Virus record (IMG/VR): IMGVR_UViG_3300013306_000002 | Coordinates: 1-64,000 of that record | From: a virus | Strand: one strand, 5' to 3' | DNA length: 64,000 nucleotides | Shown: in pieces, positions 1 through 64,000 of the stretch | How positions within the stretch are numbered: position 1 is the first letter of the stretch | Layout of the letters: every line of letters starts with the position of its first letter | Translations under genes and position numbers: made by a program | Notes under the pieces: generated by a model | The model's input: only the letters and a program-made list of their open reading frames with translations | Databases searched by the model: none | What the model was told of the DNA's origin: nothing

Positions 1-233
1 GCGTCGGCGGAACCCACGCCGGATCGCCGCCCGTCCCTCGAGCGGTGGGCGAAATCGGCACGCCGGCTGAGCGCGCAGCCTGGAAACTGCCGGCCTCCGC
101 CCGGAAGGTCGGCACCGGCTTCCTTCCGCAGGGCCGGATCGCCAGCCTGGGCGGTGCCGATGGTTCCTGGGACCCAACCACGCTCATCGCCTACGCGACC
201 ATCGCGTACGTCGCATGGAGGGCACTTCGATGA
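1..233 (+). CDS. 3' part of a small membrane protein (SLGG motif followed by a C-terminal TM helix)
   Basis: Frame open from the window start; ends RIASLGGADG...LIAYATIAYVAWRALR; stop overlaps the next ATG (ATGA). Confidence 0.6.
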   Translation, partial: VGGTHAGSPPVPRAVGEIGTPAERAAWKLPASARKVGTGFLPQGRIASLGGADGSWDPTTLIAYATIAYVAWRALR

Positions 234-967
234 CCTACCTCAGGAAGGCGCCACCGCGCCGCTACGTTAGGCGACGGTCGCTCGGCGACGATATCTACGA
301 TCCGGTCTCGGGGGTCCTTCTCTACAAGGACAATACACAGTCTGAGGCGCCGTCCGTGACACAGGGCTGCCTGAACCAGGCCAACGATGCCACGGCGTCC
401 TTTGACGCCAAGGTGAACGACCTCGCCCAGAACTGGCAACCCACGGGCTTCTACACGGCGAGCGACATCCGGTCGATCGTCGGCTCGGTCATGGCGACGA
501 TCACCCAGGCCCAAGCGCTGATCGACCGGGCAGCGAGCGAACCGAACGCATCCCAGGACAGCGTCATGCGGGCGACGGATGATCTGGCTAACGCGGGTAA
601 GAGAGCGCTCGACTACCTACAGGCCGCAAATCAGGCCGACGCACAAGGGACTCGATCGATCAACGCCGCAGGCTTCAAGCGCTGGGTAACGGACTCGCTG
701 GGTGCGGCGTCGAACGCGATGACCACGGCGATGGTGATCGGTTGCATCACGCCATGGTGGGTCGGCGCGCTGGCCGCGTTTCAGTCGGCATTCGACAGAG
801 CATGGACGGTGGCCAAGGCGGTGATCGGAACCGTGCTCCAGATAGGCGAGGACGCCCTGACCGTCGTGGATCACCTCCAGGACATCTACAACGTGGTGAA
901 GTGGGGCGCCCTGGCCTTCGGTGCCTACTGGCTCTGGACTAAGGTCGTGGAGCCCAAGTTCCGATGA
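230..967 (+). CDS. Putative virion membrane protein with MxY...RR..LGD leader
   Basis: MTYLRKAPPRRYVRRRSLGDD; helical body; C-terminal hydrophobic WGALAFGAYWLW followed by basic residues. Confidence 0.7.
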   Translation: MTYLRKAPPRRYVRRRSLGDDIYDPVSGVLLYKDNTQSEAPSVTQGCLNQANDATASFDAKVNDLAQNWQPTGFYTASDIRSIVGSVMATITQAQALIDRAASEPNASQDSVMRATDDLANAGKRALDYLQAANQADAQGTRSINAAGFKRWVTDSLGAASNAMTTAMVIGCITPWWVGALAAFQSAFDRAWTVAKAVIGTVLQIGEDALTVVDHLQDIYNVVKWGALAFGAYWLWTKVVEPKFR

Positions 968-1518
968 GCCGGCCTGCCTCCAGGGCGTTTCTGAAGGCAC
1001 CGCGCGCGTCGGCTCGCAGAGACGACGCCAAACAAGCGGTGGCCAAATACAGGGAGTTTCACCGCTACGATCCCCAGCAGATCGGCGAGTTTCCGGCGTC
1101 ATTCTGCATCCCGGAGCGGGTGTATCAGGCCGGCGCGATGAAGTTCGTCTGCTATCGCTCGGGAAAAGTCGACCCAGAGACGCTCAAGAAACCGAGCAAG
1201 CCGGTCAACTACATCCACGACCACGACGCGGGCGTGACCTGCTACCTACCCGGGCCAGGGGATGCCGAGGGCCCCGAGGTAGATGTGCCACGCGAGTTCG
1301 TCGACGCCCCAGCTCTGACTCGGTTGGGGCATTGCCTTGGCTTCTGCTACGAGGATCTCGATGGAGAAGAACAAGAGGGCGAGGGGCGAGATCCCCTACC
1401 CGATCTCTACACCACCCCGGACGGGAAGTGCCTCCTGGTCATCCAGTCCAGGAGGACAGTGCTGGCCATGATGTGGGGCGGGGCGCTGGGCGTGTACGCG
1501 CGCGGAATCGATGGATGA
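964..1518 (+). CDS. Hypothetical virion-operon protein
   Basis: ATGA-coupled; globular, with YREFH, YIHDH and WGGALGV..RGIDG segments; function unknown. Confidence 0.65.
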   Translation: MSRPASRAFLKAPRASARRDDAKQAVAKYREFHRYDPQQIGEFPASFCIPERVYQAGAMKFVCYRSGKVDPETLKKPSKPVNYIHDHDAGVTCYLPGPGDAEGPEVDVPREFVDAPALTRLGHCLGFCYEDLDGEEQEGEGRDPLPDLYTTPDGKCLLVIQSRRTVLAMMWGGALGVYARGIDG

Positions 1519-1936
1519 CGCCATGCCTGTTGTCGCCGAGCCCGCCGTCCCCGCCTCGCTGATTCCGCTGCTCATCGCTGCGGTCCTGGCGCTCGCGGGC
1601 GTGATCGCCTACCTGTTCCGCTACTACTCGAAGCGGGCCGAGGATCACAGCAAGGAGCGCGAAAACTGGTCCAGGGAGCGCGAAGCATGGGCGGCGGAGC
1701 GCGTACGGCTCGAGCGCTTCCAGGTGGACCTCCGTGCCGAGTACGAGACGAAGTACCACTCCACCCTCGAGACCCTCTACAAGGAGGCTCGCGAGAACGA
1801 GGCGCTCGCGCGGCGCGAGTATGCCGAGAACATGGAGGGCGTCGCCAAGGCGGCTGAGGCCTCCAACAGCAAGGTTGCTGCGGTCATGGACAAGATCTAT
1901 GACTATCTGATCCGGCCGCGCCGGACCCCACACTGA
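1511..1936 (+). CDS. N-terminal TM plus coiled-coil protein (holin-like or membrane protein)
   Basis: LIPLLIAAVLALAGVIAYLF followed by a charged helical region. Confidence 0.6.
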   Translation: MDDAMPVVAEPAVPASLIPLLIAAVLALAGVIAYLFRYYSKRAEDHSKERENWSREREAWAAERVRLERFQVDLRAEYETKYHSTLETLYKEARENEALARREYAENMEGVAKAAEASNSKVAAVMDKIYDYLIRPRRTPH

Positions 1937-1950
1937 AGGAGATAGCTCAA

Positions 1951-2187
1951 ATGGCACGAAGGAAGTTTCCCGAGGGTAGCGGCATCGTGAATGCGCAGGT
2001 GGAGTCGGCGTGCCTACGGGCGATCGACTCGTGCTTACTCGTGGGCAGATCCGCGGACCGGCTGGGCACCGAGCTCGACCACATGACCCCGCCACCCGGA
2101 TCCGGGATCATCCGGCTTCCAGTGGAGGAGGATGACAGCCTCATGGTGGCGGTGAGAGAGGCCAGAGAGGCGGCCAGTAAGTCATAG
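1951..2187 (+). CDS. Hypothetical protein
   Basis: AAGGAG Shine-Dalgarno upstream; 78 aa. Confidence 0.55.
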   Translation: MARRKFPEGSGIVNAQVESACLRAIDSCLLVGRSADRLGTELDHMTPPPGSGIIRLPVEEDDSLMVAVREAREAASKS

Positions 2188-2337
2188 CGGCGCCAGCGCC
2201 GCCCTTGCGGGCTCCCCTCCGGCGACCTGGGCATCCGGGGCAGCGGGATGCCAGAACAGGCTATCAGAAGGTCCAGCCAACCAGAAATTGCAAATAGGGG
2301 GTTGACTTAAGTTGGGGATGCGCGCGGTGTCGATCTC

Positions 2338-3984
2338 GTGCCCATCCTCTTCGTCAACGGCAGGCGGCGCGGTCTGCGAATCCGTGGCCGCGCGGCGGTG
2401 AGCAATCCGGCGCGGCGACGAGCGCGGCGGGGTCCGCATGGTACGCATCGCCTGCGCCCGACGACCCAGGAAGCCTTCATTCGTCGCCTCGAGAAGGACG
2501 GCTACATGCCGATCGCGGCAAAGGACGCGTGGGAGCGTCGGCAGGCGCGGCGGCGGCGCGGCAAGAAAAACCCCGCCCGCAAACGCCGCCGCCCCCGGTA
2601 CGGCGCGCCCGATCGGCCGCCACATCACAAGCGCAAGGGACGCCAGCCCGCCGCGCTCGCCCGCTACTGGGCGAAGCACGGTACCCGCACTCGGCGGCGC
2701 CACCGCATGCCCAAGGGGCTGAGGAACTACTGGGCGAAGCATCGCAGGAATCCAGCCCGGCGGCGCCGCGCCGGCAACGCCCACCCGTGGGCGGTCAAGA
2801 AACGGCGACGGGCGGCGCTCAAGGGCTGGCGCAGCCGCAAGAACCGCAGCCCCAGGAGCAAGTCAATGGCCAAAGGGTCACGGAAGCGAAGCGCCGCCAT
2901 GAAGCGGTACTGGAGGGCCCGCAAGGCCGCTGGCAAGGCCGGCGCCCTGGGTCGCACCAAGCGTCGGCGCGCGCGCCGCCGTACGGGCAAGCGCCGTGGT
3001 CGCGCCAGGAAGGTGCGTCACAACAAGAAGCGTCGGCGCATGCGCCGGTCGCGCCGTCGTACCGTGCTCGGCGGCGGGCGAACGCGCCGTACCCGCATGC
3101 GGCGCAAGATGACCCGGCGTCGTCGCCGGTCGCGCCGGGCCTCGCGCATGCACATGATGCTGGGCCCGGATGCCGCTACCGCCCGGATGAACCCCGGGCG
3201 TCGGCGCAGGAAGCGGAGGCGGTCGCACCGGCGTGGGTACACCGTGCGGCGCAGGCGGCGGCGTTCGCATCACCGCCGCCGGTCGCACCGGCGCGGGCGC
3301 CGGAGGTCCTACCGCCGGTATCGTCGGAACCCCGGGCTGGGCGACATTTTCAGCGGGATCAGGCGAGTGATCCCGCTTGCCCTGAGCTTCCTGGGCAACC
3401 GGATGGCGGTGAACAAGATCGGTCCGATGCTCCCGGTGGTGTCTTCACTGGGGACACTCCAGGGGCCGGTCCTCTCGCTCGGGTCGATGCTGCTGACGGA
3501 GTTCCTCACCAAGAAGGTGGGCGCGCTGTCGAAGTACCGCGAGGAGGCCGTGATGGGGGCGCGGTTTCAGTTCCTGGCGTCCCTATGGACGGCCTTCGCC
3601 CCGGCCAGCATCCAGTCGGCGGTCGGCGACTACGTCAACATGGGTGACTACGTGGCGGTCGGCGGCGCGCCCCCGCTGAACGACCGGATCACCATGTCCG
3701 ACTATATCGCGGTCGGCAGCGATGGCGTGGAGCAGGATCTGGGCATGGGCGCTGAGGAGGAACTGGGGGTTGACGAGGAACTCGGCAACGTGCTCCTTGG
3801 CGGCATGCCGGGACCGGTCAGCGGGTCCCAGGGCATGCTGAAGCCGGTCCCTTCCCAACAGTTCATCTCGCCCATCCCGGCCCGGTCGTTCACCAAGCCG
3901 ATCCCCGGCGTGACCAACGCGTACGACAACCCCGCGGATCTGTACGCGGGCATCTTCGGCGGGAAGTTCGGCGGCGGGGGCTGA
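2338..3984 (+). CDS. Arg-rich (protamine-like) core protein with NP repeats, fused to a membrane-associated domain and an acidic Gly-rich tail
   Basis: About 330 aa of R/K/H-rich sequence punctuated by SNPARRR, KNPARK, RNPARRR, MNPGRRR and RNPGLGD; the C-terminal domain aligns with 35122..35760; lies directly upstream of the capsid candidate. Confidence 0.7.
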   Translation: MPILFVNGRRRGLRIRGRAAVSNPARRRARRGPHGTHRLRPTTQEAFIRRLEKDGYMPIAAKDAWERRQARRRRGKKNPARKRRRPRYGAPDRPPHHKRKGRQPAALARYWAKHGTRTRRRHRMPKGLRNYWAKHRRNPARRRRAGNAHPWAVKKRRRAALKGWRSRKNRSPRSKSMAKGSRKRSAAMKRYWRARKAAGKAGALGRTKRRRARRRTGKRRGRARKVRHNKKRRRMRRSRRRTVLGGGRTRRTRMRRKMTRRRRRSRRASRMHMMLGPDAATARMNPGRRRRKRRRSHRRGYTVRRRRRRSHHRRRSHRRGRRRSYRRYRRNPGLGDIFSGIRRVIPLALSFLGNRMAVNKIGPMLPVVSSLGTLQGPVLSLGSMLLTEFLTKKVGALSKYREEAVMGARFQFLASLWTAFAPASIQSAVGDYVNMGDYVAVGGAPPLNDRITMSDYIAVGSDGVEQDLGMGAEEELGVDEELGNVLLGGMPGPVSGSQGMLKPVPSQQFISPIPARSFTKPIPGVTNAYDNPADLYAGIFGGKFGGGG

Positions 3985-4018
3985 TCGAAGGCGCGCCGCG
4001 CGGGGCGCCGGTAGGAGA

Positions 4019-4051
4019 CGAGTTCACGAGATCGAACACCGAGTTCACGAG
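4019..4051 (+). promoter_or_regulatory. 12-bp direct repeat CGAGTTCACGAG with 21-bp period upstream of the capsid gene; candidate regulator-binding site
   Basis: Copies at 4019-4030 and 4040-4051; ACCGAGTTC (4038-4046) recurs at 4761-4769, upstream of the next gene. Confidence 0.4.
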
Positions 4052-4133
4052 TTGTGGCTGGCGGTCCCAGCCAGGTTGACAGCGGAAATTCCTCCAACGT
4101 CGCCGAATCAAACGAAACCAAAGGACTCCTTCG

Positions 4134-4709
4134 ATGCCTCGTCTCCACGGATACCGCGAGCGGCTGCACCAGCCGCTGTGGGACACCCTGGTGCGCTCCA
4201 CCGGCGCGCCAGCCAACCCCATCGTGAATAGCACCAAGCTCTTTGGGAACGCCAACATCGGCAACCTGGCGCTGACCAACCTCCAGACCGCCGGCCAGCT
4301 CGCGTCGGATCAGACCTACGTGATCCTGGCGCTGCGCTGCTTCATGTTCTTCGACGGCCCGAACCGTCGCGACAACTACCTGAACGTGACGTCGCAGTTG
4401 TTCTGGACGCTGGTCGTTGGCACAAAGCCAATGTTTCAAGCACCTTGCTGGTACTACCCGGCGGGCGGCGGCGTGTGGGGCTTCGACTCCACCGCGTCGA
4501 TCTTCTCGCACGGCACTCCGGAGCAGGCGTCGATCCTGAAGCTCGCGAGGCCGATCATCGTGCCCGTCCGCCAGAACTTCGCCGCCCAGGCGGACTTCTT
4601 TGCGATCGGCACGACGAGCGCCCTCAACGGCCTCAACGCGGCCGACACCGACGACATTCTGAACATTCTGTTCATGCTCGACGGTTTACAGACTCGCGAC
4701 GTCCAGTAA
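4134..4709 (+). CDS. Candidate major capsid protein (small, beta-rich, single jelly-roll-like)
   Basis: 191 aa with alternating beta-strand patterns; strongly C-ending codons; AAGGA SD; central in the virion operon; paralog at 33969..34715. The fold is inferred. Confidence 0.6.
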   Translation: MPRLHGYRERLHQPLWDTLVRSTGAPANPIVNSTKLFGNANIGNLALTNLQTAGQLASDQTYVILALRCFMFFDGPNRRDNYLNVTSQLFWTLVVGTKPMFQAPCWYYPAGGGVWGFDSTASIFSHGTPEQASILKLARPIIVPVRQNFAAQADFFAIGTTSALNGLNAADTDDILNILFMLDGLQTRDVQ

Positions 4710-4712
4710 AAA

Positions 4713-4831
4713 GGCGGCGCGCCGCCCGACCGGCCCCGACCGGCTCGCCGGGCCCCAATTACCGAGTTCGCCACCGCCAGGGCTTCCCTGGCGAGACACC
4801 CCGGCGTGAGCCGGGCGACACCCCGCAAGGG
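4713..4831 (+). promoter_or_regulatory. Intergenic tandem hairpin array (structured mRNA element)
   Basis: CGCCAGGG-ctt-CCCTGGCG, CCCGGC-gtga-GCCGGG and CCC-gcaa-GGG, separated by AGACAC/CGACAC linkers; two loops are GNRA tetraloops. Confidence 0.55.
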
Positions 4832-4839
4832 AGAGCGAC

Positions 4840-5481
4840 ATGGACTCGAACGCCGCAGCGCTGGTCAGGATCCACAACACTGCCCTCGCCTCACACAAGG
4901 CCGCGATCGCCAATCTCCAGAACACCGTCAACCAGCTCGTCGCGACGGTGAACAGCCTCCAGGCCAGGCCCGACACGGTCTGGGATGAGATCAACAAGAT
5001 TCCCGGCAGGTGGATCGAGTCCACGCTGTCGGGCGAGGTGACGTTCACCATCTCCGATCTGGGCAAGCGAGCAACACCGGTCATCATCACGGTGTCGCAG
5101 GACGGCCCGTTCATCCAGACGCACTACCCCCTGGTCCTCTGGTTCCCCAGCGCACCCGACAACGCCAGCAACTTCGGGCGGTGGCGCCCGGTCGCGACCT
5201 TCCCCCTGCCCGACCAGGTGGTCGACACCGACATCATTGATCTGCAGTACGAGATCGTGGACGGTGGCTCGCAGCGGCAGTTCCAGAACGCGCCGCGCGG
5301 CCCCCTGTTCTCGAGGCCGGACAACGTGGTGCCCCTGCCCTCGCCCGTGCAGTGGGCACCCAACGCCACGCTGAATTTCGTGCCGATCTACCAAGCCATC
5401 ACCTTCAACGGCTCGACCGTCGCACCGACGCAGGGCACGCTTCACGTCGACTTCCCGGGCTTCCGTATCGTCAACCTCTGA
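4840..5481 (+). CDS. Candidate second/minor capsid protein (N-terminal coiled coil plus beta-sandwich)
   Basis: Heptad pattern IANLQNTVNQLVATVNSL, then a beta-rich domain ending LHVDFPGFRIVNL; follows the capsid candidate. Confidence 0.55.
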   Translation: MDSNAAALVRIHNTALASHKAAIANLQNTVNQLVATVNSLQARPDTVWDEINKIPGRWIESTLSGEVTFTISDLGKRATPVIITVSQDGPFIQTHYPLVLWFPSAPDNASNFGRWRPVATFPLPDQVVDTDIIDLQYEIVDGGSQRQFQNAPRGPLFSRPDNVVPLPSPVQWAPNATLNFVPIYQAITFNGSTVAPTQGTLHVDFPGFRIVNL

Positions 5482-6017
5482 TGTCGTACATGGCGCCACG
5501 CGACTTCGCTGCATGGCAGCGCGCGCACGGGCTTAGGCCCTACAGGCGTCGCGGAGCCATGGGCGACGTCGCAGCGGATGTCACGTCGGCTGATCTGGTT
5601 GCTCAGGTGAATCGATTCGGCCCCGGTGCACCCTCGGCCTACCAGTTCGTGACGACCCCCTTCACCGCGCCGGTCGCCGTGTACGGGATCTCGCTCATGC
5701 CGATCGGCGTCGGTCTCGCCACGGTCGCCCTGACGATCTACCAGCGTCGCGCGACCGATGCCTACAACCAGTTCCACGATGCCGGGTCACAGCAGGCCGT
5801 CGCTGCCGCCAACGCTGGCTATGCCGACCCGGTCGCCTTCGTGACATCCCACCTAGCGGAGGTGACCCAGACGCTGCAGGCGTTCGCCGACTCGCTGGGC
5901 ATCCCGCCGGCCACCAGCGCCACGACTGCCGGTTCCGACACCGGACTTTCCACTGGCACGCTGGTCCTGGCAGGCGGACTCCTGGCGGTATGGTGGCTCA
6001 TGGAGCGCAAGCGATGA
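5481..6017 (+). CDS. Virion membrane protein with MSY...RRR..MGD leader
   Basis: MSYMAPR...YRRRGAMGDV; C-terminal TM LVLAGGLLAVWWLM followed by ERKR; TGATG overlap. Confidence 0.7.
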   Translation: MSYMAPRDFAAWQRAHGLRPYRRRGAMGDVAADVTSADLVAQVNRFGPGAPSAYQFVTTPFTAPVAVYGISLMPIGVGLATVALTIYQRRATDAYNQFHDAGSQQAVAAANAGYADPVAFVTSHLAEVTQTLQAFADSLGIPPATSATTAGSDTGLSTGTLVLAGGLLAVWWLMERKR

Positions 6018-6613
6018 CAGGCATCACCGCAGTCGAGGTCCAGAAGGCAGCCGCCGAGCTCGCTCGGATGCGGGGCAGTCTAGCTTCGTGGCTCAAGTAC
6101 CGGACGCTGAACGATCGGGTGCTGGCCGGGACCGCCAGGGTACGGAAACCACTGGCGTACGCGCAGCGCGTTGTGTCGCAGCGGGATATGGCCGTCGAGC
6201 AGGATCTCGCCAGCAAGCTCTCTGCGCTCCTGGCCGCGCTCATGCCGGGACAGACGTTGCCCGTCGCCGATCTGTCGGTCAACCCCGCCGGCGCGGTCCA
6301 GTTGGCCCAGATCGCGCTGGCCGGGCCCTCCATGCTTTCGAGCCCGTCGCCGACCGGCGGCTTCCTGAGTGCAGGTGGGCACCCATGGCTGTGGCCGGTG
6401 CTCATCGTCGGCGGGCTCCTTTTGGTGACCACGACTGCCATCAGAAGCGCGGCGGACGTGGCCAAGGATCAGGAGGAGAAGGCGTGCATTGAGGCCGGGG
6501 CCTGCACGGACTATGGCTTCTGGCTGAAGGCTGGCGGCCTGGCGGCCTTGGCGTGGTTTGCGTGGGAAAAGCTCGGCGTCAAGCAGATCCTCGAGAAGAA
6601 GGGGAGGTCGTGA
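6014..6613 (+). CDS. Membrane protein with two TM segments
   Basis: ATGA-coupled; WLWPVLIVGGLLLV and WLKAGGLAALAWFAW. Confidence 0.65.
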   Translation: MTGITAVEVQKAAAELARMRGSLASWLKYRTLNDRVLAGTARVRKPLAYAQRVVSQRDMAVEQDLASKLSALLAALMPGQTLPVADLSVNPAGAVQLAQIALAGPSMLSSPSPTGGFLSAGGHPWLWPVLIVGGLLLVTTTAIRSAADVAKDQEEKACIEAGACTDYGFWLKAGGLAALAWFAWEKLGVKQILEKKGRS

Positions 6614-6761
6614 TCGAGCCCGCCTGAGGCCGCTCGTCGATGCAAGTCGGCGTGACGAGAGCGACGTGGTGTTCTTTCCTTTCCCCACGTCGAACCTCAA
6701 ACCCCGGAAAAGGCGTCGACCCAGCGACGGGCGACCTCAGGCGGGCTCCACGAAAATACAT

Positions 6762-7091
6762 ATGAGTTACGAGCGTTACCGTAGGCGCCTTCCCTTCCAG
6801 GCCATGGGGGATGTCGTCGGCACCATCGGCACGGTGCTCGACGTCGCCAGCGATCCGGCCATGCCCGAGGTTGTCTGCCGGATCCAGCAGCTCCAGGCCA
6901 TCGACCGGGGCCAGCCGGTAGGTATCTGCGCCGAGACGGCGGCGGGACTCGGGACGCCCTGGATCCAGAACGTCCTCCCCGTGCTGCGCGGCTACGTCTA
7001 CGCTCAGCAGAACAAGTGGGTGTATCCGGTTGCCGTTCTCGCGGCGGTCGGCATCCCGATCTGGATCGGCTACCAACTTGGAAGAAGGTAA
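6762..7091 (+). CDS. Virion membrane protein with MSY..RRR..MGD leader
   Basis: MSYERYRRRLPFQAMGDVV; C-terminal TM followed by GRR. Confidence 0.7.
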   Translation: MSYERYRRRLPFQAMGDVVGTIGTVLDVASDPAMPEVVCRIQQLQAIDRGQPVGICAETAAGLGTPWIQNVLPVLRGYVYAQQNKWVYPVAVLAAVGIPIWIGYQLGRR

Positions 7092-7094
7092 CCC

Positions 7095-7445
7095 ATGAAG
7101 ACTTCAACGCTATTGCTTCTGGGTGGCGCTGCTGCTGCCGGCTACTACTTCTACAAGAAGAACGCGCAGGCCTCGACGGTGGCCTCGACCGCCGCCGTCA
7201 CGGCGGCCACACCGGCATCCTCGGGTACCGACGCATCGGCGGCTGACATCGCCGCGGCAACCGATGCATCCCAGGTCGGGGCCAGCGCCATCGTGCCACC
7301 CGTTGTCATCATCCAGCCTGATGACAGCTACGATTCCTACGGCCCCTGGGGCTGGGGGCCATCGTGGGGCGGTCTCGTCGGCAGGGGCGGGCGGCGCCAT
7401 CATGGCGGCGGTCATCACGGCGGACACCATGGGGGCCACCACTGA
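7095..7445 (+). CDS. N-terminally anchored membrane protein with a Gly/His-rich tail
   Basis: MKTSTLLLLGGAAAAGYYFYKK; ends RRHHGGGHHGGHHGGHH. Confidence 0.65.
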   Translation: MKTSTLLLLGGAAAAGYYFYKKNAQASTVASTAAVTAATPASSGTDASAADIAAATDASQVGASAIVPPVVIIQPDDSYDSYGPWGWGPSWGGLVGRGGRRHHGGGHHGGHHGGHH

Positions 7446-8074
7446 TGTCGTACATGCGGGATCCGGACCGCGCGACGCGCGGCGTGCGGGCCATCGCTTC
7501 GGCCGACAACTCGCCCAGGCGCCAAGCCCAACAGGCGCGACGGATCCAGGCGACCCGGGCCAGAGATCGCGCGATGGCTCGAATCGCGCGAGGCGCCCTG
7601 GGCTTGGTGGCGATGGATCCCGGGGGCGCCGGGGGTGGTGGTGCATCTCCCGGGGCCGGGGCGGGGGGTGGCATCTACAAGATTGGCTTCGACCCCGGGG
7701 CCACGTACAGTTCATTCACGACGTCCGCCAATGTGACGCCGCAGCCGCCTCCCGCATACACCGTATCGGGGGTCGGGTCGGGCGTTGGACCGGCCCCTCG
7801 TCCGCAGCCGATCGATCCAGCGATTCTACCGCCGCCGCGCCCTGTCCCGCCCTCGTCATCTCCGTCCTCTTCGGGAGGCCGGGGCGGGGGCAATGTCGGC
7901 GTGGCCATGGGGCCGGCACCGGTGTCGCCTCCGATCCCGCCCATCCCCGCGCTCGACACGGGCGAACAGGTAGCGACCGCGCCGGCGGGCGATAACACGA
8001 TGCGGAACGTCTTCATCGCGGGCGGCGCCGCACTGGTTGCCTACCTCCTGCTGTTTCGCAAAGGGTCGTCGTGA
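7445..8074 (+). CDS. Pro/Gly-rich virion membrane protein with MSY...RGALG leader
   Basis: MSYMRD...RIARGALG; Pro-rich linker; TM VFIAGGAALVAYLLLF followed by RK. Confidence 0.65.
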   Translation: MSYMRDPDRATRGVRAIASADNSPRRQAQQARRIQATRARDRAMARIARGALGLVAMDPGGAGGGGASPGAGAGGGIYKIGFDPGATYSSFTTSANVTPQPPPAYTVSGVGSGVGPAPRPQPIDPAILPPPRPVPPSSSPSSSGGRGGGNVGVAMGPAPVSPPIPPIPALDTGEQVATAPAGDNTMRNVFIAGGAALVAYLLLFRKGSS

Positions 8075-8319
8075 GCTACGCCATGCGCAAGACGCCGCGA
8101 TCCTCCTTCATGGTCCGCCGTGGGGGCATGGGGGATGTGACGGCCACGGTCTCGTCGTCTGGCATCATGTCGCCCCCGTTTGCGCCTCCGATCGTCCCCA
8201 CCGTGGCCATGCCGCCGTCGTCTGTACCCCAGCCCACGGATGTCTCGTCGGGGTTGACCCGGTACGTGCTTTGGGGCGGCCTCGCCTATCTGGCATACTG
8301 GCTCTGGTCCAAGGAGTGA
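8071..8319 (+). CDS. Small virion membrane protein with SY...RRGGMGD leader
   Basis: GTG start overlapping the upstream stop; C-terminal TM. Confidence 0.65.
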   Translation: MSYAMRKTPRSSFMVRRGGMGDVTATVSSSGIMSPPFAPPIVPTVAMPPSSVPQPTDVSSGLTRYVLWGGLAYLAYWLWSKE

Positions 8320-8323
8320 CCCC

Positions 8324-8749
8324 ATGTACTTCAAGCGCCTTCGCCCTTTGTCCCACCAGATGCCGCGCAATCGTGGCCTCCTCGGCATGGGGGGCTTCTC
8401 GGACTCCACGCAGTGTTCGGAGATTCCCTCGGGCGATCCCTATCGCAAGCCCGGCAACTACTGCGCTACCCCCGACGGGGGCCTGACGACGTTCAACGCG
8501 GACGGGTCCACTTACCGGGCCCCGGGCTATGCGGTCGATCCGGATCCGGCACATCCGGCGGGTAGCAGCGCGATTTCAAGCAGTAGCGGTAGCTTTCTGG
8601 ACAGCCTCACCCGCGCGCTGACCACCGCCATTGCGCCACCAGCGCCACCGGTGGTCGTGCCGGGTCAATCCGGCGGCATGTCCACGACCACGCTGCTCGC
8701 CCTGGCCGGTGCTGGCGTGTTGGCGGCTGTCCTTCTGTCCCGTCGCTGA
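8324..8749 (+). CDS. Virion membrane protein with MYF...RGLLGMGG leader
   Basis: AAGGAG SD; C-terminal TM LLALAGAGVLAAVLL followed by SRR. Confidence 0.65.
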   Translation: MYFKRLRPLSHQMPRNRGLLGMGGFSDSTQCSEIPSGDPYRKPGNYCATPDGGLTTFNADGSTYRAPGYAVDPDPAHPAGSSAISSSSGSFLDSLTRALTTAIAPPAPPVVVPGQSGGMSTTTLLALAGAGVLAAVLLSRR

Positions 8750-8761
8750 AAGGATCTCGCC

Positions 8762-9025
8762 ATGGCGTACATGCGAAACAACCTCATCAGTCGCACCGGG
8801 TACTCCGGCGTGGGCGACTGGTGGGACACCATCGTGACCGCAGCCGGTGACACGCTCAAGATCTACGGCGCGACGCAGCAGGCGCAGGGCGCCGCAGCGC
8901 AGAGCAACCGTGACCTTCAGGCTGCGCTGGCCGCGCAGAGCGGGCCCAGCACCACCACGATCGTGCTCATCGGGGGGCTGGCGGTGGGGGCGTTCCTGCT
9001 GCTCAGGCGGAAGAAAGCGGAGTAA
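8762..9025 (+). CDS. Small virion membrane protein with MAY...SGVGD leader
   Basis: AAGGA SD; C-terminal TM followed by RRKK. Confidence 0.7.
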   Translation: MAYMRNNLISRTGYSGVGDWWDTIVTAAGDTLKIYGATQQAQGAAAQSNRDLQAALAAQSGPSTTTIVLIGGLAVGAFLLLRRKKAE

Positions 9026-9192
9026 AACCCACCGACGGGCGGTGCTCGGCGAGCGATCGGGTGGCGTCGCGACGCAGCGTGAGCAGTCTCGGTCGTATTC
9101 GGCCTTAGTCCACCGATGACGTTGTCGAGTTCACTCAGAAATCGAATGGTCGTCTTGTCCAACTTCAGTGCCTTCCGTTTCTGTTGCTTCAT
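9026..9192 (-). other. Double-glycine-leader peptide (RiPP/lanthipeptide-precursor-like); 3' end uncertain
   Basis: MKQQKRKALKLDKTTIRFLSELDNVIGG resembles the KLxLxKxTIxxL...VxGG leader; the ORF runs antisense into the neighbouring gene to 8917. Confidence 0.45.
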
Positions 9193-9338
9193 GATGTGCT
9201 TTCTGGCCTGGGCCTAGGCCGGTTTACGGTTGCTCGATGGCCCCGTCGCCGCGCGCTCCGACACGCCGCCACGGGGATACCGAATCCTTTCGGGCGGAAA
9301 GGCTACCCCATCTGGGCGCCCTCCGGCTACCATAGGGC

Positions 9339-9530
9339 ATGGCGAACGAGGTCGAATCAGCGGTCATCGGCAAGGTGGTCTCCTATCTGCGCAAGGAGGC
9401 TGCGAAGTTCGACGACGTCATCAAGGAGGCCGAGGCGCTCAACGAAGATGTGCGCTGGGCCAAGGTAAAGCAGATGTCCGTGAACGCGATGGCCGATCGC
9501 ATCGAGCGTGGCGACTGGAAGGCGGAGTAG
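9339..9530 (+). CDS. Hypothetical protein
   Basis: 63-aa helical ORF with GC3-biased codons. Confidence 0.55.
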   Translation: MANEVESAVIGKVVSYLRKEAAKFDDVIKEAEALNEDVRWAKVKQMSVNAMADRIERGDWKAE

Positions 9531-9533
9531 GAC

Positions 9534-10076
9534 ATGTCGCGAAGTCTCCACGTCGACCTATCCGACCCCCGCGTACAGCAGATGCTGGGCGGATCGTCGC
9601 CCCTTGCCAGTGGAAAGCGCGAGGTAGTGCAGTTGGCCGGGGACGCCCCGGACCCCACCGGCCTGACCAACCACACGGGCCTCCAGTCCACCCGCCGCCT
9701 CACTGCGGGCAAACGGGAGGTGGTAGTGGTATTCGGGGACCTATTGATGACCCTGGATGTCTACGCCCTGCCCGGGGAGCCCATGCGGATACAGATCATC
9801 TGCCCCCGGTGTCATAAGCACTCGACCATCCGGGGGGATGCCAAGAAGATCGAGTACGAGCCGAACTCGCTGAACCCGATGATTCGGCGCGTCCTTCGCA
9901 TGGCACCGAACGTCCGGGAATTCGTCCGTGCAACGTTTGGTCGCCTCTCGGTCGAGGCCTTCGAGTGTGCCTGGGAGATCGGCGACGCCAAGCATGTTCC
10001 CGGCGCAGTGCACACCGGGGCGTCGCTGTGCCGGCTGAAGCTCGTCATCGAGGACAACCGCGCCCGGGAGGTGTGA
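9534..10076 (+). CDS. Hypothetical Zn-binding protein
   Basis: CPRC motif plus distal Cys residues; GGAG upstream. Confidence 0.55.
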   Translation: MSRSLHVDLSDPRVQQMLGGSSPLASGKREVVQLAGDAPDPTGLTNHTGLQSTRRLTAGKREVVVVFGDLLMTLDVYALPGEPMRIQIICPRCHKHSTIRGDAKKIEYEPNSLNPMIRRVLRMAPNVREFVRATFGRLSVEAFECAWEIGDAKHVPGAVHTGASLCRLKLVIEDNRAREV

Positions 10077-10425
10077 ACGTGAACGTGGCCTTCATGCCGA
10101 GGCAATCATACCGTCTGACGATCCCCCGCCCGAGCCATGCGATGGAAAACTTCCGGCCCTCGGATGAGGTCGACATCGACGAGGAGGCCCGCGCCGCCGT
10201 CGTCCGCAGGTTGCTGACGCGTCCTCGTCTGGAGGCGTCGGCCTATAGAACGTGCAATGAGAGACACCTGCAGATCTACCTGGAGGACGTCAACGACGAG
10301 CACTGGCCCGTGTGGCTTACCGTGGTACCCGACGAGCAAGGGCTGGACCTCGCCGTGACGATTCGGGCCCTTCTGACGGAGAGATTCCCGGAGTGTCCCA
10401 TTCCACCCCTCACCGTGGTGCGCCG

Positions 10426-11481
10426 ATGACCCACGAGCAGGAACTCGATGGCTACATCCTCCAGGGGATGGCCGACGCGATCTGGCGCCACGCCTTCATC
10501 CAGTGGGCCACCAACGTGGACCCACCGCCGCGACTCCATGGGAAGACATGGGCGGAGGCCACTCCGCCAACCGATCCCTCTGCCATGAAGGCGGCCAAGG
10601 AGTTTGCAGAGGGCATCGGCAAGATCAACGACCTGGGCGCGCACCCGATGGCCCAGATGTTCTTGGCGACGCGCAGGTACGCTCAGCCCAGACGCAGTTC
10701 AACGCGAGCAACCGAGGGCGACCAAGCGTTCCAGTTCGGCGAGGAGGTAGCTCAGGCATGCTTGGGAACCCTCGACGTCCCCGAACTCGGCCAGTACAAG
10801 CTGCCGGAGATGAGGGCGGAACTCGACGATGACGCGAGTCATCTGTCATGGGATGAGGGCCGGACATGGCACCGCGGAACACCGGCACGAAACCCTTCGG
10901 GCGAGGCTCTGTGGGCCGTTCTGGTGCATGGCCAACGCCACTGGGAAGCGGGTGGTACCTCACGGGAGGCGTTGGCGAACGCTCGTGCGCGGCATGGCCA
11001 GTATGCCCGGTTGGAGACGGCCCCCAACGGTGCGCCCATTCGCTCCGGGGAATGCCCAGCGTCTCCCAAGCGGACTCGAGCGACGGCCGCCAAGACAGTG
11101 CGCACGACTTCCATCGCGGTGGTCCCTATGTCGATCGAGGAGTTCGCTCGCGTGATAAAGCAGGACATCGTGCCCGCCATCTCGGGATCGGTGGGACCCA
11201 ACCGGCGCATCCAGGGTCGGGTCGGTCACAAGGTGTTCATCTCGGCCGCCTACCGAAAGGCTCAGCACGATCCGCGATTCCACGGAATGACGCTCCAGCA
11301 GTTCAAGGAGCAGTTGGACACAGCCAGCAGAGAGGGACTCGTGAGCTTGGCCAGGGCCGATCTGGTCGGCGCGATGGAGATCGCGGATGTCACGGAGTCG
11401 GAGTATAAGCCCGACAAGTGGCGAGAAGTCCACTTCATCGAAGACGACATCGGCGAGCCTTACTACCCGCCTAGGGACTAG
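10426..11481 (+). CDS. Multidomain hypothetical protein with an internal ARNP junction
   Basis: Helical N-domain, PARNPSG, then a C-domain VFISAAY...FKEQL...LARADLVGAM (possibly winged helix). Confidence 0.55.
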   Translation: MTHEQELDGYILQGMADAIWRHAFIQWATNVDPPPRLHGKTWAEATPPTDPSAMKAAKEFAEGIGKINDLGAHPMAQMFLATRRYAQPRRSSTRATEGDQAFQFGEEVAQACLGTLDVPELGQYKLPEMRAELDDDASHLSWDEGRTWHRGTPARNPSGEALWAVLVHGQRHWEAGGTSREALANARARHGQYARLETAPNGAPIRSGECPASPKRTRATAAKTVRTTSIAVVPMSIEEFARVIKQDIVPAISGSVGPNRRIQGRVGHKVFISAAYRKAQHDPRFHGMTLQQFKEQLDTASREGLVSLARADLVGAMEIADVTESEYKPDKWREVHFIEDDIGEPYYPPRD

Positions 11482-11485
11482 GGAT

Positions 11486-12094
11486 ATGACGTACACGCGC
11501 ATCCGCCGCTGCGCACTGGGGGCTACGCCGGTCGAGACTGAGGCGCCCGAACCCGGTAGACCTCAGCCGCCCATCTACCCGCTCCAGATCGGAGACCACG
11601 GCGGGTGGCTTGAGGTGCGCACGACGCCAGCGGATGGCTCCTGTGGTGTCCATGGCTACCCCTGCAACCATCCCGGGGTCGATGTTGCCGGCGCGGCTGG
11701 AACCTCCGTGGTGGCCCCGGAGAGCGGGGGCGTGGTCGCCGTGGGTAACGGGGCCGTGGCCCCCTTCGTGGGATATGGGCCATGGTTCGTCATTATCCAG
11801 GGGAATGACAGCGGCAAGTTCCACTTGCTGGCGCATCTGGAGCCGGCTACGTCCTCGATGGCCCCGATGGGAGCGCAGGTGGTGGCCGGCGATCAGATCG
11901 GCGTTACGAGCTCGGCCAACCACACCCACTGGGAGGTGCGGGCTAAGCCCGCACCGGACTTCGCGGCCGGCGAGGACAACTTCACAAACAACAGCAACCC
12001 GCTGGGTTGGCTCTCGGGCGCCTCGGGCGCCCTGGGTACTGCGCTTCTAGTCGGGGGGGGCGCGCTGTTCCTGTGGCTGCTGTTCAGCAGCTAG
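11486..12094 (+). CDS. M23-family peptidoglycan endopeptidase with MTY..RR..LG leader and C-terminal TM anchor
   Basis: HxxxD (HPGVD), VVAPESG, LAHL and HxH (HTHWEV) zinc motifs; TM LLVGGGALFLWLLF. Confidence 0.8.
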   Translation: MTYTRIRRCALGATPVETEAPEPGRPQPPIYPLQIGDHGGWLEVRTTPADGSCGVHGYPCNHPGVDVAGAAGTSVVAPESGGVVAVGNGAVAPFVGYGPWFVIIQGNDSGKFHLLAHLEPATSSMAPMGAQVVAGDQIGVTSSANHTHWEVRAKPAPDFAAGEDNFTNNSNPLGWLSGASGALGTALLVGGGALFLWLLFSS

Positions 12095-12134
12095 GGCGCC
12101 TCGCCCCAGAAGAACCCGTAGTGCCGGGGGCCGA

Positions 12135-12458
12135 CTACGCCTTGTCGACGGGCGTGCCGAAGTTGAGCTTGAACGTCGCAGGGCCGCTGGTTACCACCGA
12201 CACGTCGCCGATGCCAGTGATCGTACGCCCGTCGATGGCGGTCCCCGTGACGGTGATCTGCGCCTGACCGAGCTTCCCGGTCGTGTTCACCTTGGCGCTG
12301 AGCCCGTCGGGCGCCACATCCTCGACGGTGACGATCGTGGGGTCCGATGACTGCCATCCCGGGGGGATCGTGAAGACGGCATCCGTGAGGGGGTTTCCGG
12401 CGACATCGTCCGTCTCGAGCGTCACGGGTGCGATCTGGTTGTCCTTGAGAGTGTTCAT
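12135..12458 (-). CDS. Ig-like (Big_2-type) domain protein
   Basis: WQSSDPTIVTV...GKLGQAQITVT signature; SD before MNTLKD; the frame is also open to 12596. Confidence 0.65.
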   Translation of the reverse strand: MNTLKDNQIAPVTLETDDVAGNPLTDAVFTIPPGWQSSDPTIVTVEDVAPDGLSAKVNTTGKLGQAQITVTGTAIDGRTITGIGDVSVVTSGPATFKLNFGTPVDKA

Positions 12459-12840
12459 CGTTGTCGTCCTTATCGGTGATCCGTGTCGGGTCTCAGGTCT
12501 CCCGAATCGGAGCCTGATTTTGGCCGGAAACAGCGACAGCAGCGCCCTGACGTTGAGGTCGATCCGTTTCAGCAGCGTTCGCTTGGTCTCGGCCATTGCG
12601 CCCAGGAGACTATCAGCGGTCGGTCACTCGACGCTAGCGCGCTCGCCACCGAACAGCCGCTCGACCTCGGCCACCTGCGTGCGCTTCTGGTTGAGCGGGT
12701 GGCCGTCCGACCATCGCCTCCAGTCTGTCGCCAGGTAATCCATCTCCGATAGCCCCATGTCGAACTCCTTTCGAGCGGAAACACTACCCGATCTCGAACG
12801 TCCTACGCTACGCTAGGTCCACCACACGCAGGGGTAGCAC

Positions 12841-13830
12841 ATGCCTTTCACCGGAACACCGATCGTCAAAGAGATCGCCGACAACCTCGTCCGCATCACA
12901 GGGCTAGCGCTCACAGGTGGGCAGGCTGGCACCATCGGGCTGCACGAATCCACGGTCCCGCCGGACATTCGCCTGCCGGTGTCGTTTCGACCCAGAACCT
13001 ACGAGTTCAGCAACATCCCCCCAGTCGTGTCGCTGCAGGATTCGGTGCAGATCTCCTACACCTTCACCCTGCCCGGATCTGTCGCCCCCCCGATCTCGGT
13101 GGTGAAGGCCGGCACGACCCCACAAGACTTCCTGGTTGTGATGGCCAACGCCAGTGTCGGGCCGGCGGCGATCCTGGGACGCGCCCAAGACTTCGGGGTG
13201 CTGGCCGCATCCACGATCACGAACACGGGGGGATCCGTTATCACCGGGGATCTCGGGCTGTCGCCCGGTACATCGGTGACAGGATTTCCGCCGGGAACGG
13301 TCACCGGAACGCAGCACATCACCGACGCAGCAGCAGCGGCGGCGCAGACCGACGCCACGGTTGCCTTCGTGGCGCTGGCGGCGCTGACTCCCTCTACCGA
13401 TCTGACCGGCCAGAACCTGGGTGGCCTGACGTTGCCACCGGGCAACTACCACTTCACCTCGAGCGCGCAACTCACCGGCACGCTGACCCTGGATGCCGCT
13501 GGCGATCCTGGGGCCACGTGGGTCTTCCAGATCGGCAGCACGCTGACCACTGCCAGCGCCTCCGCGGTGGCACTGATCAACGGTGCCGTGGCCGCCAACG
13601 TGTTCTGGCAGGTGGGGAGTTCGGCGACGCTGGGGACGACCACGACGTTCAAGGGAACCATCATCGCGCAGGCATCCATCACTGCGAACAACGGCGCCAG
13701 CGTCACCGATGGTCGGCTGCTCGCGCTCACGGGTGCGGTCACCCTAGACGACAACGCCATTACCGTCCCCGAGGCTGCCCCCGTGGTAATCACCAGCGGA
13801 CCCCTGGACGTCTACGTCAGGTTCCACTGA
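12841..13830 (+). CDS. Spike/decoration-like protein with an inserted ice-binding (DUF3494) domain
   Basis: FGVLAASTITNTG..ITGDLGLSPGTSVTGFPPG, LTLDAAGDP..WVFQIGSTLTTAS, NVFWQVGSSATLG; the flanks are paralogous to 32575..32931. Confidence 0.85.
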   Translation: MPFTGTPIVKEIADNLVRITGLALTGGQAGTIGLHESTVPPDIRLPVSFRPRTYEFSNIPPVVSLQDSVQISYTFTLPGSVAPPISVVKAGTTPQDFLVVMANASVGPAAILGRAQDFGVLAASTITNTGGSVITGDLGLSPGTSVTGFPPGTVTGTQHITDAAAAAAQTDATVAFVALAALTPSTDLTGQNLGGLTLPPGNYHFTSSAQLTGTLTLDAAGDPGATWVFQIGSTLTTASASAVALINGAVAANVFWQVGSSATLGTTTTFKGTIIAQASITANNGASVTDGRLLALTGAVTLDDNAITVPEAAPVVITSGPLDVYVRFH

Positions 13831-14178
13831 CACCGCGCCCGTGTAGGCGGTCGGACGCGATGTAACCACCACGAGGCAGGCGACGGCACCTTCCGCTGGT
13901 AGCCGAGGTTGTGGCATGGTGATGGGCATGAAGACCATGTTCGATCTGGGCACGGTGTAGCCAGTGGCCAACGTGTACCAGCAGTGGCACGTGGTGCTCT
14001 CCTGGAAGGAGCCGGACGGGCTCGAGACGACCGGCGTCTGCATGCCTTTCGTCCCCACCCACGTTGGCCAGGCCGGAGCCATCGACCGCGCCTGCGAGAC
14101 GCTGGCGGTAGACCTCACCGAGTGCACCGTGACGGTGACCGCGATCGGTGACCCGTGTGACAGGCCACCGGGAGCGGC

Positions 14179-14337
14179 ATGAAGATCACCTACCACAAGC
14201 CCGCCGCCCGCGGCGTCGACCAACTCATGTACGTCGGCGACGACGCTGCCGTGGAGAGCGCCACAGGCGCCCTGTCCATGCCGGTGAAGGTCGCGATCGC
14301 GGCCGTGGCGGTGTGGCTCCTGTTCTGGAGGAAGTGA
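14179..14337 (+). CDS. 52-aa membrane protein with a VGDD motif (below the ORF-track cutoff)
   Basis: MKITYHKPAARGVDQLMYVGDDAAVESATGALSMPVKVAIAAVAVWLLFWRK; GGAG SD. Confidence 0.55.
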   Translation: MKITYHKPAARGVDQLMYVGDDAAVESATGALSMPVKVAIAAVAVWLLFWRK

Positions 14338-14428
14338 TGGGGTACTACGACCGCTACTCGCGATGCTTCCGCAGCCGCGTGGACCAGCAGGTGCTCGTGT
14401 CCGATCAGGTCATCGAGGGGATCTGGCG

Positions 14429-14965
14429 ATGACCCGCCGCTTCATCCGCTACCTGGCCACCACCGACTCCTCCCCCATTGGGATGGTCGCCCTAGGGTAC
14501 CTGAGCGGCCTACTCCGCATCGCGCCTGTACGCGTTGGCTCCATGACGGGCGGTAGTATGTCCGGCCGCTGGGAGCACTATTCGCAGCTCCTGGCCACGC
14601 CCATGACCGAAGACTACGTGAACGTGGTGTGCTGCGCTCCCGAGCGGTGGGTCTGGGAGCAGCGGGTGACGATGCCAAGGCGACGGCCGGATGGCACAAT
14701 GGATCCCGCCGGTGAGGTAACCAGCGGACGCCAGGAGCTCTACACAGAGGGCAAGCGGAACATCCTCATCGCGGACCACTTCCCCCCGGAGTCTCACTTG
14801 GTCATTGCTGCGCTTCGCTACGAGGCGCTGGTGGTGCCAGATCGCGTCTCGTGCGACTTCTGGTCAGCCATGGCGCGTTCCTACGATCATTCGGTACGCG
14901 CGTCCGTGATACCGCTACCAATCGGGCCTGACTACGAGCCGCTGCGTTCCGTGGTCATGCCGTAG
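14429..14965 (+). CDS. Hypothetical protein, possibly a glycosyltransferase N-terminal-like fragment
   Basis: Rossmann-like alpha/beta pattern, ending YEALVVPD...SVIP. Confidence 0.4.
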   Translation: MTRRFIRYLATTDSSPIGMVALGYLSGLLRIAPVRVGSMTGGSMSGRWEHYSQLLATPMTEDYVNVVCCAPERWVWEQRVTMPRRRPDGTMDPAGEVTSGRQELYTEGKRNILIADHFPPESHLVIAALRYEALVVPDRVSCDFWSAMARSYDHSVRASVIPLPIGPDYEPLRSVVMP

Positions 14966-14997
14966 GTCTTTCCACTGGCAAGAAGGAGATTAACGAG

Positions 14998-15408
14998 ATG
15001 GCCGAATACAAGATCGTGTTCCCCCGATGGCGCGAGGACATCGCCAGCCATATGCGTACGCTCGCCCACATCCCCTGCGATCCGGGGGTTGAACTCAAGC
15101 AGGGGGACCAGTTGGTGATCCTGCGGCGCCACAGCGCATCCGAGGGCATCCGCGTGGAGGTCGTCGAGTCCGGTCGCGTCAAGCTGGTGGATAGCCTGCA
15201 TGCAGATGGCGACTGGATCCGTCTGAACCTCGCCGATAACGATGGCGGCTTTCGCTCGGACGCGTCCCGCGCGGCGGCCTTCCTCGCCTACAGCGGACGA
15301 TGGAACGACATCAATCCCGATGTGCCGTGGACGTCCAATCCGATGGTCTGGCGCATCGTGTTCCGCTACCTCGAGGACACGCCGCCCGAGTTCAGCGCGG
15401 CCATCTGA
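14998..15408 (+). CDS. ASCH/PUA-like phage protein
   Basis: C-terminus WNDINPDVPWTSNPMVWRIVF resembles that of 47844..48701. Confidence 0.5.
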   Translation: MAEYKIVFPRWREDIASHMRTLAHIPCDPGVELKQGDQLVILRRHSASEGIRVEVVESGRVKLVDSLHADGDWIRLNLADNDGGFRSDASRAAAFLAYSGRWNDINPDVPWTSNPMVWRIVFRYLEDTPPEFSAAI

Positions 15409-15439
15409 CGCTGTTAACCCCAAGGAAAGGAACAAGAGG

Positions 15440-15916
15440 GTGAAGATCTATCTCGCGTCCTCGTGGCGCAATCCACACCAGGCCGAAGTCCTTAGTCAAC
15501 TGCGCGCAGCCGGTCATGAGGTCTACGACTTCAAGAAGCCGGCGCCCGGCAACACCGGCTTCTACTGGACGAACGTCGATCCCGATCTGAAATCCGACCT
15601 CACGCCCCAGCGCCTTCGGCGTGCCCTGGCGCACCCCATCGCCCAACAGGGATTTGGCTACGACGTCGGGGCCATGCGGTGGGCTGACGGCGGCGTACTA
15701 CTCCTGCCCTGCGGGCTTTCGGCCCACCTGGAGGCGGGCTGGATGGCGGGCGCGGGAAAACCGGTCGTTGTTCTGGCGCCTGAGATTCGGGAGCCCGAAC
15801 TGATGTACAAGCTGTTCGATATGAACATCGATGGTACAGGCGTCACGCCGATCTGCGAGTCGGTGGAAGCGCTGCTCGCCCACCTCGTTATCATCGACCC
15901 ACCGAATTCACCGTAG
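15440..15916 (+). CDS. Nucleoside 2-deoxyribosyltransferase-like protein
   Basis: KIYLASSWRN, GHEVYDF, D..AMRWAD..VLLLPCG.SAHLEAGW..GAGK. Confidence 0.7.
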   Translation: MKIYLASSWRNPHQAEVLSQLRAAGHEVYDFKKPAPGNTGFYWTNVDPDLKSDLTPQRLRRALAHPIAQQGFGYDVGAMRWADGGVLLLPCGLSAHLEAGWMAGAGKPVVVLAPEIREPELMYKLFDMNIDGTGVTPICESVEALLAHLVIIDPPNSP

Positions 15917-15923
15917 GGACACC

Positions 15924-16619
15924 ATGACCACCGAACAGACCGAAGATGAGTTCACCAGGAAGCGACGCCTCGCCGCGCAGACCATGGTACTGGCCGACGC
16001 CGTTACCAGCGCCGCCGGCGCGATCGGCGTCATGCGCCAGGACGGCATGACCTCCAGGATGATCGTGCGCAACCTCGTGGAGGAGATCCGAGAGGCGTTC
16101 CCACGAGAGGCGGAGTTCCTGCGCGACGAAGCGATGGTCGATGCGTTGTCGAGCTTGCTCGAGCTCATGGGAGTGATACTGGGACCGGCGCCAGATAATG
16201 AGGGCGTGGCCCATCGACTGATGGGCATGATGGAGGGGGATCCGACCTTCGCTGGCGTCATCGCCAAGATGGAGTCGGCGGTGGACCGCTTGGCGGCTCC
16301 TGCTGGCGCAACTCCCCCGCCATCGCCGCCGCCGTCCTGGGCCCTCATTCAGCGCCTGTTCAAGGAGAACCCCTCCCCGCTCCCCAATCAGGCACCGGCC
16401 TTCGCGTGCGGGGTGATGCTTCGCGGAGTGCCGGTGACGCTCGAGGGCGCGCTCTCCGAGACGCCGGAGGGCGGGCTCCGACTCCTGTCTCGCGGCTCGG
16501 TGATCCCCGGCGGCGGAATCTCGATGATTGAGCAGTTCTTCGATTACGAGGACGTCATGGTCGTGGCGGTGCAGCGCCAAGTGACCGTGGACGCGCCGCA
16601 CATCATCCAGTCGTCGTGA
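15924..16619 (+). CDS. Hypothetical protein
   Basis: Long ORF with coding-like GC3 bias. Confidence 0.55.
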   Translation: MTTEQTEDEFTRKRRLAAQTMVLADAVTSAAGAIGVMRQDGMTSRMIVRNLVEEIREAFPREAEFLRDEAMVDALSSLLELMGVILGPAPDNEGVAHRLMGMMEGDPTFAGVIAKMESAVDRLAAPAGATPPPSPPPSWALIQRLFKENPSPLPNQAPAFACGVMLRGVPVTLEGALSETPEGGLRLLSRGSVIPGGGISMIEQFFDYEDVMVVAVQRQVTVDAPHIIQSS

Positions 16620-16886
16620 CCTCGACGATCTCCGCGTCGCAGTAACAGGCTGGCGCTTCGCATGGCCTCCCCTGCAGCAGATATCGCTCGCCCGTGTCGA
16701 GGTCGGTGATGGTGCCGTACAGGCCGGGGCCGCGGGTCCCAGCCTTGGCGGCGTCCACCGCGCTCACCCGAAGCGCCACGCGTACCCAGCCATGGGAGGG
16801 CCAATTGTACATTGGTGTCAGGTACGGCGGCTCCAGCGGGATCTCGTACCTGGTTTTGTCGGCCGTCATCGGCCACGGTCCTTTGA

Positions 16887-17300
16887 TCACTCCTCCTCCT
16901 CCTCCTCCTCGTCATCCTCCTCCTCGTGTCTATCGTCGGACCCGTCATCATCGCCGTCGCCCCCGAACCGCTGGCCAAGCTCCTCCAAAACGGTCTGCTC
17001 GAGCGTGTAGGCGAGTTCATCCGTCCGGCCCTGCAGGTAGGCGGCATAGGCCGCGTCGGCGTCGCCGCCGGCCGCCTTGATCTCGTTGTCGTTGATCTTG
17101 ATCCACTCCCGCTTGGCCTTGCCGCTCTCGAACGAAGCAGCCGCTCGAGAGGCCGCCGAGAGGAGCGCGTCTCTCAATGGCGTACCCATGCTCACCATCT
17201 CTTCCGCAATCGCCTCCTCGTCGATGTCGTTCTTGAGGAGGCGCTTCTCGAACCTTCCTTCCACGTAGAACTGCCAGTAGTCGCCTTGGACGTTTGCCAT
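16887..17300 (-). CDS. Acidic hypothetical protein
   Basis: Starts MANVQGD; ends in a poly-Glu/Asp tail. Confidence 0.6.
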   Translation of the reverse strand: MANVQGDYWQFYVEGRFEKRLLKNDIDEEAIAEEMVSMGTPLRDALLSAASRAAASFESGKAKREWIKINDNEIKAAGGDADAAYAAYLQGRTDELAYTLEQTVLEELGQRFGGDGDDDGSDDRHEEEDDEEEEEEE

Positions 17301-17350
17301 GGGCGAATCATACTTGACGTTGACGCTGAGCGCGTATAGTTTTGTAGAAC

Positions 17351-17557
17351 ATGTTGCGGACACCGGACACGGACGCGGATGAGGACGAGTTGAGCGTCGG
17401 GGTCCATACTCGGATCTCACCGAGAGCGGACGAAATGATGAAGGCCCGCGCGACGGAGGACGGAGTGAAGCCAGCCACGTGGGTTCGCCTCAGGATCTAC
17501 GAGGCGCTGAGGCTCCTGAGGCCCAGGGCCGCCCCGGGGAAGCGGAGACGTCCATGA
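17351..17557 (+). CDS. Ribbon-helix-helix DNA-binding protein
   Basis: VGVHTRIS...MKARA..DGVKPATWVRLRIYEAL; divergent from the previous gene. Confidence 0.55.
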   Translation: MLRTPDTDADEDELSVGVHTRISPRADEMMKARATEDGVKPATWVRLRIYEALRLLRPRAAPGKRRRP

Positions 17558-17883
17558 ACCGATTGCCGCCGGGGCATCGTCCAACGAATGCCCAGTCGCG
17601 CCAGCAGCCCGCTTGGAACCGGGGGCCGATCGACCGCGTGCCCTGCCCGCACTGCGGTCGCCCCAATGACTTCCGTGAGCTCGACAACCAACAGCTTCTG
17701 GACACTGGCCACAAGGTGCTCTGTCGCGGCGAGAATCCCGGCGAGGGATGCGGGCAACTCATGGAGGTGGTGGCGATCCAGACGATCAAGGTGCTGGGCG
17801 TCAAGCCGATCCGCGTGACCGACCAGCAGAGCCGTCAGGCGCTCACCATGTCGCACAGGCAACTACAACGCCTTTTGAAGTGA
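17554..17883 (+). CDS. Zn-ribbon protein
   Basis: CPHC...C...GC; ATGA overlap. Confidence 0.5.
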   Translation: MNRLPPGHRPTNAQSRQQPAWNRGPIDRVPCPHCGRPNDFRELDNQQLLDTGHKVLCRGENPGEGCGQLMEVVAIQTIKVLGVKPIRVTDQQSRQALTMSHRQLQRLLK

Positions 17884-18127
17884 AGGGATGACCGAGATGG
17901 ATATCGAATTGACACCGAAAGAATTGAGCAAGGAACAGATTACGACGCTGGCGCGGATTGCGGTTAACGCCGATTCCGGTGGGGTGTCGACCGCTGGTGT
18001 TATCAGTTTGCTTCGCCACATCTTGTGGCAGGAAGACGAGAACGAAAAGATTCGAGTTCGGCTCGACCCCTATCTGGACCAGGCGCGCGGAAGTCCAGCC
18101 ATTCCCCTTCACTGAGCGAAATCCCCC

Positions 18128-18487
18128 ATGGCGAACGAACATCGAACAGGACCAATCGGTTACAAGTACACGTGCGGCGTCCCGTCCGCGCTGTGCCAAG
18201 GCAGCAAGATCGGCACATCGTCGGGCCTGACATCGACCTCGCAGACCCACGGCCACGGGCAGCCAGAGGAGGCCTTTCGATGCCGGAAGGCGTACCTGGT
18301 CGCACTGGGCTACACCCCGGTCGGGAGCCGCGCACTCCGGGCCCCGGACCATCTCGGCGGAGAGGTCCTAGTACTCACCAAACCGTGCCGGTTCGGTGGG
18401 AGGATGCGCGGCGGCAAGGGATCTCGCTACATGCCCAACGCGTCGCGCACCATCGGCCGGCGCGGCGGGAACGTCGTCTCGTACTGA
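18128..18487 (+). CDS. Basic hypothetical protein
   Basis: ORF within the + strand operon; Cys/His residues. Confidence 0.5.
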   Translation: MANEHRTGPIGYKYTCGVPSALCQGSKIGTSSGLTSTSQTHGHGQPEEAFRCRKAYLVALGYTPVGSRALRAPDHLGGEVLVLTKPCRFGGRMRGGKGSRYMPNASRTIGRRGGNVVSY

Positions 18488-18786
18488 TCTCACGAAGGAG
18501 TTCGCGCACCGTGCCCAAGCCTGATGCCGACATCGAGTACCACGTGTCGCTTCGCTCGCCGATTTTCTTGAAGCTCGGCGACAAGATCGTGGGTGTCCGC
18601 TCATTCGACGCGAGGACAGAATTGTTGGTTGCAGGTGGCTGCGTCGTCTTCCAGACCGACCGGATCTGGACGCATGGCGCGACCCCGCTGCCGATTCGCG
18701 ATGGGGTGTCGCTCAAGACCTCGCTTACGATTCCGGTCGACAACATCGCGGGCATGGTTCCCCAGCCGTTCCTGGAGCGCTAGGTA

Positions 18787-19539
18787 ATGCTGGAGGCGAC
18801 CGAAGTCATCATCCTGGCCCATGGCGCCGAGCGTCGCATGGGTGGCCAGCAAGGCCCCCGCCAGCTCTTGCCGCTGCCCACGTGCGGTGGTGCGCCGATC
18901 CTATCGAGGACGCTGCGGCAACTGAGCGTGCTCTGGCCACAGGTCACCGCCACCGTGGTGGCGCCAATGGCTATCACGGACATGTTGTTCTCGCGCTGCC
19001 AGTGGCCGATCTATACCGTCTGTTTCGAGTTGCCGGCGCCCGGAAACTCGGCCCTGAAAGGCTTTGCTCGCTACCTCGAGCTCCGTGAGACTCAGGGGCG
19101 CCGATACCAGCGCACCATCGTGCTCCTGGGGGATGTGGTGTACTCCTGGGACTGCCTACAGCAGATCTGGGAGATGTCCGCGGACTACGGGTTCGTCGGC
19201 ACCCGAAACCTCTCGCTGTCGAAAGGCGACCTCTGGGGCGCTGGATGGTCAAGGCCGTACGAGGACTGGATGATGACCAAGTTGCGTGACGCCTTACTTC
19301 GGCATCCGCCGTTCGATGACGATCCCGAGCCGAGTCAACTCCGACGCTGGATCAGCGGCATGCAGCGCGGGGATCTCGCGGACCATATCGCGAAACTGCG
19401 ATGGGCGTCCCACTACGCATACGTGGACGACTACACGCACGACATCGACATCCCGCACGATCTGGTGCTCCTACCCGATCTGTCCACGCTTGCGGCCGAG
19501 GACGATGCCAAGCACGGCGTGATCTGGACCAACCCGTGA
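18787..19539 (+). CDS. Nucleotidyltransferase/NTP-transferase-like protein (GT-A fold)
   Basis: IILAHGAERRMG..PRQLLPL...PILSRTL...IVLLGDVVY. Confidence 0.65.
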   Translation: MLEATEVIILAHGAERRMGGQQGPRQLLPLPTCGGAPILSRTLRQLSVLWPQVTATVVAPMAITDMLFSRCQWPIYTVCFELPAPGNSALKGFARYLELRETQGRRYQRTIVLLGDVVYSWDCLQQIWEMSADYGFVGTRNLSLSKGDLWGAGWSRPYEDWMMTKLRDALLRHPPFDDDPEPSQLRRWISGMQRGDLADHIAKLRWASHYAYVDDYTHDIDIPHDLVLLPDLSTLAAEDDAKHGVIWTNP

Positions 19540-19866
19540 CTTGGCAGATCTGGGCCGCCATCATCGGCTGTTTCATCGTCATCTGGGGCTGGCGGGATGC
19601 CAGTGGAAAGTCACCGTGAAGATCACGCAGCGCATCGACCGGGTTCTGTGGCCGTACTTGCGGAGCGGCCGGGTCTGCGCGACCCTGATGGTCGCCTATT
19701 TTCTAGGCAACGGCGTCATGGCGCTGCTCATGAAGCCGCTGTGGCTCGTGACGGTCTGCGACGTAGTAGCGCTGGCATTCGCCATGACATCCGTCGGGTC
19801 ACGTCACAGGTACGTGCTATGGCGAGATTCACTCACTCGCGCGAGCCAGCGCAGGAGGATGTCGCA

Positions 19867-20313
19867 ATGATCAACATCGTCACGGATCTGCTCGGCAAGC
19901 GAGTCACCGTCAGCATGTGGATGACCAAGGGCTCCGCGCGGGATGCCGATGGCGACATGGTCCGCCTCATCACTGGGATCGTTCGCGCGATCGGGTCGGG
20001 CCCCGACTGCTTCATGATCCTGGTGCAGACCGAGATCGCCCACAAGGGGACCCGCAAGGTCGGCGCGCTCACCATGTTCTCCATCGGCCCCAGGGGCGGA
20101 GTGGAGGTGGTGCCAGAGATCGAGCCCCCTGGAATGCTTCAGTACCGCGGATTGGGGGCTCGCCTGCGCAAGATCAGGGCGGGCAAGGCCACCGGAGACG
20201 AGGAGCAAGTCGTCCTGGATGCGATGGAGCAGCTCTGGTGGACACTATCCCAGGACGAGCGGGATGCGCTCGACAAGGAGGAGCCGACCTCCGATCCGCC
20301 CGGGGGCCCATGA
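19867..20313 (+). CDS. Hypothetical protein
   Basis: AGGAGG SD; coupled to the methyltransferase gene. Confidence 0.5.
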   Translation: MINIVTDLLGKRVTVSMWMTKGSARDADGDMVRLITGIVRAIGSGPDCFMILVQTEIAHKGTRKVGALTMFSIGPRGGVEVVPEIEPPGMLQYRGLGARLRKIRAGKATGDEEQVVLDAMEQLWWTLSQDERDALDKEEPTSDPPGGP

Positions 20314-21302
20314 CGATCTGCCGCCCCATGATCGATCCTACGATCTCCGCGCACTACACGGGCGATGTCCGCGCGCTACTCAAGCGACTCCCCGACCGCT
20401 GCGTACAGACCTGCGTGACCTCGCCGCCCTACTGGGGACTTCGCTCGTACCTCGATGACGACGATCCGATGAAGGAGTTCGAGATCGGACTTGAGGGCAC
20501 CCCGGAGGAATACGTGGCGGTCATGGTGGAGGTGTTCGAGAAAGTGCGCAGGGTGCTACGGGATGACGGGGCGCTGTGGCTCAACATGGGGGACTGCTAC
20601 GTCACGAACCCTCGCGGACCGGGAGGCGCCGAGCAGTCGACTCTCGAGGGGACCAGCAACGCCAAGCGGAGAGCGAAGGGGTCGGTGGACCCAAAGAACC
20701 TGCGCAAGTATGGTCACCAGGGCGCCCTCAAGCACAAGGACCTCGTCGGCATCCCCTGGATGGCCGCGTTCGCGCTGCGCGCCGATGGCTGGTACCTCCG
20801 CAGCGAGGTCATCTGGCACAAGCCGTCACCGATGCCCGAGTCGGTCACGGACCGGCCGACGAAGGCGCACGAGCAGATCTTCCTGCTGAGCAAGAGCGCG
20901 TCGTACTTCTACGACGCGGACGCGATCGCGGAGCCTGCCGTACGCGGTGCAGCCGGATCGCGCTTCGATACCGGGAAGACCGCCGAACATCAACTCCGGC
21001 GCTCGTCATCGCGTGAGCGAGATGAGGTTGACATCCGCAACAAGCGCTCGGTCTGGACCGTCGCATCGCAGCCCTACGCCGGCGCCCACTTCGCCACCTT
21101 CCCGCCCGATCTGATCGAGCCCTGCATCCTGGCCTGCTCTCGCCCCGGTGACCTCGTGCTGGATCCGTTCTTCGGGTCGGGCACCACGGGTCAGGTCGCA
21201 GAGAAGCACGAGCGGCTGTGGATCGGCTTCGACATCAACCCCAAGTACGCTGAGCTCGCCAAGGAACGAACGGCACAACGCAGCTTGCCACTATCAAGAT
21301 AG
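20310..21302 (+). CDS. DNA methyltransferase, N4-cytosine/N6-adenine family (beta class)
   Basis: Catalytic TSPPYW, HFATFP and SAM-binding VLDPFFGSGTT. Confidence 0.9.
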   Translation: MTICRPMIDPTISAHYTGDVRALLKRLPDRCVQTCVTSPPYWGLRSYLDDDDPMKEFEIGLEGTPEEYVAVMVEVFEKVRRVLRDDGALWLNMGDCYVTNPRGPGGAEQSTLEGTSNAKRRAKGSVDPKNLRKYGHQGALKHKDLVGIPWMAAFALRADGWYLRSEVIWHKPSPMPESVTDRPTKAHEQIFLLSKSASYFYDADAIAEPAVRGAAGSRFDTGKTAEHQLRRSSSRERDEVDIRNKRSVWTVASQPYAGAHFATFPPDLIEPCILACSRPGDLVLDPFFGSGTTGQVAEKHERLWIGFDINPKYAELAKERTAQRSLPLSR

Positions 21303-21315
21303 AAGGGAACTCTTC

Positions 21316-21783
21316 ATGAGAATTCTCGCGCTCGCACTCTGCATCGCCGCCTGCGTCAACGACGCTGCCACCGGAACATCCCGAGATCCGCTGTTGTTCG
21401 CCTCGGGGCCCAAGGCCTTCGAGGTGCTGGCCATGGCGCCGACGCTGCGCGGAATGGACCATCGCGCGATCGACTGCGGCGCGCCGGTCTCGGAGGCGGG
21501 GATTCTGACGTGCTCGCTGCTGGTGGCGTGCGCCCTGCCGATCGATGTCTCCCTGGTGTCCGGCGGCATCGAATTCCCGGGTGACGCCGAACTCTTCACG
21601 AAGTGCCTGATGACAGTGTCCGCCGCGGAGATCTACGTGGCGTGGCTCATGGGACGACAACTCAGTCCGCGCGACCTCGCCCCGGCGTATAACAAGCTCA
21701 AGGGTCTGTTCTCTACGCGGATCGAGAAAGAGACCGCCAAAAGGGCGTACCTGCCGGCGCCTTCGTGGACGTCGCACGGGTGA
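21316..21783 (+). CDS. Putative lipoprotein
   Basis: MRILALALCIAAC lipobox-like signal. Confidence 0.4.
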   Translation: MRILALALCIAACVNDAATGTSRDPLLFASGPKAFEVLAMAPTLRGMDHRAIDCGAPVSEAGILTCSLLVACALPIDVSLVSGGIEFPGDAELFTKCLMTVSAAEIYVAWLMGRQLSPRDLAPAYNKLKGLFSTRIEKETAKRAYLPAPSWTSHG

Positions 21784-21791
21784 GTGGACTC

Positions 21792-22641
21792 ATGGCCACG
21801 CGCAAGATCGAACAGGCGATGCTCCTGCCGCTCGGCGAGGATGCGAGCCTCCTGGACCACGTCAAGGATCTCCGTCCGCTCACCGATCTCGTCCTGCCGG
21901 ATGAGCCCCGCGGCGCGCTGGATCGCATCCTGGCCGAGAATTACCGGGCTGCAGATCTGCAGGCGCGCGGCCTTCGCCCGGCCAACCGCCTCCTGTTCCG
22001 GGGGCCGCCCGGATGCGGCAAGACCGTGGCGGCCGGTGGCCTAGCGCTGGCGCTGGGTATTCCGCTGGTTGTTGTTCGGCTCGATGGCCTCATCGACCAG
22101 TACCTAGGGAACACCTCCAAGAACCTCCGCAAGGTGATCGACTTCGCCCACGCTCAGCGCGTGGTCCTGTTCCTGGATGAGGTGGACGCGATCGGGCGCG
22201 CGAGAAACGGCCGGCTTAATGACGTCGCGGAGATGAACCGCATCACGAACTCGCTTTTGGTCATGCTCGAGGGGTTCGCGGTCCAGGCTCGCCCCTCCCC
22301 TTCCCTGCTGGTCGCCGCAACCAACCACCAGGACATGCTCGACGTGGCCATGGAGCGCCGGTTTGACCAGATCGTTCCCGAGGCCCACCGCCATCCAGGC
22401 AGCGGCGCTTCTGAAGCGGCTGGTAGAGCGCTACGACACCAGAACGATTACCAAGCTGTCGCCGCCACCGTGGAAGGCATGGCCCAAACGACTGGCCGGG
22501 ATGTCATTCGCGGACGTTGAGCGGCTGGCGCTTGACGCTGTCAAGTCGACCGCGATGGACGAGGCGCTAGGCATCGAACAGGCGCTGATTTCGGCGAAGA
22601 CTACGCATAAGCGACGAGGGTCGCCGCGGGGACGGAGATGA
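21792..22641 (+). pseudogene. AAA+ ATPase with a frameshift near 22372
   Basis: Walker A GPPGCGKT, Walker B LFLDEVD, AATN and RRFD; the lid (FPRP...GMSFADVE) continues in the 22363..22641 frame. Confidence 0.75.
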
Positions 22642-22949
22642 CGGGAATCGCCTGTCCCGTGTGCTCCGGGGATACCTACGTCCTTGAAACGAGGACCTGC
22701 GACGGACAGGTCCGGCGGCGTCGCGGTTGTGTCAACCGCCAGGGGTGCACCGGCCGGGTGACCACGGTGGAGATGGCGGTTCCCACATCGCGTCGAGGTC
22801 TCAAACTGCTGTCCGACATGGTCATCGCCCCAAAGCTACTCTTCGCGAAACTGCTGGAGTTGCAGTCCATGATCGCCGAGGTCCGCGGATGCATCTCCTT
22901 GGACCCAGCCATAGACGAAACGGCTCCAGAGACCGAGGCGCCACAATGA
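22638..22949 (+). CDS. NrdR-like Zn-ribbon protein
   Basis: CPVC..DTYVLETR...RRRRGC...C.GRVTTVE. Confidence 0.65.
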   Translation: MTGIACPVCSGDTYVLETRTCDGQVRRRRGCVNRQGCTGRVTTVEMAVPTSRRGLKLLSDMVIAPKLLFAKLLELQSMIAEVRGCISLDPAIDETAPETEAPQ

Positions 22950-24187
22950 GCGCGCGCATCATCACGCTCCCGGCCGAGGCTGCCAAGATACTGATCGACA
23001 GCGGGCTGATGATCGTCGCCTCCGTGTCCGGCGGGAAGGACTCCACCGCGCTGATCCTGGCGCTCTTGGAGGCCGTCGAGCGAGGCGAGATTCCACGCCA
23101 CATGCTGCGGTTCGCGTTCGCCGACACCGGATGGGAGGCGCCCGAGACCTACGCTTACCTGGACTACCTCCGCGAGAAGCTCGGCATCGAGATCGTGGTG
23201 GTGGGCGTGGAGGGCGGCATGCGCGCTCGCATCGCGCATCGTGCCGGATTCCCCGGCCGGATGCAGCGCTGGTGCACGCGCGAGCTCAAGATTGAGCCGC
23301 TGCGTGCCTACCATGACAGGTTGATCGAAGAGACCGGAATGGAGACGGTGAGTGCCATGGGCATCCGGGCCGCCGAGAGCGAGTCCAGGGCCAAGATGGC
23401 GGAGTGGGAGGACGAGCCCGAAGGTCAGCGCTCGTGGGGCGGCTACGTGTGGCGCCCTCTGCTGCAATGGACCATCGAGGACGTGCTCACCATTCACAAC
23501 CGCCACGGCGTGAAGGTCAACCCGCTCTACCAGCGGGGCCACAACCGCGTCGGGTGCTACCCGTGCATCTTCGCCAGCAAGGAGGAGATCGCGCTCATCG
23601 CCGAGCATGCTCCCGACCGCATTGATGAGATCCGCCGACTCGAGGCGGACATGACAGCACTTCGAGCACAGCGAAACGAGGAGCGACCGGGGCGCTATAC
23701 GCACGAAGCATCGTTCTTTCAAACCCAGCGCCAGGGGTTCACCGGAATCGATGCGGTGGTGAAGTGGGCACGCACTGACCATGGTGGCAAGCAGTACGCG
23801 CTGTTCGCGCTACCCCCGCAGGGCGGATGCATGCGGTGGGGGATCTGCGACATGCCGGATGCCGAGGTAAGTCAGGAGCACCGAGACTGGGCTCAGGCCG
23901 CCGAGATCGTCATGGCGGAGCGCCCGGATCCGCTGGCGGTGAACCGGGCGGTCAGCGAGAACCCCGTCGAGGTCGCCCAGGCGTCCGAGGCGATCCGCGA
24001 GAAGCGCCGCGGCGAGCTCGATGACGAAGCAGATCCGGGGCGACCATTCGTATGCGCCGTCTGTGGCTGGGAACAAGATTCCGATGTGCGGTGCTGTGGT
24101 CGGAGTACGTGTGGCTCGCCGCGCGTGGTCGCGATCTCGTTCGTCGAAAAAATATTTGGCCCTAACTGGCGAAGGAACTTCGAGTGA
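22946..24187 (+). CDS. PAPS-reductase-family protein (phage DNA-modification associated)
   Basis: PP-loop SVSGGKDS, FADTGWE, RWCTRELK, GIRAAES..R, RVGCYPC. Confidence 0.85.
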   Translation: MSARIITLPAEAAKILIDSGLMIVASVSGGKDSTALILALLEAVERGEIPRHMLRFAFADTGWEAPETYAYLDYLREKLGIEIVVVGVEGGMRARIAHRAGFPGRMQRWCTRELKIEPLRAYHDRLIEETGMETVSAMGIRAAESESRAKMAEWEDEPEGQRSWGGYVWRPLLQWTIEDVLTIHNRHGVKVNPLYQRGHNRVGCYPCIFASKEEIALIAEHAPDRIDEIRRLEADMTALRAQRNEERPGRYTHEASFFQTQRQGFTGIDAVVKWARTDHGGKQYALFALPPQGGCMRWGICDMPDAEVSQEHRDWAQAAEIVMAERPDPLAVNRAVSENPVEVAQASEAIREKRRGELDDEADPGRPFVCAVCGWEQDSDVRCCGRSTCGSPRVVAISFVEKIFGPNWRRNFE

Positions 24188-24750
24188 TGCGCTGGCGCGA
24201 GTCATGGCGAGCGGACCCCGCCGGGCGCCGTATCGCCGACAACCACTACAACCGCCAGAAGGTGGGCGCCAACCAGTTCGTGCCGCCCGGCCGGTGCGTG
24301 GTGCTGGTCATCCACGACCACCAGGTGGACGCCGCAGCGCTGTGGGTGACCTCGTGGCCGTTCGGCGAGTACGTGAAGCACGCATGGCCCGGTACCTGGG
24401 TGTGCTCAGCGTTCCGCAACCAGCGGCGTGACCTCTTCCTGTCCTCGGACCTGATCGTCGAGGCGCTGGCAGCGACGAGGTTCTACTGGGAGCCGCCGCC
24501 TGAGGGCATCATCACGTTCATCGACCCGTCCAAGACCAAGCACAAGCGGGATCCCGGGCGCTGCTTCCTGAAGGCGGGATTCCACGTGTCCGGGAAGGCC
24601 CCTGCCGGGGGCACCATGCGCCCTGTGTGCATCTGCGATGGTAAGCCCCCCCGGACGGCGGGCGGCCTCGTAGCGCTCCACATGGCCACGTCGAGGTTGC
24701 CAGCGGAATGCTCACCGCTGGGGGCGCAGGCGAGCCTGGGGCTTGGCTGA
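24184..24750 (+). CDS. Mom-like GNAT-fold DNA modification protein
   Basis: ADNHYNRQ..G..QFVPPG, WVCSAFRN, IITFID...PGRCFLKAGF. Confidence 0.6.
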   Translation: MMRWRESWRADPAGRRIADNHYNRQKVGANQFVPPGRCVVLVIHDHQVDAAALWVTSWPFGEYVKHAWPGTWVCSAFRNQRRDLFLSSDLIVEALAATRFYWEPPPEGIITFIDPSKTKHKRDPGRCFLKAGFHVSGKAPAGGTMRPVCICDGKPPRTAGGLVALHMATSRLPAECSPLGAQASLGLG

Positions 24751-25404
24751 ATCGAACAAGGAGATCGCGATGCAAACGACCGACGGCATTGTTCACATCC
24801 ATCATGAGGCGGACTGGTCATCCACGGCGCTGGTGTCATGGCAACCGCCGGGAGTTGACCCAAGAGAAGTCTCCGTGGAGGCAGAGTTGCTGTGGGGCGA
24901 CAACCACGGCCTGAGCCCAGATCTTCGGCTCCCTGCGCCTGTTCATGTCAGGGCAGTTCGACTGGCGACTCGAGGTCGCGCGCAGTGGGAGCACGATCAG
25001 GTGCTGTCGCGTCCCGTTCCCGGGCGGGTGATGGTTCCGTGGTCCGCGCGCGACACGGAGAAGCGGCACGACCCGACCGATGCATGGCTGTTCGATATCG
25101 CCCTCGCGAATGACAGTTCCGGTCCCAGGGCGCCACGCCGGCGGATCCCCGTGGGGTGGGTGGAGAACGTCGCGATCGCGATGTTCAACAACGGCCTCAC
25201 CTCCAAGCCGTCCTCGGTCCTCGTCGACATCGGAGCGCCTCGCCGTGACCCCTGCACCTGCGGGAAGGCGTTCCATGACGGCGGGTGTCCGCAGGACGAG
25301 GTCTTCCCCAGGATCGGGCGACTCGCCATCAACCTGCAGCGAATCGACAGGTTCATCGAGACGATGCAGGCGGCGAAGACTTCGACGGAACGGATCTTCG
25401 TCCC

Positions 25405-25920
25405 ATGACCGAGGCCGACCTCCCCGGGAGGACGCCAGGCGCCCAGCGCCTGATCCGCGAGAACGGGCACATGATCGAGATCACCACGACTGCCGAGACG
25501 GGCTTCCACTCGGGGCGCGCTCGATACCGCCTGGAGTGTATCGACTGCGGGACCGTCTACAGCGCTGCCGTTATCCACGAGGCGACCACCGGCCCGGTCG
25601 AGCTCGTCAACCAGCACATCCAGAGCCGGCCGCGCATCTGGGTCGATGGGCTCGACTGGAACAACACCGGACGCTGGGCCGTGGTCATGCTGATCGCCGG
25701 TTCCTCAGGGGAGGGGTGGACCGTCCACGCGTCCATCGGCGTGTCGCGGTGGGAATCTCAGGAGTACGCGACCGCGTACGCTGAGCGACGGCGCAAGGCT
25801 GGACTGGTTGCCACTGCGGTCCTCGATTGGGGCGACGATCTGAAGCAAGAGCACCTGTTCACCAACGCACGCGTGCGCGCCGCGCTGGAGGCCCAGGGCG
25901 TCTCGTTCCGGGGGTCGTGA
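25405..25920 (+). CDS. Hypothetical protein
   Basis: ATGA overlap; CIDC motif. Confidence 0.45.
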   Translation: MTEADLPGRTPGAQRLIRENGHMIEITTTAETGFHSGRARYRLECIDCGTVYSAAVIHEATTGPVELVNQHIQSRPRIWVDGLDWNNTGRWAVVMLIAGSSGEGWTVHASIGVSRWESQEYATAYAERRRKAGLVATAVLDWGDDLKQEHLFTNARVRAALEAQGVSFRGS

Positions 25921-26164
25921 TGCGAGAGTTCCTGCAGCAGCTCGCGGCTCGCCACGGCCTCAGCGCCGCTGCGCTGTTCGAGGCGTGGGCGGAGCGGGCG
26001 GCAATCCGCCAGCACCTCGCGGGATTCGGCCTGCGCGCGGCTGAACTGTTCGCGATCGGCGACGTCGAGCAGATGTACAAGATCGGCCTGCATTGTCCGG
26101 AGTCCCTGCAGCGGTGGGTGAAGGGCGGCGATCGCGTCCGCCCATCCAAGGCGGCGACCGAGTG

Positions 26165-26587
26165 ATGGCGGAGTTGATCGCCTACGCCGTGCGCACGGGG
26201 ACCAAGCGGAACCTTGCTGGGCTCCGCGAGCTCGGGTGGCGACTGCTCGTTTCGGCGGCCGGGGTGCAGAGTACCGAGGGCTTCGAGGACCTGGGCATCG
26301 CGCTCGACAACGGCGCGTGGTCAGCGCGCGGCACCGGCGAGTACCCGGACCGCCTGAAGCGGTTGTTCATCCGACTGGTGGTGACGCTCGGCTCGATCGC
26401 CGACTGGGCGGTCCCGCCTGACATCGTCGCTGGCGGCACGGCGTCCCTCAACCTGTCGCTGCACTGGTTACCCTGGGTGCTCAAGCACTGCCGCCGCGCG
26501 CTGCTGGCCGTGCAAGACGGGATGGTCGTTGACCAGGTCCGCCCGCACCTGGGTCCTGATGTCGGGGTGTTCGTGGGGGGAACCTGA
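26165..26587 (+). pseudogene. TGT/DpdA-like (deazaguanine transglycosylase-like) protein, apparently C-terminally truncated
   Basis: ALDNGAWS, PDIVAGG..SL, LLAVQDG, VFVGGT then stop; short for a TIM barrel. Confidence 0.5.
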
Positions 26588-26858
26588 TCCCCATGACCGC
26601 TATCACGCGATGCGGGAAGTGCCTTCGGCGTGGCGAACACACATGGTGGTGTCCCGAGACTGAGATCGAAGTGGCGTGGGCGACGCTGGTGCGGATGGGA
26701 TTCGCCACACCCGAGAGGGCGTTTCGCACTGGTTACGCCTTGGGCCTGCTGCACACTCGACTTGACCCAGCACCAGCGGCGGTCGGCCACGCACTGCTTG
26801 AACTGTCCCCGGCGGATTTAGTCAGGGTGCAGGCGTTTGCATCAGGGCCCTTCCTGGA

Positions 26859-26884
26859 TGATACTAAATAGTAATTTAGTATCA
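26859..26884. promoter_or_regulatory. AT-rich perfect inverted repeat (operator or recombinase core site)
   Basis: TGATACTAAAT-agta-ATTTAGTATCA in an otherwise GC-rich genome. Confidence 0.55.
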
Positions 26885-26923
26885 CGATTCCACCATAACC
26901 ACGTGATTTCAAGGAGTTAGAGC

Positions 26924-27319
26924 ATGTCCAAGGGGTTCGCGATCGAGTTCTCCGCCGTGACGTTCTTTTCCGAGGACGGCGACGAGCACAACACCATCCA
27001 CCGCTTCCGCGTGCTGGTGAAGGACGAGGCGATCACGGCCTACGTCGCCTACGCCGGACCCTTCGGCGAGGGATGGGCGCGGATCGTCGATGACGAGGCC
27101 AGGGCGACCCGCGCGGATCTGCGTTCCTGCTCATGGACGGCGCCGTGCCACGAGAACCGGGTCATCGCGCTGGCGTTCGATGGCTACCACGAGTATTGGG
27201 CGGCACGGCTCCGGGCGCGGGTCGCGCCCTGCTCGATGATCCCACCGCCCTCCGATTGGAGCACGGAAGACAAGGGGCTCACGATCATCGACATCGGCAC
27301 CATCAAGAGGGAGGCGTAG
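26924..27319 (+). CDS. Hypothetical protein
   Basis: AAGGAG SD downstream of the palindrome. Confidence 0.55.
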   Translation: MSKGFAIEFSAVTFFSEDGDEHNTIHRFRVLVKDEAITAYVAYAGPFGEGWARIVDDEARATRADLRSCSWTAPCHENRVIALAFDGYHEYWAARLRARVAPCSMIPPPSDWSTEDKGLTIIDIGTIKREA

Positions 27320-28220
27320 GCCATGGACCTTGCGGACTGCGAGGCCTTGCGCCAGATGGTCTTCGCTGGCGACCGCGCGCTGTTCGACGGCCGGCCGCCC
27401 CGGACGCGCTCGTGCTCCACGTGTCACATTGGGGCCGTGCCCGATCCGTACTGCTTGGCGCCCCTGGACGCCGCCGTGAAGGGTGCGCCGGTGACCTCGG
27501 TCATGGCGATCACCGTCGGCTCCGCGGACATCTTCGAGACGACACGCGAGGCGCGCGAGATTGCCGACGCTCAAGCTGAGCAACGTCGCGCTACACCACC
27601 TCGGCCTGACCATCTTCGGCAACCCCAAGCATACGATGGCCCGCGGCAAGCACCGCATCCCGGCCGACCAGCAACCCATTCCCTGGATCTGAAAGGTGCA
27701 CATCATGAGGAAGGCCATCAGGGCTCTCGGAATACTCGCGTGGATCGCTGTTTCCTCCCTGGCTACGGCGCTCATCCAGTCCTGGATGATGCAGTGCCTG
27801 TGGCGGTGGTTTCTCGCCCGCGAGTACGGGCATGGGCCCTCAATGGGAGCATGGTTCGGAGTCGCCACGATCACTGGCTTCGTGGTCCACAAGAGCACCA
27901 GGAACGGGACTAAGACCGAGGACGACAAGTCCATCGACGAACTCGTTTGGGACGGGGTCCGCGAGACAGTCGGCCTGTGGATAGGTTGCGTGATCATCCT
28001 GGGTATCGCATGGTGCGTCGGCGCGTTTATGGGGTGGGGCCCGTGACGCGCCTCCTGCTCGCCTCCATTTTGGCCGCGCTCCTGTGGTGCTGCGCCGAAC
28101 TGCGCCACTTGAAGCAGCAGCGCCAGAGGCCCGCGACCTCGAACCCCTGGCCGACCACCATCCACTACTACGTGCCGGACGGCACCTGCATCAACGTGCG
28201 GAACCCTGACGGAGGACGAG

Positions 28221-28841
28221 ATGACCGATAAATCACTTTTCGACCGAGTGCATGCCGCCGCGCTGGCGGAGCTCTGCGGCTACGCTGGCGTTGTCGAGGC
28301 GTCGCTCCGCGAGGGATCTCCGATCTTCAAGCACGCCATACGCATTGCCAGCGCGGCATCGGTGAAACCGGTGGAACCGGGCCACCCGACGGACGCGGAG
28401 ACCATCGTGCGCGCAATCGATCGGATGGGCGACAAGATCGTCGCCTATTACATGAGGAACCTCGACCTCATGGAGCGGATGTACGCGCGCCAGTTGAGCG
28501 GCGGCCCCACGCTCGAGTTGGCCGAGCAAGACGAACACAGCATCACCTACCATGTAGGAGGCATCGTCCGCGACGAGGGCGAGAACGCAGGCGTTCTGGC
28601 GGTGACCGCCAACACCGACCCCAGCCCAAACTTCCCCGAGTCGGTCCGCATCGTCATCGGCGCACCCAAGAGGAGTCCACTGATGGCAGGCCGCATCCCG
28701 AAGATCGACACATTCGCCATGAGCGTGGAGACGGCCGAGCAGTGGGTTGCCACCGTCCAGCAGGCGATCCGGGACGTGAGGGCGGCGAAGACCATCCAAC
28801 CGCCGAAGGGAGGGCACCATGCCGACCCGCAAGATCGCTGA
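28221..28841 (+). CDS. Hypothetical protein
   Basis: GGAGG SD; coding-like ORF. Confidence 0.5.
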   Translation: MTDKSLFDRVHAAALAELCGYAGVVEASLREGSPIFKHAIRIASAASVKPVEPGHPTDAETIVRAIDRMGDKIVAYYMRNLDLMERMYARQLSGGPTLELAEQDEHSITYHVGGIVRDEGENAGVLAVTANTDPSPNFPESVRIVIGAPKRSPLMAGRIPKIDTFAMSVETAEQWVATVQQAIRDVRAAKTIQPPKGGHHADPQDR

Positions 28842-29052
28842 CCACCTATCCCCGCCCACCACCACGCGAGGTCGCAAGCCAGATCCGAACTCGGCATCCG
28901 CGAAGGCGGCGCGGTGGGCTGAAGCCAACAACGCCAGTTACAAGGAGGCCGGCGAGAAGTTCAACATCACCGCTCAGGCCGTCCAAATCGCATGGAGCAA
29001 ACAACACCCCGGGCAGCGCCGCTGGGGGCGCTGTGGCAAGAGGGCCTCGTGA
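28819..29052 (+). CDS. Small HTH protein
   Basis: ASYKEAGEKFNITAQAVQIAW helix-turn-helix pattern. Confidence 0.55.
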   Translation: MPTRKIADHLSPPTTTRGRKPDPNSASAKAARWAEANNASYKEAGEKFNITAQAVQIAWSKQHPGQRRWGRCGKRAS

Positions 29053-29737
29053 ACCGCCGCTACGGGGCCAGCAACCCGTCGAGGAAGCGGTGAGGCTGGG
29101 AGGCCTCGTTCACCCTCACTGAGGGCCCACACGCTGGGCAGCCTCACGTCGTCGTCCACGAGGCGGTGCGCGGCCCGTGGTCCGAGATCCAGCGACGGTT
29201 CATATACCGCATCCAACTCTGCTACTGCGGCTCGGGGCGCTGGTACGTGCCCACGTGGCATGACGTGGGCATCGTGTCCGACCAAGTCCCCGACAGCCTG
29301 CGTCTCCAGAGAGCCCGCTTCCTGTTGTCGGAGGTGACCGCTGATCCGGACGGATGGAAGCGCATCACCGTTGGGCGCGACGGCCAGTGTCGCCAAGTGA
29401 TCGTGGGCCATATCAGTCAGGACGAGGCGCAACCAACAAAGGAGAAAGTCTGATGCTGTCCACTCGACCACCACGTTCTGTGAAGCCCAACACCCGCTGG
29501 CGTAGCGCTCGCCGGCGCAGCCACGAGAAATCGGCCCGCCGGATCCGGCGCGAGCACGCCGACTACCTGAAGGTCATGGCGGACCTCGCCACGGCCACCG
29601 CTGATGACCGCGAGGCGATCGGGCTTCCGTCGCCGACGATCGTGCCGGATTCCCATTACGGGACAGGAACTGGACCGCGCGCCCAACAGGCGAAGCGCGA
29701 CAAGTGATACCTTCTTCGCGATTGAAAGGAGTTTGAT

Positions 29738-39231: not shown

Positions 39232-39876
39232 ATGGCCAAGCCTTTTCTTGCGCAGGTCATCCAGGAGGTCACGATCGAGATCGTAACCGCGGATGGGGGG
39301 TCCGGGAAGATCGTCCTGGATCAGACACTGGGCCCCGGCAATGACACCGTCCAGATCACGACCGATCTGTTCTCCAAGGGCATCCTGGCACAGAACGACA
39401 CCCAAGCGTTCATTAGGATGCGCGGAGGGAACGGAGAGTGGAATCTGCTGAACGGCAACCTGGCGCTCAACACGAGCCAGTTGCTGGAGCTCGGTTCTGG
39501 GAACCTTGAGCAGAACATGGTGACCGTCAACAACTCGGTGGTTCTTAACCCGGCGAACGCCAACTACAACGAGTTCAACAACACCTCGGTCGGCGGCCTA
39601 AATGTCGTGTCGCGTGTCAACTTGTTCCCGGACGCTGGCGGAACATCGATCCAGTCCATCATTCTGAGCCCCGGCAACCCGAATCCCGACGGTCGGCAAC
39701 TGTGGTGGCAGAACATCGGCGTCACTTCCCTGACGTTCGTGAACCTGTCGGGCGCGGGCACCATTGGCGGTCTGATCTTGTGCCCGAACTCGGCCGACTT
39801 TGTGATCAGGCCCGGTGGCGGGATGGGCATGATGTTCGATGAGTCGTCGAATCTGTGGTTTGTGCGCGTAGCCTGA
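39232..39876 (+). CDS. Beta-rich putative structural protein
   Basis: Asn/Gly/Thr-rich; AGGAG SD; lies within the spike cluster. Confidence 0.6.
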   Translation: MAKPFLAQVIQEVTIEIVTADGGSGKIVLDQTLGPGNDTVQITTDLFSKGILAQNDTQAFIRMRGGNGEWNLLNGNLALNTSQLLELGSGNLEQNMVTVNNSVVLNPANANYNEFNNTSVGGLNVVSRVNLFPDAGGTSIQSIILSPGNPNPDGRQLWWQNIGVTSLTFVNLSGAGTIGGLILCPNSADFVIRPGGGMGMMFDESSNLWFVRVA

Positions 39877-39918
39877 GTCGTTGTCCGGCCGTTCGCTAAT
39901 CCACCGGCGACCCGCGAA

Positions 39919-41673
39919 TCAAGGGCGCTGGAAGACTCGGCTGCCGCTGCACCCTCCGCTGCCGGCCCCTCCGACATCATCGCCACCAGGCGTGCTGAGT
40001 CCGCTCGCGACATTGACGACGAACGGTGTCTGCAGATCGAATTGGTTCTTGGTCGGAACCAGGGTGCGAAAATCTACCCATGTCCTCACGGGTAGGGTTC
40101 CGACCTTCATATCGCCTCCGGTCCCTGTGATGTTTGTGGCGTCGTCGAGCACACGCACGAAGGCCCCATCATTCACACGGAGTCCAACCCCGCCGTTGCC
40201 GGTGCCTGTGACACCCGCTGTCTTAAGCATGACCAGATCTCGGACTGATAGTCCATCGCCGACGCTATCGTCGATTTGCACTTCCTGTAGAGAGTAAGCA
40301 CCGGCCTGAGAGGCAGCAAAACCATCACCCGTGCTGTTTCGTATCAGCACGTTCAGGAGTTCCCATCCACCAGGGAAAAGGGCGCCCTCGTTCGTTGCGA
40401 ATAGTCCTGGGCCCAACGCCGCACATCCATCGAGAACGACCTGTCGGAAGACTTGGCCGGGGCCACCGCTTATCCCAAAGCCGGAATCCAACAGGAGACT
40501 GCGCCGAGGAGTCCAGGACGATGCTTGCGCGAAGACGAAGTTGCGGATCACGTTGGACAGCGTCAGGCATTGCAACTGGACGCCAGACATGACCAAGCCG
40601 TCGATGTCGCAGAGCTCCGTGACTGGTAGAAGGGTGTTGGAGATCCCCAGCGACAGTTGAGCGTCGGACCCTCCGCCAGCGATCGTGAACTTGATCCCCT
40701 GAATGGCGAGGGATGGCGCCGCAGACACGTCGAAGCCGCTCCCGTCGCCTCCTGGCCCAGCGGATGCGAACACCGCGGACGGCTCGACGAGCGACAGCGT
40801 CTGACTCGTTACGTGACTCGGCGTATTGCACAAAAATAGATGGGTCGCGTCGGAGCCGTAAACGACGCAGTTGACCTGCGCGTCTCCGGCGCTGCCGATG
40901 ATCATGGCCGTCTTGGCGCCGTCGGCCGCCCACGAAGCGCGGGGCGGGGCCACCTGGACGGAGGTCAACCCAGGCCCAATCGATGTGATGGCGACGATAT
41001 CCCCGGCGGGCACGGTCGTGTCTGCTGAGGGGAGCCCACTGAACGAGCGGGGAGTCGCGCGAATATTGAGCGCTGCCAGCGCGGCAAAGGGGAGTGTCGA
41101 TGGATCCAGAAACAGATATTCCTGGACGGATGCTTGAAATGGTGGAAGTGCGTATCCAGTGACGGGGAACGGTTCGGTCAGGCCCGTCACATCGACGATA
41201 TAGGCGTAGCCAGCGGCAATCACGTTCGGAACCTGGAGGATCGCGTGTTTGAACGTCCGATAGGGATGCGCGAGCGAGCCGTCGCCTGTCTCATCGCTTC
41301 CGGTTGTTCGGGCGTAAATCGTGGTGACGACCGGGGTGTTGACCGGAAACGGCGGCGATGTGGTCGCTCCGGTGAGGAACGGCTGCGGATCAAGGTGCTG
41401 CGCGAGCGAGCCGTCATCCGGAGGACTACCGAATGAGCGCATCACCGGATGCAAGACCTCGCACCACGCCTGACAATCTCCGACGCCATCCGCGACGTTT
41501 CGTAGCGTCACCGTGGTCGTCGTCGCTGCGACCACCTCAAAGGTGTTCGGAAACTGCAAATCCACCCTGTCGGGCGTAAGGCGCCTGCCGTTGATCACCA
41601 GCCCATGGGCGATCTGTTGCGTACCGCCGATCGGAATCCCTGCAAATCTGATGATCGCGTAGAGCCTGTCCAT
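39919..41673 (-). CDS. Spike-like protein, family member 2 (beta-helix-like cargo)
   Basis: Shared anchor, then IYARTTGSDETGDGSLAHPYRTFKHAI, typical of the start of right-handed beta-helix proteins. Confidence 0.7.
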   Translation of the reverse strand: MDRLYAIIRFAGIPIGGTQQIAHGLVINGRRLTPDRVDLQFPNTFEVVAATTTTVTLRNVADGVGDCQAWCEVLHPVMRSFGSPPDDGSLAQHLDPQPFLTGATTSPPFPVNTPVVTTIYARTTGSDETGDGSLAHPYRTFKHAILQVPNVIAAGYAYIVDVTGLTEPFPVTGYALPPFQASVQEYLFLDPSTLPFAALAALNIRATPRSFSGLPSADTTVPAGDIVAITSIGPGLTSVQVAPPRASWAADGAKTAMIIGSAGDAQVNCVVYGSDATHLFLCNTPSHVTSQTLSLVEPSAVFASAGPGGDGSGFDVSAAPSLAIQGIKFTIAGGGSDAQLSLGISNTLLPVTELCDIDGLVMSGVQLQCLTLSNVIRNFVFAQASSWTPRRSLLLDSGFGISGGPGQVFRQVVLDGCAALGPGLFATNEGALFPGGWELLNVLIRNSTGDGFAASQAGAYSLQEVQIDDSVGDGLSVRDLVMLKTAGVTGTGNGGVGLRVNDGAFVRVLDDATNITGTGGDMKVGTLPVRTWVDFRTLVPTKNQFDLQTPFVVNVASGLSTPGGDDVGGAGSGGCSGSRVFQRP

Positions 41674-41798
41674 GCATGGATCATACAGTCATTCGCGAGC
41701 GTCCGTGTACGGGGAAACGCACCGGCAGGCGCGGTTGCGCTGATCGACGCGACCCACTTGGTTGGGCGGTGCGCGCGCGCGCGCGAGTTGGTTGGCCC

Positions 41799-44700
41799 CT
41801 AGAACCCGACCCAGCCTGCGTTGCCACTGTCACGCGCCCCGCGAAACAGAGCGATCTGCGCCATGATCCGGGGACCGTTGTGAGTAATTGTGGGCGCTGG
41901 CATGCTCGAGTTTAGCGCTCTGGCACCGAACAGTTGCATCTGGACACCCTGATTCACGCCGAACGCCCCAACGACCGGAGAATTGGGGAACTGGATCCAT
42001 TGCGGATCCGTGATCGCCGCGCCTGTGTCGCCTTCGTTGAGCATGATCATGACGACCCCAAGATCGTTCTCTGAGTGGGCGGGCCATGGTGGGGCAATGC
42101 TCACGTTGCCACCCTGCGTTCGAGGGCCATTCGCGACCCAGTGTGGTGGCACGGTAGGGACCTGAGGAGCCAGGGCGAACGTGTACGTGCCGTTGCCAAA
42201 CTCGCTTGAAACCGCGTTCTGCCGCACGGTCCCTACGCCGCTGCTTCCGAAGAGGGGCAGCACACCGGCTGCGGCGGCGAAGTCTCCACCGCCCCCGGTG
42301 TCCGTCTCTTGAGTGATCTGCGCGAAGCTAGCCAAGGGAGCGTTGGTCCACTGATCCCAGTCCGAGCTCCCGGCGCCGGGCACGGCCACCAGTGCCTGCA
42401 CAACAAGGCAGTTGTCGATCGTGGTCACAACAGCGTCCAGGTTGAGGATCTGCCCTGTGGCCTTGACGTCGCCCGCTCGATCCGTCTTCGCGGTGACGTT
42501 CACGGGGAGACCGCCGATTTCCTTGACATAGAAGGTCGACCCCGATCCACCGTCGCGGCGGTAGAAGGTGGAGGCCAGCGGAGCTGTGACGACGTTCTCG
42601 GGGGATCCGTAGCCTGAATACTGCTGGTGGGGCCCGTCGACCTCGATCCAGTAGCCGCTAGTCAACCCGCCCACGTTCTGGTTGACCGACTCGCCGGTCC
42701 GATTCCCGAACAGGACAAGCTTCTTGACCTGGGTCAGGACATCGAATGCCCCGGCCTGGTTGTCGAAGAAGACGCAGTCGGTGCACGTCGGCACCGGCTG
42801 GTTGTCGTAGGCGAAGTTGTTGCACACGGACAGGTACTTGATGGACGGCGGGCTGAACAGGAATACGTGGATCCCGTGGGGGTTCGCGCCGCGGATCGTG
42901 TTGCCCTCGATGTTCACCCGCAAGTCGTTGAAGAACACCCCCCAGTCGCTGGTGGTGGTCAGATGGATGCCGTAGCGTCCGGCGGTTTGCCCGTCGCTCG
43001 CCACGCAGTCGAGGGTGTTGCCGACAACGCTGACGACGCCGCCGGTCGGCTGAATCGTGAAGGCCGCTGCGGGCGGCGTCGACTGCGGCTGTCCGCCGGA
43101 GTCCGTCCAGCCGTGGATTCCGTCGTTGTGCCACGTCGCCAGGGTAAGTGTGTCGCTCGTGTTGGAGAAGACGGTGGCCACGACCCCACCAGACACCACT
43201 TGGTGTCCCAGGAACTCGTTGGCGGTCCAGCCAGCTCCCGTTTGGACCAGCGTGGTATTCGTGATCGCGGTGGCGACCCCGGCGAAGCCAGCGCCGCCGC
43301 CCGGCGAGGCCACGTAGATCCCGTCCACCCCTCCTCGCGCATGGACGGTGTTGCCCCGAATGGTGACATTCGCTGACTGCGTCTCGGAGACAGCATCCAC
43401 CACGAGCCGGAACACTTCGATGCCGCCCCGGTTGGCATCGTTCGTCTGGCCGTTGCGCATGTAGACGTAGTTGTCCAGGATCCAGATGTCGTCGCAGAAC
43501 TCCGTGAGGAACACGGGTGCGTCCGAGCCAGAGACGAAGTCGCTGATGACCGTGTTGCCAGCGAACTGCACGTCGATGGCGTCCGAGATGAGAACCGATC
43601 CATAGATCCGACAGCGGTTCACCCGGTAGTCCTGCGCATAGTTCCAAAAGGCCGGGGTCCCTGCGGCCCCACCCGAGATGCTCAAGGCCTCCTTCGACAG
43701 ATCCCGAAATTCGTCCCACCATAGGGACAGCACGCAGTCCTCGATGACGATCTTCACGACCTGTGCTTCGACTGGCTCGGTGTCGATTGCGGTCGTGATG
43801 ATGTTGGTGAAGTTGCAGTGCTCGAAGCGACCGTCGGTCACGTAGATCAGGGATGCGCCGTTGCGGGCGCACATGTCGAAGGTGCAGTCGCGAACTACGA
43901 CCCCCTGCGTGCCGCCGATGGCCCCCGACTCGCCGCCGCTTGAGCCATCGCCGCCCAGCCAGAGCCCGTCACCGTACGCCTGGCTGAAGGTGACGCGGTT
44001 GATCTTGAGGTTGCGGATGTCGCCCCCCACGGCATGGGAGAAGATCAGGTGGTTGTGGGGGTCGCGCTGGGTGGGTTGGTTGATACCGTTGGCCGGATTC
44101 CACACGCCGTCGCCGGTGTGCATGGTGCCGGTGCCACCGGACGCGCCCGTGAAGGTGGTCGGCGTCTTGCCGGTGTACGTGACGATCTGATCCCCGTCGA
44201 GTTGCGTGCCGATGACAATCTGACCTGAGCTCGGAAACGTGGTCGTGCTGGCGACGTTGATAACGGCCTGGGGCAGAACGGCGCCATCGCTGGCAACCGT
44301 GATGTGCGTGTTGCCAGGGCTCAGCAAGCCCACAGGGTCACCGATGCGACCCAGATCGCCGTTGCCGCGCAGCGTGCCGGTGCCACCGGACGCGCCCGTG
44401 AAGGAGGTGGCGGTCTTTCCGGTATACGTGATGGTCTGCGCGCCGCCGGGCAGGATGATGAGCACCGTGCCGGACGACGGGAAACCCGCCGTGCTGGCGA
44501 CGTTGATAACGGCCTGGGGCAGCACGGCGCCGTCGCTGGCGGACGCCACTGTCGTGACGGCGTTGCCCCAGTTCCCGTTGAGCTCGAGATCCGCGATCTC
44601 CATGTTCGTTCCGCCAGAGATCTCGAGCAGGGAGCAGGAACTCGCGCCGGCGGCGACGTTCGCCACCTGCTTGATTACCGAGTGCCCGAGCACGCCGTAC

Positions 44701-45248
44701 ATGGCCACGTTGTCGCCGCGGATCAGGAGGCAATGGAAGGTGCCGGGTGCCCGGCTCACCATGTAGATGCCTGGCGGAAAGTAGATGGGTCCAGCGCCGC
44801 CGGTCAGAATGGCCAGATCGATCGCCGCCTGGATGGGGGCGCGGTCATCGGCGATGCCGTTGCCGACCGCTCCCAGCGTCTTCACGTTGATCACAATGGG
44901 AGGCGTCGGGGGCCCGAAGTTGGCGGCCCCGGACTTCATCACGAAGGGACGGGGCGTCAGATGCAGCGCCAGTGACCCGTCATCGGGCGCGAGCCCGAAC
45001 GACCGCTCGATGGGATGCCACACCTCCGCGAGAACCAGGATGGTGCCCGGCGCCGCCCCGTCGTTCCGCACGCTCAGGTTCGCCGTGTCGCTGGAGACCA
45101 GGGCGAAGTTGCCGCTGTCATCCCCCGCAAACCCCAGGTGGTCGGGCGCGCGAGCGACGCCGTTCATCACCAATCCATGCGGAAGCGTTGCCGTCGCCCC
45201 CGCGGGGACGGCAACGAAGGCAACATACTTCTTGATGGCGTCCAGCAA
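41799..45248 (-). CDS. Large spike/depolymerase, family member 3 (pectate-lyase-like beta-helix)
   Basis: Shared anchor; INVKTLGAVGNGIADDRAPIQAAID..IYFPPGIY; PbH1-like repeats; YSGYGSPENVVTAPLASTFYRRDGGSGSTFYVKE tailspike-type segment. Confidence 0.8.
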   Translation of the reverse strand: MLDAIKKYVAFVAVPAGATATLPHGLVMNGVARAPDHLGFAGDDSGNFALVSSDTANLSVRNDGAAPGTILVLAEVWHPIERSFGLAPDDGSLALHLTPRPFVMKSGAANFGPPTPPIVINVKTLGAVGNGIADDRAPIQAAIDLAILTGGAGPIYFPPGIYMVSRAPGTFHCLLIRGDNVAMYGVLGHSVIKQVANVAAGASSCSLLEISGGTNMEIADLELNGNWGNAVTTVASASDGAVLPQAVINVASTAGFPSSGTVLIILPGGAQTITYTGKTATSFTGASGGTGTLRGNGDLGRIGDPVGLLSPGNTHITVASDGAVLPQAVINVASTTTFPSSGQIVIGTQLDGDQIVTYTGKTPTTFTGASGGTGTMHTGDGVWNPANGINQPTQRDPHNHLIFSHAVGGDIRNLKINRVTFSQAYGDGLWLGGDGSSGGESGAIGGTQGVVVRDCTFDMCARNGASLIYVTDGRFEHCNFTNIITTAIDTEPVEAQVVKIVIEDCVLSLWWDEFRDLSKEALSISGGAAGTPAFWNYAQDYRVNRCRIYGSVLISDAIDVQFAGNTVISDFVSGSDAPVFLTEFCDDIWILDNYVYMRNGQTNDANRGGIEVFRLVVDAVSETQSANVTIRGNTVHARGGVDGIYVASPGGGAGFAGVATAITNTTLVQTGAGWTANEFLGHQVVSGGVVATVFSNTSDTLTLATWHNDGIHGWTDSGGQPQSTPPAAAFTIQPTGGVVSVVGNTLDCVASDGQTAGRYGIHLTTTSDWGVFFNDLRVNIEGNTIRGANPHGIHVFLFSPPSIKYLSVCNNFAYDNQPVPTCTDCVFFDNQAGAFDVLTQVKKLVLFGNRTGESVNQNVGGLTSGYWIEVDGPHQQYSGYGSPENVVTAPLASTFYRRDGGSGSTFYVKEIGGLPVNVTAKTDRAGDVKATGQILNLDAVVTTIDNCLVVQALVAVPGAGSSDWDQWTNAPLASFAQITQETDTGGGGDFAAAAGVLPLFGSSGVGTVRQNAVSSEFGNGTYTFALAPQVPTVPPHWVANGPRTQGGNVSIAPPWPAHSENDLGVVMIMLNEGDTGAAITDPQWIQFPNSPVVGAFGVNQGVQMQLFGARALNSSMPAPTITHNGPRIMAQIALFRGARDSGNAGWVGF
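44125..44545 (-). repeat. Internal duplication of about 55 aa in the spike gene
   Basis: ASDGAVLPQAVINVAST..FPSSG...TYTGKT.T.FTGASGGTGT occurs twice. Confidence 0.8.
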
Positions 45249-45318
45249 TCTCGACCCCCAGTGAATAGGTGAGGCAAGCCTACCAGCGGCGACCCGGAAC
45301 CGTCAGGGATTTCTCGGG

Positions 45319-45585
45319 TCAGGCGGTCGGGCTAGTCGTCCGCCACAGCCCGCGAACCAACTCGATCTTGCCAGCCTGCTTTAGGCGCTGGAGCGCCTCA
45401 CCGACGTAGCGGTAGTCGGGCTTCTCCTCGGGAAGCCCCTTGAGGGCCTCCATGACGATAGGGGCGGCCATGATCACGCCAGCACGGTCGGGGCCATAGG
45501 ATCGGATCACCGCCAGAACGGCCTCGTCCATCTTCTGCCGTTGCTCATCGGTCAACGTTACAGCGGGCGCGCGATTTCTTCTCAT
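45319..45585 (-). CDS. Small winged-helix-like protein
   Basis: VGEALQRLKQAGKIELVRGLW; GGAGG SD. Confidence 0.5.
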   Translation of the reverse strand: MRRNRAPAVTLTDEQRQKMDEAVLAVIRSYGPDRAGVIMAAPIVMEALKGLPEEKPDYRYVGEALQRLKQAGKIELVRGLWRTTSPTA

Positions 45586-45629
45586 TGAAACCTCCCCAAG
45601 CGGAGGGGAGCGTTTGAGCGGAGGGCGCT

Positions 45630-46259
45630 TCATATGCGCATTGGCATGATCAGAAACTTCACTCCGGCCGTGTTCTCGAAGACCATGGCGCCCAGGCGGT
45701 CCTTGCTCCAGGCGACGACCTTCACGCCTCGCATGCCCGGATCGCATGTTTGGTTGGTGACCTCCGCTATGTCGGCAAGGTAGTTCGGGTCCAGGCCGTA
45801 CCCCTCAGGGCCATCGGACTCCTGTTTGGAGGAGATCTTGACCACGTCCTCATAGGACGGAAACGCCCTGGCGTCAGCCGCTGGAACGAGCAGGCCGATC
45901 TCGGGCCTTCGGGAATCAAGGCCGAGTCGAATGAGCGATGGTGAGAATACCTTGAGCGAAGGATCGACGTCGACCGGGGCGAGCGTGATCTCCTGGCCGT
46001 CTTTCATGGCGCGCTGAGCGGCAACGGCCGCTAACAGGTACCCGCGGGCCACGCCGAGAGTCAGACCGAAGGTCTCGCATGGAGCGATCACCATTCGATG
46101 GCCATCGACCGCCACCATAACCCCCTTTGAAAAGAACACCTGGTGGAGATGGGGTCTAGTCTCGTCCGTGCCGGTCCACCTCGCGACAGATTCGAGCACG
46201 TTGGTGGGAACGGAAATCACAGCAGTCTTGGTTACGGATGTTGGCTTGGTCTTTGTCAC
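45630..46259 (-). CDS. DNA polymerase III beta-clamp-like protein (partial, two domains)
   Basis: DETRPHLHQV, VAVDGHRM, FPSYEDVV, LDPNYLAD and LIMPMRI match DnaN motifs. Confidence 0.7.
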   Translation of the reverse strand: MTKTKPTSVTKTAVISVPTNVLESVARWTGTDETRPHLHQVFFSKGVMVAVDGHRMVIAPCETFGLTLGVARGYLLAAVAAQRAMKDGQEITLAPVDVDPSLKVFSPSLIRLGLDSRRPEIGLLVPAADARAFPSYEDVVKISSKQESDGPEGYGLDPNYLADIAEVTNQTCDPGMRGVKVVAWSKDRLGAMVFENTAGVKFLIMPMRI

Positions 46260-46384
46260 GATCTCATCTCCTTGGTTGGGTCGTTCGGGGCACGGACAAC
46301 CCACGCAGATGAACGCGAGCTCGCGTCCAGCGTGCTGATGTCCGCACTTGGGGCACTTCGTAGCCTGCACGGTGAACGTTGGGA

Positions 46385-47482
46385 TCACGGTCTCGTCTCC
46401 TTGGTGTTGGGAAACGCGCGGTGCTGGACACCGTCAAGATAGGGGAGGCCGATGATGCCACCGGCCTTGCGCTTGGAGCCCGGCCCCGCGGTGACGATGT
46501 CGGTGAAGCGAGTGCGGTCGATCGGCGACACCGCCTTGATGATCTCGGGTGGCGAGCTCGATGGTGCAACGCATCCCTTCTTGACCTCTCGAACTTGCTT
46601 GAGGAAGTACGGCACCCCGGCCTCCTTGCACTGGTCACGCAGGCGCCTGTACCAGTCGACCTCGGCGGGGCGGGCGCCGGGGCCGCTCTCGCAGCCCGCG
46701 ATGACCCAGTCAATGCGGTTCCAGTCATTCTCGATCGGATAGTGCGTCCTGCCGGCGAGCGCGTTGCTATGAAACACGCTGCTCGGAGCAACGCTCGTGA
46801 GATCGAGGGGCCCGAGCAGGGGCTCACAACTCAGGAACCGAACGGCGGCAGGCGTCCGCAGTAGCCACTGGACCCGCTCGTCGGCTGCGTCCTGGTTCTC
46901 GACCGAAACCCCCAGCCACACATTGGGCAGCGGCCATGGAACATCGACGACCGAGGGCATTGCTTGCTCGGGCAGATGAGCATTCGCGCGCTCATAGCAG
47001 TGAAACACACACAACGAGGCGCGCGCGTCATGGATGCTGGTCGCGCAGTCGCGCCCTGACCAGTCAAGGGCAGCACTCTCGATCTCGTTGTCAAGCCACG
47101 CGAACCACTCGCGCATCCGCTTGGCGCGCTTCGTCAAGATCTGGAACGTGTGCTGCGGGCATGCTGCCATAATCCCGAACACTGCCGCGATCTCCTCGTT
47201 CGTGAACTCCTCGTAGAAGAGGTCGGACATCGAGTTCACGAAGATCCGCCGGGGCCTCTTCCAGTGCAGCGGTTTGGCTAACTTTCCAGTGTCAAGCCTG
47301 CCCTCTCCTGTCCAGATGGCGCGCTTGTTCTTGCCGATGGTCACTAGGCCGTGGTAGCGCTCTCCCGGTTTGGCGAACCGGCCCGCGAGCCGCATGGCGT
47401 AACAGTTGGCGCACCCCGGCGAGCACACCTTGCAGCCATCGGTGGGATTCCATGTCTCGTCCGTCCACTCGATCTCGCTCAC
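46385..47482 (-). CDS. Phage Gp37/Gp68 (DUF5131) family protein
   Basis: IEWTDETWNP..GC...SPGCANCYA, IFVNSMSDLF, HTFQILTKR, NVWLGVSVE, FLSCEPLLG, DWVIAGCESG. Confidence 0.9.
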   Translation of the reverse strand: MSEIEWTDETWNPTDGCKVCSPGCANCYAMRLAGRFAKPGERYHGLVTIGKNKRAIWTGEGRLDTGKLAKPLHWKRPRRIFVNSMSDLFYEEFTNEEIAAVFGIMAACPQHTFQILTKRAKRMREWFAWLDNEIESAALDWSGRDCATSIHDARASLCVFHCYERANAHLPEQAMPSVVDVPWPLPNVWLGVSVENQDAADERVQWLLRTPAAVRFLSCEPLLGPLDLTSVAPSSVFHSNALAGRTHYPIENDWNRIDWVIAGCESGPGARPAEVDWYRRLRDQCKEAGVPYFLKQVREVKKGCVAPSSSPPEIIKAVSPIDRTRFTDIVTAGPGSKRKAGGIIGLPYLDGVQHRAFPNTKETRP

Positions 47483-47843
47483 GAAAGCCTCGCGCGGTGC
47501 ATGGCATGGAAACAACGACACATTCCGTCTGCCCCCCGAAATCGCTGAAGCGGTCGCCTACCACAGGTGCCACACCGATGGCGATTGCAGCAGCAATGCA
47601 GGTAGTGAAGCCCTGTTGTCGGGCACGCCCAGTTGGCCGGAATGTACGGAAACCGCACTGACAAGGAGCCTGTGCGCAGTGAGAAGATCCCGTGCCTGAA
47701 CGGGCACCAACAGAACGTTCCTGGCACCGACGGGAATCCTGATAGACACACCCCATCATAGTCGTGTGCGTGATGATGTCCGCAATCGGGGCACCACCTT
47801 TCGCAGAGACCCGACTCCGCCCGCTTGTCGATCTGCCAGTCCA

Positions 47844-48701
47844 TCACCCCTCCTCCTTCCTGAAGGTATACGCCCACACCCAGGGGTTCTGGTCCCAGGG
47901 CGACGGGCCCGGCTTGAGATTCCAATTCGGACCGGTGTGGATGCAGTTCCACGCATTCGCGAACGCGTCTCGGGGACCGCGGAGGCACTCCTCGTCGTTA
48001 TTCGATGGCCCGTAGTGCCAACCTGCCCGTTGCTCTCGGTACTGGTCGCGGCCGTAGTTAGTGAACGTCACGCCCTCCGCAATGGCGTCCTCATCGGTGA
48101 TGTCCTGCAGGTGCATCAGCCGAGCTTGAATAGGGATGAGGTTGGTGCGCGATGCCCAACGCGGCATGAAGATCCCGGGGCGCCAGTGGTCGCCGTATTT
48201 TCCGTTGTCGTGCGCAACGACCCACTGCCCTGCGCCTCTCTGGCTGTTCTCGATCCGCACGAACGCGCCGTCAAAGAAGCGAACGCCGTCGGTCCCGTCC
48301 TTGAGTTCCTCCGCACGCCATCTCTCGCGCACCCACAGCCGCTGCTCGCCGACCGGAGTGATAGTCCAGACCTTCTTGTCGTTGCCGTGGTCCGCGAGGT
48401 GCGTTGTGCCATCCACCAGCGGGCACCGGAAGTGGAACTCGCCGGTCTTCAGCCCGAGAGATTCGCCGGTCTTCAGGATCAGGAACACCGCGCCCTGAGG
48501 GTTCAGGCGAACTCGATACCGGCCCTTCTGGGCGACCCGGCGTTCGCTCGCGGGCATCTCGTACCAAAGGTCAGACCGCACTGTTGCTGGCAGGTCGACG
48601 CTCAGGTGATCCAGATCCACGACCCGCCGAGTCTGGGTCTTGGTGCCATCCATCACCATCGGGATGGATGGGCCAGTGAACAGGATGGGGCGCTCCTTCA
48701 C
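47844..48701 (-). CDS. ASCH/PUA-like phage protein
   Basis: KERPILF...GTKTQTRR, LWVRE, WRPGIFMPRWASR, LQDIT.EDAIAEG, NPWVW. Confidence 0.75.
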   Translation of the reverse strand: MKERPILFTGPSIPMVMDGTKTQTRRVVDLDHLSVDLPATVRSDLWYEMPASERRVAQKGRYRVRLNPQGAVFLILKTGESLGLKTGEFHFRCPLVDGTTHLADHGNDKKVWTITPVGEQRLWVRERWRAEELKDGTDGVRFFDGAFVRIENSQRGAGQWVVAHDNGKYGDHWRPGIFMPRWASRTNLIPIQARLMHLQDITDEDAIAEGVTFTNYGRDQYREQRAGWHYGPSNNDEECLRGPRDAFANAWNCIHTGPNWNLKPGPSPWDQNPWVWAYTFRKEEG

Positions 48702-49062
48702 GGCCCCGCCAACTCCTCGGCCACGACCGAGAAGAACGCCCAGCGGTCATCATCGGGCACCCCGTGGACGTTCTTGCGTCGCCAGTGCCTATTGTTGAAC
48801 TCGCGCTGCAAACGTCGCGCGACGCGCTGGGCGTCGGAGAGTTCCAGGTCTGCGCATAGGTCGTTCAAACTTAGGCCCGAAGGGACATATCGCGCCAGCG
48901 CTGCGCTGCGATCGGCGTCGCTGACCTCGACGGTGTGCGATCCGGCGTACCACTTACCCGTCCACATCTCGTGGTCGGTTCCCGGATCGTCGATGTCGGC
49001 CTTCCAGTCGTCGGGCCACCGGGAACGCTCCTTCTGCAGTTCCACGATGCTTGGCTTATCGC

Positions 49063-49569
49063 TCATGATCTCCCCCATGTGGTCCATCTCGTCAGGTGCG
49101 CAAAGACCTTGGTGAACCTCTCCGGCCTGGGTCCGAAGTAGGTCAGCGCCGGCTCGAACCGGCAACTCATGCGCTTCTGCCCGGCCTGGTCGGCGAACGG
49201 ATCCAGGAACGCGATCCGCTTGAGCGCCAGGATGCGCGGGTTGCGTCTGGGCTTCATGCACATGTCCGCCCACCACTTCGCCGACGTCGAAAACATCGAC
49301 AGCCGGATGTGCTCTCGCACGTTGCCGGTGGCGAGCTCGGCCAGCATCTTGGCGGTCCATGTATCCGCCTGGGAATACGGGTCATTCTGGTACCCGGTAC
49401 GCTTGGGCGTCCGCCAGGGCGCGACCAGCCCACCCGAGGTCAGGGCCACGACCGCCCGGATGATGGAGCGGTTATTCGAGCAAGGGTCGATGCCCACCTG
49501 TCCCCCGAAGAACTCCTCGAGCGGATCGGCGATCGCGGGCGGCGAGCACCACCAGTCGGACGTGGCCAT
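49063..49569 (-). CDS. Phage Dam-like N6-adenine methyltransferase (NDPY variant)
   Basis: DWWCSPP, IDPCS, NDPY in place of NPPY, RIAFLD. Confidence 0.55.
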   Translation of the reverse strand: MATSDWWCSPPAIADPLEEFFGGQVGIDPCSNNRSIIRAVVALTSGGLVAPWRTPKRTGYQNDPYSQADTWTAKMLAELATGNVREHIRLSMFSTSAKWWADMCMKPRRNPRILALKRIAFLDPFADQAGQKRMSCRFEPALTYFGPRPERFTKVFAHLTRWTTWGRS

Positions 49570-49809
49570 CTACCGCATCTTTCCAGTGGCAAGTAGGTGG
49601 TTCAGCAAGGCCACCAGTCCCGGCATTACCCGGGCGTACATCTCGTTCTCGCTGAGGAGATCGCGACTTCGCGCCACCGCTGCCTCGCGCTCCTGCTCAA
49701 GCTCTCGGATTCGCTTCTGCAAAGGGAATTCAAGGCGCTCGAGCTGGTTACGTAGGTCCCGGTTGGCCTGCAGCGCGTCTGCCAACTGGTCGCGTCGTCT
49801 GGGTGGCAT
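49570..49809 (-). CDS. Coiled-coil protein
   Basis: 79 aa with heptad pattern; directly upstream of the methyltransferase. Confidence 0.5.
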   Translation of the reverse strand: MPPRRRDQLADALQANRDLRNQLERLEFPLQKRIRELEQEREAAVARSRDLLSENEMYARVMPGLVALLNHLLATGKMR

Positions 49810-49817
49810 CTGAACTC

Positions 49818-49894
49818 GGTCGCGTCGTCGCGATGCTGATGAAGAATCTTGGGGCGGAGCGAATTCTCCGCTTACCTAGTATCGCGACGACGCG
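49818..49894 (-). promoter_or_regulatory. Nested stem-loop in the 5' leader of a minus-strand operon
   Basis: 49821-49837 pairs with 49878-49894 (16/17); inner GCGGAG/CTCCGC stem at 49854-49871. Confidence 0.55.
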
Positions 49895-49912
49895 TCTACG
49901 TTTGTAGCACAA

Positions 49913-50371
49913 TCAGTCCAAGTCCAGCAATGACATGCGAATGACCGTGGCGTCCCGCTGGTCCTCTGTCTGTGGGAGTTCGGGTGCGGACGTGTGCTTG
50001 ACGAGCTCGGCGCGTGCAGCGTTCCGCTCGCGGATAGCGGCATCCCGTGCGACCTCAGCTTGGACTTGTCGGCTCACCGCCTCATCTCGCTCAAGCCCGG
50101 CGTTGTCGACCCGCTCGTCCGCCATGCGCGCTGCCTGTTCGGAGTTCAGCGCGCGCTGTCGCTCCTGTTGAAGCGCAACGGCCTGGCGCCGCTGGCTCTC
50201 CTGAGCCGATACCAGCTTGCTGCGCAAGTCTGCTAACTCTCGCTGGTATCGCTGGCCGATGGTCTCCTGGCCGGAGAACGCGCAGGATCGGTGCATCACC
50301 TCGGTCCCAAGCACCCGGACATCGTTGCCCGCAATGATGGACTGCAGGCAGATAGCGCAGGTCGCAGGCAT
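49913..50371 (-). CDS. Zn-finger plus coiled-coil protein
   Basis: CAIC...HRSC followed by a coiled coil. Confidence 0.55.
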   Translation of the reverse strand: MPATCAICLQSIIAGNDVRVLGTEVMHRSCAFSGQETIGQRYQRELADLRSKLVSAQESQRRQAVALQQERQRALNSEQAARMADERVDNAGLERDEAVSRQVQAEVARDAAIRERNAARAELVKHTSAPELPQTEDQRDATVIRMSLLDLD

Positions 50372-50381
50372 GCCGATGGAT

Positions 50382-50954
50382 TCAGTGCTGCGTCGACCGC
50401 GCGATCATGATCCGCTCAACCGCGTCGCGGATCTCGACGAGCGTGTCGGGATCGGCCTCGGAGCACAGCGCTTGCACACACTCGACGATCATTACAGGCT
50501 CCCTGAGGTGCGGCAAAAGCTGAGTTACTAACGCGCCAATGACTTCCTGCCGAGGATGTTGACTAGTGACAAACCGAACTCGAATATCGGTTGCCGCCTC
50601 GCCGATAAAACTCGTTAGAATCGCCGGTACCGCAATGTTGAACTCGAGCCCGCTGAGCTTGATGGTCTCAGTTTCGTAACTCTCAATGAAGTCTTCGTGC
50701 TCCATCACATCCAGATCGAAAACAGGGATATCGCGTTCCTCGTCGCGCTCGCCGGCCCCATAGTCGGTGCGAACTACCCAGTCGCCAGTCTCCGCGAAGA
50801 TCGGTTCTCCATCGGTGTGGATGACGAGCAGAGGGTCGCCGGCCGACTTGACCGCGATCTCTCTCGTCCCAAACAGCGCCTGCAATTCCGGCGTGACCTC
50901 GCCTTTCCACTGCGCGGCGGTCACCTCGTGGGGGATGCTCCTGAACCTGGGCAT
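50382..50954 (-). CDS. Phage hypothetical protein
   Basis: MPRFRSIPHEVTAAQW...GDWVV...F..SYE, the same domain type as the N-terminus of 51132..51929. Confidence 0.55.
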   Translation of the reverse strand: MPRFRSIPHEVTAAQWKGEVTPELQALFGTREIAVKSAGDPLLVIHTDGEPIFAETGDWVVRTDYGAGERDEERDIPVFDLDVMEHEDFIESYETETIKLSGLEFNIAVPAILTSFIGEAATDIRVRFVTSQHPRQEVIGALVTQLLPHLREPVMIVECVQALCSEADPDTLVEIRDAVERIMIARSTQH

Positions 50955-51131
50955 CAGCGAATGTCCTCGTCGCGGGTCCCGAGATGAAACCACGACGGGG
51001 TTCGCGGCGCGCGCATGAGGGTCGCCAGCGCTTGGCCAAAGAACCCGCCGATGGCCGCAGAGACTTCGCAGTCCCGCTTCAAGGACTCGAAGTCGACCGC
51101 TGGCGGATCGCGATCCGCGACTTGTTGGCGC

Positions 51132-51929
51132 TCACGTGTTGAGCGGTGAGGACGAGGCATGTTGTGAACTCCTTTCGTTCAGGGGCCGGATTTGAGCGCG
51201 GATCTCCATCCAGAGATGGCCTAGCATGTTCTGCCCGTCGCGGTTCGGTCCCCATCCCCAGAAGCTGTCGCGCCACGAGTCCTCGATGAGGATGCGGTCG
51301 CCGGTCTCGAGCAACTTCTTGCGCACGTACGAGTGCTGCTCGACCTTGGCGCGCAGGATGTCCCGCATGACATCAACCCGCATGTCGCCCCAAGTGGGGA
51401 CCTTGAGGAGATCGTTGTTCTGGGCGATCTTGAACGCCTCGTGCGCGGAGCCGGCGTTGCGGATCTCGTCGCGAACCATGGCTCGCCGACCGTTGGTCTC
51501 CTCGTCGAAGAACTTCTCCCACTGGTAGGCGGCCTCGCTCGTATCAAACCGATGCCCTCGCCAGCGAAGCGTGAATGCGCTGAAGTTGCTCAGCACGTAG
51601 AACTCATTTCCGTAGAAACACACCTGATCAGCAGGTTCATAGATCGCCTCGAAAGCTTCGGCCGACCAGGAGGCGAACTGACCCTGCCTGTCCCGGGCGA
51701 TCCACGAGCCGGCCGATACTGGCATCGGACCATGTTGCGTCGTCACCATCGCGCACGGAGGCGTCTCGGTGTAGTCGAACTGACACAGAAGCTCCGAGCG
51801 ACCAGCCGGAGCGTCCGGCCACGCGACCCGCACCTCGGCGCCAGCGAGCCATGTCGTGAGTTCTTCCACGTTCGCCCCGGTCCATCGGAACGCATCGACC
51901 ACACTTGATTTTCTCTGAAACTTGGCCAT
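51132..51929 (-). CDS. NADAR (YbiA-like) domain protein with a phage N-terminal domain
   Basis: LSNF, TSEAAYQWEKF, K.EQH, LLETGDRILIEDS..DSFWG, GQNMLG.LWMEIR. Confidence 0.85.
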   Translation of the reverse strand: MAKFQRKSSVVDAFRWTGANVEELTTWLAGAEVRVAWPDAPAGRSELLCQFDYTETPPCAMVTTQHGPMPVSAGSWIARDRQGQFASWSAEAFEAIYEPADQVCFYGNEFYVLSNFSAFTLRWRGHRFDTSEAAYQWEKFFDEETNGRRAMVRDEIRNAGSAHEAFKIAQNNDLLKVPTWGDMRVDVMRDILRAKVEQHSYVRKKLLETGDRILIEDSWRDSFWGWGPNRDGQNMLGHLWMEIRAQIRPLNERSSQHASSSPLNT

Positions 51930-51948
51930 CTCGTGAACTCCTTTTCGC

Positions 51949-53037
51949 TCAGAACGAGTCTGCCATGGCCTTGGCCCGCACGTCTCGCAAGTCGAGCGTC
52001 CTTCGTGCCTTACTCACTTCGGCTACGATGTCGCACCCCACCAGCCAGCGGGCGCTCAGCCGCTGCCCTGAAATCGCGCTGTACTCGCGCAGGAGCGCGA
52101 GGTCGTCCATGGTCACCCGATCGGCGACCCAGACCGGGATCATCGCGCTGAGCGCGTTCTGGTGGCTCCTGTCGAATGCCGGGTCCCACCTGCCCTGGGA
52201 CAGTTCCCGGATGATCTCCGCAGCGGTGAACGGAGGCACCAGCGCAAGCACGGGTCGCGCCCCTCTCCCCCCCTCCCCCTCTCCGGAAGAGATCAGATCC
52301 TCCGGGATCCGGGATCCGGGATCCGGGATCCTGTTGGTATCCGATACGGTATCGGATACGGTTTCCGGAGCCCTGATTTCTTTCGGTTGACGCAAGATGG
52401 CAGAGTTATCCACAGATGGCTGTGGATTCTGTGAACAACCTGCTCCATGCTGCGGAGCGATACCGTTTCCAGACCCCGAAGCAGTCGCAAAGAGAGATGG
52501 CTGAACGGAAGTCCCGGTGTCCGAATCGGCCAGACGTCGGACGCCGCGGCGCCGCGGTTGCGGGACCACGATGGTCGCGAACGTCTCCTGCCATGCGGAC
52601 TGGTGATGCGAGCTCATGGTCTTGCCTGATGCCCGGGATCCTTCGTCGCAGATCCACGCAAGCAACTTCACATGGCTGTCGCGGACGGGGCACTGCGGCA
52701 CCGTCCGGAACTTCGTCCACCACCCCAGGATCACCTTGCCGTTAGATGGGTACTCGCCCGCATCGGGGAGTTCGCAGAGACGCAAGACGCGGAGTTTGGC
52801 ATCGTATTCGACGAGTTCACGCTGGAGCAGCTTGTCGAGCGCGTCGATGACATCGTCAGGCGGGAGGCGAGCAGCATCAGCCATCGATGGAATGCCGCCG
52901 TGCCAGAGCCCGGGAACATGCCGCTTGGCTTCAGCGGAGGTGTAGAGCGCCAACCACAGGACACGCGGCAACGGGGCTAGGTCGGTCCATGGCTCCCAGT
53001 CCCACAGCGAGGAACCCAGCCGGGTGAAGGCCGTCAT
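51949..53037 (-). CDS. Phage replication initiator-like protein
   Basis: N-terminal wHTH-like region (LWLALYTS..PGL...LVEYD), a low-complexity linker containing DNA repeats, and a helical C-domain. Confidence 0.6.
   Translation of the reverse strand: MTAFTRLGSSLWDWEPWTDLAPLPRVLWLALYTSAEAKRHVPGLWHGGIPSMADAARLPPDDVIDALDKLLQRELVEYDAKLRVLRLCELPDAGEYPSNGKVILGWWTKFRTVPQCPVRDSHVKLLAWICDEGSRASGKTMSSHHQSAWQETFATIVVPQPRRRGVRRLADSDTGTSVQPSLFATASGSGNGIAPQHGAGCSQNPQPSVDNSAILRQPKEIRAPETVSDTVSDTNRIPDPGSRIPEDLISSGEGEGGRGARPVLALVPPFTAAEIIRELSQGRWDPAFDRSHQNALSAMIPVWVADRVTMDDLALLREYSAISGQRLSARWLVGCDIVAEVSKARRTLDLRDVRAKAMADSF
52301..52359. repeat. Iteron-like repeats (candidate origin) within the initiator gene
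   Basis: TCCGGGA four times (52301-52328), plus the inverted repeat GTATCCGATAC-g-GTATCGGATAC (52337-52359). Confidence 0.65.
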
Positions 53038-53423
53038 TTCTTCCTCGGGCGATGCCGTCGCGACGCCACTCCCATGAGGCGTCCGTCGGGCGTCCGCTCG
53101 TTGAAAAGTCTGTTCTTGACGTCGGTGAGGTGCGAGATCTCGCCGTTTAGGCGAGTTATCGTCTCATTCATTCGCGCGAGGATCCGGTTCCCCTCGTCGA
53201 TCTTGGCGTCGACCGCGCCCTCTTGTCGCTTTCGCCACGCGACCAGTTCTTCACGATACTCACACAGCTTCCTTATGTACCACCACGGATCAACAGCCTT
53301 CCCGCAATCATCGCAACTGAGTTCCGCTGCCTTGAATGAGACCGTGACATTGTCATGGTCGCAGGTTTCCTGCTGCCGTCGACGCAGGCGTGGGATCAGA
53401 TCGATGATCTTCGCTTCATCCAT
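53034..53423 (-). CDS. Zn-binding coiled-coil phage protein
   Basis: CDH...CDDC..VDPWW. Confidence 0.55.
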   Translation of the reverse strand: MDEAKIIDLIPRLRRRQQETCDHDNVTVSFKAAELSCDDCGKAVDPWWYIRKLCEYREELVAWRKRQEGAVDAKIDEGNRILARMNETITRLNGEISHLTDVKNRLFNERTPDGRLMGVASRRHRPRKK

Positions 53424-53685
53424 CGACCATGCCTCCAGTGCCCGGGGGCTCCGGAAAGTCGGCGCCCTCGACGGGCGCGTAGTACGTGCCGTCGAGCATC
53501 GCCAACCCTATTCCGAGGAGATCGTACCAGTAGATGAAGTAGGCCAGGACATGCAGGCGCCACATGGCAACCAACAGTACGCCACCCGCGACGTAGATCG
53601 TGCGTTCTCGTCACTGGTGGCGTGTTATGCGGCACGCTGGACAGCCGCACAGCACCACCTGTAGCGTGTCAGGTCGTCGACCACC

Positions 53686-54447
53686 CTACAAATCAACGAC
53701 GGCAATGTGACCAGGATCCGTGATCACCCAGTGATCCCCGTCGGCGCGGTGGACGAGCCCTAGGTTTCCAGCGTGGATGTCGCCGAAAAAGATGTGCTGG
53801 GCGCGGTAGGTCTCAACGAGGCCATCGCCGAGCTCGCGCAGTTCTGGCACCTGAGTCTGTCTGGCCATCTGCTCGCACGTCTCCAGCCACGCCGCGATCG
53901 TACGACGCATTACCTCGTGCGGTCGTCCTCCCTGTCCAAGTCCATTGATTGCCTTGTAAGCCTCTTGTGCCGCGTCCCACTGCGTATTGATGAGCAACAT
54001 GGCGCGATCACCTTGCCGTGAATTATCGGTGCGCTGGTCGAAGAAGACATCGATCTGGCCGACGTAAGCCGCGCTTTCGCGCCAGAGCAAATAGACCTGC
54101 GCGCCCTTCTGATCCAGTGCGCCCTCGGGACGGATCGCCATGTAGTAGCGCACGCAGATCGGCCTTTCGAGCGTACCGGCCAACTCGGCGGCGAACTCCG
54201 CCTCGGTGTCGTCGGCCGTCATCTTCAAGACCACCTGGTCGTCGAGCGTCGGGAAGACGCATCCATACTTGCCGCACCCGTATTCTCGGACGCTCGCTTC
54301 TACGACCTCACCGTCGATGGGTACGATGTCCTGGAACCGGGGCAACCATCGCGCAGGCACGCCCATGCCGCTGAGGGAATCGTACGTATCGGCGATGATC
54401 TTCGTGGCCCAGGGCGGATTGGGGACCATGCGAGAAGCGCGGGGCAT
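53686..54447 (-). CDS. Protein-kinase-like superfamily enzyme
   Basis: Gly loop GCGKYGCV, VLKMT, catalytic DIHAGN, DPG. Confidence 0.75.
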   Translation of the reverse strand: MPRASRMVPNPPWATKIIADTYDSLSGMGVPARWLPRFQDIVPIDGEVVEASVREYGCGKYGCVFPTLDDQVVLKMTADDTEAEFAAELAGTLERPICVRYYMAIRPEGALDQKGAQVYLLWRESAAYVGQIDVFFDQRTDNSRQGDRAMLLINTQWDAAQEAYKAINGLGQGGRPHEVMRRTIAAWLETCEQMARQTQVPELRELGDGLVETYRAQHIFFGDIHAGNLGLVHRADGDHWVITDPGHIAVVDL

Positions 54448-54468
54448 GGTGGTATCCTACAGCGGACG

Positions 54469-55317
54469 ATGGAGATCACGGACGAAAACCTGGGCAAGTT
54501 CAAGGCGTGGCTCCTTGAGCGAGGGCGCACCGAAGGTACCGCCGACGCCTACGTCACGAACCTCCGCAGTTGCGCGGGCGATCGCAAGGGGCTGACTCAC
54601 CGCCTCGTCGCAGGCGATCTTTCACCCAACTCCCTCCGCACGAACCTCGCGGCACTGAGATCCTGGGCGGTCTTCATCGAAGATCCCAGGCTCAGCAAGC
54701 GCCTGGGAGACATCCGCTTGCCGCCAGCGCGCCGCATCCACACCAAACAGCCCTTGGCGATCGATATCCTGCGGAAGCTGATCAAGCACCTACAAGTCTG
54801 CCGAATGCCTTCGGAAGCCATGCGTCAAGTCTTACTTATCATGGCCATCCGAGGCTTCCGGTCGGGCGATGTCCTTCGTCTACGACGGACCGAGATCCAG
54901 CGCGCGCTTGACACCGGCAAGTTGGTTTACGAGGGGAAGGGCCGAAAGCGCCTGGAGTTCGCGGCACAGCCGTTCCGCACTCAACTCGAGGCCCTGATTC
55001 AGATCAGGGGCTGGGACCGGGTGAGGGATCTGATCGCGCACTCCCGAGATCCCAAGGTGGCCAGTGTCAAGGTTTGGCGCGCCGCGCGGCGCGCGGCGAA
55101 CGAGGTCGGCGTTCCCGACATGAACCCCCACCGCTTCCGCCACACCTTCGCAACCCGCTATCTCGAGCAGCTGCGCGGAGATCCCAACGCGATCATCAAG
55201 CTCCAGAAGTACATGGGGTGGGAATCCATGAATACGGCCGCGCGCTACGTGGATGCGGTGTCACAGGACGAACTCGATGCTATCGGGGCCGGGTTGGTGT
55301 CCGGGCTCTTGGACTGA
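54469..55317 (+). CDS. Tyrosine recombinase/integrase
   Basis: SAM-like N-domain; GFRSGD (R), KGRK, HRFRH, MGW..TAARY catalytic residues. Confidence 0.9.
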   Translation: MEITDENLGKFKAWLLERGRTEGTADAYVTNLRSCAGDRKGLTHRLVAGDLSPNSLRTNLAALRSWAVFIEDPRLSKRLGDIRLPPARRIHTKQPLAIDILRKLIKHLQVCRMPSEAMRQVLLIMAIRGFRSGDVLRLRRTEIQRALDTGKLVYEGKGRKRLEFAAQPFRTQLEALIQIRGWDRVRDLIAHSRDPKVASVKVWRAARRAANEVGVPDMNPHRFRHTFATRYLEQLRGDPNAIIKLQKYMGWESMNTAARYVDAVSQDELDAIGAGLVSGLLD

Positions 55318-55546
55318 GGTTCTGGCACCACGCAGTCCTTCGTGGCCTCATCGACGATACTGGCCATCGACTGTCCGGTCTCCTCGCTGCGCTTCTGACC
55401 ACTCCACTCCGTAAGCGCAAGAAGAACGCCGTGATCGAGCCGCTACCCGTAGCGTGCAGCAAACCACTGCACCGCCATGCGAGACATGGATCTGACCGTC
55501 CGGATTGGGTACCCTGCAGGAGATGCCACCATCGAGATCTGCCGTG

Positions 55547-55894
55547 ATGAACGACGATCCACCACCCACCCAGGAGAAGTGGGTGGATCTGGATCCTCCC
55601 TTGCGCAACTCTGATCAACTCGTGGCCGTGTTTTCGCAATGTCGATGGGACGGGAGGATCACGTTCGCGATCCACCGGGAGTTCGAGCGCTACGACTACA
55701 AGACCGGAGAGACCCACATTCTCAAGACCTCCTTCGTTCCGGAAAGTCTCACGGCCTCGTACGCGGCGATCTTGCAACTTGCGCTGCAGCACATCGAGAA
55801 GCTCAAGGGTGAGCGCCTCGCCGGAAAGCTACCCTACCCGGAGGGTGGGGTGGAATCAGAATCCAGGCGCCGCCGGCGTCGCCCGGCCGGATGA
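55547..55894 (+). CDS. Hypothetical protein (possibly nucleic-acid binding)
   Basis: Beta-hairpins followed by a helix and a basic tail. Confidence 0.45.
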   Translation: MNDDPPPTQEKWVDLDPPLRNSDQLVAVFSQCRWDGRITFAIHREFERYDYKTGETHILKTSFVPESLTASYAAILQLALQHIEKLKGERLAGKLPYPEGGVESESRRRRRRPAG

Positions 55895-56478
55895 CTGGTT
55901 GTATCGCGCCCGGGGCGGGCAATCTGCGATGCCCGGAACCCCGGGAGCCCGGGAGCCTGTTCTGCAGGGCCCACGAGAACGCCCCTGCCCCGCAACGCGG
56001 CGGCTGGCTATCGGCTGAGCGCCGGAGACGCAAGATGGCGGCACACCACGAGCAGCGACTCGACGCGTCTAACGTGGCCACTCGCCTGTGGGTGGGCGGC
56101 AGGCCACCATTTGACCGCGATCTGCCAGAGTTCGATGTCCTGGTGCTGTGCGCTCAGGAACTCCAGCCCCGCGAGCTCGCCTTCCACGGGCGCGTGCTGC
56201 GTTGCCCCATCCCCGATGGCACACTTGACCACCAGGAATTGACACGGGCCGTGCTCACGGCCAAGGATGTCGGCGATGAACTCCTGGCCGGTCGGCGTGT
56301 TTTTGTGACCTGTGCGATGGGCCTCAACCGATCGGCGCTCGTGGCCGCACTGGCACTGGCCCGCGCGACCAAAATGACCGCCCCGGAGATTATCGGGCGA
56401 ATCCGCCAGCGTAGACATGCCACCGCACTCTACAACGCGCACTTTCAGGAGATCATCAAGCGCTTAGTGCGCCGATAG
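55891..56478 (+). CDS. Dual-specificity/tyrosine phosphatase
   Basis: CX5R motif VTCAMGLNRS, PIPD loop, IRQRR. Confidence 0.85.
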   Translation: MTGCIAPGAGNLRCPEPREPGSLFCRAHENAPAPQRGGWLSAERRRRKMAAHHEQRLDASNVATRLWVGGRPPFDRDLPEFDVLVLCAQELQPRELAFHGRVLRCPIPDGTLDHQELTRAVLTAKDVGDELLAGRRVFVTCAMGLNRSALVAALALARATKMTAPEIIGRIRQRRHATALYNAHFQEIIKRLVRR

Positions 56479-56481
56479 TCT

Positions 56482-56838
56482 TTACGGGAAGGCGATGTTG
56501 GTGTTGTAGCTCGCCAGGAGCGTGTTCCCCTGGGATATCGAGATGCCACCGGTGCTCTGAAGGAAGCTGGCCATCCAGCAGAGGCCGTAGAGCGCCTTGG
56601 CCGCCTGAGTGAGTTGAGTGAGCGTGATGTTGACTGCGGGCAACTGGTTCGCGATCGCGGAGAGCACCGTCAACCAGTTACTGACCGGATGGGAGTCCGG
56701 CTGCGACTCCGGGAACAGCGGTAGATTCTGAGAGCAAAAAACGGTGAGTACGTTCTTGACCTGATTCGCAATCGACCGCAGTGCCAGGTTGTCATACGAC
56801 TGCCCAGCTGCCGCCGCGAGGGAAGTTGCAAAGGTCAT
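56482..56838 (-). CDS. Hypothetical (probably structural) protein
   Basis: ATGA-coupled within the minus-strand operon. Confidence 0.55.
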   Translation of the reverse strand: MTFATSLAAAAGQSYDNLALRSIANQVKNVLTVFCSQNLPLFPESQPDSHPVSNWLTVLSAIANQLPAVNITLTQLTQAAKALYGLCWMASFLQSTGGISISQGNTLLASYNTNIAFP

Positions 56839-57620
56839 GACTCGTCCTGGTCGGCTACATCGATTCGCAGGGGCGCCGGTCCTCCGTTGTTAAGCGAGAA
56901 GACCAACGCGTCAAACATCCCGTCGACTGTGGCGCGGATGATTTTCCGCACCGATGCCCCTGGGGCCACCACCGCTGGCGCCAGGATCGTCGTCTCCTGG
57001 TGGAAAGGGTTCACGCTGCTATCATCCGTAATGGCGTAGTTGACGGCGCTGATCCCGAACGTGTTGGGCGACACGTTATTACGGTTCGTGAAGTTCACGA
57101 ACGCGTAGCGCCTTCCGTAATAGGGAACGACGATGTAGAGCACGTGGCCACCGGGCACCACGTAGTTTTGGAACACAAACTCCTTGTTGATTCTGGGCGG
57201 GACCACGGAGGCGAGCGGCGTAAAATACTGGACCACATCGAGCAGTGGAGGAACGAACTGGATCGTATCCCCTGCGACGGCGGCGCTGGGCCTGAAGTTT
57301 GGATCGTAGATGTCGTCCGACCAGAATAGGATCCTCCCGGGGCGACCAGCGGGAACGTACTGGGCATCGTTGCGCGCGTTGACGAGACCCGTGAATGATC
57401 GGGTGGGCGAGATCGTCATAAACTGCATGAACGTCGGCACCTGATCATCGAAGTACGCCATGTTGACGTTGGCGATGTCGCTATTGGGGCCCACGCAGAA
57501 GGCATGGCCACCCTGGTCAGACTCGTAGATGTCCCCAGGCGATGAGAGTGGCGTGTTCAGGCGAAAAAACCCGTAGTTGTTGACGGAGTAGGGTGTGGCT
57601 TGCGGTTGAGGAAAGGACAT
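56835..57620 (-). CDS. Beta-rich putative structural protein (penton/vertex candidate)
   Basis: Starts MSFPQPQ; aromatic- and Asn-rich strands; coupled to its neighbours. Confidence 0.55.
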   Translation of the reverse strand: MSFPQPQATPYSVNNYGFFRLNTPLSSPGDIYESDQGGHAFCVGPNSDIANVNMAYFDDQVPTFMQFMTISPTRSFTGLVNARNDAQYVPAGRPGRILFWSDDIYDPNFRPSAAVAGDTIQFVPPLLDVVQYFTPLASVVPPRINKEFVFQNYVVPGGHVLYIVVPYYGRRYAFVNFTNRNNVSPNTFGISAVNYAITDDSSVNPFHQETTILAPAVVAPGASVRKIIRATVDGMFDALVFSLNNGGPAPLRIDVADQDES

Positions 57621-58093
57621 CAGCGACCCGACTTTCCACTGGAAAGCATGGTCGCCGGGGCGGCCGGGACAACCCCCGAGGCCGCGCCCGCGAGACCCGT
57701 GATGGTCTCGAGCCACGGGTACGCTTCCACCAGGACCGCCACCGGGTTCACGCTGGTTGCGGCGATGTAGAGTCGATGCCCCTTCGCCACGTTGAAGGCG
57801 GTCGGCACGCCAGTTTGCAGGAGCTGACCGCGCCCCGAGAGAACTGGCGTTAGGTTGGCGTGTTGCCCGACCGCCACCGGGCCGGCCGTCTTGAGTGTCA
57901 GCGTGACCTTGGCCCACATTCGGTCAGCGTTGTACAGGATGTGCGTGCCGCCAATCTTGGTCAGGTATGTGGACACCTCGTTGCGATTCTCGGCGTCGCC
58001 CGTTGTGGCGGCCGGGGCCCTGGCCTGTGCCACGCTGGGGTTCAGCGAGACTGGAGCGAGTTTGTTGGAGCGGGGCGGGGCTGGCACGTTCAC
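57620..58093 (-). CDS. Small beta-rich putative structural protein
   Basis: GTG start overlapping the upstream stop; beta-strand pattern. Confidence 0.55.
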   Translation of the reverse strand: MNVPAPPRSNKLAPVSLNPSVAQARAPAATTGDAENRNEVSTYLTKIGGTHILYNADRMWAKVTLTLKTAGPVAVGQHANLTPVLSGRGQLLQTGVPTAFNVAKGHRLYIAATSVNPVAVLVEAYPWLETITGLAGAASGVVPAAPATMLSSGKSGR

Positions 58094-58821
58094 CTCTTCA
58101 AGAGGAGCAGGTACCCCAGAATGAGAGCACCGACGGTGATCATGATGGTACCAGAAAGCGGCTCGGTGAAATAGGGGGCGGCGTCATCCGGGATGGTGTA
58201 CGGGCCGACCGGCGGGTCCGGGATTAGGATTGGCGGTCCGCTCAACCCGGAAGAGACCGCCTGGCCGATCGCCCACTGCCGGTCGATGTCGAGTACGCGC
58301 GCGGCGACTTTTGTGGCGCTCTGACTTCCGAGCGGGACCGCGCCGCTCGAGGCCGTCCACTTTGCGATGTCGTGATAGACGTCGCCCGTCGTTAATCCAC
58401 CGAGCGCAGCCTGGGCGAACTGCGCGAGTTGATGGGAACCAGCACGTCCCACCGCGAATGCTAGGCGTGCCAGCTTCCAGGAATCGTCTGTTCCGAGAAT
58501 CGCCTCAGGGAAGGTAAGCATCCAGAGAACGGCCTCGAGTTCGTACTCGAGCACGCCGATGGCAATGTTGGATTCCGGATCCATGCGGGCACCCGCGTCG
58601 AGGCTGAACAGTGGCGGTACATATGCCGCTACCTGCATGAACCCAACCTCTCCAAGCGTCGGGTCGCCGGGCGCCCCGAAGTTACCGCCGCTCTCGTGCA
58701 GGATGATCGAGGCAACCCAGCCGGCCGGCAGCCCACCGCGGTACCTGTCGATCCATACCCCGAGCTGGTCGTAGATCGCCTTCGCGCGTGCTACGTCCGC
58801 GTCGAAGTTCGGGTCGGCCAC
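58090..58821 (-). CDS. Lytic transglycosylase/lysozyme-like protein with a C-terminal TM anchor
   Basis: IILHESGG (catalytic Glu), GFMQV, DPESNIAIG; TM IMITVGALILGYLLL followed by KR. Confidence 0.75.
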   Translation of the reverse strand: MADPNFDADVARAKAIYDQLGVWIDRYRGGLPAGWVASIILHESGGNFGAPGDPTLGEVGFMQVAAYVPPLFSLDAGARMDPESNIAIGVLEYELEAVLWMLTFPEAILGTDDSWKLARLAFAVGRAGSHQLAQFAQAALGGLTTGDVYHDIAKWTASSGAVPLGSQSATKVAARVLDIDRQWAIGQAVSSGLSGPPILIPDPPVGPYTIPDDAAPYFTEPLSGTIMITVGALILGYLLLLKR

Positions 58822-58901
58822 GGAACGGGAGCGTAACGCGAGGCTGGCGCGACCGCAACCGCCGCTTCAAATGCCCCAGAAGCGGGGGCGCAAGAAGATG
58901 C

Positions 58902-59474
58902 TCACAGCGCCGCCATCAGGACATCCCTGGCCAAGTTGATGTTCGCCATCTTTTGGGTCGACCCCCCGTGATCCGGGTGATGCTTCTTGACCAGCACGCG
59001 GTGCCGCGCCTTGATCTTGTCGGCGTCCAGCAACTCGTGCATCTGGAACCCCATCACCTGCCGTGCCGCCGCCCGTGCCCTGTGGATCTCGGCCCCGGGG
59101 GGTGGTTGCTGCCGATGTCCGCCTGCGTGCGGGATATTCCAGTTCCACGGGCGACGGGCGCCTGACTGGGCCCTCCGGTGAGATGCATCCTCCGAGACCC
59201 CGGAGATGTCCGGCCGGTAATCGCCCCCGATGCCAGCGACCCACTGGTTCAGAAACGCCTCCGCCGCGCCCAGGGTGGCCTCCCGGTTGATAGGGTTGCC
59301 CTGCAAGAAATCGCTCAGCGAGTCCAGCAGGACCCGCGCCGGCGGTCTTGGGCGGCTGGCCTCCGCCAGTGACACACGATGCGGCGGGCAGAGCGCTGGG
59401 TCGCCCGATCCGTCCATCGGACACCGGCGCGTGCCCTCCTTGTACGTGCAGCGCGGGACCCTGGCGCGTGGCAT
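58902..59474 (-). CDS. Zn-finger plus C-terminal DnaJ domain protein
   Basis: C..C..C..H N-terminus; IKARHRVLVKKHHPDHGG...INLARDVL. Confidence 0.8.
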   Translation of the reverse strand: MPRARVPRCTYKEGTRRCPMDGSGDPALCPPHRVSLAEASRPRPPARVLLDSLSDFLQGNPINREATLGAAEAFLNQWVAGIGGDYRPDISGVSEDASHRRAQSGARRPWNWNIPHAGGHRQQPPPGAEIHRARAAARQVMGFQMHELLDADKIKARHRVLVKKHHPDHGGSTQKMANINLARDVLMAAL

Positions 59475-59481
59475 GCCCGGA

Positions 59482-60138
59482 TCACTCGGTCTCGGACGGA
59501 TCGCCCAGCACAACCTCGGAGGTTGGTGTTGGTGTGGCCGTGCTGGCGGCGGCTGCGCGGGCGGCGATCTTCTCGGCAAGTCCGCGGTTCACCGGGATAG
59601 TGATCGGCGAACGCCGGTTATAGTCGTGCGGGACGGGCGGCTTGGGTCCGTACACCCCATCGAAGTCGATCGGGGGCACCACGGAGCGACCATCGTCGGC
59701 GACCACACATGTCATCGCTCCGTCGATGGGTACTGTGACCACGGATCCGTCTGCGCCCTCCGTCGTGGTAGGCGGTGCGCCGTAATCGCGTACCATGCTC
59801 GTGTAGTTGGGCGGGAGATTGTCTCCCAAGGCATCCGCGAATATATCGCCATCAAGGGTGCCGAACGGCCCTAGCGACTCGACGCCCATGGGCCATTGGG
59901 GGGCCACATCAGGGGTCTCCGCGTCGAAGTACGCGCGAGAATCGAACGTCGGAGCATCGGTTGGCGCGGCGCCGGGTCGCGACCAGATGTGGCGAACGAC
60001 AGCGACCACCGTCGTGGACAGCGCATACAGAATGGTCACCCACTTCGCGACATCTACGAACTGGTCAGGCGGGAGGAGCCCGAACGCACAGAGGGCCAGG
60101 ATGCCAGCTGTGGTCAGGCCGAAGAACGCGTGTGGCAT
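59482..60138 (-). CDS. Holin-like membrane protein with a low-complexity tail
   Basis: LCAFGLLPPDQFVDVAKW resembles LCALGFVAVDQWLDYTKW of the adjacent gene. Confidence 0.5.
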   Translation of the reverse strand: MPHAFFGLTTAGILALCAFGLLPPDQFVDVAKWVTILYALSTTVVAVVRHIWSRPGAAPTDAPTFDSRAYFDAETPDVAPQWPMGVESLGPFGTLDGDIFADALGDNLPPNYTSMVRDYGAPPTTTEGADGSVVTVPIDGAMTCVVADDGRSVVPPIDFDGVYGPKPPVPHDYNRRSPITIPVNRGLAEKIAARAAAASTATPTPTSEVVLGDPSETE

Positions 60139-60144
60139 GCTCGG

Positions 60145-60492
60145 TCACCCAGCCTTCGGCGGCGGAACGATGGCGACTGGCGGCGCGGGCGGCGACTCAG
60201 GTCTGGCCGGCGCCCGCTCGGTCGCCATCCTGGCCACGATGCCCGTGATCAGCGGCTCGATCTGCTGCCACACTGCCAGCGGCGCCTTCGGTTGCGCGGA
60301 CGCAATCCCCACTACCCCGGTCACGGTCTTGGCGGCCGCATAGGTCACGAAAATCCATTTCGTGTAGTCGAGCCACTGATCGACCGCGACAAATCCCAAG
60401 GCGCACAGCGTAGTGGCGGCAGCGATGAGCGCGACCGCGACAAGGCCGCGTTCGCTTTTCCAAAGATCCAGGATAGCTCCCATGGTGGGCAT
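60145..60492 (-). CDS. Holin-like membrane protein
   Basis: Two TM segments and a Pro-rich tail. Confidence 0.55.
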   Translation of the reverse strand: MPTMGAILDLWKSERGLVAVALIAAATTLCALGFVAVDQWLDYTKWIFVTYAAAKTVTGVVGIASAQPKAPLAVWQQIEPLITGIVARMATERAPARPESPPAPPVAIVPPPKAG

Positions 60493-60611
60493 CCTGGCAT
60501 GGAAGACGGTCCAACCTCAACATGAGGGAACCGCCGCTAAAGGTTGCGCGACCGGATCATGTCATCCAAGAACACCCGGTCGCGCTTCGCGCGGAGAATT
60601 CCGCGCCAAGG

Positions 60612-62042
60612 CTACTTGCGCTTGCCCTTCTTAGGGGGCTTGGCCGGAGTCGTGCCGGTCGCGTGGTGGATGTACTGGTGCCACTGCTTGGGTAGCGTCT
60701 CCATATCCATTCGGCCCGACGCCACCATGATGCCGAGGACCACGCCCTTCACCAAGTCGTGCGTCGGTGGCTTCTTGGCGGTCATGACCAGCAGATCCTC
60801 GATGATGACGGCCTGCATGGGTTTGGGTTTGGTCGGGGCAGCGGCCGGCGCAGGCTTATCAGGGCCCGAGGCAGCGGCCGGCGCAGACTTATCAGGGCCC
60901 GAGGCCAGTGGCAGATCGGCCTGGGGACCTGCGACCACCGGGCCCTTCTTACCCTTGCCCTGCTTCTTGGCGGCGCGCTTGGCCTCCTTGTCGGCCTTCC
61001 TCTGTGCCTTCGCCGCGTCCTTGTCGGCCTTGGCTTTGTCGCGCTTGACCTGCGCCTCCAGGCGGGCGACCTCCCTTCTTTCCTTGGCGCTCTGCCGCGC
61101 CCCGGACTTGTCGCCGGACGCCCGCGCCTCGGCCACGGCATCGGCCTGCTTCTCCTGCTCTGCACCCTTGGCGCTTACGGCCAGATCCCGGAACTGCTCC
61201 TCGCTGATCTCGCCTTTGCGCCAGCGCTCCAGCAACTTGGCACTCGCAGCCTTGCGAGCGGTCAGAATCTTGGAGACCCATGACTCGGATCGGCCAATCG
61301 TGGCCGCGATCGCCGCCATGGTGGTGATGTTTCCGGTATCGGGGTCGTTGGTCGCCCTCAACTCGGCCGCGCTCTCACTGAGTTCGAAGGCCGAGAGTCC
61401 CTCGCGCAACCCGACGACCCGCAGAACCTCCCGCAGATATAGTCGCGCCAAGTCCTGCGACCACTTGACGGGAACCGGCTCTCGGTCTCGCACCGGGATC
61501 AGGGCATCGTCTCCCAGTTCGGCCATGGTCGCCGCCTTGTGCCGCCGCTGTCCGTCCAGCACGAGCTCGTGGATCTCGCTCTTCGGGCCTTGAATGCGGA
61601 CGACCAGCAGGGGGTCATTGATCCCCGCCAGGAGACCTTCCTCGGTGTTCTTCGAGTTCCGCTTGATGTCGTCGGCCAGGAGCCTGATCGAATCCGGATC
61701 CAGACCCGTGAAGGAGCGAGGATTTCGCCAGTGCTTGTAATCGAGCAGGAGATCGCCCAGCCGCGCCCATCGCGGCGTGCGTGCCTCGATCTCGTCGGCC
61801 GCCAACGCCTCAGCTTCGTTGTCGATCACCTCGGTCCCCTCGTCGGTTGGCCCCGCTCCGGGGCTGTCGTTCTCGATTTCGTTGTCATCCTCCCCATCCG
61901 CCTCGACGCCGGGGTCGGTCTCCTCCTCATGGGTAACCAGCCCCTCATCCTCCTCGTCGTCGTCTTCATCCAGGGGACCCACCGTGCTGTCGTCGTACTC
62001 TTTGTCGCGGAGGTCCGGATCCAGAAACTCGAGGCTGCGCAT
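60612..62042 (-). CDS. ParB/Srx-like N-terminal domain protein with acidic N-terminus and basic C-terminal region
   Basis: RNPR...LADDIK...GINDPLLV...LVLDGQRRHKA; HTH IAATIGRSESWVS; AGGAG SD. Confidence 0.75.
   Translation of the reverse strand: MRSLEFLDPDLRDKEYDDSTVGPLDEDDDEEDEGLVTHEEETDPGVEADGEDDNEIENDSPGAGPTDEGTEVIDNEAEALAADEIEARTPRWARLGDLLLDYKHWRNPRSFTGLDPDSIRLLADDIKRNSKNTEEGLLAGINDPLLVVRIQGPKSEIHELVLDGQRRHKAATMAELGDDALIPVRDREPVPVKWSQDLARLYLREVLRVVGLREGLSAFELSESAAELRATNDPDTGNITTMAAIAATIGRSESWVSKILTARKAASAKLLERWRKGEISEEQFRDLAVSAKGAEQEKQADAVAEARASGDKSGARQSAKERREVARLEAQVKRDKAKADKDAAKAQRKADKEAKRAAKKQGKGKKGPVVAGPQADLPLASGPDKSAPAAASGPDKPAPAAAPTKPKPMQAVIIEDLLVMTAKKPPTHDLVKGVVLGIMVASGRMDMETLPKQWHQYIHHATGTTPAKPPKKGKRK
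60838..60903. repeat. 33-bp tandem duplication within the ParB-like gene
   Basis: GCAGCGGCCGGCGCAG(G/A)CTTATCAGGGCCCGAG twice. Confidence 0.8.
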
Positions 62043-62259
62043 GGTCAATCTCCTGTCGGTTGGAAGAAAAGGTGGCAGGGACAACGGCATGAGGGGACCG
62101 TCGTCCTTTGCGTCGGTGGTGGGGTGTGCACCACTTCGCGGGCTACTGCCATTGCCGGCCCTTGGCGTCTACCACCTCGGGCCAAGAGTCATCACCCATC
62201 ATCTCGTTGCTGAACATCATGCACATCGGGCTTTCCACTGGCAAGGGCTTCGCAGCGTC

Positions 62260-63577
62260 TTACGCGCTCTGCTGTGCGATGGCTTCCAGGGAGGCCACGA
62301 TGAACTCCACAGCTACCTGCGGGACGATCGAGTTGCCGTAGCCCCGCAGAAGCCCCACTCGGCCGGGTAACCCTGCAACCAGCGGGAATGTTCCGGGTTC
62401 AACTGGCCGGGCGACGGGTGGTCCGCCGGATGGGTCTCGGCAGAGGACCCAGTCGGCATCGGCCCAGAATCCGCCAGTTGCGCCTGCAGGGATAGCGAGG
62501 TCACAGACTCGCCGATGTGGGTACCCGTCGCCTTGGTCTTGCGCTTGCGCTCCAGGAACGCTGGGGTCGCCCAGGATGCCGCTCGTATCACTTCGCCCGC
62601 CGTTGTCGGCAGATCCTGGCCGGTCGCCACCCTTCGCTTGCCGCCCTTGGCGCCGTCCGCCGCGCGGGGCGTCGGCCAGGACGCCAGCGCCGCCGCTCCG
62701 TGCAGGGTCAGTTGCACCTTCGTCCCGCTCTTCCTGGTCATGCCCTCGGGTGGCCCGACCGTTCCGCGCGCGTGCGCGTCGGGAGTCGGCCAGTGGCTCA
62801 GTCTCGCCACTTCGTTCAGCGGCCGGGCGTTCTCGCCGTGCATGTTCGACGCGCTGGACTTCCAGTCCCTTGCCGCCGGGGTGGACCATGGCTGCCGTCC
62901 GGGCCGCGCCCAGTAGCATCGGATTGTTCGGCCCGTGGTGGAATGTCTCCCTGCTCGCCGTGCCATCGCTGGCCAGCGGGGTTGGCCACACGGCGGTCTT
63001 TGCCGCCCCCGCCAGCTTGAGCGTCGGCGTCTCGTGGTCCCCGTTCGCGTACGAGTAGTCCCCGCGGGACACGGTCGGTGTAGGCCACGAAGTACAGCCG
63101 CTGTCGCTGGTGCGGAGCGCCGACGCCCGCCGCGCACAGATCCGCCGCCCCGACGGTGTAACCGCATCGTTCCAGGTCAGCGAAAACAACGTCGAGCCAC
63201 CCAAGGCCATCCTTGCTCGCAACCTGCTCTCCAAAGAGGATTGGAGGGCGACACTCCTGGATGAGTGCGAACCATGCTGGCCAAAGATGTCGAGCGTCGC
63301 GAACTCCTTCCCCCTTGCCCGCATCGCTGAACGGCTGGCAGGGGCAACTGCCGGTCCAGATGTCGGCGTCATCAGGGATGCTCGCGAGGCGGAGGGCATA
63401 CGACCAGCCGCCGATGCCCCCGAAGAAATGCCGCTGTCCAGGTCCAGCGACGTCTGCGGGTGTGAGATCGGCGATGGAGCGCCGGTCAACTCGTCCTGGG
63501 GCGATGTGGCCATGGGTGATGAGACTCTCCAGCCAGTCGGCTGCGAAGGGATCGTTCTCGTTGTAGAGGGCCGTCAC
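62260..63577 (-). pseudogene. C5-cytosine DNA methyltransferase split by a 1-nt frameshift near 62890
   Basis: FFGGIGGW, GSCPCQPFS, GEQV and QRQRLY in one frame; LRGYGNSIVPQVA in the next frame. Confidence 0.8.
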
Positions 63578-63858
63578 CGGGCCCAGGTGCGCTGACAGAC
63601 ATCGGGAACGGAATACGATCCATCCCAGGTCCGCTGCATCGTGGCTACGGCCCCCAGGCAGGCATCCTGGTCCCGATCGTTCACCGTCCCGCCCATGCCG
63701 CACCACTGGTGATAGACGATCGGGCAACCCGGAGCGCCGGGCGCCGCCGCGTCGCACCAAGCGTCGGCCTGTTCCTGGCAGGCCTCCGCGCGGGGCATGT
63801 CAGGGATGGAGATGGTGCAGGCGGTGAGCGCCAGCGTGCAGAGGATGGCGACGCGCAT
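63574..63858 (-). CDS. Cys-rich lipoprotein
   Basis: MRVAILCTLALTAC lipobox followed by multiple Cys residues. Confidence 0.6.
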   Translation of the reverse strand: MRVAILCTLALTACTISIPDMPRAEACQEQADAWCDAAAPGAPGCPIVYHQWCGMGGTVNDRDQDACLGAVATMQRTWDGSYSVPDVCQRTWAR

Positions 63859-64000
63859 CACAACCACCACCCGAGGGTAACGACCGAGACCAGCACGCCA
63901 GCCAGGACGCCGCTGGCGAAGGCCAGTGGGTATGCGAGAGCGCGCATCACGCGGCACCTCCGAGCTCTGCCTCGGCCTCTTGTAGCGCCACATTGAGTTC

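Follow-up and report, generated by a model that had tools for sequence, protein, structure and literature searches.

The open reading frame at 2338-3984 of the window (the whole 64,000-nucleotide stretch analysed, positions 1 to 64,000 of IMG/VR virus record IMGVR_UViG_3300013306_000002) is a genuine gene, and its product is, on balance, best read as a protamine-like, genome-neutralising core protein in the virion of an uncultured tailless virus with a jelly-roll capsid. It would occur in a short and a long form, with Asn-Pro (NP) motifs serving as its punctuation. The virus record carries direct terminal repeats and is estimated by CheckV to be 100% complete; the genome, that of an uncultured soil virus, is about 82.5 kb and circular or terminally redundant. 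Cultured dsDNA bacterial viruses are understood to fill their capsids with essentially naked DNA by means of an ATPase motor, and we know of no cultured bacterial virus for which neutralising or compaction of the genome by such a protein has been described. Dedicated polycationic proteins that condense the genome have been described in adenoviruses, baculoviruses, ascoviruses and the archaeal virus SPV1. Because homologues fall into 162 clusters at 50% identity on complete contigs of 72-99 kb, our results suggest that a widespread lineage of uncultured bacterial viruses, with small jelly-roll coats and no recognisable motor, uses this protein-condensation route.

Layout and coding status of the gene

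The gene and its parts are as follows.

2338..3984 (+): whole gene, GTG start; long (L) form of 548 aa, 63.0 kDa, pI 12.0, net charge +131
2338..2358 (+): N-terminal peptide (M)PILFVN with the GTG start; family consensus MPI[LM][YF]VNP, homologues having ATG at the same residue
2338..2865 (+): basic extension present only in the L form (L-specific), covering residues 1-176, net +58; about 22-225 aa long in the family
2866..3333 (+): common basic region, residues 177-332, net +78; 132-189 aa long in the family
3334..3657 (+): domain of four helices spanning residues 333-440, of moderate hydrophobicity, with much Gly, Ala and Ser
3658..3981 (+): acidic, Gly-rich tail, with repeats followed by IPARSFTK, YDNP and a GIFGG-FG end; low pLDDT

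Residues 1-332 contain 116 Arg (35%) and 27 Lys against 7 Asp or Glu, for a net charge of +136, and within the common basic region (net +78) Arg reaches 43%. In homologues the corresponding regions are 35-58% Arg plus Lys and 0-5% acidic. The AlphaFold2 model gives most of the common basic region a pLDDT below 50, and the basic N-terminal region as a whole is predicted to be disordered. The L-specific extension carries two copies of a P-A-A-L-x-R-Y-W helix motif, and short helices are predicted there. This composition, namely the excess of Arg and Lys over acidic residues in residues 1-332, the pI of 12.0 and the predicted disorder, fits a DNA-condensing role.

Past the basic region, GLGD occupies residues 333-336, and the model places helices at 335-364, 372-393, 401-420 and 423-440, with block pLDDT values of 82-93. 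The [MV][GS]DY repeats (VGDY at 429, MGDY at 435, MSDY at 453) begin inside the last helix, which includes the first two (3622-3651), and are followed in the acidic tail by EELG-type repeats (QDLG at 466, EELG at 474 and 480). Many alignment columns of the tail are at least 90% conserved. The initial annotation, made from the DNA letters, had described about 330 Arg-dominated residues cut into blocks by NP, then GLGD and an acidic tail with repeats, and every one of these motifs lies where it was placed. The protamine-like region that it proposed is likewise present, joined to a conserved helical domain and the acidic tail.

The same annotation had raised the possibility that the Arg-rich part is a GC shadow frame, with translation starting only near 3330. 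This idea fails on GC content at third codon positions (GC3), on conservation and on purifying selection. GC3 is 0.86 over the ORF and 0.74-0.94 across all 150-nt slices in frame, while the overlapping ORFs display an off-frame pattern with the GC peak at codon position 1. A start near 3330 is also rejected on the sequence itself, as there is no start codon there and the first Met past the junction is residue 356. One continuous ORF without a stop between the basic and helical parts is found in 29 of 29 complete related loci, so that a fusion of two separate genes in this genome alone was rejected as well. All three parts of the gene (L-specific, common basic and C-terminal) are under purifying selection. 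It is strongest in the common basic region, where a comparison with locus L003 gives 48 synonymous-only to 23 non-synonymous codon changes. The L-specific extension is the fastest-evolving part (37:46 in the same comparison); despite this, it can be taken as coding because changes are in excess at codon position 3 (63, versus 35 and 34 at positions 1 and 2). A promoter scan of 1900-4200 returned no sigma-70-like site, and a single terminator-like site, on the minus strand, was at chance level. No RNA is listed among the matching sequencing runs, the sole full match being a rhizosphere metagenome, which may itself be the source sample, and the others small shares.

Homologues (26 close ones, and the clusters counted above) all occur on uncultured virus contigs, from soil, rhizosphere and similar samples. 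The plan common to all of them is an N-terminal peptide, an Arg/Lys-rich region, an RRNPG junction, a four-helix domain and an acidic repeat tail, and the gene always lies directly upstream of a highly conserved jelly-roll protein. No named protein is linked to this family. The whole protein matched no Pfam-A family at E<=0.1 and no PHROGs family; tblastn searches of 50,697 phage records with the whole protein, the C-terminal domain and the jelly-roll neighbour returned nothing; and the family profile had no match at E<=1 among all PDB chain sequences. The ESM Atlas yielded only unnamed, mostly viral clusters (best score 0.91), none of the 167 retrieved family members is a named protein, and we found no published description of the family.

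Internal start and two probable nested forms

Inside the coding frame, at the boundary between the L-specific extension and the common basic region, lies a second set of initiation signals.

2854..2858 (+): Shine-Dalgarno (SD) sequence AGGAG, 7 nt upstream of the ATG, supplying the rare Arg codon AGG followed by AGC (Ser)
2866..2868 (+): in-frame ATG within the gene (M-A-K), at which the short (S) form of 372 aa and 41.9 kDa would begin

The initial annotation had picked out both elements, and they are not only present but conserved across the family. Wherever the homologous internal codon is present, it reads ATG and is followed by Ala and then Lys or Arg. Of 30 loci, 22 have a 5-mer SD (AGGAG or GGAGG) 5-12 nt ahead of it and 6 more have a 4-mer core there, so that ATG plus SD is kept in 28/30. 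The codon AGG makes up 4.4% of the Arg codons in the family basic regions. Other in-frame Met codons, about 130 in number, include none with a 5-mer SD, and the background frequency is 1.6% of codon positions. A naive binomial calculation puts the probability of such SD conservation at about 3e-30, a figure inflated by the relatedness of the loci.

The comparison thus lends good support to the earlier suggestion of two isoforms, and two nested forms are likely made from one frame, judging from these conserved signals. A conserved SD plus ATG is a capacity for internal initiation, not proof that both proteins accumulate. We envisage an abundant short form from the strongly SD-led ATG at 2866 and a rarer long form from the weak GTG at 2338, the latter adding a variable basic stretch and a conserved hydrophobic N-terminal peptide.

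It is quite unlikely that only the short form is real, with the upstream 176 codons rarely or never translated and the N-terminal peptide a decaying ancestral start. Such an account would fit the upstream GTG, which lacks an SD in the window's clade, the fast evolution and variable length (about 22-225 aa) of the L-specific part, and the frequent choice of the internal start by gene callers, many database gene calls beginning at that ATG. It does not sit well with a frame that is free of stops over 50-225 codons in each of the 29 complete loci, nor with GC3 values that hold at 0.74-0.88 upstream of the internal start, nor with the third-position excess of changes described above. Moreover, the peptide MPI[LM][YF]VN is kept across clades that are less than 40% identical elsewhere, and in the distant clades the upstream start is ATG with AGGAG. 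In practice, gene callers place the start wrongly in three ways, and the family's database entries are inconsistent as a result.

Asn-Pro motifs and the question of cleavage

Five NP motifs punctuate the basic half of the protein.

2404..2409 (+): motif 1, SNPARRR, residue 23; predicted helix begins at P24
2569..2574 (+): motif 2, KNPARKRRR, residue 78
2749..2754 (+): motif 3, RNPARRRR, residue 138; predicted helix begins at P139
3190..3195 (+): motif 4, T-x-R-M-N-P-G-R-R-R-R, residue 285; nearly invariant in the family
3328..3333 (+): motif 5, Y-R-R-N-P-G, residue 331, at the junction of the basic and helical parts; nearly invariant

The initial annotation had asked whether these positions are conserved; NP proves to be real and enriched, and two positions are nearly invariant. 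Among 27 sequences, motif 4 shows no variation at P286, R288 or R290 and at least 90% conservation at N285; among 51, P286, R288 and R290 are still at least 90% conserved. In motif 5, N331 is invariant, with R329 and P332 at least 90% conserved, and most of the 167 retrieved family proteins have the junction form [RK][RKS]NP. The basic regions of 51 members contain 233 NP pairs where 18.9 would be expected from composition, a twelve-fold enrichment, and 66% of all Asn residues there are followed by Pro. No other protein of the genome has the [RK]xNP motif; NP occurs in all other ORFs 38 times versus 34.6 expected.

We favour a role for the [RK]-x-N-P-[AGS]-Arg(n) units as structural punctuation, in which they would form turns or helix N-caps between basic DNA-binding segments, in the manner of SPKK motifs, and would not be cleavage sites. 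We infer this turn or N-cap role from the motif and its setting. Two of the five NP sites fall exactly at a predicted helix start and three do not, in a basic region that is modelled with low confidence.

The initial annotation had instead proposed a precursor processed at NP and LG sites, and this part of its claim is not supported. As a full alternative, it would make the protein a maturation-processed core polyprotein, a precursor tethered by its helical domain and cut at NP by a viral protease or spontaneously through a succinimide, with release of protamine-like peptides. The chemistry has precedent: Asn-Pro bonds are prone to self-cleavage, and reovirus mu1 is cleaved spontaneously at Asn42-Pro43 through a succinimide. 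The enrichment and near-invariance of NP also speak for such processing, one invariant site marks the exact basic/helical boundary, a sensible place for a release cut, and members P0010 and P0026 contain tandem RRRR-Y-RR-N-P units. Proteases for the task were sought without success. Adenovirus protease processes pVII and pre-mu, and a six-frame search of the complete genome for adenain (Peptidase_C5, PF00770) gave no match at E<=1; the same kind of search found no S78 prohead protease, and Pfam scans of the genome ORFs contained no protease family of any kind. The nearest approach is a weak match to Transglut_core, a cysteine-protease-like fold, at 24738-24860, which at 17.2 bits is below the cut-off of 23. 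A candidate transglutaminase-like protease near 78-82 kb was rejected, since the ORFs there (78499-80568 and 80819-81730) have no Pfam family at E<=0.01.

Several features of the motif itself also argue against processing. A motif restricted to a single protein is no general signal for virion maturation. Some members have NG in place of NP, those of the window's clade at the N-terminal site and P0023 and P0036 at the junction, which suits a turn better than a requirement for proline at P1'. A cut at the consensus first NP (residues 7-8) would free only a heptapeptide. Finally, the LGD past the junction is not conserved, most members having GGMLIDLAK. We thus regard a processed polyprotein as unlikely. 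The stronger proposition, that the Asn-Pro bonds are programmed scission points, self-cleaving or read by an unrecognised protease, in a precursor that first tethers the DNA to the assembling membrane and capsid and then, once cut at the RRNPG junction and the NP sites before it, frees protamine-like peptides onto the DNA, seems to us improbable. If true, it would give bacterial viruses an equivalent of the core maturation of adenovirus, with 82 kb of DNA encapsidated without a packaging motor.

Capsid setting, proposed role and known systems

The gene sits in a fixed order of up250, up184, up141, up78, this gene, the jelly-roll protein and a second small protein. Three further genes are relevant to its setting.

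4134..4709 (+): jelly-roll protein of 191 aa, likely major capsid protein; kept in synteny in 40+ loci, at 62-99% identity
4840..5481 (+): small protein of 213 aa, the second conserved one in the capsid module; related loci have it in synteny at 47-88% identity
35122..35760 (-): 212-aa paralogue corresponding to the junction and helical domain, without the long Arg tract; starts M-A-R and has RRY..K-A-N-P

The model of the 191-aa neighbour is beta-rich and of medium confidence (pLDDT 71, pTM 0.65). With Foldseek, its matches are almost all viral single-jelly-roll coat proteins (6oj0_Z, E 2.7e-3), and by VIA it reaches Z 7.8 with satellite panicum mosaic virus and 7.4 with SPV1 6oj0_Z (rmsd 3.3, 122 aligned), although Z values of 7-8 are also reached by unrelated models, including non-viral TNF-like jelly rolls. 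On this model, the neighbour is likely the major capsid protein, with a jelly-roll fold. A complex prediction of the acidic tail (431-548) with this neighbour scored 0.00, which is evidence in neither direction. The paralogue at 35122-35760 aligns over 102 columns (hhalign probability 96.7%, E 4.6e-10), has GGAG 6 nt before its ATG, and lies upstream of a diverged jelly-roll copy (33969-34715) that is 36% identical to the 191-aa protein.

A Pfam scan of 72 ORFs detected no terminase, portal, HK97 capsid or FtsK/A32 ATPase, and six-frame searches of the complete genome at E<=1 did not reveal any of these either, FtsK_SpoIIIE, Pox_A32 and Terminase_6N all being without a match. ATPase-type ORFs do occur, namely an AAA+ ATPase (21765-22520) and another ORF with a Walker A motif (51949-53037). 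Profile searches thus recognise no packaging motor, and a diverged ATPase may perform this function. The virus is likely tailless with a jelly-roll capsid, and the gene heads the capsid module. Some family contigs fall in MAG bins labelled Peribacteria, Myxococcales and Thermomicrobiales; each of them is a whole virus-sized contig of 72-88 kb, so these labels do not indicate the host.

In the role that we propose, the disordered polycationic N-terminus (net charge +136 for the long form and +78 for the part that both forms have) would bind viral DNA non-specifically, neutralise it and condense it. The four-helix domain and acidic tail would fasten this condensed DNA to the particle's inner layers, which may be an internal membrane or the inside of the shell. 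Capsid and membrane would then assemble around the nucleoprotein, and no DNA would be pumped into a shell built beforehand. DNA binding, virion location and this assembly pathway are all inferred from composition and setting. Of the DNA-condensing precursor put forward initially, the condensing half is retained, given the protamine-like composition and a capsid-module setting without a recognisable motor, and the precursor half is dropped.

The helical domain had been called hydrophobic and a membrane domain. Taking at least one segment with a 19-residue Kyte-Doolittle mean of 1.6 or more as the mark of an integral membrane protein, we find a best mean of 1.25 for this protein and a median of 1.55 for the family; 19 of 51 members reach at least 1.6, and the TM proteins of the same operon range from 1.85 to 2.65. 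The domain is therefore real and moderately hydrophobic at most. Membrane tethering is plausible and unproven at this borderline hydropathy, so that anchoring by the helical domain is uncertain. Structure searches with the full-length model matched only helical bundles of a generic kind, over residues 335-428 (at best Z 8.1, with rmsd 6.2 and 99 aligned); because Z 8.1 is background level for helical models, no fold is assigned.

These properties bear on a different role, that of a membrane-organising or lattice protein whose Arg region binds anionic host phospholipids (PG, cardiolipin) and whose helical domain helps to shape an internal vesicle. It would resemble VP11 of Thermus phage P23-77, a small basic minor capsid protein that works via lipid-protein contacts. 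The fusion of a basic region to a moderately hydrophobic helical domain is compatible with this role, as is an operon full of small proteins with clear TM segments, and the paralogue, which keeps the helical domain behind a short basic leader, implies that this domain has a function of its own. Nevertheless, a charge of +78 to +136 over 150-330 disordered residues is far above what a lipid patch needs and matches known DNA condensers (PMC8156859, PMC6163548). In addition, the lack of a recognisable motor calls for other means of compacting 82 kb. Membrane organisation as the main role is accordingly a slim prospect, and it does not exclude DNA condensation.

We consider it very unlikely that the protein is mainly a co-delivered genome protector or pilot, for which the internal proteins of T4 are the precedent, shielding DNA from restriction or defence nucleases or leading its entry, with condensation secondary. 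The polycationic DNA-binding potential would serve equally well, several DNA methylases and a fusion of an SNF2 helicase with a methyltransferase show that the genome devotes much to functions of the anti-restriction type, and the hydrophobic N-terminal peptide and helical domain could act on membranes. On the other hand, the fixed place at the head of the capsid genes and the strong SD point to a bulk structural protein, and protection could be a function added to condensation.

The proposed core protein has partial counterparts in several known systems. Adenovirus VII is Arg-rich (pI 12.35), is present in 500-800 copies and condenses a dsDNA genome, and the N-terminal peptides of adenovirus core precursors dock in a capsid protein (PMC8156859). 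Charge density in VII and mu (pre-mu/pX) is comparable with that found here (35% Arg, pI 12.0), and adenovirus has a jelly-roll-lineage capsid, as this virus probably does. Our protein differs from VII/mu in being 2-3 times as large and in having a helical domain and acidic tail attached, and no sequence relationship is evident (0 Pfam and 0 PHROGs families). The adenoviral cleavage pattern is absent and adenain was not found in this genome; adenovirus has a packaging ATPase, whereas none is recognised here, and the host is bacterial, not animal. Ascovirus P64 (SfAV-1a) is a virion protein of 64 kDa and pI 12.2 whose basic repeat region condenses genomic DNA, and is thus, like the 63.0 kDa, pI 12.0 protein here, a large two-part cationic protein (PMC6163548). 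The basic domain of P64 is C-terminal, whereas it is N-terminal here; P64 comes from an insect virus with a quite different virion, and its abstract mentions no internal start or NP motif. Homology to P64 is not detectable in the form of a Pfam or PHROG family or a named relative. Protamines and baculovirus P6.9 are below about 15 kDa, almost all Arg-rich and have no other domain, unlike the 63.0 or 41.9 kDa forms here, in which the helical domain and the acidic tail each account for 108 residues.

SPV1 (Portogloboviridae) encloses a nucleoprotein core in a membrane, with a shell of the single-jelly-roll type (PMC8459092); its nucleocapsid protein is VP1, its single-jelly-roll capsid proteins are VP4 and VP10, and virions of this type do without a genome-packaging ATPase. 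Our 191-aa neighbour matches its 6oj0_Z at a Z of 7.4, a value that unrelated jelly rolls also reach, TNF-like proteins and plant virus coats among them, so common ancestry is not implied. SPV1 is an archaeal virus of about 20 kb, versus 82.5 kb here, and our family profile matched none of the PDB chain sequences at E<=1.

Nested in-frame pairs with a common C-terminus and an internal SD-led ATG are familiar from lambda C/Nu3, T7 gene 4A/4B and phiX174 A/A*. The arrangement predicted here is alike in having one frame and a shorter product from an internal SD-led ATG; those pairs serve as protease/scaffold or in replication, whereas both predicted products here would be DNA-binding core proteins. 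The SPKK/SPRK motifs of sea-urchin sperm histones H1/H2B are minor-groove-binding turns, with AT-hooks comparable. The NP units appear similar, as repeated, putatively turn-forming Ser/Asn-Pro plus basic units in a polycationic tail, although Asn comes first rather than Ser or Thr and the flanking Arg runs are much longer. With one gene, two predicted nested products and a defined motif ([RK]-x-N-P-small-Arg run), the system is testable, and it may reveal the way in which a nucleoprotein core is built by a virus and joined to the shell. By analogy, the best reading is of a protein that would be functionally like adenovirus VII or ascovirus P64, yet unrelated to both.

The Arg-rich gene, its family and its probable nested products

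The ORF at 2338-3984 (+) opens with GTG and encodes a 548-aa protein (the core protein), in which every feature listed in the initial annotation is found. Across residues 1-332 there are 116 Arg, 27 Lys and only 7 acidic residues, giving a net charge of +136, and the Arg share of residues 177-332 is 43%. NP occurs at residues 23 (SNP), 78 (KNP), 138 (RNP), 285 (MNP) and 331 (RNP), GLGD follows directly after the last NP, and the C-terminal part carries VGDY, MGDY and MSDY as well as QDLG, EELG and EELG. The alternative that the Arg-rich part is a GC shadow frame, with translation only from about 3330, fails on both GC3 and substitution pattern, which give this part a coding signature. GC3 is 0.74-0.94 in all 150-nt slices of the frame, the long ORFs overlapping 2338-3984 have GC highest at codon position 1, as is typical of off-frame reads, and no start codon is present near 3330. 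When the ORF is set against L003 and L002, which are close relatives, it differs more often at third than at first and second positions in all three parts compared, namely the part specific to the long form, the shared basic part and the C-domain.

The core protein matches nothing in Pfam or PHROGs, has zero matches among GenBank phage records, and full-text literature searches turned up no account of a bacterial-virus protein of this kind. Queried with the C-terminal 223 residues, a word-indexed search finds 26 homologues of 301-550 aa, many of them on contigs of 72-99 kb. An exhaustive HMMER search returns 162 clusters (50% identity) at E<=1e-3, or 121 when the limit is E<=1e-10. Related loci (n=47) were drawn from IMG/VR, GTDB genome contigs and JGI metagenomes. 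A single architecture of six elements is common to all full-length members:

Element 1: N-terminal peptide MPI[LM][YF]VNP (PILFVNG in the window's clade)
Element 2: basic stretch of variable length
Element 3: internal M-A-K/R
Element 4: second basic stretch of fairly constant length (132-189 aa), with a small non-basic island ending T-x-R-x-N-P-x-R-R-R-R
Element 5: junction, Y-R-R-N-P-G or R-M-R-S-N-P
Element 6: helical domain ending A-P-A-S, then D-Y and E-E-L-G repeats, and a C-terminal end I-P-A-R-S-F-T-K ... Y-D-N ... L-Y-x-G-I-F-G-G-x-F-G

A P-A-A-L-x-R-Y-W helix is a second repeated element, with three copies in the window protein and a presence in about half of the family. All loci complete at the 5' side have a single frame that runs uninterrupted from the N-terminal peptide through to the stop codon, and public gene calls (P0002, P0029, P0033 and others) use three starts in it: that of the true N-terminus, that of the internal MAK, or a Met shortly past the junction. 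Because the frame is unbroken and the shorter database proteins start at the latter two positions, they reflect gene-caller choices or contig ends; separate genes are ruled out, and the 200-550 aa length spread of family proteins is, as judged from the sequences, an annotation artefact.

The initial annotation had also raised the possibility of two isoforms, and this is the best supported of its interpretive claims. The in-frame ATG at 2866 has AGGAG at 2854-2858, 7 nt upstream. Of 30 non-redundant loci spanning the site, 29 have ATG at the homologous codon, with Ala and Lys/Arg codons after it (the Met is absent in L042). AGGAG or GGAGG lies 5-12 nt upstream in 22 of these loci, a 4-base Shine-Dalgarno core in six more, and neither motif in one. 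The motif rests on an AGG Arg codon, mostly with an AGC Ser codon next to it. AGG makes up 4.4% of 2,667 Arg codons in the basic regions, and in several loci the AGG of the motif is the sole one of the whole region. No motif of this type precedes any of about 130 other in-frame Met codons, and its background is 1.6% of all codon positions. The naive binomial P of ~3e-30 overstates the case, since the loci are related to one another. The first start is a GTG lacking a Shine-Dalgarno in the window's clade and an ATG with AGGAG in distant clades. The upstream 176 codons are under purifying selection, weaker than in other parts, and are coding, since they are open in all loci, are high in GC3, are under this selection and begin with the conserved N-terminal peptide. 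From the conserved internal start, the clade-specific first start and the coding upstream codons, we infer that a 372-aa short form (41.9 kDa) would be abundant and the 548-aa long form (63.0 kDa) rarer.

The NP motif

Basic regions from 51 members of the family are strongly enriched in NP (233 seen versus 18.9 expected), and in them Pro follows 66% of all Asn. The context of NP is [RK]-[RKVSM]-N-P-[AGS], and the next four residues are 55% Arg/Lys. Conservation of the NP positions holds in part: N285-P286 and N331-P332 are nearly invariant across the family, and the three upstream sites fall within the variable extension. LG(D), the other processing site put forward, is unconserved, with G-G-M-L-I-D-L-A-K there in most members, which leaves that proposal unsupported.

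A precursor cut at NP, as the initial annotation had it, is an unlikely account of these motifs. NP is at expectation in the remaining ORFs of the genome (38 versus 34.6), and the basic-NP motif recurs in one other ORF only, which is non-structural, so the motif is not common to other virion proteins. Six-frame searches of the genome find no adenain or prohead protease, and Pfam scans of its ORFs find no protease family; the sole protease-like signal is a sub-threshold transglutaminase-core match at 24738-24860 (+), with 17.2 bits against a cut-off of 23 (E 3e-4). NG stands in place of NP in the window's clade (N-terminal site) and in two members (junction). Most of the family has its first NP already at residues 7-8. 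AlphaFold2 places two of the five NPs (P24 and P139) exactly at the starts of short helices. We read the NP motif instead as a probable turn or helix cap between basic DNA-binding segments, comparable to the SPKK-type motifs that punctuate such segments in sperm histones.

The helical module and the likely capsid neighbourhood

AlphaFold2 predicts a confident four-helix unit at 335-440 (block pLDDT 82-93), followed by a low-confidence tail. A structure search with this model gives only generic helical matches at background level. The domain had been called a membrane domain, which is possible; its hydropathy of 1.25 (family median 1.55) is borderline against 1.85-2.65 in transmembrane proteins of the same operon. 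The helical part also aligns with a paralogue at 35122-35760 (hhalign 96.7%, E 4.6e-10) that has the RRY..NP junction and helical domain and lacks the long Arg tract. This paralogue belongs to a second capsid-type module, inverted and diverged, at 33969-35760 (-):

35122-35760 (-), helical-domain paralogue with a short basic leader only
34767-35111 (-), small protein with a ...LGSLGDD leader
33969-34715 (-), 248-aa jelly-roll paralogue (36% identity), downstream of the helical-domain paralogue

Since the paralogue keeps junction and helices without the Arg tract, and again precedes a jelly-roll copy, the helical unit is a module in its own right.

Related loci keep a fixed gene order around the core-protein gene. 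Identity of the 191-aa downstream protein among these loci is 62-99%, far above the conservation of the core protein, and this downstream protein is modelled as an eight-stranded beta sandwich (pLDDT 71, pTM 0.65). Nearly all of its Foldseek matches are viral single-jelly-roll coat proteins. In the second-look comparison satellite panicum mosaic virus has Z 7.8, and SPV1 has Z 7.4 (6oj0_Z; rmsd 3.3, 122 aligned). Because TNF-like jelly rolls reach similar scores, these matches support the fold without pointing to a specific kinship. In two loci the match to this gene is split, with about 390 nt unmatched in L027:1177-1747 and about 260 nt in L044:3528-4410; possible explanations are an insertion, an intron-like element or an assembly problem.

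Several small proteins encoded in the structural region, near 215, 5481, 6762, 8071 and 8762 (+) and 35111 (-), share an N-terminal pattern: M-[ST]-Y or similar, a basic stretch, then [AGLM]-[LM]-G-D (in ORF translations, RRRSLGDD, RRRGAMGD, FQAMGD and RRGGMGD, for instance). This is possibly a shared targeting or maturation leader, and is unrelated to the NP motif.

Source genome, proposed role and known analogues

The window covers the first 64 kb of one 82,646-bp contig with about 130 bp repeated at both ends, which IMG/VR classes as having direct terminal repeats and CheckV estimates as 100% complete. Three related loci on whole virus-sized contigs (L008, L009 and L010; 72-88 kb) sit in MAGs labelled Peribacteria, Myxococcales and Thermomicrobiales; mis-binning is most likely, and these labels are thus unfit as host evidence.

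A Pfam scan of 72 ORFs identifies an integrase, DNA methylases, DUF5131, a PAPS-reductase domain, an ice-binding domain, beta-helix/pectate-lyase domains and a classic AAA+ ATPase. It finds no terminase, portal, HK97 capsid or FtsK/A32-type ATPase, and six-frame searches of the genome for these families are empty at E<=1. Walker A motifs occur in only three ORFs:

21765-22520 (+), AAA+ ATPase (PF00004, E 9e-26)
51949-53037 (-), 362-aa protein without family
67608-71051 of the genome (L001:3608-7051, -), 1,147-aa fusion of a DUF6094 methyltransferase and a SNF2/ResIII-type helicase, absent from the GC3-based gene calls

An unconventional ATPase for packaging or assembly may lie concealed in either of the first two. 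The ice-binding domain (E 4e-64) and the beta-helix/pectate-lyase-like domains were assigned to 12841-13830, 39919-41673 and 41799-45248 from ORF sizes, the scan itself carrying no per-ORF assignment; these proteins may be spike or depolymerase candidates.

A charge of +78 to +136 per chain, carried on a disordered region, a constant place in front of the capsid genes and the absence of any recognisable motor jointly suggest a genome-condensing, particle-tethering role. The core protein would neutralise and condense the 82-kb genome, and its helical domain and tail would tie the condensed genome to the inner particle layers. By arithmetic from chain charge, full neutralisation of about 165,000 phosphates would take about 1,300 long or 2,300 short chains; adenovirus has 500-800 copies of protein VII for 36 kb (PMC8156859).

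Adenovirus VII and mu are among the closest functional analogues (PMC8156859). Ascovirus P64 is near-identical in size and pI but has its basic domain at the opposite end (PMC6163548). SPV1, a further functional analogue, has a VP1 nucleoprotein core within a membrane and a single-jelly-roll shell (PMC8459092). As a member of any of these families the core protein fails or fits only doubtfully. No sequence relationship to them was found in Pfam, in PHROGs or with a family profile against PDB chain sequences (E<=1), P64 being compared by description.
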